A stretch of 64,000 nt of DNA, from contig CP075494.1 of assembly GCA_021613535.1 (NCBI GenBank), forward strand, positions 6,510,001 through 6,574,000. Direction: 5' to 3'. Of this stretch, positions 1 to 64,000 are shown in pieces. Below the pieces are notes generated by a model that was not told where the DNA came from, did not search any database, and worked only from the letters and a program-made list of their open reading frames with translations. The DNA comes from Adineta vaga. Its lineage: Eukaryota; Animalia; Rotifera. The translations under genes were made by a program, and so were the position numbers. The first letter of the stretch is position 1. The number at the start of each line of letters is the position of its first letter.

Positions 1-292
1 ATTGTATAGTGCACTACTGTGTCAACTGTACAGAACGATGAAAAACTTCGCGGTTGTTTTAGCATTTTCTATTTGAAAAAAGAAATTTAAATAAAAATTT
101 ATTTAAATACAATCAATTTCAAATCATTGTTCTTTGTTATTTAAACACAAATGTCGTCGGATTATAGTAGAATTAATTCTTGTCTTTGTTCTTTTCAAAC
201 TTAGACATTCTCGAACGAATATTCTTCTATCATTCTCTTTCTTTTTGCTTCAGAATTTAAATTCAAACGGTCGATCAGTAACTAGATCAATA

Positions 293-1697
293 ATGGCACC
301 AAAAAAAGCAGCTAATACTAAAACAGCACCAGCGCCAACGGAAAACGAAACCGAATCCAAACAAATCCAAGTTCGTCTCCCATAATCAGTTCAATAATAT
401 ACGTATGAAATTTTTTTCTTTAGAAAAAACAAGATGAAGAAAACCAACAATCCACAGAAAATGAACAATTAAGTCCAAAGAAAGCTTCGACTGAATCGAA
501 GAAACCTGCAGTAAATTATTCTAGATTACTTTAAACTTCGAATTACATCTTTAAATATTATTCTTATTAGAGTAATAATAGAGCTGGTCGATCACGAAAG
601 AAATCAGAAGCTGAAAAACTTCAAGAAGAAGCATCTGGAGTAAATAGTTTTTCGATGAATAATTCTTTGACATTGTCTCATTAACTTTAGTTCATTGAAC
701 GTGTCAATAAAAAATCCGAAGTAGGTGATGAATCTACCGAAGAAGATAATGATGAAGAACAAGTATCGAAGAAGAAAACGAATACGACCTCAACTGAAGG
801 AAAACAAACAACAAAAGGTGCCGCTACTCGAGGTGGTAAACGTCAATTAGCAAAAAATATGCCAGTGCATGAAGAAGAAGATGACGAAGATGAAAAACCA
901 ACGACTGCAAAGGCTCCAGCAAAAGGTAGAGCTGCTGCTCAGAAGAATAAGAAAGCCGATGAAGATGAACAAAAAGATGCTGGTAAATACTTTCCAATCA
1001 ATCTCAACAACTACTTATTCAAAACTTTTTTTATAGGTACTGGCGAAGACGATGACGCTGAAAATGATGGTGGTGATTCATCAGATAAAAAGACCAAAAG
1101 TAAGCCAACTCGTAAGCAAGGTCAAAAGAATAAAGCTGAAGCTGAAATTGACAATGGTATGATTTCAATTCTATGATTTTCATTGAAAAAAAAAACTTCT
1201 TTTTCTTTTTGAAGAACAAAATGAAGAAACTGATACCAAAAAGAAAGCTACCACTGCTCGTAAAGGTAAAGCTACAGCGTCATCAAAAAAATCTGAAAAT
1301 GAAGAAACACCAGTAAATGATGATTTAAAATTATCGGAAGATGATGAACCATCGGATGATAAATCAAAAGGTGCAACAACGAAAAAAGGACCAACAAAAC
1401 GATCAGCACCAGCATCAGGGAAAAAAACAACATCAGCTGCATCCGCCAAAAAGAAAGGACAAAATGATGAACCTTTCGAAGATCGTACTAATGATGAAAA
1501 AAATGAAGATAACGAAAATAATACCGATGATGGTAAGTCAAATTGTTGATTAGTTTTGATAAAATGACCTCGTTTCTTTACTATTTACAGATGCTTCAGC
1601 TGCTAAACAAACAAAAAAAGGTCGTTCAGGTGATAAAGCTCCTGCATCAGCAAGTAAAACTGCAGGTCGTGGTGGTAAGAAAACCAAAGCAACATAA
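293..1697 (+). CDS. Multi-exon, highly charged (K/E/D/T/A-rich) intrinsically disordered protein, probably nuclear
   Basis: ATG 293 (MAPKKAANTKTAPAP). In-frame GT-AG introns at about 371-423, 511-570, 640-690, 983-1037 and further downstream. Ends ...AGRGGKKTKAT* (TAA 1695-1697). Almost no hydrophobic residues; family not recognised. Confidence 0.75.
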
Positions 1698-2070
1698 ACG
1701 AACAGAATCAAATCATAGTATAGTATTACTAACAATAATAGAATCGCTTTTCTTTTCTTTTATATGATCTATGTTATTAATTCTAGCTGTTCTTTCATTG
1801 TGATTGTACAAATCTAACTTTCTTATCATGTTGATTCTTCTCTAATAATCATACTCTTTATGTTCTTTCTCTCTCTTTCTCTCTTATATTTTTTTTTCAA
1901 CTTAATTGTGCTAATATTATTGATTAAAACATGTTAAACTTTACTATAAGCAACAGATATATATATATATATATTATCAATTAAAAATCAAACGTTCGAT
2001 TGTATGAAATTCTTTATTTTATTGAATATCATAAAGAAACTTCGTAAATGAAAAATTTTCTTTGGATTTT

Positions 2071-3123
2071 TTACCAATTAATATCGAATTTGATTGGAAG
2101 ATGATCACTAACATCCAAAGCTTCATCCAATGTCATGCCGTATTTTTCTTGAAGATAAACTGTTGTATTACTTTTTGGAACAATAGCATTGACGAAATTA
2201 TCACCATTGATAAGAATACGATCATAGGTGCATGTTTGACGTGTATTAGTTTTGACTTCATTGTTAATTACCCATGTGAAATCAACAAAATTAATTGTTC
2301 TAAATCAAAGAAAGTTTCAAACGATTGACTTTTTCTTCGATGATATTTACCGGAGTAATTGTTGACGTTTGGTAGAAATGTATGAACAATCAGCATTAAA
2401 ATCACCAACAATCAAAATAGGATGGTTAGTTTTCAAGCTTGGTTTATTAGCAGCTGTAGCACTTTCAACATTTTGATCTAAAGCTTCTTGGTGTGAAGTT
2501 GCTGTTTGATCAAAATATTGTGGATGTTTTTGAATGAAATCTTCAATAACGTAACGCATATCAAGTAATTCTTGGTAGGCAGCACTTGGTCGTAAATGAA
2601 CATCCATAATGGTGAATAATTTTACACCAGATTGACCGGGTTGTTTGACTTTGAATGTACCAACGAAACTAGAATAAGGAGAGAGTATAAAACTATTCTA
2701 GTTTCTTTCTTTCTTTTATCATAGAAATTCTTACGGTGGTCGTTCGAAATAGTCTTGTGGATCTTCATAGATATATGCATTGACAACTTCAAGACCTGAT
2801 TTACTTTCACGATTGAAGAAAATGTATTGTTCCTTTGTTGCTGAGCGACCAACACGAGGACTTAAGGTCATGGTATATGGTTCAGCTGAAACTTTATTGA
2901 GTTCTTCAAAAAGAACATATGGAGCTCTTAATGAAACATCACTAATTTCTTGGATGATAGCTAAATCGAAATCACTAATAATTTGAGCAACAGTATTGGT
3001 TAAATCAGCATTGGCAGCTTTTTTACTTCCATATTGATGTAAGTTGAATGAGCCAACGCGAACAGCTGAAGCATAGGTTGCAAGTGCAATAGCGAAGATA
3101 AGGAGATTGGAAACGAACTGCAT
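2071..3123 (-). CDS. DNASE1: Deoxyribonuclease I family endonuclease, secreted (3 exons)
   Basis: Signal peptide MQFVSNLLIFAIALATYASA, then GSFNL, IQEI, VGRSATKEQY, FERPP, DVH, GDFNADCSY, CTYDR and SDHLPIKF. These are DNase I signature motifs with catalytic E/H/D/H present. Confidence 0.93.
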
Positions 3124-3982
3124 TGTCGGTATAGTAAGACTTATTTCCAAGAGGGAATCTGTCTGATGAATGTTTCGTAATGAAATTTTACATGAGATTT
3201 TATTCTTCGGACATTTCGTTGGTGATTTAAAGGCTTTAATTTTAATTATATTAAGCACAGGTGAATAAGCAAAGAAGAAAAGCTTGTTTTTCTTGCAATC
3301 TTTCTCATTAAAATCAAGAATAATATTGACATGATCAAATTTCAAAGTTAATTTTCTTTTTTCTTCGATTTTGATTCGTCATAGACTCAAAAACACGAAA
3401 ACAGAAACCTTATAAATCACATCATTCGATCTAATCTACTTTTGAAATGTCCTTTCGACGAATAGTCGAGATTTCAGTACAAAATCAAATTCATCAAAAA
3501 ATATTCTGCAATATATATTGATTTATTTGCCAAGCCGCAGTATGAAAAACTTGATGTAACTCATAAGGAATGTTCAAATCTTTTTGAAGTTGTTTGACGA
3601 ACAATAAATTTCTTTCAAATCAATTCTTTATTATATCATCTTCTTTTTCACATCCGTAAAAATAGACAAGAGAGAGAGAGAGAAAAAACGTCCAAAATTC
3701 GTAGAAAAAAAAGAAGAAGATCGTATTCATGCATCGTGAAAAAATAGCTATAAAACAAAAGAGGAGGAGAAATATTGATTAGATATTTAACAATTAATCA
3801 AAAAAAGAAACATTTTTTCTTTGATTTATGTTTGATCAACAAAAAGAAAAGCATGCATGTCGTTCGTAGAATATTGACAACGAGAAAGAATAGTTTCTGT
3901 TTTTTTCAATTCTTTTTTGTTGCTTAATATTAAAAAGAAAATCAATGGGATAGAAAACAATGTGCAACACATCGAAGATCTT

Positions 3983-6900
3983 TTAGAAAAAGCCAAGCGG
4001 TTTTTTAATGTTTGTTTGTTTCCAATATGGCAAAGCATAGAATTCATCTTTAGTTAAATTAAATTCTTTCTAAAAAAAACCATTAAAATCAATTATTCTA
4101 CAATGAAAGTGAAAGTAAAAAGAAATATACTTGGAAATCAGCATCAGAAAGATAAAATTCAATTTTTGAAGGATCAACACCTGAACATAGAAGATTAGTT
4201 TCATTTCATTAATTTATTCAAAATTCAATACCTTCTGGCAATGGACGAGCTCGAAGTTCTTCAATACTATATTGCTCACGACATAATTGATTGAGTATAT
4301 CAATAACTGAATCTTTTTGATTGATTTTTTTACCTTCCTATATTCATTCGAATTGAGGAATAAAATAAACATGGCAATTCAAGAAACTTACTAATTGATT
4401 TTTTTGTCGAGCTTTAATATGTACATTCCATTTTGGAAATAAATTAATGAAATCAATTGGTTCTAAACCAGCATAAACAATTGAACAAGGTAAATCAATA
4501 GTTGATGAACCAGTTTTTGCTAAATATGAAGAAGTTTTTCTATTTAAAAAAATTGAAATATATTAGTTTACCTTTGTAGTAATTAATTGCAGTAAGAAAT
4601 GCACAACGACGTTCTGTAGTAAATCGAATATCTCTTGGACCACGTACTAATGCATTTGTATTCGAAAGTTGTGAACCATGTTCATGATCAGATTGATCAT
4701 TCCATCCTTGCCATATATATAATTCAGCATTTGTATCAATTAAACATAATGCTGGTTGATGAAGTTCATAGAGATCAGATTGAGTAAATGGAAATGCTGA
4801 GATATGATTCGGAGAACGAAGAGGATAAAGAAGTTCTTGAGCAACAAATGGACCATGAAGACTCGATAAATGAAAGATACGCATCGTTGATGCAAGTTTT
4901 GCAATGGATTGTACTAGCAAAAAAGAAAGTTGAAAATCTTGTTTTCAATTAATTAATTAATTTAGCTTACCATTTAATAATGAATAATATCTTCGTTGAT
5001 GATTTCGTTCATTCATTCCTTCCCAAAACAATTCAATTTCATCACCTTCTTGCATTTCAAAAAATTCAATATCTTCACTTTCACCATCGAAATGAAATTC
5101 TTCGGGACATCTAAATATATATATATATATATAAATGAGATACTAGAATATCAACCATATATTCCTACCGTTCACGCAATTTTATCACGGATTGATGAGC
5201 TAAAATTTGTTGTTCATCTGTTGTACCACAACCATGCCAAAGTAACATTAAATTTTCCTGATTATTGATTAATAAAAACGATGTTCGACTACGTAAATTC
5301 GCTGTAGTAATATACAATTCCCACCAATGTGTTTCTTCATGAAGTTCACCAAGAAAAACATATAGATGCCAATTGGATTTTGTTTCTTCCAATTGATTAT
5401 GTTTACCCATATGAATAGTTAATGTACCATCAAATAATTGTAAAAATGTTGGATCTTCATGTTCTTGTGTTACATGAATCTAATTGATATATAGATTAAA
5501 CTTATCAATTCAAATTAACGTTTTAAAACTTACATGTGGACCTTTTTCTTCATCGAAAAACGTGGTCATTAATGCTGAAATACCCTTTTCATTCGGATTT
5601 GTATTTGCACCTTGCCAGATCCAATAAGCAATTCGATTTCGACCTGTATCAGATTTTTGTGTGGATGATTTGCTATTTACTATTGCAACTAGTTTATATC
5701 TCCAACGAATAATATAAACCTCATCCGAATAGAATTGACCATAACTTGATTTCGGTACTTCATGTCGATCATTCTCACTTATATACCAAACATCCAATGA
5801 AATTGTTTGAACTTCGTGTCCACGCATTTCAACAGGATCAAACCAATGTTTTCCTCGACCTAAACTAGCTTGTTCAACAATTAAATTGACTGGAGTATCT
5901 GCTTTAGCCAGCATGTTCTTCTCATCAGCTGGTTTAAGTGTATCAAGAATCGATGGTGGCTAAAATGTACAATAAATCTATCTCATTTTTGTCAACATAA
6001 TCATGAATACATACACGTTGTGAAGACAGTGCTTTATTAGTATTATTTGTTGATTCATTGGTTGGTTTCAATTCTTGAAGATCATTTGGCCAATCATAAA
6101 ATTTTCCTTTAAACAATAATGTTTCCACATTCTGATTTTGTTTACCAAATATACACCATTCTGATCGAGTCGTACCGTGTGAAATAGATGGATCATATTG
6201 ATCTAAACAAAGAGTACACTTTCAATAGTATTCATTGTTGTCTAATAATTTACCATCAAATGGATCAAATGGATCGATAGGAGATTCACTATAATCGTAT
6301 GGATCATTCCATAATTGTTGTCCTAATTGTAAACCCATATTTCGTTTTGTTTTATCGGCAAATTTACCATTCCAAACATATAATTCGGCACCGAAATCAA
6401 ATACAAAAACTTCATTAGGATCAAGAATTTGAATTGATAATGAACGAAAACAGAAGTTCTCTAATGGCATCAATAAATCATTTTCTACTCGATAAACACG
6501 ATTTAATTCTGTAATATTTGTTTCATAGAAATTATCATCAGTGACTTCATTCATTGATTTATAATAATCAATTTCACCATGTAACATATCACGAAATTCT
6601 GCATGACTATCATCTTCTGTATCATCTTTAGCTTGATCTAAGATGAAATATTTGACTTCATTACGTAAACCAAAATCACGATGTTGTTTTAGATAATCAA
6701 TTATATCTGTTGTTCTTGCTTTTTCTAATGTATTTGCATAACGACCAAGCCAAGCAAAGACTTTCAATGGTGTTATTAATAGATAACAATCACCTTCATT
6801 GATTGATTCATAAACTGGATTAATCAAGCGTAATGAACATTGACGATGGCCTTTTATTAAGATAAGCATAGTTTCTTTGTAGGGTTCATAACCAAATTTA

Positions 6901-9900
6901 ACAACGGGTGATTGATCAACTTTACGTAAACTTATTTCTGCAAAATTTTCTGTTGCAGCAAGAGCAGCTAGAGCTTCCTGAGCTAAACCAGCATTTTCAC
7001 CAACTAGAAAGATAAGGACGATTAATTAGAACTAAATATGAAATAAGCTCGTCAAGTATTCTGCGCATGTCTATAGCAAACTTCAAGGATGATATCTGAT
7101 CTGTTCAGTTAAAGAAGAGAGTTAGATTTCTCTATGAAAGTTACCAAATATATCAAATTTCATATAACGATAAGAAACCTATTCCAATGATGCTATCATT
7201 AACCTTCTAGCTTGCATATTTAGTATTTTCTCGTACTTTGCGCTCGTTTTATTCGACGAACTTCTTGTTCTGATAGATCTGTACGAATTTCTGTATATTC
7301 CATTTCTGTTGGAACAGTAGCTTGAATTTGTCGAAGAGGATTTTTTGCTCCTTGTTGCTGACGACGTGGTGGTCGAGCACGTGGTGCTTGTGATTGTAAT
7401 CTTAATGAATTGTATATGAGAAAAAAATTGTATTATTTATCATAAAATCGACTTCATTCCTTACCGAACAGTATTTTCAGCAATTCGATTAAAATCATCA
7501 GTATTCAATTGAATCGATGATTCATTATTAAAATTTCTATTAACATCCGTAAAGAAATCATCCAGATGATTATCAGGTTTTAAAACAGCTACTGTATCAG
7601 ATTTTAATACCGAAACAACATTATTATTTGTTTTGGTTGATGCTAAAAAAAAGTCCTTATAAAAAACTCTGATCTTCATGATATATAAGACTTACTTGTA
7701 TTAGTGCTATTCTTTGTTGATATCGATGTTGTCTGATTGATATCCTTGGATTTAACAGTTGAGTCTACAGGAAAGAATAAAGATCATAATCAATTTTTTT
7801 CTTCTAACAATTACTTTTCTCATCATTCTGCACATCTTTTTCCATACATTGTCCCATAATACTCAAACTAGTCTGATCGTTAAAATGATAATGATGATAC
7901 TACCATGTGTATTCTATGACATATTTGAACAATGAAGAAACGCTAATCCATCTCTGTCTCCGACATTGTCAACAAATACGAATATATTTTATGTCATCTC
8001 TATTCGTCAAAATAGGTTAGATGTTCTTATCGATTAAGAAAGTCACAAATGAATTCGATAGAAAAGAAGAAAAAAAAGACTCTTTTTCTCGTTTATAATC
8101 GTTATGTAATCAGACTGAACATTTCTATTCAAATCAGTGGAAAATAAGAAGTAGCTAGCGGCATTGATAAAATAAATAACTAGTCGTCACTAATACAATG
8201 TCTTAGATTGATCAATGATTTAATTTGACTAGATTAAGATAAGTACGAACATCGATGATGATGTAAGACAGAAGTAATGGTTAATTAAACAACACTTACC
8301 AGCTTTAAGACGAACGACATCAACAGTTTTTGCACGTTTTTGTTCATCAGTATTCGTCTTTTTTGCAATGTATCTCTTTGTTGGAGTTTTACGTGTACTC
8401 TTATGTTCCTCTGTTGTTGTTGAAAGTTTTTCAGAAGATTTATGAGGTTTTATCAATTCAGGTTCACCAAGTATTTTGAATTGTTCCAATCTATGAAAGT
8501 CGTGTATGTATGAAAGATTTGAACTTTACGTAATATGATACGACATACCTTTTGCTCACCGGTATGATGATTTCTTGTTCTGGCGGTTCCGATTTATTTG
8601 GATCATCTAAACAATCGACGAAGAAAACTTCATTCAATGACCATTAATCGTATATAAAAGCATACCAAATGTATATTTATATTCATCATGCAAGTCCTTT
8701 TCGCGTGTCATAGATGGTGGTGCAAACAAATGATCATGCATAAGGTATTCATAGATTTCTGTGTATATATATATAACAAACAAATCAAACGTAAACGATT
8801 CATGCATATCATGATTATACATACCAGCATAAGGAACTGACAAATCTTTTGTACTTGATGTTGGAGTAAAATTAACTGCAGCTTGAACTTCTTCAGCAGT
8901 GATTGGCTAAAACAATAAATATATGATTGATTTTGATAATTCTGATTGAAAAAAAAAACTACTTGTGTAAGTCGACTTCGGTTCGGCTTTGCAACTGCTA
9001 ATGTTGGTGTTCCAATGATGTTTTTCGTTTTGAATAAACTCATTTTTTCTTTAAATGATAATTTCGAAATATCATCATCATATGTTTCATCGTCTATTTT
9101 TCTCGTTTCTGGTGGACTATCAGTTTTTTCTTGTGATTGAAGTCTATTCTCTTTTTCTAAACGTTGACTTTCGTCGCTAAGTCTTCTGACTGAAGGAGTC
9201 GGACTAAACGAGAAGAAATTTCATTTTTCTTTCTCTAAAATAAAATCAAGAAATTACTCTTCAGTTTTGAATGATTTCGATCGAGGTAAAGTACCACCAA
9301 GTTGTGTATCTTTTGTAAATGTTTCAAATAAACTTTTCTTATCCGCAACACTTTTCTTTTCATCAGTTCTAAATTGAATATGCAATTAATCATAAAAGAA
9401 AATTTCAACTTTTATTTTTACATACTCATTCGTCAGATCTCGTAATTCTTCATTTGAAAGTAAAACATTTAATCTTTCAATGGACATTTGTGCTCGATTA
9501 TCATTATTATGTTCAAAACTAATTGGCACATCAACAGAAAATGCTTTATTCAATTGGTGAATTTTTCGATCTGTTGGTGATGTTGGAGAATTATTATTAA
9601 CAACTGATACCAACTCATGATTACTCTTTGGAGCTGAACTTGATCGACTCATATGTGAATCTTCGTCATATGTATTTGCTTTTTGAATCGATCGTTTATA
9701 ATCTTCGACTTTTGAACGACTATTACGTTTTCGTACAATTTCAGAAATTCCTCGTTGTTTTTCAACTGGTAAATGAATTGAACGACTGGTTGCGGTTGAT
9801 GTTGATGAATCATTATTTTCATCAATTTGTTCGATCGATGTTTGAGTTGGTTTTTTCGAAGGAATTGTTTCAAAGGACATTTTACGTTCGGGTACAGGTT

Positions 9901-12900
9901 GATTTGGAGGGTAGGATAATTGATCGAAGATTTGTAAAGATACATCTTCGGATTGATATGGCTTATTTTGTACATCCATTGGACGAAGACGATCAAATGG
10001 ATTTATAACAGTCGTACTTGATAATGGCCGTACTGGTCGATTCATCAAAGAAGAATTCACTGAAAAGATAGAGGACATTATTGATTATGCGATATATTAA
10101 AAGAAAACATACTATCAATTGATTCATTGATATATAATTCTTGCTTTTGTACAGCTCTATCATCTCTATTCCGATGTGTTGGTGACCCTATTTACGAATA
10201 ATTTATTATTAAATAGGGTTTTATTCATAACCTTCTTACCATTGCTATGGATCATTTGATCTATGCTTATTTTTAGATCATCAACAGCATCATGAGATCT
10301 TTCATTCGATTTTGTTCCATTCAAATCAGATCGTTTTGTTTGTGGTGTATTTGAAGTTCGAGCATAGAATTGAGATTCGATGAAAGATGGTCCTGATTTA
10401 GATTGTTGTATAATATTTTCTCCTTCTTTTTCTTTATTGATAACTGGTGTTGATACAGTATTGTTTCTCGTCGAAGGAGTTGATTCAGCTGTTGAATATT
10501 TTTTTTCAGTTTTTGTTTCATTCTTTCGAACAGAATTTGTAATGCCAGTATGTGCACCACTACTACCCACGGTATGTTGTGATATAGCTGCTGGTATACC
10601 ATGTCGATGATCTCTTTCTGGTGTTGATGAATCTATACAAAACAAAAGAGAATGTTTTCCTATTCTATAAACTTGAAGGGTAACATAACACAGATCTATC
10701 AGTGTGTGAATGAAGAACAAGAATGATTGTTTAGGATTAGTATTAGGCAAAAAAGAAAGGAAAATAGATTGACGAAAATATCAAAAGGAAAGTGAACGAT
10801 GAAGAAAAGAGTTTCTGACCGGATATAATATGAATTAGTTTCTTCATCATTAGAGAAGAATTATTCGAAACATATGATGACACATGTTATAGACAATCTT
10901 TAGATTAATTCCTTTTCTTTTCCTTTATTTAGCCATATATAATAAGAAAACCAGAAAATCTTTTCTATAACTCTCTATTGCTTTTTTTTAGCTATTTGCC
11001 TTTCAATAACAGACATATGATTCCAACAAAAATGTATCAAGTTTTATGATCTCACTGGAAAAATAAATATTAATTGAATACTTCGCGTCTAAAACAAATA
11101 TAAGTAGATAGATCTCTTGTAGAGATAACACTAAAGACTAAATAACTTCTACTTCTTCTTCTTCTTCTTTACGGAATGATATTGTTGAAGGAAATCTGTA
11201 CTATACATTACACACCCGTCTATATCTATCAACTAATCCTATTTGACGACAAATAGATAGATACAAACAAGATACATACGAAGTAATGTTCCCTCAGATC
11301 TTGCGGTATTTTTTGAACTTGTACATAGCCTAGAAAAAAAGAAAACATCATATGAAAATTTGTTCAGTAATTTATCAAGGAAAAAGAACAAATGTTTGGG
11401 AATAATCGTATGATTAATGGATATCAAAATACATACCATGCTCCCATGATGGTTCAATTGTGATGAATGAGAAATTGTTTTATTCAAATGATATCTTTGA
11501 ACTTTTACTTCGTTCTATTATTTGAATAAATTAGACGAAAGATTGTAGTAATATACATACAACTATACGCATCAACATATGTTTGTTGGCCTATCAGTCA
11601 ACTGAATACAGGCAGTCAACAAAGAAAAAAAAACAATTATCGCAACTTAATTTAGATACTATTGATGCTAAGATATCTCTGTATAACAAAGAAAAAAAAC
11701 TAAAGAAAAGAAAGTAACATGATTATCAGAGAAAATATCTGAACATTCTCTTAATGTAGGCAATCCTATTTTGTTTCGTTGATTATATAAACCTCATTGT
11801 ATAGAATAGATATATATATATGTATATATACATGCTAGAAAAGATAAAGACGAAGAGGAAATAAGAAATAGCAACTTCTATATGTCGAGTTCCTTTTTTG
11901 ATAAACGCAATGCTTTCATATCTTCATGACGTAGTCGACGATAGTAGGTGGGGGGAACCAAACAGAAACGTCATTCAGATATATATATATATTTATGTAT
12001 ATAAAACATCTTTTCTTTTTTACTTTGCTCTCCCTCTCTGTCTATCCTTCTCTTTTTCTTTCTTTCTTTTTTTCTCTTCCTATTGTTGATGACTTTGTAT
12101 TATTCTTTCTATTACAGTTATACAATTGCTCAGAGTACCTCATTAAGCATTTCTTAACTAAACTTTCGACTTAGATGAACATTAGGGAGTACAATGATGA
12201 GATGAAGACTGGACAAAACAAAAGTGAAAAGTAATCTGACAATAATTATCACCTCTCGACGACGACGTCAAGCTGAGTTTATACACACAGTCAGCTTAAA
12301 TACACAGAATACTCCAACAGTTATAAATTAATCTTTACCATATTTCTTTATAATCTCAATGATTTTAAAGACTACTGGTTTATCAAATTTCTCAGAATAG
12401 TCTTTGTTGTATAACTAAATTGATTATTTAGCTTATCTAAATAAAGATTCTTTCACATACAAGGTTCTTGGTTTGTTTCATTTCTACAGACATCATTCTA
12501 TACAGATCATTGTAAAAAAAAAGCAATTAGCAAGAGCAATAGAAACATATTCATACAAGGTTTTGTATTCTTCTATGATGAACAGATGTATACATATATC
12601 GATGAATCGTAAGTATAAGTACGAAAGAAATACACATGCCACAAATAGAAGAACGTCGAGATCGATCAGGCCATTCCTTATTCGAAGACTCTTTCATTGT
12701 CTCTTATGTATCTTTGACAAGTTAAATATCAAATTGACATTGATTGATGCATACATTTTAACGGATGGTAATATTAGAATATACATATACATATACATAT
12801 ATATATCGAAAGGTAATACTTTTATTTCTGATTTATCCATCATCAAATTAGACCAAAGAATGGATTCATTCTTGAGTTCTAATAGTTATTCGAAAAATAA

Positions 12901-15900
12901 AATTCATATTCTGAAAGACGATACAATGATTACATTCAGGCAAGAAGATAAACAAGTATAATATGTGAATGAGAAAAAAATATATGTATATATTTATATT
13001 TCAAAGATTGTCAAAAAAGAAGACATAGATAATAATGATGTGTAATGAATTTTCTTTCTTTTTATCGTCGAATTGTCCTATAACGGAGAGAAATTGATTT
13101 ACGTGTGCTGATCGATTTAGTAGGTTTTTTTCGATCACTTATCTAGTTGACAGCTAAAAATATATATGCATATAGCACGGCTGAATTTCATCAATCACAC
13201 AAGAGCGAATATATCACTATATACGAATAGAATCATCGTGCTGTCGAGCAGTATAACGAAAGGGAGAGGGAGCGAGAGCGAATATTATTATATATAGATA
13301 TCTACAGCATGCATTAGCAATAAGTTTCAATTAAATTGTAAAATATGACATTCGTTCGTAGAAGAAGAAAAAAAAACATGGGTTTATCAATTTATACGCA
13401 TTACAAGCATCAGCAGGAAGATGAATATTTTCGAATAAAAATATCAAATGGTCTAATTTGATGATGGTTTAGCTGCTGTCAACTAGATATGATAGGCCAA
13501 AATAGAGAAGCAAAAGCATATCTTACTTGCGTGGTTTTGGTATTCCACAAACAGAATCATCACTATCAAAATCAAATTCTTTTGATTTTGGTATTGGTCT
13601 TCGATAATCATTGGTTAATTTCATATTTGAATTTCTATTTTGATTATGAAATGTCATTGAATCAAGGGATTTATAACGAAGTAAAACGGCACGATTAATA
13701 CGTTCAATATCGACTGTTAATGATGAAGTTGATGAGGATGATGATGATGTTAGATCTTCTTGTCGAGCAAGATGTTCTCGACTTATTGATCGTTGATTTC
13801 GAGAAGATTTCGCCAATTCATGATTACTTATTGGAGAAGCAAATAATGAAGGTTCTTGATATAAATCAACACTTTTCGAACGTTTCATTTGTTTACGTCT
13901 TTGAAAACGACGACGAGATTGATGCATTTGACCATTATTATCAAAATCTTCTGCAATTGGCGGTGGCGGTGGAGGTGGTGGTGGCGGTGGTGCTTGTTCA
14001 ATAAAATTTGAACGTACAGGCTGATCAGATCTTTGCCGACTATTATTAATTATAGTCGTTGTTGATGATGGTGGACGATAATGATATGAAGTCGAAGGAT
14101 TAAAATTGTAATTGTTTAATGTATGCTAGAGAAGGAGAGAATATAATGGAATAAAATGTTAATGTGTCTTACCATGCTTGAATGAAAATCTGGCTGGATA
14201 GATGGAGAATTATTTCTTGATGAAGTCAAGCCGGTCGGACGTCCATTAAATAATGACGAATTAATAGTTGGTAAATGATGTAATGATCCATGTGAAAGTG
14301 ATTCGGATAGTAAAACTGGTGGTGTTGTATAAGAAGATGAATTCGATAGAGGTGCAGGTGATGACGGTGAAAATCTTGTATTAGGTACAAGAAAATCTGA
14401 ATGATGATTATTGGATTGACGAATCTTCGAACTCATTGATGATGATGATGTTGATAGATTTGTAGGCGTGTTTTGTATGCTATTAAGACTAATACGTGCT
14501 TTTGATGGTAAATCTGTTGTTGTTGTTGTTGTTGTTGCGGTAGTATTTGTCATTGTGATTGGCTTTAATGTTGATGATGATGGATAGAGTGGACGAACTG
14601 TATTTGTATGGATAGAGTATGGTTCGACTTTTGCGATGTTTTTCGTACGTGTATTGATTGAATCATGATCATTTAAACGCAACATACGATACGTGTCATA
14701 GGCAAGTTCAGATGGAGACATTCTATTACTGTTATTTGGACGATTAACTGATTCCAGACTACAATATGAATCGATAGAAAAAGATAGAGATATATTTCTA
14801 TGGATATGTAAATAAACAAATGCTGATCAATCATATTTAATATGTTGATAGAAAGTAAAAGAATTATATAATCGTTAAACTAATTGGATAGATCAACGGT
14901 TTGTTTTATAGTACTTTTAACTTATAACAACAGACTAACTTTATCATCGAAATCTAGCTAAATGAAAAGAATATTTAAATCAAATAGCAAGAGATGATCT
15001 AATTTATTTTATTTTATTTATTTTCAACTTATATTTGACTTCCAGAACAAAAAACAAAATTTATCAATATGAAGATGTCATCTATTGACTTATCTTCGAT
15101 ATTGAAGTTTATTAAAGGAATCTGTTTAATAATTAGTCTATTACTAAAGAAACAAAACTCTTTCTCTCTTTCTCAGTTATTCGTATTTGTTTTTGCCTAA
15201 CGGGGGTGTCATTAGAGATCGGCAATGACTTCTGTATTTAGCATCGTTCTTGTCTCCTTCATTATCTTCTACTATTTCATAATTTCTTTTCCATTTATAC
15301 AACAATCTATATCCAAGATTGAATAAGAGTGTCTAGTGTTGAAAACTCCGAAATTTTCTTCCTATTGAAAAGCAAGAAAACTTGTCGAAACGATAGAGTA
15401 ATAATGAATGATGCGTCTGTTTATGTCACTCATTTATATAATCCAAGGTCTCCATACCACTTGATCTAACTGTCAATCAAAGATATACACGTATGTATAT
15501 ATTTTGTTTAGGTCTTTGATCTTATTATTTTTATCGATTGATAATATTTATTGATCATTAAACAACGTACCTATCTACAGCTTTTTCTTGTTGAAGTGCA
15601 GGAGTTTTTTTAAACAAAGGAAATTGTGGTGTTACATCTCGAACAATAATAGTTGGTTTATTGTTTTGATATTGATCAGATCCAATGGTATTGAATGAAG
15701 GTGTTGTTTTCGTTAATACAGATGACTGATCTGATCTGTTGTTGTTGTTGTTGTTATTGTTATTATTATTGCTGTGAGTGTTATTATTTGAATTTATACG
15801 TTGGTTTGAATTAGAATCAATTGAATCATTTCGACCATGTTCGTGTACTTCAACAGAAGATTTTCCAACAAATAATTGTTTTAATTTTTCTACGCATGAT

Positions 15901-18204
15901 CCATCATCAACCATAGATAATGAAGGTTCATTCGATTCATTTCCATCATTCGTATTATCAATACCTAATGTACTTTTACTACGGCCAAGTGCAGGTCGAT
16001 AAGATTCTTTTTCTTGCTGTTGTGGATTAATCATTACCGGCGATGGCGGACGAATAGGTAGAGATGGTGGTGGTGGTGGTGGTGGTGATTGTTCTTGTTG
16101 TAAACGTAAATCCCATTCAGATTTACTTAATGCAGAACATACACGTTTTGTTCCTGAAGTAATCAATGGTTGATAAGTAGCTGCACTTTCATTGATAGGT
16201 AATCCGCTTTCATTTTTAAACGATTCATTCACATGAGGGTCAACGAAAAATTCTGACCGTGATCGAGATGATCCATATTTAAGTATAGGTCGCAATGAAT
16301 TGATTGGGCATGTTGTTGATGATGATGATGATGGCAATATTGGTGGTGATGGTTCGACATCATGAATAGCTTGTTGTCGTTGAATACGTGGTATCGATGT
16401 TTGTCTTAAAGGTATTTCATCTTCATATGTTGTAGTTAATGATCGATTTGATAAAAATGGAGATGATTCGAACGGCTGCTGTGTGTCTGTAGGTGAAGCA
16501 AACGTATTCCAGATATTACGGGTATCATCCAATGAAGTACGTGATAGGACTCCAGTAGTATTCGAACTTCTGGGATCATAACGACGAATTAAACGAAGAA
16601 CATTCGAATCCATTACGAAAGTTGATCTATACTGATGATTACCTTCTCCACCGATAGAAGATGAAGAGGAAGTTCTTCTTGATTTATTAAACTCATCATT
16701 CTAAATAACAACAACAAAAAAAAGTATCAATTAAAACCTTGAACTGGTTACGAGGATGTTGATGATGTACATCATCTAATAATCTATATAATATCCAAAG
16801 AAAAAGAAGAGATTAGAAAGAAATCTTTACTCGTCCATCTTTCCCTTCTTTTTTTTTCACATGATGAATAACTCTATGTTGATATGCAAGAAAAAAGACG
16901 TAGAAATGAAGAAAAAACTATATAGGAAAGAACGAAGAAAGAATTATCGACATCCTACACATATGTACAGATTGTTCTAATGATCAGACGCGTGCGCATC
17001 TATGAGAATATGGTAGCAATAGCTATCAGAAAGAAAGAAGCAAAATGCGCTAGAGCAATAACAACGCAGCACTATCATCATTATCCATTATCGGCTTGCT
17101 CTCGCTATCATCTATGAAACATATAGTCAAAGAAACAAAGAGCACCGTGTGTGTGTGTGTGCGCGTCCCTGAACTGCTCGAGATATGACGCCTACGATGA
17201 TCAATTGATATTTTTATAGGAAACATACGTGTCAACAGAAAGAAGTGTTGAATATTATCATAAGGCTTACCAATTGATGTGAAGTTTTTAGCTTTGGAAA
17301 TAGAAATGTTTGTCGTTGTTCAGATTGATTTTGAACATAATGATGAGAAGCTCGTTGACTTTCATTTCTTATATTGATATTACTATAGTTAATACGATTG
17401 CTGCTATTATTACTATTATTAATATTGTTGTTGTTGTTGCTATTCTTCTCCTTATTATTATTATTGTTTTGGCTTTTTGTCACTTGAATTGGTAGGAAAA
17501 CCGTTCCGACGTTTGTCGATAAAGGCGGAGTTGACGACGACGGAGAGGAAGAAGAAGAAGAATATGATAATGATGATGGTATCATAGAACTAACAACTAT
17601 TGCCATATTATTACTTATAATATCGACTGGAATAGAACGAATCAATGGTTTCTAGAAATAAAAATCAAATTGATAGGAACATCCTGTATTGCTATGTTTA
17701 GATAAATATATGTAAATCTACCTGAATGCTTGAACTATAATTCATTGGTGATGGAGATTTCTTTTTATTTATAACTAATGATGAGGATGTCGGTATGGCA
17801 CCAAATCTTCGCCGTCCCTGAGTAATTAATGGACGAAAATCCATTGTTCTAATTTCTTTCGTTGATGCAGATGTTGGTAATTGATAAATCTGACTATTTA
17901 ATGGATGAGATATTGAAATATTTTCTGTTGTAGAAGATTTTTGTATCATTGCTTTGTCATATACTCGATTGTTTACTGAACAATGTATAATTGTTTCAGG
18001 GAGAGATTTATTTGTACGTATAACTCGATCATTTGATTGTACGTGTTCATCGTACGGAAGAGTTTTTCGTTTTGTTAATATATGTAAATTTTCATATTCA
18101 AATTTTGGATTTAAAAACTGATTTTGATTTGTCAATATCGTTCTTGATGGATGGTAATGTACATTGATCTTCGAACGATTATTGTAAAATGATATTGGTG
18201 ACAT
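3983..18204 (-). CDS. SVIL: Supervillin-like protein (gelsolin repeats plus villin headpiece) with a very long disordered N-terminus
   Basis: C-terminal headpiece LPEGVDPSKIEFYLSDADF..KDEFYALPYWKQTNIKKPLGFF* (stop 3983-3985). Gelsolin repeats (LILIKGHR, INEGDCYLL, VFVFDFGAELYVWNG, YWIWQG, LYIWQGW). Supervillin-like SVADKKSLFE and RLTQPITAEEV. Upstream exons (10166-10634, 11280-11329, 13528-14085, 14172-14757, 15571-16700, 17271-17650, 17721-18204; edges approximate) join in consistent phase. The region upstream of ~10.6 kb is less certain. Confidence 0.85.
7815..7857 (-). other. Candidate internal alternative first coding exon of supervillin (MGQCMEKDVQNDEK)
   Basis: ATG at 7857, 43 nt, GTAATT donor in phase 1 that matches the next exon (~7696-7765). 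Confidence 0.5.
11437..11447 (-). other. Candidate internal alternative first coding micro-exon of supervillin (MGAW|LCTSSK)
   Basis: ATG GGA GCA TG|GTATGT; the phase-2 donor fits exon 11280-11329. Confidence 0.5.
13140..13489. repeat. 15-bp perfect inverted repeat (TATCTAGTTGACAGC / GCTGTCAACTAGATA)
   Basis: Arms at 13140-13154 and 13475-13489; extends 4 more bp with a 3-nt bulge. Confidence 0.8.
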
Positions 18205-20745
18205 AATATTTTCAAGAATCTATATGAAAAAAAAAAAGAAAGAAATGAATGAATGAATGAATGAAATGCATCTCTGTTTGATTTTATTGATATTTTAAAA
18301 TCATCAAGAATATAACAACGAAAGAGAGAAAAAAAAGAAAACGTTGTGTGTCTTCCCACACATTTTAATGTTCGATTATATCAAGATTTAAGTTAGTTAA
18401 AGTTTTTCTACGGTGAAATGACGATACGACTATTGAATATTATTCTTTGCTTATAAATGTCCTTTCTTTTATAGAGTAATATAAGAGAAAAGAAGGATAA
18501 AAGAATAGTAAAATGAGGAACAAAAAAAAAGGGAGAGGGAGAGCAAAGCCCAAAGCTACAACTCGAAAGACAATGTACAAGCGTTTACGACAAGCAAAGA
18601 CGGAGCCAAACAAAATAAACATCCATATGTACATATACATACGGAGAAAGTTTGTTCTAATCAAGTCAAATTGGTGACAAACGTTCTGTATATTTATATA
18701 ACGCATGTAACTCTTGACTAACTCGACTTCAATGAACATCTGTATATAAAACAAAATGTGATAGGTAAAGAACGAATTTATCCGGCAGCCACACCTCAAC
18801 AAGGATTAGTTGAATGATAAATGTACTATTCAAATCGAAGTATATAAGAGAAGAGAGAAAAGAATGTGTCGTACGCATAACCTACCTATTTGCCTGTATA
18901 TGTCAATGTTACGTTATAGGACCTCGAACCTAAATTCAATTTGCATGAAAACGAAAAAAGAAACGTGAAGGTGTATATGCATGTTAAATACAATGCATTG
19001 TGTCTCAAGCAACAAATTACACGTTCTCTCTTCAATGCTTGATCTCACTTTCCAGACGGAAAGAAACGAAGAAAATGATCAAAAAAAACATCAGATTATT
19101 GCGATCAATGCCACATAAAGCTAACTAATGCAGATGATATATTCACTGAATATAGGCGTTCTTTCTCTCATTTTCTTTTTCTTTCCACAAGATTTTTCAT
19201 CATTGTACACAAGATTGATAGACATACAAACAAATTGAACGGCTATTTCGTATAGTTAATGAGATCACAATTTGTTCATCCCAATATACATATTGTCTGT
19301 TGACATGACATTTTGTTGCACGATAATACATCACCATTACTTACATCTTGGTGAGTCTCTCACAGTAGTAATTAGTCGTTGTACTAGTTACGAAAGAGAA
19401 ATAATCAATACCTGCATGACAAAAGACGTTCTGTGACAGATGCTAAGTTAATTAGAATACAAAACGATATGTGATGAGCAGATATGAAAAATATCGAAAG
19501 AAAGATAATGAGTTTCGATCGTTTCTCATCATCGTACAATGAGAGTGAATGAATTAATCATGCGCATAATAAGAATCTACATATATATCCTATCGAATGA
19601 ATGTGATTATATCCATAATAATAACAAACAAAGAATGGCCAATGTCCACGTGTGTGTGTATGTGAATACAAATCTGTTTCTCATTTAGAACTCTTTTGTT
19701 TTATCTTTTCTTTAGTAGACGATGATTTGATCGTAGGGTGATAGACGAGTGTCTGGTGTGTCGTCATTTAGTAATCAATGACTTGATCAATGTCATGTCT
19801 ATATAGGGAAAAAATAATCGTAACTTTCTCTATAGGTTACCGATAATAAATCCATATGTTCATTTGAAGTTTTTTCTTCTTCTTAGCAATAGAAAATAAA
19901 ATGGTTACAAGAGAGAATACAGGTGCTGGATGACCTTCTCTCATCTGCTTTATATTTATAGACGAGAAGAAGAAGCCCCCCAAAAAAAGAAGAATCATGA
20001 TTGGCATCTTTCATTGAGACATATGTCGTGATGATTACGCAAGTGATCTGTCAGTGAAATATAAGCATCGGAGAAAGAAAGTATACACACATGTACCAGA
20101 TGATATGGTGATTTTTACAAACGAATATAAATAAATGTATTCAACCTTCGGTCAATTGAAATTCAAGGTTAAGTTTGTCATCTTATTCAAAAGTATTTTA
20201 TTGAATTAATTAAATTCTCATATGATCATATCATGAAAATCAATTAGAATGAAGTTCATCATAACATGCAATTTCTATTAAATAATATCGTCCTAGACTT
20301 TGCATTGATGACATTTATCTTATGTACATAGAACTTCGACAATGTCATCAAATCAGTCGTCTGACTTTACATAATGAAATAAATATTTCATTTCAGTTTT
20401 GCTAATTTCAATGAAGGTTTTTATTAAATATATAGAAAATTATCCGCTCACTAGTTGTCCTTATCAATGACGTACGCTTTAATTGTCACTTCATTATCCA
20501 CTTTGTTCTTTTTCTAAATGTAAAACTTATTCATTAGTAACAAATTTATGCAAATGAAATCAATTCATTTGTAAAATTGTACTAAAATGAACTATTCGAA
20601 TACAATTTAAGATCAGATGACGTTCAAAAGGACATCTATTTTTGTAACAATATAAATATTTTCTTTTACTGACATTAATTAACTACACATCATTGCATTG
20701 AAGGCAACATATGCACAGCTGGTTAATCTTTAATCAAAAGATAAC

Positions 20746-20771
20746 TTATTATTATTATTATTATTATTATT
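20746..20771. repeat. (TTA)n microsatellite
   Basis: Tandem TTA run read directly. Confidence 0.85.
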
Positions 20772-21488
20772 TAGTGTTTTACATCTGTACAAAGAATAAA
20801 AGAAAAATAAATGTATAGCACGAACAGTAAACAAACAAAAAATACAATCGATTGTATGTTATGTCCACAAGCAAGTAATTGATCGAATCGAAAATGATTA
20901 TTTTCATTAACCCTCACCTGAGAAATAGAAAAGGAAAAAAAACCAACAATACATTCAAAAGATATCAAGAAGTAGAAAACAGATAAACACTAACTAAACA
21001 AATTCCTTGGTAAATCATAAAAAGAACACACAATAGTATTCATAAACATATTATAGAAACAAGAAAATGAACAGAGCGTTATACGTCATATAAGTATGAT
21101 GCAATGTATTCCAAAAAAACCAATTCACAACAACAAACCACACGAAAATAAAAAGCATAGAATATGAAAACACATCGATTAATAACAAGAAATTTCCTGA
21201 GTAAAATTGTTCTCTCTTCTGTTTCTTGATCGAAAATCGAAAGGTTTGCTTTTCTTCATCGTTAGCTAGTTTACTTTGCCATTGAACATAACACACACAC
21301 AAGAAAAGAAAATACAAAGATCCACACTGAAGTATTTCATATCAGTTAGAGAAGTATAACATGCTCGACAAAATATTTTACATAGGAAAGAAAAATCAAA
21401 TAAAAACATATATCAAATTCGATTGTTTATTGAATTATTTCACGGAAAAATGTCATTGAGTATTGTAGTGTCATAGTTTTGTTTTAAA

Positions 21489-24162
21489 TTAACGTTCCAT
21501 ACGAAATGTATCATCACATAAATTTGAATCAATAGCAAGATCAGCTCCATTAAGTAACTGAAATATTGAAAGATAGATTCTTGGATTTTTCTTCTTGGAT
21601 TTACTTACAAAATCATCTGGATTAATATTTAAATCAATTAAAGTATCGAATGGAATTGAAAAATCACTGTTTAATTCTTTGGATAGATCGGATTTCGAAC
21701 TATCAACATCTATAGAAAGAGAAAGAGAACATATTTTTATATATGACATACGTCGAAAAAGAATCTGTCAAATGCAGTTTTACTTTTACTGACAAACTCA
21801 ATTTAGCAAAATAAACTTTGAAGAATGTACGTTATGTTAGTAGGCACGATCAATAGAAAATATTCTCATGGTAATGCAAATTTTTCGATTTTGTTTACAA
21901 ATTTGAACAATTAAATCTCAAAGGAATCGTACTATGATTGAAACACGCGAGAAAACAAGTCTCTGCTTAACATTCTATTATTTTAAATGATATATTAACC
22001 TTGTATACTCCAGTGACTATTAGAATAAAACGAAGCAGAAGAACAAGAAAGAAAAACATGAAATCTAAACTATAATGTATGCAACTATGATTTCTTTCTT
22101 ATTTAATCGAAAAGTTATTATAGTAAATTATTACAATTGACTGAAATATACTCTATTTAATGAAAAACAATATGTGGAATAGAATCTTGTAGAAAAAAAG
22201 ATGTGTCATCAGTTCTTTATGATAAACATAATTACCAGTTAGTATTATATTTGGAATTGTTGGACTTTTCTGGTTTACATTGGTAGATATATTTCCTGAT
22301 GTATGATTATGACCGTATGGAGTTGGCCTTTAGAATGAAAAACTATCGATATGAATTGATCAAAGTGAATGAAAATATTACATATCATCCATAAATGATG
22401 GATAGAAATCTCTTGATGTAAGATTATTTGTTACACCTGATGTTGTCGGAAGGGAGTTATTATGATTCTGAAGTATAGATGATGATGATGGCTGTTGCTG
22501 AGTATAGAAATTATTATCCTGAAAAAGAGAACAAAAATATTTTTGTAGAAAAAGAAAATGTTTTCTAACCAATGTAATCTGATCAAAATGAGTTGGTAAT
22601 GTAAAATAATGTTGTGGATTATCTGTAGATTGTTGTTGCTGCTGCTGCTGCTGCTGTTGTTGTTGTTGTTGAGGGGAAAATGGAGCATGTTCATTAGCAG
22701 GACTTGCTAATAAATGTGGAGAATTTTGTGGGGAATAACTTGGTAAAGATGGAGGACTCTGTGGTTCCACACGATAATGATTTTGTTGTGTCTTGAGTAA
22801 TTTAAGAGATAGATGAAGAAGAGAAAAAAAACAAATGAAATTAAACTTACAGAAGAAACATCAGGTGATGGAGAATTTTGTCGACGTGGTGATGTTGCTT
22901 TTCCATCACCAATTGGACTATGTCGACGACGTATACTTGGACTTGTTTTTAATGGTCCACTTTGTGATGGTAATTGCTGTTGGGGACCCTGAAGAATATT
23001 ATAATTCAATTCTTTTTCTCTGTTTCACAATAATCAATCAATACATACGAGAGCAAATAGATCACCATCGCTATTTTGATTCGGTGACGGTGAACGTAAA
23101 TACTGTTGAGGTGGAGATGGAGTTGTAGAAAAAGATAACTGATTATGATGATGATTATTATTGTTATAAACATTTCCATTACGTAAATCAGGTAATGATC
23201 CACCATTACGTAGGTGCTGGTTTGGCGGTAACATAAGAACATTAGAATTAGTATTTCCGCCACTAAAACGTGGTCCTAAAAGTGGGTGTGCATGATTATT
23301 ATTTGTTGTTGAAGATGCAACGCATTGTTGTGTTGATGGATAAAACATATTTGTTTGATCATGTGGATAATTATTATTATTTAAATCATAGTAATGATTT
23401 ACTGACATTTGTGTATGATGATATTGAGGATGTCCTGTTACATTATTGTAAGAAGGCGGTTCTAATTTAATATCATTAATATCAAAATCAACTTGTTGAT
23501 CTACAGACAATGAATAGAAATAGAAAATGAACTTATTTTAAATACGAACTATTATCTTGATTATCAACTTGGGCATGATAATGCGCAACAACTGCTGGCA
23601 TCATGGCATGATGAAGTGCGGAATCCGAATTAGTTCTAGGATGAAAAGAAATTTAGATTTTCTATGTTTTTCTTTTCTTCTTTCTTACCGACGCCATGAT
23701 GGATTCTCAGGTGGTTGTAATAAACGATCACACCCATTCGTGCTTTCAACCTAAATTAATTGCAATAAATAATTCGTTCGATCAATTATATTGTCAATAT
23801 GTATATATATATATACTTTAATTGGTTGATTCGTATAATGATTATTATCTGAATGATTCCCTCCATTTGAAATCTATTCATACAAGAAAGAAAACAGATC
23901 AAATTAAAGTTGGAAAAAAGAAAAGAATTTTACATCATATTTGCGTGTTGGTACATCCAGTTTTGTTTTTGTTACAGACCCTCGATCGGCCTTCTAGAAA
24001 AAAAAATAATCTTGTTTTTTTCTTTACAATCATGTGATATATGTGATATACTTGTTTTGCAGCTTCAACTTCGTAAATAATCGTATTAAATGCTGCATCA
24101 TCTTCAGCTTGTTTCTGTTGTAAGAGCGCGATTTTTTCAGCAAATTTACGTGGACTACTCAT
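21489..24162 (-). CDS. CRTC: CREB-regulated transcription coactivator (TORC)
   Basis: N-terminal CREB-binding MSSPRKFAEKIALLQQKQAEDDAAF, SIK site WRRTNSDSALH, GGSLPDL motif, and C-terminal ...DDTFRMER*. Confidence 0.93.
22631..22671 (-). repeat. CAA/CAG polyglutamine tract in CRTC
   Basis: (TGT)n(TGC)n on the + strand encodes a run of Q in the CRTC frame. Confidence 0.9.
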
Positions 24163-25571
24163 CACGAGTATTTATATTATTGGGTAAGAGAAATAAAATG
24201 TAATATATTAAAAGAACCAAGAAGTAGATGAGAGACAAGTTGTGAGTATGTAGACAGAAGGAAGAAAGAAAAAGGAGAAGAAAATAAAGAAAGCGAAGGA
24301 AAAATAAAAAGGTAAAACCTAAAAAAGAAAATGAAAACGAATATGTACAAAAGCAGAATAACAAAAAAAGAAAACAACGAACGACTAACTTACCGGCCAA
24401 TCTATTTGTCAACACTGTCGATAAAAGTCACGTATAGTTTTTATCGAAATTCAAACATTGAAATATGACATGATGATCTGTTCGTACTTTTTCTATTCTT
24501 GTTTATTTAAATAACCAAAAAAGAAAAAGAAATACATCTAAATGCAAAAAAAAGATTCCTACATTCGTCAATAACTTTTATTCTTTATTTAATGATAGAT
24601 TTGTAGGCGTTTGACACATGCTTATAGAAACATAATTAAAATATTATCCAACTGGAAATCAAGATGAAAAAGCATTTTGTTTAATCTTTTCAAAGAAGTC
24701 AAAAAAGTTGTGGATTAATCAACTAATGTGCATAAAAATATATTTCCGCCGTAGATTCTTTCTTCTCTCTCTCTCTCTCCCGTTGGTCACATATACTCAT
24801 GAGGAATCTAGCTTGTTGTTATTCAAAAAAAAACGGGAATAGTCATATGCATGCATGTTTTTTTTTCGGCAAGTAATTAACCAATTAGATGAATCATTCG
24901 AAAATTGATCAAGTTTTTTTCAATGAAATGTAGAAGATTGTTTTTCGATGAAGCAAACAATTTAGAAATGTTAATTGATATTTATTTATTGAATATTTTG
25001 TTACCTAATACTCTATCGCTGAATAGATATTGGAGATTCTCTCAACCAATAAAAATTTGCTCAAAATCAAAGAATTTATCAATCAAGATGCTCGTTTTCT
25101 CACGAGGTGCCATACTATGATGATCAGAAAAGTGAAAGATTTTTTGTCCAACTTTGTTTCTATTTTTAGTATTTTTCTCCAATGAGTGAGAATATACAGA
25201 CGGCAAGATTTAAAGCTATTTAAAAGACATTTGATAACAGTATACTAATGTTACATTTCTATATCATACATGTGTGAATGAATATTTATTTCAATAATGA
25301 ACGATTTAGATGTTGAGTAAACTAAATAAAAATCTGGTTCATTTTGATTTTCAACAATACAGATGTCATAAAGTATTTCAACTGGGAAATAGTTTTCATT
25401 AGATTTCTTAAAATAAGACTTTATTCGTGTGAATAGGGTAATTTAAGCATATTAGATTATATCACACAGATCATACGCATTTACATATAATAGGAGCAGT
25501 TTCATACTATATAACGTGTTTATGCATAGCGCTCGGGTGGATTTGATGGAAAGATTTTCTATTTTAGATCA

Positions 25572-26468
25572 ATGTCAAAACGCCGCTTTGAAGTTACACG
25601 TGTACCAGAATCATCGAATACGAATGTTTCACCACCGGAACTTATTCCTTTGATTCATATCGAAAATGAAATTCCGCAACCTCCGCCATTACCAGCTTCG
25701 ATTTTAACAACGAATGATAAACCAACAAATAATCGTTTCAACTCAAGTTTATTTAATTCAATTTTAAAACGTCGAGTTTTAGATACTCGTCGTCGTGCAA
25801 CGATTGCTGCCGCTATTGCATCTCTTGGTAATCAGATAAAACGAAGTACATCTGCTGAAGCTATTCATCATAGTGACATAACATCTTCAATCGCAATACC
25901 TTCTAGTCAAACAGCTTCTTCATTATCGAAAGAAACTGAGGAAACTGATATGTATTCGACTATACAATCGAATGCTTATGATTCCAATCCATCAAGTATA
26001 ACAAATAAATTTCTTCAAGAACTTCGTTCGAAACGTCGTGAATTACGTGAAAAAAGTAAAAATATTTCAATTGATTTACGTATTGATTTCAATCGTCGAT
26101 TACATCAAAGACCTATTCTACGTGCCCAAGATATATTTGATGTTCATTTCCAATCTCATGATGATGAAAATGATGATTATTTTCTAAGTGAACAGAATTT
26201 TTTCACTGAAGAATCTCAAGAAAAAATACGTAATGATATTTATCGAGAATTAAATCGTCAACAAGTTAAACAATATCGTAAACATAATCGATATTTAATT
26301 GTCGGTCGATCGCTATTGGTGATAATGATAGCAATATTAGCAATTATGAGTTTTACATTAATCTATGTTGTTACAGATACATTTGAACGAGCGAAATATC
26401 CAGATGCAACTTTTCCTGAACAAGATTTTATTCCAATGATATTCGATAAAACAACGAATTTTTATTAA
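25572..26468 (+). CDS. Single-exon 298-aa protein with N-terminal RFxV motif, disordered/coiled region and one C-terminal TM helix
   Basis: Long uninterrupted ORF; MSKRRFEV start; hydrophobic SLLVIMIAILAIMSFTLIYVV near the C-terminus. Confidence 0.8.
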   Translation: MSKRRFEVTRVPESSNTNVSPPELIPLIHIENEIPQPPPLPASILTTNDKPTNNRFNSSLFNSILKRRVLDTRRRATIAAAIASLGNQIKRSTSAEAIHHSDITSSIAIPSSQTASSLSKETEETDMYSTIQSNAYDSNPSSITNKFLQELRSKRRELREKSKNISIDLRIDFNRRLHQRPILRAQDIFDVHFQSHDDENDDYFLSEQNFFTEESQEKIRNDIYRELNRQQVKQYRKHNRYLIVGRSLLVIMIAILAIMSFTLIYVVTDTFERAKYPDATFPEQDFIPMIFDKTTNFY

Positions 26469-26994
26469 TTAGTTAGATCTTATCAAGAACATATATACAT
26501 ATATATTCTAGATTCTAGTCTTCACCTATGCACTGTATGCTCAATGAAACTTTTTTTCTTTTGTTTTTCAACTTTTATTTCGCAATTGTAATTTACTCAC
26601 GAGAACATATCTATTGGTTTGTTTTGCTGATGATGTACTAGTAGTAAATACAGTGTCGTTTCTTTCGTAGTCAGTTTGTACAAAATAAAGCATGAATTCT
26701 ATCTACGAATAAGTTATCTTACAATATATCGAAATAAACACTTACTGAATATGGACGGTATAACTTTTCGTTTTATTTGATAATTTGATTTTTCGAAAAA
26801 TCTATATATACAAGAGATTGTTCTATGACGTCAACATTCATCTTAGTATGCCAAATGTATGTGATGTCGTATGAAAACTATATTGAATCATTTATCAACA
26901 ATGAAATTTCCCTTAAAATGATTTTCTCTAATGTATTATCTATCACACACAGAAGTACATGATTTTATCGGATATGTCTTCTTCTAGTTTAAGT

Positions 26995-28638
26995 TTAAAA
27001 TCGTTCAGATACACTGATTCGTTTATGTTGGACTTCAAAATCTAAATAAACAAAAGCTCGTTCAATATCATCCATTGTTTCTAATTGATCTTGCAATTCA
27101 ATTCCAATATCATGAGCAATCGCTAATGGCATCGATTTTGATAAGCCAATATCAATATCTGCAAAATAATTTACACCAAAATGAAGTGCTTGTACGGAAT
27201 TGATACTGGTTACGACATCAGGACGATAATTATATGCAATATGTGCGATTCGTTGTACAATCATCGGATCAGCAGCAAGTCCAGTAAGAAAACGAACATA
27301 TTCTGAAGAAGAAAAAAAAGGACTATGAACATTCGATTGAGTTTTATTACTTACTATAAGCATGCATACCCCATGCGAATAGTACACATGCTGAAATGAC
27401 TATAGCACCAATAGGATCGATAACTACAGCTTCAGTTTTAATATTTCCATCTCTAGCATTCGAAGCTAAAATAAACGCATATCTTTCAATAGATTAATTC
27501 ATTTTTTTTAAAATAAACTATACCAATTAATCCGCATGAAAGTGCGACAATTCCTGATAGCACATCATTTCGATTATCTGCAGAAAGAACGCTGATACTT
27601 GGATGTACACTCCGATAACTTGTAATAAAAAGAATAGCTTTTGCACCTTCAATTAAAATCCTAAACTATCTCCGAAAACAATTATATAGTTGACTTCTTA
27701 CAGATGGAAAGAACCATGGCAGTAATTGAAAATGGAGTCATATCAATATCTGGTAGTGTATCAGTTGTTGATATATTCTGATTATTTTGAAAATAGTTTA
27801 TATCTTTTGATAATCTCTCTCCACTTTCAATAATGATTTGAACACTTGCTGCACACATAACAATCGAAAGCATAATAACAGAGACTGTCTGAAGACGTGT
27901 TCGTCCTAGAAAAAATGTTCCATTAGAATTTGAATTATATATGAAAATTCTTTCTATCTACCTGCTGGATATTTGTAAGGATCACGTTTTTGAATACTAC
28001 GAGCTGCCCATATCAGAACAAGATTTGTACGAATATCCGTTATACTATTTACGACTGACGAAATAACCGAGAGCGATTGTGATACAACTGCACCAATGAT
28101 TTTTATAATAACAAGAATCTTGAAAATGAACAAAGGATTATATCGAGAAATAATTAATCAAAATAAACGAACAATATTAACAATTAAATTGATGATAATC
28201 AAAATACGAACTGCACGTTGTTCTTTATATTGAGTACGCGACAATTGATATCTTTCTTCTTCAGTTTTTGGTATAAGAACATTTTCAATTGATGTTATTA
28301 ATTCTAATTGTTTAGCATAAAATTTTCTAAAATGAATAATTTCTAATCATATGAAACAATCCTTTTAACACTTACCGAACTTTTCTTGATAATGATTTAT
28401 CATCGACTCTACATAACGATTTATAACTTTGAATATGTTTTAAATAGCCATATTCATTTGATGGAACAGGTGTTGGCGGTTCGGAGAAATCATCGAAGTC
28501 TATAATGATATTAGTTGTACTACTTGATCTATTTGCACGTGATCGAGGAACAAGTGACATGCATATTAATTCAATTGGATTGACCCTGTTACTACTCGGT
28601 GTGGATGATCGTATTCGATTTAGAATTGAACTATGCAT
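26995..28638 (-). CDS. Cation diffusion facilitator, Mn-CDF (plant MTP8-11-like) metal transporter
   Basis: Spliced motifs SLSVISSVVNSITD, DPYKYPAGRTRLQ, SADNRNDVLS, DPIGAI, and C-terminal AHDIGIELQDQLE..IERAFVYLDFE. Confidence 0.9.
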
Positions 28639-29096
28639 TGTAAAGCGAGACTGGTTTTCGTCTTACATGTACATTGAGTCGGTTTTGGTAAAGATCAGTC
28701 ATATAAACTATTATTAGTACTGTTTACCAAATATTGAATCAGTGAAGCTTGACTATATGAATATAACGATGATATACGAAGAAAACAAATTGATTGTATC
28801 TGATTAATTCATGGAAAACAAATTCTTTTTGTATAAGATAAATTTGTACGAGAGAAACTCACGATCGGCTCTTGAAAATATATATAATGCAAAGTATTGT
28901 TTGAGTATAATTGTGAATATGATCAAAATATAATACAAGTGTGCCATCTATCGATAGTCAGGAGTCAATTGGTAACGAATCGTAGTACTATTAATAGACA
29001 ATAATAAATAGTTCGAGTATTGATTAATAAGATTGTTCTTATTTACTTTTTTTCTCTATACTTTCATTATTAATTGAACAAGGTATTTCTATTACA

Positions 29097-31277
<2,181 letters not shown>

Positions 31278-33858
31278 ACAGTATCTTCATAAATGATTTT
31301 CATTAATTAATCGATTAATATTAATCCGGCAATATAATTTAGTTTAGTCTGAATGAAACCAAATATATATATATATATCTTTTCCATTTTTATCTATGTA
31401 ATCATAATAAATTTGTTCTTTTATTGTCACTTTTCAAAAAATCGCATACAAGCTTTGTCATTTTCTAATGAGTTCTTGAATAGTTAATTGAGTACTTGTT
31501 AGATATGCATTTAGTGTTTGTTCTGCTAGACAGATTCAATTTATTTCTAATTTGCGGACCTGAAAGTATATTACTTTGACATGAATAAATTATCATTCTT
31601 TTAATCTAAACTCAAGAACATTGAGTCGAGACATACAGTAGAATACAAAAAAAATGTAATTTAATGCATAGACTTTTTTTAAAACTGTTTCATATGTTCT
31701 TCGAGCGATTATTCTTGAATTAAGGGTGTAAATGTTAGATATTGTCTTGATGCATTTAGTGAGACTGGAATTGATCGAAAACTGTTATGCATTTGCGTCA
31801 AAATGAATCATAATCTAAGTATTAGTTGCATCTAACCTAATCAATAGGTGAAATTACTGTTTGGCCAGCTGATAGCGCAAGTATCAATCTAGCTGAATTA
31901 TTCTATCAAACAATTTAATCAGTTGATATGAATGAAGAACTTCGAGATGTGTTGATGGATCTAAAAGATAAAAGTCTTAATATCTGATACTTCTGTGAGA
32001 AGAACTTTAAAAAATCTATCGTCAATTATTTTTGCACTCTACTGTATATTCATTAAAAATCAAATAGAGAAACAAATGAGATTATTTTAAGTTTTATTAG
32101 ATACATTTTCGTGCATTTCTTTAGTTACAAAATTAATACTGATTATTTACCAATGAATAGAATAAGAAAAGAGTTAACCTAGATGAAGAATTGCGCTTTT
32201 ATTAATCTGTATTGTCTAAGGAAATCATCAAAAGGTCAAAATGTTCTTTCTATTCTAGCTGAAATCTTAATCAACAGTCAACAATCTCACCATTTAGTCA
32301 TACAATCAAAGTTCAAACTGTGAAAGAATTTTTTTTTAGAGAAAAAAACTTCTGTAATCTGGATATTAAAACTCTAAGATGACACGTCATCAAGGTAAAT
32401 ATCTCTGTTCAATTTCAAATCATTGATAATTTATGAAGCATTCAATGTCAAATATGAACATTTGCTTCATTAAACAGTATGACTAAAGTAGTTAATTAAT
32501 TACCTGCCAAGATTTTTTTCACCTTTTTTTCTCAAATTAATTTTTCATTCATAACTTTCTTCACAAGAACAATAAGCAACGTGCAGAATTAAAATAAAAA
32601 CATACCTATTTTTATTCCCTAAGCGGTGCATTCTTTTCATGAATATTAATCATTTATAAGAAGATTCAATTCCACCGAGAATTTGATTTAATATGATAAT
32701 TGTTCATAATCAGAAGTTGATTCTCGACATATGTGATACTTTTCTTATCAGAAAAACGATTTCTTATTCATCACATATATGTTATTTGACTTAACTGAGA
32801 AAATATTCTTTATTAAATGACATTTCCCTCTTTTTTGACCTCAAATCTCTAACAAACAGTTTCTATCAATAAATTCTTCAAATATTTAATTGTAGAAATA
32901 GAGTAAAATACTGATTCTCTTAATACTATTTACTTCCTTGAAAACAATTATCAAAACATGATTATCGACAGCTATAGATAAGAAATCGAAATCAATCTTT
33001 TCCTTTCAACTTCTAATCATGTACTCGAGCAATCTTTTGATTTCTTCTTTCGTTTATTATTAGTTCAATTAGAAAAAAAAAGAATAATTAAGTTCTCTTT
33101 CTAACGTCATAAACAAACTTACTTAATCCTCATTAACCCAAATAGATTTAATTGTGTACGTGACTGATTATCTCCTAACCTTTTGATAAATATCTTTCAA
33201 GATTCTAGATGAGAACAAAAGTCTCTTTGTAGATACTTGAAATCAATATTCTCATTTGTATTCATGATAAATCATCGATTCTGTTTTGACTAAAAGTATA
33301 AAATAATGAATGCCATTACGATCACCCACGATTTCCTCTTCAATATTCTATTTTTACAATGATATTCATTAATACAAAGATATTTTCTTTAAAAAATCGA
33401 AGTGCATCCGTTTCATGTCTTTCTTGATTCTTTCATCATTCTTTATTTATTTCCGTTACCTTTGTATCTTTCACATTTGAATTGATATTTACTGAAAAAC
33501 AACGAGAAATTTGCATTGATGTTTACATTGTATTTCATGCAAATCTTAACTGAGCTTTTGAAATCTTAAAATGATTGTTGATTTGCTTCAGAAAAAAAAA
33601 GAAAACATTAGCGACGGCTTTGAAAATATTATTGCCTTAAGAATTAAATAAAGTGCACTTTAAAACGATAAAGCAAGAAACAAAATTCGTATGGGCGTCA
33701 TTTCGAAAGTTTCCTTTTTTTTTCAAGTTAAAAAACAAACGAACGAAAAGAGAAAGAAAAAAGAATTCTTTTCTTCTTTCGAATATATATTCAAATGTTT
33801 TTGTCAGTCCAATAACATATTTTATTTTTCTTCTTCATCAAATTATTTCGATTAAACT

Positions 33859-34095
33859 ATGGCATCATCAGTTACTGAAGTTTGTGATGGAGAAAATTTG
33901 GCGATTATCTTAGCGCTCTATTGGGTTGTCTATATGCTTATTAATGCGATTATTTTTGCTGGTGCGATGTATGCTCTTCAACAATATCTCGAGAAATCAA
34001 ATGGTTCATTTCCAAGTAAAAGTCATGGAAAACGAAGACATAGTACTTCTCGTGCTAGCAGTTCGATAAGTCTTGTTTCTGGAAGTAAATATTGA
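33859..34095 (+). CDS. 78-aa single-pass membrane microprotein
   Basis: ATG ORF with a hydrophobic stretch (LAIILALYWVVYMLINAIIFAGAMYAL) and a basic, Ser-rich tail; more GC-rich than its flanks. Confidence 0.6.
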   Translation: MASSVTEVCDGENLAIILALYWVVYMLINAIIFAGAMYALQQYLEKSNGSFPSKSHGKRRHSTSRASSSISLVSGSKY

Positions 34096-35169
34096 ACAAA
34101 CAAATGGCGATGAACTAAATCAATTCAAAAAAAGACATTTTTTTCCTTATTGTACGATTGAATATTTGTGAATTATGATTTGAAAAAAAGAAGGACCAAG
34201 TCATCAAAAAAGATCTGAAAGACTTTTATCGATTAAACTATTTATTCACGAAAAAGAAATTAATCATTTCAATGCATTCAATAGAGGAAATAATAAAACA
34301 AACGTTGAAGCAAAACGTTCCGTTGGCTTTTCTTTCTCTTTTATTCATTGAATGAATAAATACTTTTCTTCTTTTTTTTTCGTCGAACGTTATTGACTCC
34401 GACGACATTTCAAAGAGAGACAAAATCATATGAGTGTTATATTTCTATATAATAACAAAATAAATCAGCAAATATATCATGAATAATTAGTCTCTCCTGA
34501 ATTTCTAAAAGAACCAATAAAAGGATACAGACAAGCGAGTTCAAAAAGAGTTCTTTTTTGTTTTGATTGAATATAATATTAGAATGTCAGCTGCTTTCTT
34601 TCACAATTTGATTGAATATTTGCAAATAATAATAAACAGATTCTTAATCGATATGTTTTATATAGTGCATTAATATTCAAACTAGACAATTAACCGAATT
34701 ATTTCAGATTAAAATAAATAAAGGAAGTTTATGACAAGCGTAGGATTATCTATTCAAACTATGACTTGCTATTCTTAGTTATTTTCGTGCGAAATAATTG
34801 TTGAAAAAGTTTAATTGAAAGATAAGTTCTTACGTGTATTCATTATGCAAATTTGAGAATTTTTCTTTTGTCAGATAACAATCTAGTCACTATCTTATTA
34901 CGCTCTTTTCTGCTTTTCTTTCTTTGATAAACGAATGCATATGTTAGGAAAAATCTAGTGACGATTTAAGGAATTTTTCTTGTTGTTCTTCATTCTTGTC
35001 AGAAGCGAGAAATTCTATCGGAAAAACACGCAACTCTTATTCTCTTCTTCTCGTTCGTCTGTTTCTTCTCTCATTTGAGAAGAGCTTTCTATTTCAAGTA
35101 AGTTGTATCTCTTTTTCTCGATGAACTTCTTTTCAACATTTACATACAGGTGTGGATTATGATCTAACA

Positions 35170-37273
35170 ATGACAGAATTTAATAGTGAATTCGCCAATA
35201 ATATCATTTCAAATCTTGTTCAAGTTGTACCAAGTACAAATGAAACTTCCTTTTCAACATACGATTATTTGTATGATCAAGTAGAACAATTTAGTAATTC
35301 AAATAACAGCTATTTGAATCGAAATGGTCCACAACATCTTGCAGCAATACTTCAACAATTATATTACAAAATGTCAGATGATAAATCTGTTGATAAATCT
35401 CTTTCAAATTCTAGTTTATCTGATTCATTATCACCATTATCATTTTCAACATCATTATTATCAACAGATAGTTTATTACCATTATCAAATACGAAACGCA
35501 GTTCATATAATTTTCTGTCATTGCTTTCCTTTTGGATTGTATTAATTGTTAATCCTATTGTGGTAAATCATTTCTTGTATAAAAACTCTTCATTTATTTG
35601 TATTTTTAGATTTCATTTGGTGTTACTGGAAATCTTCTAGCTACATACATACTTATTCGATGTAATATCGCTAAATTACCCGTTTCATTTTACACCATAA
35701 TGCTCAATATTTCGGATACATTGAACTTATTAATACCAGTATTAATCTTTTGGTTAGATAATTGTATTAATCGAACACCAGATAAAGGATATTTTCGAGA
35801 TCGATCAAATTTTCTCTGGTTTGTTTTTCTAAGAAATCGTTTCTATTTTCTTTTGTATGTCTCTCTTTTAGCAAAGCATTAATGTGTCCTGATCAATTAT
35901 TTGCTGCACTAAGCGCTTGGTATATGTGTGCCATTTCATTCAATCGTTGGTATTCGGTTTGTCGACCATCATCATATTTCTTTCGCGCCACAGGATCTAC
36001 AGCTACGAGTAGTAATACGAGTGATACACATCGTACACGTAAAAAACATTCATCGGCTTCGATGATTATGTCAACTTCATCATTTATACCATTTTGTGTT
36101 CCATTTCATTGTCTAACACAAAATATAAAATTTCGACAACATTTACAAGCATTTCGTAGTATTTTTTTCATAACATTAATGGGAATTTTATGCTGTCTCT
36201 ATCCGATCTTTATGCATGAACTTCGACCTATTATATCAAGTAATGAACATGTTTTCGATTTAAAATATAAGAAAACACGTACATATGCTGTCATTTGGAA
36301 ACGTTGTTATTATAGTAAAAAACATGAATATGCTTACGATATTGTTGGTATAATATTATCATGTTTTCTTCATATATTACCATTGACATTCGTAGCTGCA
36401 ATGAATATTATGATTATCTTACGTTTGAGAAAACGACAACGTCTCATGACAATTTCTACAACTTTATTACAATCAAAAATGATGATAAATAAAAAGAAGC
36501 AATCAATTATTGACCCACATAAACGAACATCGTACATATCTAATATACCATTAGTTAACAACGATACTTACGAAAAAGCAGCTCAACTCAATTCGCAATC
36601 TACTTTCACAACTACACGAAAAGATCAAGGAACATCAACTGATCTATCCATTCAAACAGTACGTCCATTAAATCATCAGTTAACGATGCCATTAAATTTA
36701 GCTACACCACGACGACATCGTTCACGAGATCGAACAATTACAATCATGCTTGTTAGTGTAGCTTTATCTTATCTAGTTTTAACACTTCCCTATCGGTTAT
36801 TTTGGTCCTATAATGTTTATATAAAACGAATGTATCCAGACAAATTAACTTCATCAGTATATTTATTACAAATGCATTATATTGATCATATACTTCGTAC
36901 AATACGTAATATTCATTATGGAACAAATTTTGTTTTCTTTATTTTTCTTTCGAAAACTTTTCGTCGAAAATTTCGACAAATATTTATTGAAAAACTTTTC
37001 CGATTAACAAATCGTTTACTAAATAAGAATTTGACAATAACAAATGCAGACGATCATGGCCTCAATTCCAAAGCTAATCGTCAACGACGATCAACATCAA
37101 AATTAACGAAAGCACTTAACAACAATCAACAGGATCAACGAACATATAATGAATCACGAAGTATATTCGATGAAATTCCCAGTTTACTTGTTGAAGGACA
37201 CATGCATGAAGATGAAATCATACCAATTATGGAACTTGCACATAATAATTTGATACGATATACTAGCGAATGA
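35170..37273 (+). CDS. Class A (rhodopsin-like) GPCR, peptide-receptor-like
   Basis: 3 exons (about 35170-35562, 35610-35817, 35871-37273). TM1 GVTGNLL, TM2 LNISDTL, TM3 SFNRWYSVCRP, TM5 ILPLTFV, TM6 YLVLTLPY, TM7/H8 TNFVFFIFLSKTFRRKF. Confidence 0.88.
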
Positions 37274-38609
37274 AAACGCTGACGTTTTTCTTTTGTATGT
37301 GAAATGACGTTTTATTTATTCATAAATATATTTCAGTGAGTACATGTTCTAATCAGGCAAACTTATTTATCATTGAATATGATTGTTCCTATTTCAACGC
37401 AACCAGATCTAAAACATGAAAGATCGAATTATGATTTTCTCGTTCTTTGAATTATCCGATTTCATGTTAAGAAATTACAAATAGACGAAAGAAAATTGAT
37501 TGCTAGAATCTTTCTATCTCTGACTCTATTGACACCTCCATCTCTCATCAACATTCTAGACGTACTCTATGTTTCTACACGTCATTTCCCGTAGCTCATT
37601 TTGCCATGAATAAAAAGAAGAATGTGAACTGTGCCGGCATTATTTGTTTCGAAGATGCATCGTTGAATAGAATAATATAACTTTTCAGAAGACTAATCAG
37701 GTAATTATTATAGTTGATAATATCTTTTCCTCAGCTTGCGGAACACAGAAAAGTAATCTTCTAAGAATGACTCAATAGATGCATTAATTACAATGTACTA
37801 TTATTCAATACCAGACATAGGATAAATTTCTAATATATATATACTAATGATGTTTTGAAGACTGAATTCCTTCCGATTATTATATGCAGCTTTCGTACAT
37901 ACGTACATATATAATTGTTTCTTCTTCTCGTTATACTTCTGTCAAAATTATAATTCATTTTTGAAATCAAAATTTGACCTTTCAAAAACAGGCACATCAA
38001 AAGGTTTAATCAAATATTTTCCAAGAAAAACGACTTTTTTTCTTCGTGAATTTTCATTAGTTTTCTATTGATGATCTTAAGTACTAATATATGCATCTGA
38101 TCCAGTGATCTAATCTCATTTAATTCTCCGAACAAAGTCCACCGCAAATAAAACTTCATGTTAAATGAGTATCGAAAGGAAATTATTATCAGCATGAACA
38201 GATACTTGTTGTAATGAAGTACATAATTAAAAACGAGGAACAAAGAAAATTGCATATCTTTTCAGACTTAATAACTATAGATTAGAGTTCGTCTATGTAT
38301 CAAAATAACATGTGTGAACATGGGTGAGAAAATTTTCATGATAAAAAAACGTTCTTCGAATGCAAAGATTACTTTTGTAGTATTAATGATATTTACTCTT
38401 TGTTTTAGTATAATAGAAGATGATATTGAATAGGATAATAAATGAATTGTTATTTAGTTTATTTCGACTAGAACGTCATTTGAATTCGAACAATGCTTAT
38501 CATCAATAAAAAATGAAGGCATTAAAAATTATCTATCTGTTTTATTTATTCTTTTTGAAAAGCAACAAAATATTTCTATAATCTTTTAATTTTTCACATG
38601 TATCATTGA

Positions 38610-41600
38610 TTATTTCAAATCTTCTGATTCCGTACATTGTCGTTTTACTGAATCTAGAGAGTTAAAGTCATATCTGATTTTATTTTACGTGCATTCTTTC
38701 TATTACTTTGATTGTCATCATCAGAATATGAACGTTTTGGAAATGATATTGTCGATGTCAGTATATTATGCTGTTCAAACCATGAATTTATTTGACCGAA
38801 TGCCAACAGACGTAAGCCAATCTATATCAAAACAAATTCAGTTTATATTAAATATGAAATTTTAATTCTTTACTTGAGCTTCATAAGTAATATCATTACG
38901 TTCTTGAACAGTTAAATTATCAAAAATATCTTTGTTTGTAACAGTTTGCCATGATATACGTAAACGTGGACCATCTAAAAGCGTAGAATTCTTAAAATAC
39001 AAATATATAACAACTATCATTTTTCATATCGTATAAAAAAGCTGACAGATTCTGTCAATAGTTGAAAATGAACATGAAACTTTCTAATATTCGAATTGGT
39101 AGTTAATACCTTTAGGACATTTCTTAGATAATTATTTCTAATAACATACTTTGGTATATTATTTCATTCTATAGTGCATCTCTTGAACTATTTCTATACC
39201 TACTTACCTCTCTTATTCTGAATATTCGATGTATATCAATTGAAGTTATTAATGCGCTAACGACAAACATCAATTAAACATTTCTCCATCTGAAAGAGCA
39301 GTGAAAGTTAATTGCGAGATAATAAAGAAACGACATAATTATAAATTGATCTTTTCTAAATTATAGACTGTGATAAATATTTAACTAAAGTATATCTTTC
39401 AGTGCTACATATTACTCGTTTCATTACCAACTAACATCATTTCTTTTCAACAAGAGCGAGACCTTATGCGTTGATATTAATTAATATAAAATCATCAGAT
39501 GATTCTATTGGTTATAAATTCAATTAACTAAATGTCATACTCACGGGATGACAGATAGTCTGTCTATGATATTCAAACGGAAAATGAACGTGTTGCTTAG
39601 TAACACAAATATTTTCTACATCGTTCTACAAACACGCATGACTTTGGGAACAAAACTTACTTGATAAAATTAAACCACCGGCAAGAGATTCCAGAACACG
39701 CCGAAATGCAACAATAGGTGAAATAGATTTTGTTAACGTATGTTCAATAAGAATTTCAATGGCCTATGAAAGACAATATATTTGTTTCAAAATACAAAAA
39801 CAAACTTGTTTTCATACTTCTGATGATAAGGATTGCCAATGATACGAAAAATTTGCTTTATACCGTAAACATCGTATCAAAGCTGGTGCATGCTGTCGTA
39901 TACTCACTTGTTTCTAAATATTCAGAAAAATATGTTGAATTCTTACTATTCTAAAGATTGATTCGGTGAAATTTACTTGAAACCATCGAACAGAATGCAT
40001 AGCATCTAAACCCATCAGACAATTTGTTTTAGTTAAACATTGATTTACTATTTGATTATCAGATGATTGAATAGATATTGATGTAAATGAAATCGAAACA
40101 CACATCTTTCCTTCAATAGTATCTGTATAAACTTGAATTATTTCATTATCTTTTTCACATTGAATATTATTTTGATTTTTCCATGTTTCCTATGAAATTC
40201 ATAGCGTAATCTTAATATTTATATATTCAAATAGTTTATATCTACAGATAATATTGAAAAGACTTTATCAAAAAGATTTCTCGTTGGCCATTCTGCACAC
40301 ATAACAACAATATGAAAGACACGATCAGTTTTTATCAATAAATTTTTCACAAGTGAACCAATACGAGAAAAACCCATCAATGGACTTTTGTTTCTAAAAA
40401 CAAGACTTGTATTTTGAAAAAGAATCATATTGAAATATGTATGACATACATAACTGTTCCGATAGCATCAGCACTTGTTGATGTTGATAAAGAAGAGGAA
40501 AGTTGTTCAGAACATGATTTTAATACCGCTTCAACAGTACTAACAAATTGTTCGATTGTATCACGCTAGAAAATAAATGCAAAGAAGAGATTGAATCAGA
40601 AATCAAAGATTATTATTTCTTTTGACTTATAAAATAGTGATCATTTGATTATTTCTTACTAAATTCTGTGATGGTATAATTCGTTCATGTAACGTCATGA
40701 GATATCTTGTATCTTCATCGATTTCAATTTGATTATTTTGCATATTTATTTCTCGTTCATGATCATTTTCTTCTAAATCATTGAAATGTTGTTTTGGACT
40801 GGATGATTTAGTTCTCTGTCTATCAATTTTCAAATTTGGATCAACTTTTTTCTAGAAATAAAATAACAATACTGGAGATTCGTCGAATTTGAGCTTTACT
40901 TTACTTTATAGGAAATTCGATGACGTTTGCCTTTCAAATGCGTATCTTTCGCGTTAGCATCATTAAATGTACAATCACATAATTTACAATGATATGATTT
41001 AATAGTATTCGTATTATCATACAATGTTTCAATATATTCTACACCTAACAATTTCATACTTGATTGTTTGATTTCATTGATTGGTAAAGATTGAGATTCA
41101 TGAGTAGAGATTGTTGGCTGATGAACAGGTTCAGGAATTGTTTTACCTAGTTTAAGATGTAATTTGAGAGTCTAAAATAATAGCGAAAATGATAAAACGA
41201 GATCCGAAATGCATAGAAATAGATTAACCTACTTTCTGATGTTTACTACCATCTAAATGAGCTTGATGAGCATCCGCATTTGTACATGTTATATCACATA
41301 AATCACAACGAAAAACATTAGTAGTTTTCTGTTGATTTTGAGTATTTCCTGCTTTTTTAATATGTTTAGAACCTTGAATATGTGCTTGATATGATGTATG
41401 ACCACCACATTCTATTCGACATATTTCACAATAATAAGTACGAACGGCATTTTTCGTATTAAATGTCGGATTAATTGTAGATCGACGATTATTCTTTTGA
41501 GATGTAATTAATTGATGTCTGTTAAACATCGATTGTTCCGATGGTGCAGTAAAAGCAGCGAGTGTTTCAGCAGCAGATTGAATGAGATGATCATAACCTA

Positions 41601-42001
41601 AGAATCAAATTGTTAATGATATATTCGCGTTATGTATACAACGACGAGAAAGATATGCGATTAGAACATTGAAATGATTTCTTAGAATATTTTTAAATCT
41701 AATCAAACTTACTGTTATTATATTGCGGTTGAGGTGGTATCGGTGGATACATCGAATGATTCGTATATTGTACTATTGGTGGCTAAAATAGAAGTATACA
41801 TCCTCTAATTTAGTTGTATTATCTTTTGAAAATATATTTTTACTTGTGAATGACGACGTGGATAGTGTTGTCCATACAGAGATTGTTGTTGCACAATTTG
41901 AGGATATCGAAAAGTACTAAATATTGTGAAATAAATCAAAATTTTCATATGAAATTCATGATATACTTGTACATGGGATAGTTCATCCCATTATTGGACA
42001 T
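38610..42001 (-). CDS. ZFR: Zinc finger RNA-binding protein (three dsRNA-type C2H2 fingers plus DZF domain)
   Basis: Fingers YCEICRIEC..HIQGSKH, CDLCDITC..HLDGSKHQK and CKLCDCTF..HLKGKRH. DZF-like segments MGFSRIGSLVKNLLI, AFRRVLESLAGG and QERNDITYEAQIGLRLLAFGQI. The last exon assignment is approximate. Confidence 0.85.
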
Positions 42002-42272
42002 TTTTGTTTCGTAAAATAAATGAATAAGAAATGAAATAAAGCGGAAAATACACGATTTTTTTCCGAAGTACTATTATTTCATTTAACAAGGTCTTCAATG
42101 AAATATCTTTTAACCAATCATTTTTCGTTTGACGTCGAGCACCATCTTTTGATTAAATCGTTTGAATGGAAGATTACTCCGACGACTCCTCTCACCTTGA
42201 TCATATGTCTTTAATAAATACGAGTTAAACGAAATAAATCTTATCTTTAATCATCAGATCTGAATTCAGTTC
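42002..42272. promoter_or_regulatory. Short bidirectional promoter region between ZFR-like and ClpX
   Basis: Divergent ATGs only ~270 bp apart; contains CCAAT (~42113) and a CRE-like TGACGTC (~42130). Confidence 0.55.
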
Positions 42273-44991
<2,719 letters not shown>

Positions 44992-45838
44992 ATAAAAAAC
45001 ATGATTTAGCTTAACAATCTTTCTTTTATTTATAAATATTTCATATATGTTGTTCTCCGTGTATTTGACAAAAGCAAAGCAATTGATTCTATATTGTTAT
45101 TGTTTATTTTATGTCTTTCTTTCAGTGAAACAAAAAAAAACATAACTTCGCTTGTAAATAAACGTAGATTAAATGTCATTTTTAATGATTTGAGATGTAG
45201 AATAGGAGACTAATAATCTTTCATAATTCTATACAAAAAGATACTAATTAAATCATTTAATTAAGAAAACTAAGGTAATTAAGTATGTTCTTACAATGAA
45301 AAGATATGCACTTCTTAATCGGTTCACTTTCTTTGTTCATCTATTGTTGAAATGACGTATGTTTACCTCGATTTGTAGAACTATATCTGTTAACAAAAGA
45401 ATTCTTCAAATGTAAGAAAGAATGATTTTCTTCTTTTTCCTCTATCGATTATTCTGTACTTGTGAATTTGATAGTTAGAATTTGTCTTTTCTTTCATCGA
45501 GGTAATTCTATAGTTCTTTCTCTTTCTATATCGATTTCTTATATATCATCATCGATAGATGTGTGATAAAGAAAGACAGTCGAGGTCTATCTGGTGAGAT
45601 CAAGAAAAATCTAGTGAGAGAGAGTGAACAAATAAGTGATATCATCGTCAGTGATCGAAAGTAGAAAAGCCGCTTTTCGTGGTTGTTTACCTTCACTTTG
45701 CATACGAACGCCGTCAACGTCGGACGCAAACGCGCATCAGATCAATAGAAGGATAATCAGAGAGGAGAGACGGTTACCTATCGTCATTTCTATATACATA
45801 TTATCGACATCAGCGTCGAATTTACAATAAGCTCAAAG

Positions 45839-48800
45839 ATGAAACAGGCATGTGAATCAAAGATTTTTTATTAATTAAATTAATGAATAACTCATTTTTA
45901 TTTTACAGGTTCATTTGAAACTGTTATTGTGTTTTTTATTGGCAACTAGTGCCACTGCCCAAATGAACAGTAATAGACAAATTCATATATAATATCATTT
46001 TAGGAGTTTCTCTTTTATCTGCTTTTCATTAGGTATGTTTGGCGGTTTTCCTACAAGTAATTCATTAGGTCAACAATTCGGTGCGGGTGCCGGAAGTTTT
46101 GGTGGTGTGGGAGGTTTAAGTGGTATGGGAGGATTAGGTGGTATGGGAGGTATGGGAGGTTTAGGTGGTATGGGAGGAATGAACGGTTTTGGTGGTTTCG
46201 GTAACGGCGGACAATTTCAACAGCCAAATGCTGCATCAGCTTGGTCAGGTTTTGGACAAACTGGTTTTGGTCAACAGCCAGCTCAACAACCAGCTCAACC
46301 TGCTGTCGATCAAACTAGTGCCGTCCAACAACCAGCTGCAGCTCCAGTCAGTCAACAAGCAGCACCAGCTGAAGATTTTTCGGCATCAGCTGCCTCAGTT
46401 AGAACTGTACAAAATGATAATTCAGGTAGCAGTGGTTATGGTGGCTCATCATATGGTAAAAGCAGTGGTTACGGTGGTTCATCATACGGTAACAACAATA
46501 ACTACGGTGGTTCGTCATATGGTAATAACAACAACTACGGTGGTTCATCATATGGTAATAACAACAACAACTATGGTTCATCTTATTCTGAACCAACTTA
46601 TGGTCAACCCTATGGTATTCAATCTACAGGCGAATATACAACCTATTATCCAGAAAAACTCGATCTCTCTCGATGCGGACCAAGTAACATTTAATAAACA
46701 ACTGAATATACATATATATATTTATGACTTTATTCTCTTCTTTCTTTCAGCGCCAACCGAAAATCCATGCACAGCTTATGGCCCACAATATTATCCATTA
46801 CCTGGTTACCCACATTGTTATATTCAATGTGCATTTGAACGAATGTTCGTTAAACCATGCCCAGCTAATCTTGTATGGAATACTCGTATAAATGTTTGCG
46901 ACTGGCCAACAGTTGCTCCTGCTGGTGGTTATGATAATTATGGCACAACATCATATGGAAATAGTGGAAGTAGTGGAAATAGTTATGGTTCATCATCACC
47001 ATCATCATATGGTGGTGCATCTACTTATTCTTACGGACGAAAGAAACGATCAACAACTGAACGCAAGAAACGCGGAGGTTATGGTGACAGTTATGGTAAC
47101 GGTGGAAGAAGCAGCGGTGGTTATGGTGACAGCTATGGTAACGGTGGAAGAAGCAGCGGTGGTTATGGTGACAGCTATGGTAATAGTGGAAAGCATAACA
47201 GTGGTTATCGATCAAATCGTGACAGAGGATATGGTGGTTCGAAAAAGAAACATGGTTATGGTGGTTTTCCTGGCATGTTCGGAGGACCTTTTCCATTTCC
47301 ACCTCTTCCACTTGGTAAATATAATCATTTTGAATTTTCTATTATAAATTGTAATTCTCTATTATTTTAGGTCTACCATTAGCTCCATTTGCATTACCAG
47401 GTCCAGTTGGTTTTCCAGGTTTAGTCGGATTACCAGGTCTCCCACCTCCATTTGGTATTCCTCCACCAATGTAAGTTATATAGACTGCAACTATTTTAAA
47501 TTATAATTCTGATAAATTCTACAGTCCACCCATCGGCGGAGCTCCAATCGCTCCACCACCAGTTGGTGGTCCGGTTCCAGCTCCAGCTCCAGCTCCAGCT
47601 CCAGCTCCAGCTGCTGCTGCAGCTCCACCTCCAGCTAAAGCTGGTCCAGCTCCATCTTATGGTGGTGGTGGTTCATACGGTGGTTCATATGGTGGTTCAT
47701 ATGGTGCTCCTGCTAAAGCTGCTCCAGCTCCCGCTCCCGCTCCAGCTCCAGCTCCAGCTCCAGCTGCTGCACCAGTTGCTGCAGCCGGTCCAGTTGCAGG
47801 TGGTGTCCCTCCACCTGTTGGCGGTATTGCTCCAGGAATAGTTCCGTAAATTTCCAATACATTTATATATAGAGATATAGAATTTGTGATATCATTCGAT
47901 TTTAGACCACCTATACTTCCACCACCAATCATTCCACCCATCGGTCCATTTATTCCACCAATGCCTGTTCCTGTATCTGCTACATTAAGTATGTTTTCAT
48001 TGATACATTTGACTTTATTATTTTCATTTCTCTTACGATTAGTCCCTGGTCCATTGTTTCCATTTGGTCCTCCATTTGGTGGTCCGTTCGGTGGTCCAAT
48101 TGGTGGCCCATTTGGTGGTCCTTTCGGTGGTCCACTTGGTGGTCCACTTGGTGGCCCATTCGGTGGTCCGTTTGGTGGTCCAATTGGCGGTCCGATTGGT
48201 GGCCCATTTGGTGGTCCGTTCGGTGGTCCAATTGGTGGTCCAATCGGTGGTCCATTCGGTGGTCCATTCGGTGGTCCAATTGGTGGCCCATTCGGTGGTC
48301 CATTTGGCGGTCCATTCGGTGATTTTGGCTTCGATCCATTTTTAGGTGGTGGTTATGCTGATCCATTATTCGGTTTCGATCCATTCTTCGATGGACCATT
48401 TGGTGTTGATCCATTATTTGATGGCCCATTTGGTTTTGATGCTGGGTAGGAGTTCTTTCATACAATAAAGTTTTTCTTTTTTTATGATGTCTTTTACTAA
48501 ATCTTTTCTTTTCCTATAGTTTCGATGGATATCCATTCGATGACTATCTTTATGATGATTTCAATGCTTAGTAAGTACATCCAGATCCTCGATTACATAG
48601 TTAATCCTTTAATGTAATTTTTCTGCGGTTTTTAGTGGCAAACCATATGGTAAAAATTACGACAAAGGTTATAAAAAATACGGTAAAAGTGGTTATGATA
48701 AGAAATATTCGTAAGTTGATTGTTTCCTGCCTTCCAAGAATTAATCATATCAAATTTTTTCTTATATATAGTTCATATGATGACTATGATTATCCAAAGA

Positions 48801-50385
48801 AATCGGATTACAGCAAGTGAGTAAATATTATTTAGATAATAACATATTTCAATTCTTCTTGTTCTCTAGAAATGGTAACTTCAAAGCTTATGGAGGTAAA
48901 AGTAAATACACCAACAACAAATATAACGACAACTACAACTCTGATAAATATAATAAAAACTCTAAATATGATGATAAATATAACTCAAACGATGACTCGT
49001 ATGACTATCGTAAGAAACGTCAATATGATGCAACTGAAGAACAAGTACAACCAGCTGTTGTAATTCCACAAGAAGATAAATATCAAAAATCTTTTGTTCC
49101 AGCTTCAGCTTCATCCTATGGTTCAATACAACAACAACCCCGTTTAATTGCAGCAAAACAACGTAAAGTTCACTTTTGAAATTCTGCCATCTATTATCGA
49201 ACTTATCGTCTTTCATTTTTTATTTAGCATCACCATGCACTGGTAAAGAACCAAAAACCAATGTTGCACATCCAACAGATGCTAGCAAATATATTGCATG
49301 TTTAAAAGAAGACAATTATGAAATTATGGATTGTCCAAATGATCTTATCTATAATGCTGCTGCTGATCAATGTGAAAAAATAAAAAATACTGAAAGTCTT
49401 TGTGAACGTGATCAACCATGTATGAATGATGGTCAATGTCATCAAACAAGTCCGTCATCATACAAATGTACTTGCCGTGCAGCATGGACAGGTGAACGAT
49501 GTGAAATTCCTCTTTCATCTTGTGCTGCTGATCCATGTGGTCAAGGTAATGAATGTCATACATTAAAAACCAAGGATTATGCTCAAGATTTCGTTTGTGT
49601 TTGTGATGGACGTCAATCATATGGTTTAAGTTGCGGACGAAATACCGTTCCAAATCCATGTTTAGCTGCATCATCTGAACAAGAACAATATTATCCATTT
49701 GCATTCAGTGCACAAGCTTTTGTTCAATGTAATGGTGATTTACTTTATGTTCGTCCATGTGCCGAAGGTTTATACTGGAATCAAGAAAACAAAATCTGTG
49801 ATCGAATTGAAACATCACCAGCTCCACCAGCTTTAGATCAAACTCCATCATATCAAGTTACTTATGGTAGCCAACAAACACAACAACCAGCTTATAGCCG
49901 CCCAACAGCTAGTTTTGCTGATCAAGCTCCAATTCAACAAAAAACTTACCAACAACAAACATTCCAACCAAAAACAATTCAATTCAATAATCAAGGGTAC
50001 AAAATGAAAATATTCGTTTTTCAACAGCTATACATTTGATTTTGTTTTATTTAGTTCATCATCATCGTACGGATCAGCAAGAAACCAATATGCTGCACCA
50101 CAACCATTACTTTTCAAATCCTTCCAAACAGTTAATCGTAACTATCAATCACAACCAAAAGCTATTAACAGTTATGGATCAGTTCAAGAAAAAGAACAAC
50201 AACCAATTCCAGTTATTCGATCATCTTGGACACCAACAATGATTCGATCATCACCTGTTGTTAATACAAATCAACAATACGGCTCATACAATCAACAACC
50301 AGTTCGATCTTTCACACGTGTATTTCAACCTGAACCATCTAGAAATTTAAACCGTGAATTATCAGGATCAGGTTATCGTCGATAA
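45839..50385 (+). CDS. Secreted ~1250-aa repetitive structural polyprotein: signal peptide, Gly/Met/Tyr/Pro-rich blocks, 3 chitin-binding type-2 (CBM14-like) domains, 2 EGF-like domains, 3 RKKR sites
   Basis: 14 exons join in phase without stops when spliced by hand. Starts MKQVHLKLLLCFLLATSATA|Q. CBM14-like C..YIQC..PCPANLVWN..CDWP, HPTDASKYIAC..CPNDLIYN..C and AFVQC..PCAEGLYWN..ICD. EGF CMNDGQC..CTCRAAWTGERC. Ends SGSGYRR*. Confidence 0.88.
46435..46583 (+). repeat. Coding tandem repeat YGGSSYG(K/N..)
   Basis: About four units, ~33 nt each, encoding YGGSSYGNNNN-like peptides. Confidence 0.85.
47074..47184 (+). repeat. Coding 42-nt tandem repeat GGYGDSYGNGGRSS
   Basis: Two full copies plus a partial third, near-identical at DNA level. 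Confidence 0.9.
47576..47764 (+). repeat. (CCAGCT)n Pro-Ala tracts flanking a GGSY block
   Basis: Two (PA)n runs separated by YGGGGSYGGSYGGSYG. Confidence 0.85.
48078..48317 (+). repeat. 20 x GGP[F/I/L] 12-nt coding repeat
   Basis: Counted from the translation; codons vary synonymously between units. Confidence 0.92.
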
Positions 50386-51478
50386 GATAATCATGTGTAT
50401 AATATGATCGATTTGTTTTTTGTTTCGTGATATGTTTGTGTGCCATATCGATCTTTTCCTTTTACCTGTTTTTATATCTTGACTTATATTCATTTTCGCT
50501 TTCCTTCTCTTCTCTCTCTTATCTATTCGTTTTAGCTTTATTTTATTTGTTTACGAACTGCATATCTGATGCAAATGAACGTTTTATTTAAAAACGAATA
50601 AAATGCATCAAAGTTTTGAATAGATTTTTTCTTTACATATTATATAACGATAATATTCAATGTCTCAAAGCAATTAACACAAACGTAAAGGTAATGATAA
50701 TTAGAACAGAGAATCAGTTATCTTTCTTAATTATATTTAAAATATCTTCATGTCAAATGTCATCTGGCTAATAATTATATAATTATTATTTGAAAACAGC
50801 TATTTATTATCGAAATGTTATTTAAAAACAATCGGACAGTTATTCGTTGAGTCAGTGGAAACATATGTATACATGTTTGTTTCGATACAATTTTAACTAA
50901 AATTGGTTTCTCCTGTTCCAGAAAAACCTATAAAAATGATTCATTTTACTGTCACAACCTATATACGTCTACATTATGATGCGCTTTGATTGATATGTAA
51001 TAGCACTCAATATGAATCATCAAAAATTCAACATGAAAGAAGTAGAATGATATGAATTCAACTAATTCAATTATTTGTATTTATTTAAATAAACTGTTGG
51101 ATTTCGTTTGTATTTTCATGCTATCGTATTATGAATATGATTAATTAGTTCGAAATTAAGTAAATGCACGCATGACTGAAGGTAAAAATTATTGCAAATA
51201 CTTTTCAATCATGTTTGATTATAAGCATCTCTTTTTTTTGCTCTCTTCTCTCTCTCTCTCTTCTTCTTCTTCTTCTTTTTCTCGTGTTCTGCTCGATTGA
51301 ATGCGCCTTCTCATTTGTAAGAATACAAAATATCACTAGTCGATGAAAATGAGTATAAAACCTTGATCAATTACTTCTATTTGAATACAATAAGCTATTA
51401 TCTGTCTACTCTTTCCCTTCTCCCATCTCGCTCTCGCACGTCAATAACGTCCCTAGCTGCTTTTTTACTCCAAAATTG

Positions 51479-52483
51479 ATGTCTTTCTTTCGCCAAATAT
51501 TCGGTAGAGATCAACCAAGTGATAATCTACGTATTATTATAACAAGACATGGTGAACGAGCTGATTTAACATTAGGAAAACAGTGGTTAAATAAGTTGGC
51601 ACGCAATGGTGGTGATCCTCGAATACCGCATTTAGCACAACGACCACAATTTCGTGATTGGTATTATGATTCACCATTAACAGTTGATGGAGAACGTCAA
51701 AGCGCAAATGTTGGTCACAGATTACTTCAGATGGGTTATCGTATTGATTATTGTTATTCATCACCTGCCTATCGATCCGTACAAACAGCAACAAAAATCC
51801 TTGAAAGTCAAGGGCAGAAAGCCGTACCGATCAATATCGAACCCGGTAGATAAATAAAAACAATTTGTGTTATTTGTATAATAAATATTTAATTAACTTT
51901 TTTCTTTATCATCGAAGGTCTCTTTGAATGTCCAGCTTGGTATGCAGGTAGACCTTTAGTATTCGTTCCACCAGAATACCTAGCTGCAGATAAAAATTTC
52001 AATGTTAATCCTAGTTATGCACCTGTCTATAGTGGTGTTGATGCAAGCGAAGATGAACGAGCATATTATCGACGATCTCGACATCTTATTCGTGAAATTA
52101 TTCGTGCACATAAAGGCCAAGGAGGAACTGTATTGTTATCAGCACATGGTGGTTCTATAGAAGCAGTATCACGTGGTTTACGTGGATTACGTCAACGACG
52201 TGGAAGACCTGAACATCTAATTCAAGAAGCATTAAGAGTTGATTATAATAATTTTGCTATTTTAGAACGTGATGCACGTACACGAGATTGGATTGTTCGA
52301 TTACCAGAATCATACAATAATCCTTATGGAGCCCATTTAACTCGACAAAGTGTCATTCCACTCTATGGTATAGCTACAGAACATATTACTCACCAAACAA
52401 TGGGACATTTACGACCGCAAGCAACGCGTTCAGCACGTCGTCGTCAGCAAAGTCGTCATCAACATCATCGTCATCATCGTTAA
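51479..52483 (+). CDS. Histidine phosphatase (PGAM superfamily), Sts/UBASH3 / ecdysteroid-phosphate-phosphatase-like, standalone domain
   Basis: TRHGERAD, DSPLT, YSSPAYRSVQTA, IEPGLFE, LLSAHGGSI. One intron at about 51846-51917. Confidence 0.88.
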
Positions 52484-52756
52484 TAATCATTTAGTAAAAT
52501 TGTTTATTTTCTCATATATCTGTTACAGAAGATTTTTTGCGAAAAAGAACACACTTATAGCTTAAAATTTAAAAAAAAGATAAGAAAAGAACGAAACAGT
52601 GACATAACTATATAATGAACGACGCTAATACTCTTATAAATGCAATTGACTTGACTGAATGAATTTGTCTACTGATCAAACGATAAATATGTATACAAAA
52701 GAAGAACAACATGAAATGACTGTTCTAAACAGTAGGAAAGAAAATTTGTCAACTTG

Positions 52757-53753
52757 TTACATTTTTGTATCTTCAATATCTTGATCGCTGTTGTGTGCCA
52801 ATTCGTAATGACTTCGTTCGTTATGAATATGTGCATGATTAGCACCTTGAGCGATCATAATGAAAATCTAAACATAAAAGAGAAAAAAAAGTAATTCTTT
52901 ATGAATAATAGATATAATTATAATCCTACCAAACTAATTATAATCAAAATCGATGAAGCTGTTGTAACAATACTTAAACTAAAATAATCATGGTATGACT
53001 AAAAAACAATAGGGCATGATTCATTATAGAAAAAAGAAGAATATTTGTCAATATTTACGGGTTGACAAATATCTGCAAGTTTAAAATGTGCAGGTTTTTC
53101 ATCGAATCGATGTGCATATTGATTGATTTCATTCAAAACTGAAAGGAACGAATTCAATTTTATAGGAATCATCAAATCGAATCTCGTCTTTCACTTACTA
53201 TTGACAAAACTACCTCCTGCTGTACCATATCGATTACTGCATACGACGAAAGAAACATAAAAAAGTCCATAAAATGGAAGAAATGTAAGACAAGCGATGC
53301 CAAACCATGAGATTGTTAATAAAAATGTAATTAATAAAAACTAAATAGATCAAATTTCAATTCGTTTTAAATATCAAATCTTTATCAATTGAACTTACAA
53401 AACCGTTCAATATGCGAGCACAGATATTTTTTCTATAACCCCAAAAATTCTTTTTACTTGCTTTACCACTGAATACACTTGCTAAGAAGACTGAACATAA
53501 GCCAAAAAGAAATGTTATGGTAACACCACAACCAACAACAAGTCGACTGAGTTGTAAACTAAAGCATTTAATCATCATTCAGTTATTCTTTTTTTTTCTT
53601 CTTTCATCTGTCAACTTACCACTGGTGACATGACCATTTTCCACTAAATTGAACTTTATATAACGTATAAATGGTTGACATTGTGAATAGAACACATCCA
53701 ATCATGAGAAGTAGAAATGAAACTAATGATGGATACGGTGTTTTATAGATCAT
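52757..53753 (-). CDS. Myelin proteolipid protein / M6 family four-TM protein
   Basis: 6 exons. PYPSLVSFLLLMIGCVLF (cf. PLP/M6 PYASLVAT), SGKASKKNFWGYRKNICARILNGFFLLITFLLTISW, C..C loop, LIFIMIAQGANHAHI (cf. LSANWAYV). Largely missed by the ORF track. Confidence 0.72.
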
Positions 53754-55930
53754 GATGAATAAATTGAGTTTTCTTATAAATCTGAAAAAAAAGAAAGAGC
53801 TGATATTTATTTATTTTCTTTTCAACATAGTTAGCGTTGTGATACTAAACATTGCTGAAAGGATAATGAAACACTTCGCTTTTGATTGCATAATGGCAAT
53901 ATGATGATGGGTGAATGTTATTGAAGGGAAAAAAGCGAGCAGAAAAAGAAAGATTATTCTACAATTGATAGACACACACATGCACATACATAGACACGTA
54001 ATCAGTATCACCGTTAAGTATTACGCAAAGGAAAAAGAAACGAGAATAAGAAAAAAAGAAATACAGGAAAATCGCGACTAATTTTCAAAAATCAGTCTTT
54101 TTTCATCTGTTGCTCAATTTTTTTTCTTTTTATGATCGCGCATGCACTTCAAACAAATTCAATCGTTCTCTGTTGGGAATGATCGTATTCACAGTGGGTG
54201 ACGATGTTAGTGCATGCTAAATAACTATGCATAGATCATAGCAATTGTGATGTAATCTTCTTCTATCCGTTCCATTCATCGGCGAGAATGGCTGCACACA
54301 CACACACATATGACATTGATTTATAACTAACTGATTTGTATTCAGAAACAAATGAAATAGTATCTATAGTATTAGAATGATTATCCACCTGCATAAACTG
54401 ATGAATTAAACAAGAACAAGAAACATGGAGTATTTATGAACGATTGAATAACACAGCTTATTAGATGATGTTTAGTAAAAACAAAAAATATGATATTTTC
54501 TACATATACGCATTCTAGTAGAAAAGAAAGACATTCATTTTTTTTCCATAAATTAATAACTGGTTAGTGCTATGATAACGACCAAGGTCATATATATGCA
54601 TGTACAAAGAGAGAGAGAGAGAGGGAAAAGGCCAATACCCACAAGGTTATTTCCCATTTGTTTTTTTATCATTCAATATCGACAAATCATTAGTTAACCT
54701 TACATGAGACTTCAAATCATTTTACATATAAGAAATCTATACTTACCAAGACTTTATGATGATAATGATCTTGTTTTGATATACAAAAAAACATTCTAAA
54801 TAGAACTGATAAAAAAAAGAAATGATATTACTCCAATATCTCATATTACGATCAAACATCGATATGGATGTAAATATCACGTAAAATTAAAATTTAATAG
54901 AACATGCTCGTGAAAGAAAGAAGTCTTCTGATGAAATGATTGATGACATATGTGTTTCAGAAAGTTATGTAAACAGAATTGGTAGCGACTGTTCAGAGTA
55001 TGTTAAATTGATGTCTATCTATTGGAAAAATCTCGGAGAAAATTATCCGTCTCGCTACATTCATGCGTCGTCTTTTGTTCAGCAATGATAAAAAGAGACA
55101 TGAACATAAAACCATAATTAGGCGAATTATCGATAGGATAATCGAACAGTGTCTGCACTTCTTACTTGTTAATCATCGACTATTAGAAATTTCTTTTCCA
55201 TTTGAATGAAGATGAATGAAACTACTTATTCATTCAGTATTCGAAAAAAAGAAAGAAATCTCCCTATAATTTTATGATATTTACATTAACAAGAATAATA
55301 GAAGTAAGCATGAGTATCCGATTCAAATGTTTTAATAGTGTTAACCTTCGGCCTCATCTGACACTTACTTACTTGCTTCTTTTTCTACATACATTACATA
55401 CGTCTATTCACTGTAACAAAAAAAGGACCTCAATACTTTATTCAGCTTCTTTTTATATGTTCTGGTTAATGCGGTGAACTTTTTTTCTTTCTTCTTTCCG
55501 TTCTATCTAGAGAGAAAGAGAGAAAAAGCAGCCAATAGTTCCGTCAACAGTTATACATATGGTTATAGTATGATCTAATTTTTCTTGCTCTTTCTATATG
55601 CGTTAACTTTGCATGAGAAAGAGGAAATGACTATTTGTTTTTGATTCTAGATTATCTTTTGAATAAGCATAGAAGATTTCATGAAGTATATGGTTGTTTT
55701 ATTCGGTTAAATAAAGATGCAAAAAGAAAAGTAAATGAATCAAATGATAAAATAGAGATGGTACATCTATACGCATGCCAGAAGAAGAAAACATATTTCT
55801 ATACTAAACAAAGAGAAAGTGAAACGCGAACAATTTCCTATGTAGCAAAGATTTAACCTACGTAAAAGAAACATAAAAATAAAAATAAAAACAAATAACC
55901 GAGATGAAATCCGTCTCTTCACATAAGCAC

Positions 55931-55961
55931 ATATATATGTATATATATATATATATATATA
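55931..55961. repeat. (TA)n microsatellite
   Basis: Interrupted AT dinucleotide run; similar shorter runs at ~1958, ~5115, ~31364 and ~56200. Confidence 0.8.
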
Positions 55962-56349
55962 ATTAACGGAATAAAAATTAATGCTTCTGCTTTTTTTTCT
56001 TACTCATTCTACAGAAGCATTTTTTTCGACAGCTTCAAGTCTACTAAGGAGAAAATAAAACGAACAAGTCATGCACATTTACTTATACAGGAATAATTAC
56101 GCCTATCTAGATTTAAATAAAACAAAATAGTATTTACAGACAAGCTTTCCTACACACACAAATAATGATGCACTTTCACTGTTCATTCCAACGAGTAAAA
56201 TATATAAATATATATATATATATGTATGTATGTATAATATGAATACGTAGATAAAAAGGATTGACCTAGAGGTTCGAAAATAAAACTATTATCAGAAGAA
56301 TAAATAAAAATTTCAATATCTAATAGGATAGCTAATTAAAAATGAAAGT

Positions 56350-59300
56350 TTATTGTTTCGACGTTGATGAAAGTAAAATGTGTTTGCCTTGAGTATGTTT
56401 AGGTTGTTGCCGTTGACGAGGTGATGATGCTGTTGTTGGAGTTGTTGGACTAGTATCGGTTGGTGGAGTTTGTTGAATACTTTTTGCTTTCGTTTGCTCA
56501 ATCTAAATAAAAAAATGAACTCATAAAGTTAATCAAATCGCAAAAAAGCACTGATTTTTCATTCCTATAATACGAATTTACATGTTTGATTTATCATTCT
56601 GTATAGAATATGTAATTTTTTTTTCAATGAAATTTGCATTATTTGATATTCTTTTTCTATTTATTTCAATAGACCTTTTCTGAAAACTTACAAATGAAAG
56701 TTTCGATAATTCGTGTTGCAGTTGAGTTTGTAATATTCGAACATCATCAAGTGGTAATTTCATTAAATCTTGATCACTTGGTAATAAACGTGTATTATTA
56801 TGTACAAGTAAGTGACGCATTTGTTCAACTCGATGGAGTGCATCATCACGTTGTTGAATAGCACGATTTTTTTCGTGTTCAAGTTGAACAGCAAGCCGAT
56901 GATTATCTTCAGCTTCACGACGCCAATGTTCTGATGACTATTTTTAATTGAAATTAAAATTATATATAGATCAAAGATTTTTACAAACTTCTTTTTCAGT
57001 CATTGCTAAAACTTGCATTTGCAAAACACGATTTCTCATCATATCGATTTCGGATGATGACGATGATGAATTTGTACTTGTTGTATTAAAACGTTGAAGA
57101 AGCGCTTGAGGAGATGTAGATTGTAATTGATAAGATGATGTAGGTATATCTTGACTAAAACCAGCCATTTTATACAACTCACCAGGTCGACTACTTGTAC
57201 CACTAGATGTTGATGGTTCAGGAAATGGTGTATCGATTGGCTAGAAAAGAAAAATACATTATGTGAAGTGAAATGTTGTCTTTGTTAATAGACCTACCGA
57301 TTCAATAGGTCCATCAAAAAGTTGATTTGGTGCATCAAATGGTGATTTTGCTGACGATGAATGTGAAAAATAATCATTGGAAAATGAATTTGGAATATTC
57401 ATTGGTCTTGACATGGGATTTGTAGAATTTGATGATGTATTCGTCGTTCCTGGAGTTGTTGAACGTTCAAAATTATCTAAATCCTCTTCAAGAAATGAAT
57501 TTCTATTCCTATTCCTATTCAATGCGTTAGTTGCTGCTTTATCAAAATCATTGTCATCGACATTATCAAGACCGATTGCGGTTAATGATGATTCAATTAA
57601 ATTTTTAACATCCGTTGGTAGAGAATGTAAATCTTGAAGATCTTTTCTTTCTTCGAAATAATTTCCTGATGAAGGTGTTATTGAATGAAAATGTTCATCA
57701 ATAGAAGAAAGTAAATTTGAAGCAGCTAATGAGGATATATATGCTGTTGGTGGAGGATAGGAATGACTGGCAGCTAAGGCTGCAGCTGATAAAAGAAATT
57801 GCTCATTTGAAAATGATTGCTGTATTGGTGGAGGTTGTTGATAATGATGTAAACGTTGTTGTGATGGTGATTTTTGTGTAAGCATTTCTTGAATAGAAAA
57901 TGTTCCACTTGGAGAATTATTTCCCATTAATGGCTAAAAAATAGAATTCGAGAGTAAATTAGATGAAGATAGTAAACAATTATAAATACATGTCTATCAA
58001 AAGGTTTCATAGCAGCACCAGGGAATGATCCAACTTCAAATAGAGATGGTTGAGATGATTTTTTCGGAATGTTTCTTGTCGGTAATAATGACTGGAATAG
58101 AAGTATAAAAACTATCAATAAATGAGACGATGAAAGAAAAATGATTGTCTTACATCAATAGTACCAACTTCTTTATCTTCAGGAATCGGAATAAAGGACG
58201 ATAAAGGTAATTCGTTTGTGTAATGAAGATCAAAATCTCGATACGATTTTAATTCTTCTACAAAATGAAAGTTTTCTTTTTAATGAGATATATTCTTATC
58301 TTTGTTACATACGTTCAATATGAGCGAAAGCACAAAATGGTCCACGGGGACAATAAATTGTTACTGACACATCGTTACATTTAGTTGATTTATAAATCTG
58401 TCAAATAAAAATTATTGAGCAAACCTGTAACATTTATTCCTGCATATAAAAATTACCTCCGGATGAAATTGTTGTTCCGTACGTGTGTGACAATATTTAC
58501 AATGATCACCAGCTTCACATATAGTTGGATCAATCCACTCATCACTTTGTTTAACATGTGGACATGGAGTCGATCTAGAATAGGAATTTTATTAATAATT
58601 TATAAGAAAAATTCTCTGAATTTACTTGTATTTATATATTGATGGATTACGACGACGATCACGGGGATTATGATACTGTGGACAAGCATAACCTTGTCGA
58701 CATAAACGTGGAGGACGTTTACATGGTTCAGTTTTATAATTAGCCAGAACATAATGTGAATCTAGAAAATAATGAAATAAATCATTATCTATTTTTCCTA
58801 AAAATTATTCTACTTACCACTCCATTTTGGATCATCATTTAAAGCTCGTTCATTTTCCAAACTAATACATAATCTTGCCAATCTTTCCAAAGCTAGATCA
58901 GTATTTTGTATTTCTCTACTATCGAGTATTGGCTGTCGTAAATCATTGGCACCATGAGCATATGAACAATGTGAACCATTTTTTAAACAATGTCCTTTTG
59001 CATCAGTCTCATGTGTACATAAACCTGTTTTATAATAACGAAGATGATAACGTTTTTCTGTATCATTTGCATTTCGATGTAACAGTTGGCAACTATGAAA
59101 AAAAATGAATATTGATGGATGAAGAAATGATTTGTTTAAACAAACTTACTCATCTCCATTTGGACAGACACCAGTCTGTTCATCGTAATCATTACAATAG
59201 AAATCTGGATCATATGAAAATGTTCCGTCCGGACGACGAAATGGACGTCGACGACGTTGATTTTGAAAATGCCAATAAAAACATGAAAACGGACGATGTC

Positions 59301-59517
59301 TTAAGATATCTTCAGTAGAATAGTTGTTTATTAAAAACTTTAGTACTCTTACTGTGTACATTTATGTTGGAGAAATAATTGACATTGTTCCACACGAAAA
59401 TCTCGTAAATAACTAAAAATAAACAATGATATTGATACTAAAATCAAGTTGGAAAATGACCTACTTCAGATGTAAAGGTTTTTCGATCAAAGCAAGTTGC
59501 TGTAGATCATTCGCCAT
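56350..59517 (-). CDS. unk: Unkempt CCCH zinc-finger RNA-binding protein
   Basis: YLRDFRVEQC..CTQHRPFSCFYWHFQNQRRRRP, YHLRYYKTGLC, YKTEPCKRPPRLCRQGYACPQYHN, HTRTEQQFHPEIYKSTKCND..CPRGPFCAFAH, followed by a C-terminal coiled coil. Confidence 0.95.
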
Positions 59518-60452
59518 GATCACTTATCATGAATAAAAACGATAAAAAACGTTTTTTGCTTTATAAAAATAAGTTCTCACATGATTTGCTCTATTTTTGC
59601 TACGCTATTTTTCTTTTGTCGTTATTATTACTTATTTGTTGACAGTCAGGTGATGTGCAGGTCTTATCCAATAAGGTTTTCGATACGGACCACCCAACAT
59701 ACAATAGAGGGCGCTGTTTCTGTACGGAAAAATCCCCCAAAAATATGACATACAGAAAAGCAAAAAACTGATACAGCAAACCTTCATTCAACGAACGCAC
59801 TCGTTACATTTTTTATCGTTATGTCAAAACAAATGTTTTGATTGATAAATTAGATTAGATGTGCAATAGTTTATTCGGTAAAACTAAAGTACATCACACC
59901 TGAATTTTGTTGCTATTGAATACATCTTTCAATGATTCCAAGTGTAACAGAAGTAATTACATGATTTTGATTAGTAGTAATCATAAAGATTAGTAGCCTT
60001 CTCTAGAAAACTTTTCAACAACATTTTTTTCGGAAGGAAAACGTAGGCTTCTTTGGCGAAGAGTGTTTTCATGAAAAAACAACTCTGACTTTGAGGAGAT
60101 CGTTAGGATTCAGAAGGTTCTTACGTTAATTTCTTGAATTATCGAAACTGTTGTATTCTATCAAAAGTTGTATATTGCTTCAATGAAATGAAACTTCAAG
60201 AAATCGATCATAAGTTTTTTTCTTCGGACAGTTGTATGATTCGTTAGAAACTCTCTCCAATCAACAAAACTCAGGTAACAGAAAGAAAGAGGAAGGTAAA
60301 TTGAGCATCACATATGGCGCATATAGGTCATTCAATTTCTATCGAACGAATGAAAGAAGACAGAAAAAAATGGTTCAAGGTTATCTCTTGCTACGTTAAA
60401 AAATCAACATGTCGAAGATATTTTCTAAGTTTATCCATATTTTTAGATTAAT

Positions 60453-61489
60453 ATGAATCTAATATTAATAATATTTTTGGTATTAATCTATATTCAACAG
60501 GGACCTGGTATGTACGAGGTTTTTGTCTTTTTTTTCGATCAAAAAAATTTTATGATTTAGTGCATGGCATTCAATGTTATCAATGTAGTAGTGAAGAAGA
60601 TGAATTTTGTCCAGCATTCGACAAATTTGATGAAACAAAAAATGCTCTGGTAGATTGTTTTAGTTTAGAATCATATGTACCTGGACATATGTGTATGAAA
60701 ATGGTTAAAGAAAGTTATGACACATTTTATGGTAAAAAGAAATACGAAAACTTACAATTGTTATATTATGTCTTTTTTTTTAGCAAAGGGATTTAAGACT
60801 GTGATACGGTCCTGTGCATCACGATCAACATTAGGTGTTGCTCAAGGTTGTCGTTATTTCGTAGACGAAGTTGGTCTTGAAGTAGCTGTTTGTGTAAGTT
60901 ATAATTGAATCGAATGCTATAAGAGAAATATTCTACTGGTTTTGAGGAAGGTTATCTTAACTTAGATAGTGAATCAGTTTATTTGCTAAGTTATCCTGCT
61001 TCAAAATATGATATCTATTAAATAGTTGTAGAGATAGATTATTTTAACGTACAATTTAACACGAAAAGAAAAGGTATCAATGAGTTTTATACATAATTGA
61101 TCATTTTATAGACTGTAATGGGAAACTCGTTTTGCTTTTATTAACCTTTTATCCATTTATCTTTGAATAAACTACTTTTGGATCATTCTCATCGATATAC
61201 TGATCGAAAACAAATCTAGATGATACTATTAAATTAGAATATAAGTAACCAGAAAATTTCGATTCTGTCTTCTGAGGATGACTATTTGCATCAAGATTTA
61301 TTATCTTTTTTCAATTTACAAATGAATCATGTTATTATGTGAAAGAATGATTTCATTGAATTATCTTTATTTTAGTATTGTGAAAATCGTGATGGTTGTA
61401 ATGGTAGTTTCAAGAATTCACATTCCATATTATTGTTTACATTGACCCTATCTTCCGTCCTATTTCTTCGATATTTGATCTGCGAATAG
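60453..61489 (+). CDS. Ly6/uPAR three-finger protein (quiver/sleepless-like), probably GPI-anchored
   Basis: Signal peptide, IQCYQCSS..C, CMKM, VIRSCAS, GC, CYCENRDGCN, then a hydrophobic tail; 4 exons. Confidence 0.9.
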
Positions 61490-62175
61490 TTATAAATAAT
61501 GCTAATTTGTTTTACTTGTATATATCTGTCTTTTTTTATACATTACTCTCAGTTTTATGTGTATCTCATTAAATTTGTTTTTTTTTGTATCTTTATAAAA
61601 ATCATATTAGCCAAATAAAACTACGATAGAATGAATACAATAATTCACAATAAATTTAGTGCAAAATATAGATTTTATTTAACACTAAAAGGATTGAACT
61701 TGACGTACTAGGAAGGGTTTACTTACTTCAATTTGTTTTCCGAATCGATTGAATTAGAACACCTAAGAGAATAGACCATTAGTATAGAAGATATCTACAT
61801 TGAGTTCAAATACAAATAAACGAAATTAAATGTTGAGAGTTTTCATTTCAACAAACATATTAATCATACATTTTAATTCATCAGAAGAATGATGACTCGA
61901 ATTGATGAAAAACATCGTATTCACGATATTTCTATCAGCCATAAAGTTCACATACGAATGAAAATTATGCTCATACTGATTGTTTTTAATTCGAAGGTTT
62001 CAGAATGATTTCACTAATATTTCTTCTCTTTCCCACAAAGTTTAAATAATATCGAGATTAGAATTAAAGAAATGTAATATTTTCAGGTCTTTTGATTTCA
62101 AATCTATCTCGTTATCAACAAGATAATTTTAATTGAACTATATTACAAATACAAAAAAACAAACACACGAAACAT

Positions 62176-64000
62176 TCAAAAGTAACATCGATTAATTGTA
62201 GTTGCCATTGTTGTTTCATCTTCACTTTCGTCATCTTGATCTGTTATGATCTGTGAATTACTCTTTATTTTGGCTGATTGATGACTTCCATGAGAACTTT
62301 GTGCATACATATTATCATATTCTGATTCCATATTTGATAATACACCTTCAGATAAATAATCAGGTCGCGATGAAGCTATATCACTTTGATCAGATGCAGG
62401 TATTGATGATGAATCTGTTCGTTTCGGAAATTTTTTCTTTGGAACAATACTGTCATTTTGAAGAGGACGATTTCTATCATTAAGTGATTCATGTCGAACA
62501 AGTTGACTCGTTTTTCGAAGTGTTTTATATCGTATATGATGATACGGACGTTTTTTTGATTTGCTATTCAGAATAGGAAACGTATTTTCATGAAGTGTAT
62601 CAGATTCATTGTCTGTTGAATCATTTTCGGTAGTAGAATATTGTTGTGATTTCTTTGGAAGTAAAGGTGGTGTTTGTTTGACATGAGAACGAAATTGATT
62701 TAATTGATCTTCAAGCCATCGTTGTAATAAATCTGGATGACAAAATGTCGGTGATCGTGTTGGTTTTGATTGTAGACTAAAATATAAAGAAATGAAATGA
62801 ATTGTTTATGATGGAGGAGAAAATTTTACTTAGATAGATTATTATAACTTGACGAAAATCGTGTTCGTTGAAGAAGTCTTCCCTGATAAGCATTATTTTG
62901 TGTCCATGGTTCATGATGAACTGATATTTCACTTTCGGATGTATCAGCAATTAATTTACGTGCTAAATTAAATGGTAAAGGACGAAAAGTGGGTAGTTTT
63001 TGTTGGTTAACAACAGTAGGAACAAGAGGTTTTGCATCGGTTGTAGTCATATTCACTGTAAATGATACATCAAATGTTTGAGATGGATAAATATCATCAT
63101 GTGGAGGTGAATTAGATGTTTGATTGAGTTCATTATTTGTTGGTAATGATGATGAAGGTGGATCATCCCAACCAGAAAATGAGGATGCTGTTTCTTCGTT
63201 TGTTGTTGATAAACTATGAGATGCATGAATCAGATCTTTCGATGATTGATCTTGAAGTAATTGATAGCAATGATCATCGAGAGAATTTTTTCGTTTAGTA
63301 GAAGTAGGACATTTTGATGATATTGAAATTGATCTACATGCATTTGTATCATCTAATGAAATGAATAAAAAAATACTCTGTTTCGCTTCGGAAAAAAACA
63401 CAATTTACCTGCCGGTTCATTGATAATTTTTTGTGTCAACATTAAACATCTATTCTCATTTACAATCGTTTCTCTTAATGGCCAACAATTATTATCACCT
63501 GAATAAATCAAATTGGAAAGTTTTCTAATTGAACTCATTTGATGTGAATTATTCATTATTGGATTCAATGCTTGTAATAATGTATCACGATAGGATGGTT
63601 GACTAGGAAGTAGATTAGACATTCGTAGATGTTTTCGTGAAGATTGTTTCAATAAACTTTGTTGATCATTAACAAGATCTGAAGATGTTGTTGTCGTAGT
63701 TGTTATTGAAAGGTTCTTATCACGTTGAGAAAATTGGGAATGGTGAGATTCATCTGTACTTGATGATTTTGGGATTGTATCATTATTCGGTTGATTAATA
63801 ACCACGGGAAGAGTATTTCGACCCTGAAATAGTATCATATAGAATCTTTTCGAAAAAAAAACGAACTCTTTTCTTACTTGAAAGACATTATCGCCAATGA
63901 GACGTCCAAGTAGAAAATAAATATTCGTATTATTATCAATATTCATTTGTGTATCAATAATTGAGCCAGCTGTTCGAAAGAGATACAAATCATGTAACAA
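62176..64000 (-). CDS. 3' part of a multi-exon gene encoding a Ser/Thr-rich, largely disordered C-terminus (unknown family, truncated by the window edge)
   Basis: Exons at about 64000-63878, 63824-63409, 63352-62829 and 62777-62176 with GT-AG boundaries; ends ...TTINRCYF*. Confidence 0.7.

Follow-up and report, generated by a model that had tools for sequence, protein, structure and literature searches.

At positions 45839 to 50385 of the 64,000-nucleotide window analysed here (Adineta vaga, assembly GCA_021613535.1, contig CP075494.1, positions 6,510,001 to 6,574,000), scattered open reading frames encode low-complexity repeats, chitin-binding domains and three RKKR motifs. This arrangement raises the question of whether the frames form one gene, whether its product is cut at the basic motifs into the pieces that we call P1, P2 and P3, and what such pieces would do. 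All coordinates below are those of the window, and all features lie on the + strand.

A single reading frame across fourteen exons

A splice model rebuilt from the sequence joins 14 exons between 45839 and 50385 into a single frame devoid of internal stops, and the spliced coding sequence of 3756 nt corresponds to 1251 aa plus a stop codon. Exons 1 to 5 occupy 45839-45847, 45909-45969, 46033-46683, 46751-47314 and 47371-47470; exons 6 to 10 follow at 47525-47845, 47906-47988, 48043-48445, 48520-48570 and 48636-48710, and exons 11 to 14 at 48772-48816, 48870-49162, 49228-49996 and 50055-50385. The model bears out the original prediction, in which the scattered frames had been proposed to splice into one protein of about 1250 aa from a 14-exon ORF. 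All 13 introns measure 53-74 nt and 12 have GT-AG borders; intron 1 (45848-45908, 61 nt) is of the GC-AG type, with the donor CAG/GCATGT. Numerous antisense and out-of-frame ORFs inside the repeats were rejected as by-products of repeat composition.

Alternatively, the locus could hold two or three separate genes, encoding the N-terminal CBM14, the low-complexity part and the CBM14-EGF-EGF-CBM14 module, whose frames are continuous only through chance exon phases. Such a possibility is favoured by the existence of stand-alone CBM14-EGF-EGF-CBM14 paralogues that lack the upstream pieces (at G000 C5:10.02 Mb, C2:8.4 Mb and C6:1.75 Mb). However, every gap at the locus is of intron size and carries splice signals, leaving no room for separate promoters between the pieces, and neither a second signal peptide nor a second start was seen in the splice model (45839-50385). 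Independent gene models from five other bdelloids join the pieces in single genes of 1000-1600 aa, namely in A. steineri (P0002/P0154), Rotaria sp. Silwood1 (P0003) and Silwood2 (P0006), R. magnacalcarata (P0007/P0177) and Didymodactylos carnosus (P0004). The junctions are also spanned by intronless contigs. One of these, Logan contig L015 from a relative (transcript-like, 3664 nt), reaches from the 5'UTR across P1, P2 and P3, omits exactly the 61 nt of intron 1 and has an ORF of 1046 aa that leads without interruption from the signal peptide into the P3 module; three others (P0199, P0200 and P0202) bridge the third RKKR site, the module and the C-terminal tail. The L015 ORF ends ahead of the conserved tail and a tail-like sequence follows out of frame, so that either the tail is variable or the contig is imperfect. 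Finally, an ohnologue on chromosome 2 is collinear with the window gene and has a GT donor at the intron-1 position, a comparison based on its collinear ORFs and not on a finished splice model. We regard separate genes as highly improbable; the five-species models, L015 and the ohnologue agree in giving indirect support to one secreted precursor gene, as had been claimed, rather than two or three.

Immediately upstream, the 5' leader or promoter-proximal region (45640..45838) is conserved, being ~75% identical both to the region upstream of the ohnologue and to the L015 5'UTR, and it holds two small conserved hairpins. An Rfam search of this 5' region returned no family, the top match, mir-320, reaching 17 bits against a cut-off of 55.5. 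As far as our searches, run with single exons, reach, the gene family appears to be confined to bdelloid rotifers. No named match was found among the relatives, in keeping with the earlier view that the architecture belongs to no named family, and literature on rotifer trophi and eggshell proteins, Adineta chitin-binding proteins and rotifer convertase substrates yielded nothing on it.

Layout of the predicted protein

The protein begins with a putative signal peptide, MKQVHLKLLLCFLLATSATAQ (aa 1-21; 45839..45962, the coding sequence being split by intron 1), which was judged by eye from its n-h-c layout and an A-x-A ahead of Q. Orthologues start in a similar way (MKQVHL, MKQIHL or MNQIRF), and the 1251-aa product is predicted to enter the secretory pathway by means of this conserved sequence. 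The low-complexity part of P1 (45969..46607) runs from a Gly/Met/Phe block through a Q/P/A block to four copies of YGGSSYG and shares only 25% identity with the orthologues. It is followed by a conserved island, YSEPTYGQPYGIQST...EKLDLSRCGP, and the first CBM14 (46584..46914, with the intron 46684-46750 inside), a region that is 73% identical to the orthologues. This CBM14 has six Cys (aa 238, 247, 263, 267, 277 and 290) and is recognized in exon 4 by Pfam CBM_14 (PF01607; E 2.8e-7, 31 bits against a curated cut-off of 22.1).

P2 (aa 349-838, exons 4-12, 47074..49008) consists of 490 aa of low complexity, none of them Cys. Its blocks follow one another in the order GYGDSY repeats (three copies), a Pro-rich stretch with two (PA)n runs, an uninterrupted run of 20 GGP[FIL] (48078-48317), an acidic aromatic block and a Tyr/Lys/Asp/Asn block. 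Identity to the orthologues is 24%, yet the order of the composition blocks is kept, and PGPV and ATLIPGP stand out as conserved islands.

P3 opens with the CBM14-EGF-EGF-CBM14 module (49233..49799), for which orthologue identity is 69%. Two stretches of exon 13 match CBM_14 (E 1.3e-12, 48.1 bits, same cut-off), and every orthologue likewise shows three CBM_14 stretches in all. Since the second and third CBM14 have four Cys each and not six, we consider them a reduced variant. Between them lie two six-Cys EGF-like units (aa 944-977 and aa 984-1021); the window's copy scores 20.6 bits with Pfam EGF (PF00008), just under the cut-off of 21.5, and the D. carnosus orthologue 35.7 bits. An AlphaFold model of the module has a mean pLDDT of 80.6, and Foldseek matched it at probabilities of 0.94-1.0 to the CBM14 of CHIT1, Der p 23, tachycitin, Avr4 and Blo t 12, with weak E-values for single CBM14 folds (0.05-0.3) because only ~50 residues align. 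The best structural match was Aplysia EHEP (E 7e-6), and a Notch EGF match had a probability of 0.3-0.5. CBM14 folds are not always chitin binders, the EHEP structure having been solved with tannic acid. We infer from the domain content that P1 and P3 bind chitin. The protein ends in a Q/S/Y-rich tail (49806..50385, with the intron 49997-50054 inside) that closes with ...SGYRR and the stop codon, and the ending S-S-x-Y-[RK][RK]-stop is common to the orthologues and to P0199 and P0200. Each block of the composition originally described for P1, the STTE spacer, P2 and P3 was thus found in the 1251-aa protein, as were its CBM14 and EGF-like domains.

The fold matches include antimicrobial and allergen proteins with CBM14 (tachycitin, Der p 23), which raises the possibility that a convertase-processed precursor gives rise to mainly non-structural products, either a chitin-binding set with an immune-lectin or antifungal function or a peritrophic-like mucin of the gut lining, with the low-complexity parts serving as spacers. 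Fungal pathogens do attack bdelloids, and a lectin-like nature has been discussed for the chitin-binding domains of rotifers (PMC8878817). Against this, repeats rich in Gly, Pro, Tyr and Gln, of a kind found in structural matrices, make up ~70% of the protein, the order of its blocks is kept across genera, and no small Cys-rich products resembling antimicrobial peptides are evident. We consider such a non-structural outcome quite doubtful and prefer a structural one.

Conserved basic sites at the borders of the pieces

The three RKKR motifs lie at aa 337, 345 and 835, encoded at 47038-47049, 47062-47073 and 49009-49020, exactly where they had been predicted. Sites 1 and 2 form a tandem, RKKR-STTE-RKKR (47038..47073), with a 4-aa spacer, and site 3 (49009..49020) is followed by a conserved Q-Y; all three are flanked by low-complexity, Cys-free sequence. 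Given the composition of this protein, 0.0017 RKKR would be expected against the three observed, and the expected number for R-x-[KR]-R is 0.065. The sites are conserved in eight of eight orthologues (site 1, as R-x-K-R), in six of eight (site 2) and in eight of eight (site 3), with identities of 0.93, 0.86 and 0.96, respectively, compared with 0.21-0.29 for the flanking low-complexity sequence. Ranked by conservation among 974 low-complexity 4-mers, sites 1 and 2 fall within the top 5 and the top 15, and site 3 comes first. The variants RNKR, REKR, RRKR and RKRR change the motif at P3 only or replace K by R at P2 (here the substrate positions). In the chromosome-2 ohnologue the tandem reads RKKRSTVERKKR and site 3 is RKRR; Didymodactylos keeps the tandem with its 4-aa spacer as RKKRQLLNRKKR, and site 3 is RRKR both there and in P0202. 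Two Rotaria orthologues have lost site 2 (RKKL, LVKI), indicating that the 4-aa spacer is not essential. The positions asked about in the original prediction are therefore kept across Bdelloidea, with substitutions that obey the proprotein-convertase consensus. A similar module occurs in more distant proteins (P0068, P0073, P0125, P0136, P0137 and P0193), which lack the RKKR sites.

Conservation of this kind could also be expected if the protein acted intact. The RKKR clusters would then remain uncut and serve as basic patches for acidic partners, such as glycosaminoglycans or the protein's own acidic blocks, or as cross-linking or sorting motifs, and the product would be one long matrix protein that binds chitin at three anchor points. 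The acidic blocks at aa 689-747 could pair with the basic clusters, and the dispensability of site 2 in two orthologues agrees with such a role. However, R-x-[KR]-R is kept even where charge is lost (K to E or N at the P3 position), which a protease motif would explain better than a charge patch. In addition, the sites coincide exactly with the boundaries that separate domain-bearing pieces from those free of domains, a conserved Gln follows directly after site 3, and convertases are abundant in the genome: the convertase P domain (PF01483) is found at no fewer than eight loci, and a published count gives 19 kexin-like genes for A. vaga (bioRxiv 10.1101/802215). We consider it unlikely that the protein remains uncut, and motif conservation argues for cleavage at the RKKR sites. 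A reading of the basic sites as nuclear localization signals was rejected, the protein having a signal peptide and disulfide domains.

Under the favoured reading of a cleaved precursor, kexin/furin-type convertases in the secretory pathway would, once the signal peptide is removed, cut the chain at aa 340/348 and 838, each time behind R-x-K/R-R, so that one translation event would give rise to three products in equal amounts. P1 (about 32 kDa) would comprise a Gly-rich low-complexity arm ending in the six-Cys CBM14, P2 (about 49 kDa) a Cys-free, disordered, Pro/Gly/aromatic-rich chain with a Tyr/Lys-rich end, and P3 (about 46 kDa) the CBM14-EGF-EGF-CBM14 module with its Gln/Ser/Tyr-rich tail. 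P1 and P3 may serve as chitin anchors and P2, together with the low-complexity arms, as a filler, compliant or adhesive, in which Tyr, Lys and Gln may provide cross-links. The elastomeric or adhesive nature of P2 is suggested by its composition.

A probable structural role and its known counterparts

Taken together, the evidence makes it fairly probable that the gene encodes a bdelloid secreted precursor, 1251 aa long and cut by convertases, of an extracellular chitin-associated structural matrix. To our knowledge, no chitin occurs in rotifer pedal-gland secretion, which makes cement the weakest of the jaw, eggshell and cement options. The structure built is probably chitin-based, for example jaws or eggshell. 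Pharyngeal jaws or cuticle would be the leading, still tentative, assignment, followed by the eggshell as a possible one and by some other apical matrix as a more doubtful third. Chitin is present in rotifer trophi (Klusemann et al. 1990, as cited in PMC5995198).

A more specific proposal, which we put forward only tentatively, is a lineage-specific polyprotein that delivers stoichiometric chitin anchors (P1 and P3) and a free elastomeric or adhesive filler (P2) to a hard or elastic chitin structure, and whose two ohnologous versions, one having a Frizzled-type domain and the other not, have been kept since before Adineta and Rotaria diverged. The most attractive candidate structures would be the material that forms the hinge and ligaments of the grinding jaws, or an eggshell that tolerates desiccation. 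If true, anchors, filler and conserved cut sites within one precursor would represent a compact natural design for stoichiometric biomaterial assembly, a one-gene, self-contained composite material. Should the sites remain uncut, the gene would simply encode a large lineage-specific chitin-binding matrix protein. With the gene and its ohnologue, Gnathifera have a concrete candidate for a chitin-protein composite that can be put to the test, and the resemblance of the Gly/Met/Phe, GGPx and Tyr/Lys blocks to known elastomers and adhesives may interest materials scientists.

Proteins of the peritrophin-A/CBM14 type (peritrophins, insect CPAP/obstructor, nematode eggshell CBD-1 and CPG-1/2) resemble the rotifer protein in being secreted, in having CBM14 domains over the cut-off and in their frequent low-complexity linkers. 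They are mostly CBM14 arrays with mucin-like linkers, and their domains have six Cys, whereas the CBM14s of the rotifer module have four. We know of no CBM14 protein that combines a CBM14-EGF-EGF-CBM14 module, elastomer-like blocks and conserved convertase sites. Resilin combines short Gly/Pro/Tyr-rich tandem repeats with a chitin-binding domain, and the rotifer protein is like it at the level of composition; at the same level, we take the Gly/Met/Phe block to be similar to abductin repeats and (GGPx)n to Pro-Gly elastomer repeats. The chitin-binding domain of pro-resilin is of the Rebers-Riddiford type (PF00379), which was absent among the Pfam matches at E up to 0.1. Resilin, abductin, elastin and flagelliform silk share no sequence homology with the rotifer protein. 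C. elegans has a chitin-based pharyngeal cuticle, which contains chitin cross-linkers and abundant disordered, phase-separating low-complexity proteins (PMC9629831). There, many small separate genes are expressed in waves, whereas in the rotifer anchors and filler are fused in one precursor, and the proteins of the two systems are not homologous.

The closest parallel in principle is Pif/BMSP of the bivalve shell matrix. Pif is cut at a dibasic, Kex2-like site. One secreted precursor is cleaved post-translationally, and its chitin-binding, peritrophin-A-type part (Pif 97) and low-complexity part (Pif 80) jointly act on a scaffold of chitin (PMC5379566). The rotifer protein likewise unites chitin-binding and low-complexity matrix pieces in one precursor, its cutting being predicted, but it comprises three pieces instead of two, has a pair of EGF units as well, belongs to a non-biomineral setting and shows no sequence homology to Pif/BMSP beyond CBM14. 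A VWA domain gave no Pfam match in the exons of the window gene or in its orthologues, which makes the rotifer protein an analogue of Pif/BMSP and not a member. The original designation as an undescribed system holds for the family, for which there is no name, but not for the principle, for which mollusc Pif/BMSP is the precedent (PMC5379566); the rotifer precursor would be an independent reinvention of it.

The gene model and its surroundings

In this AT-rich eukaryotic DNA with short introns, which lies at C5:6510001–6574000 of a six-contig, 100.8-Mb assembly, a splice model was assembled from the open reading frames (ORFs) by choosing donor and acceptor sites whose joining leaves no stop in the frame. 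The scattered ORFs, which the original prediction had joined into one protein of ~1250 aa, were resolved into a 14-exon model at 45839–50385 (3756 nt, 1251 aa) with no internal stops. Its introns measure 53–74 nt; twelve are GT-AG and intron 1 is GC-AG (CAG/GCATGT, the slash marking the junction). Every inter-exon gap is intron-sized and carries splice signals, and no second start or second signal peptide was seen inside the model.

An uninterrupted ORF of 1046 aa (P0005) lies on a Logan contig of 3664 nt (L015, run SRR28338167); since genomic orthologues have ~13 introns, L015 has the character of a spliced transcript. Its alignment with the window omits exactly the 61 nt called intron 1, which validates the GC donor, and an ohnologue in the same genome has a GT donor where the window copy has GC. 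The L015 5'UTR is 76% identical to the window sequence upstream of the ATG. In each of three intronless contigs (P0199, P0200 and P0202) the third basic site, the C-terminal module and the tail are joined, and residues at the exon junctions of the model agree with those of orthologues (...SATL/IPGPLFPFGPP, ...SRCGP/TPTENPC and ...MKQ/VHL). Comparison of sequences thus makes a strong, if indirect, case that the window exons form one gene rather than several.

The ~200 nt before the ATG (45640–45838) are ~75% identical among the window gene, the chr2 ohnologue (L011:9253–9460, minus strand) and the L015 5'UTR (L015:1–137), and are far more conserved than the low-complexity coding sequence of the gene. 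Two small candidate hairpins, at ~45769–45785 and ~45807–45823, are kept in these sequences (n = 3), which differ in them by G-U substitutions and a single compensatory one. This stretch may be a shared regulatory leader. The next downstream gene (51476–52483), which begins ...RIIITRHGERADL..., encodes what by eye looks like a histidine-phosphatase (phosphoglycerate-mutase-like) and appears unrelated to the polyprotein gene.

Domains and basic sites of the predicted precursor

The three predicted RKKR motifs, at 47038–47049, 47062–47073 and 49009–49020 (sites 1–3), fall at exactly these positions in the spliced model, compared with 0.0017 expected from the composition of the protein. The STTE spacer separates sites 1 and 2. 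As had been claimed, piece P2 (aa 349–838) has zero cysteines, and it contains three GYGDSY repeats, two (PA)n runs and 20 GGP[FIL] repeats in uninterrupted succession, after which come a block of acidic and aromatic residues and one of Tyr/Lys. The layout proposed for piece P3, a CBM14-EGF-EGF-CBM14 module plus a Q/S/Y tail, also holds: one CBM_14 match in exon 4 and two in exon 13 exceed the Pfam cut-off, and the EGF score is slightly below cut-off in the window copy. The module CBM14 domains have four cysteines each, not six.

An AlphaFold prediction of the module, with 18 homologues as input, reached a mean pLDDT of 80.6. Foldseek matched this model to the Aplysia protein EHEP (E 7e-6) and, with high probability, to the CHIT1 CBM14, Der p 23, tachycitin, Avr4 and Blo t 12; Notch EGF repeats were also among the matches. 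The window protein is a member of the broad CBM14 superfamily. Since the EHEP structure was solved with tannic acid, a CBM14 fold is no guarantee of chitin binding. The ending S-S-x-Y-[RK]-[RK]-stop is common to all versions (window 50371–50385, A. steineri P0002, Rotaria Silwood2 P0006, R. magnacalcarata P0007, P0199, P0200 and P0205), and this dibasic C-terminus could be a substrate for carboxypeptidase trimming or a sorting signal.

Conservation of the basic sites was scored as identity to the window protein in an alignment of eight full-length proteins. Identity was 0.93 for site 1, 0.86 for site 2 and 0.96 for site 3, compared with 0.69–0.73 for folded domains and 0.20–0.29 for low-complexity parts, so that the RKKR positions are kept far above the low-complexity background. 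Among 974 4-mers outside domains, site 3 ranks first and site 1 is in the top five. Site 2 is missing from two Rotaria orthologues and thus appears redundant to site 1. In the variants RNKR, REKR, RRKR and RKRR, substitutions are confined to the free P3 position or exchange K for R at P2 (convertase subsites, not pieces), exactly what the consensus R-x-[KR]-R permits; such a restriction would not be expected of a simple charge patch. Tandem sites with a four-residue spacer reach as far as Didymodactylos (RKKRQLLNRKKR). Gln-Tyr is conserved directly after site 3, and the predicted signal-peptide cut also leaves Gln exposed; both glutamines could form pyroglutamate. Convertase P-domain matches were found at no fewer than eight loci of this genome, and 19 kexin-like genes have been counted in A. 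vaga (preprint 10.1101/802215). Given the conserved sites, consensus-bound variants and convertase loci, predicted cleavage is well motivated.

A bdelloid gene family

Exon 13, used as the query of an exhaustive HMMER search, retrieved relatives of 944–1909 aa that carry the module close to the C-terminus. They are single gene models from Adineta steineri, Rotaria sp. Silwood1, Silwood2, R. magnacalcarata and Didymodactylos carnosus, and each is annotated as 'unnamed' or 'uncharacterized'. They share one layout: a signal peptide leads into low-complexity sequence, a CBM14 and basic sites, after which come Pro/Gly-rich low-complexity sequence, a further basic site, the module and the tail. Searching the window's own genome in all six frames located the collinear ohnologue on contig C2 (13.357–13.367 Mb, minus strand), with 66% and 58% identity in the two module exons; it retains RKKRSTVERKKR and YYRKRRNY, and its composition blocks follow the same order. 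In the literature no publication on this family was found. We conclude that the window gene belongs to a bdelloid gene family that is real, conserved and undescribed.

In the module tree, the Adineta and Rotaria polyprotein genes form one clade (support 98/97), with a nested subclade (88/86) of the ohnologue, A. steineri, Rotaria Silwood2 and R. magnacalcarata; the D. carnosus polyprotein lies outside. From this topology, both ohnologous versions seem to predate the Adineta-Rotaria split. The ohnologue has extra exons coding a Frizzled-type cysteine-rich domain (L011 reverse-complement ~1498–1968), which Pfam confirmed in the orthologues of Rotaria Silwood2 and Didymodactylos. This domain follows the N-terminal Gly-rich block and precedes the SSYG repeats in the ohnologue, Rotaria Silwood2, R. 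magnacalcarata P0007 and D. carnosus P0004, and is lacking in the window copy and its Rotaria counterparts. The Pro-rich block of the ohnologue seems to expand by duplicating whole exon-intron units: units of an RPPIPPPFFG-like mini-exon and a 53-nt intron stand there in tandem, with a period of ~80 nt (L011 reverse-complement ~3663–4074; C2, ~13.3629–13.3633 Mb).

Stand-alone CBM14-EGF-EGF-CBM14 paralogues that lack the upstream pieces occur in the same genome at C5:10020119–10020717 (L012), C2:8405512–8406264 (L013) and C6:1749660–1750319 (L014). Those on C5 and C2 are each situated downstream of a GST-like gene whose long tail is rich in Pro, Gln and Ser, and that on C6 is flanked on both sides by Q-rich repeats. 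D. carnosus P0008, P0011 and the C-terminal half of P0004 have two modules with Q/S/Y-rich sequence between them, including Y-R-R-K-R-Q-Y or KKKRRRRQ, so that the basic-site-plus-Gln junction recurs in the wider family.

Proposed assembly and known systems

The precursor would enter the secretory pathway and be cut by convertases into P1, a low-complexity arm with a CBM14; P2, a free Cys-free polymer rich in Pro/Gly/aromatic residues and in Tyr/Lys; and P3, the double-CBM14 module with a Gln-rich tail. A chitin scaffold would receive all three in equal amounts, and the richness in Tyr, Lys and Gln would permit oxidative or transglutaminase cross-linking. Across genera, P2 keeps the order of its composition blocks but not its sequence, with only two short conserved islands (PGPV and ATLIPGP), a pattern typical of disordered material-forming proteins. 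As an observation the original prediction is correct; its material-precursor interpretation is reasonable, though tested only in part. Resilin, abductin and Pro-Gly elastomers resemble the window protein in composition only. No Rebers-Riddiford domain was found in it by Pfam.

Trophi are a candidate chitinous structure for the protein, the eggshell being the other; rotifer trophi are reported to contain chitin (Klusemann et al. 1990, as cited in PMC5995198). In C. elegans, the cuticle of the pharynx is based on chitin and combines chitin cross-linkers with many secreted low-complexity proteins (PMC9629831). The closest precedent for the cut-precursor principle is bivalve Pif/BMSP, in which cleavage of the precursor yields one part that binds chitin and one that is a low-complexity matrix part (PMC5379566). 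Pif has a VWA domain, which the rotifer protein lacks, and CBM14 is the sole feature that they have in common; the rotifer protein is thus an analogue of Pif rather than a member of its family.
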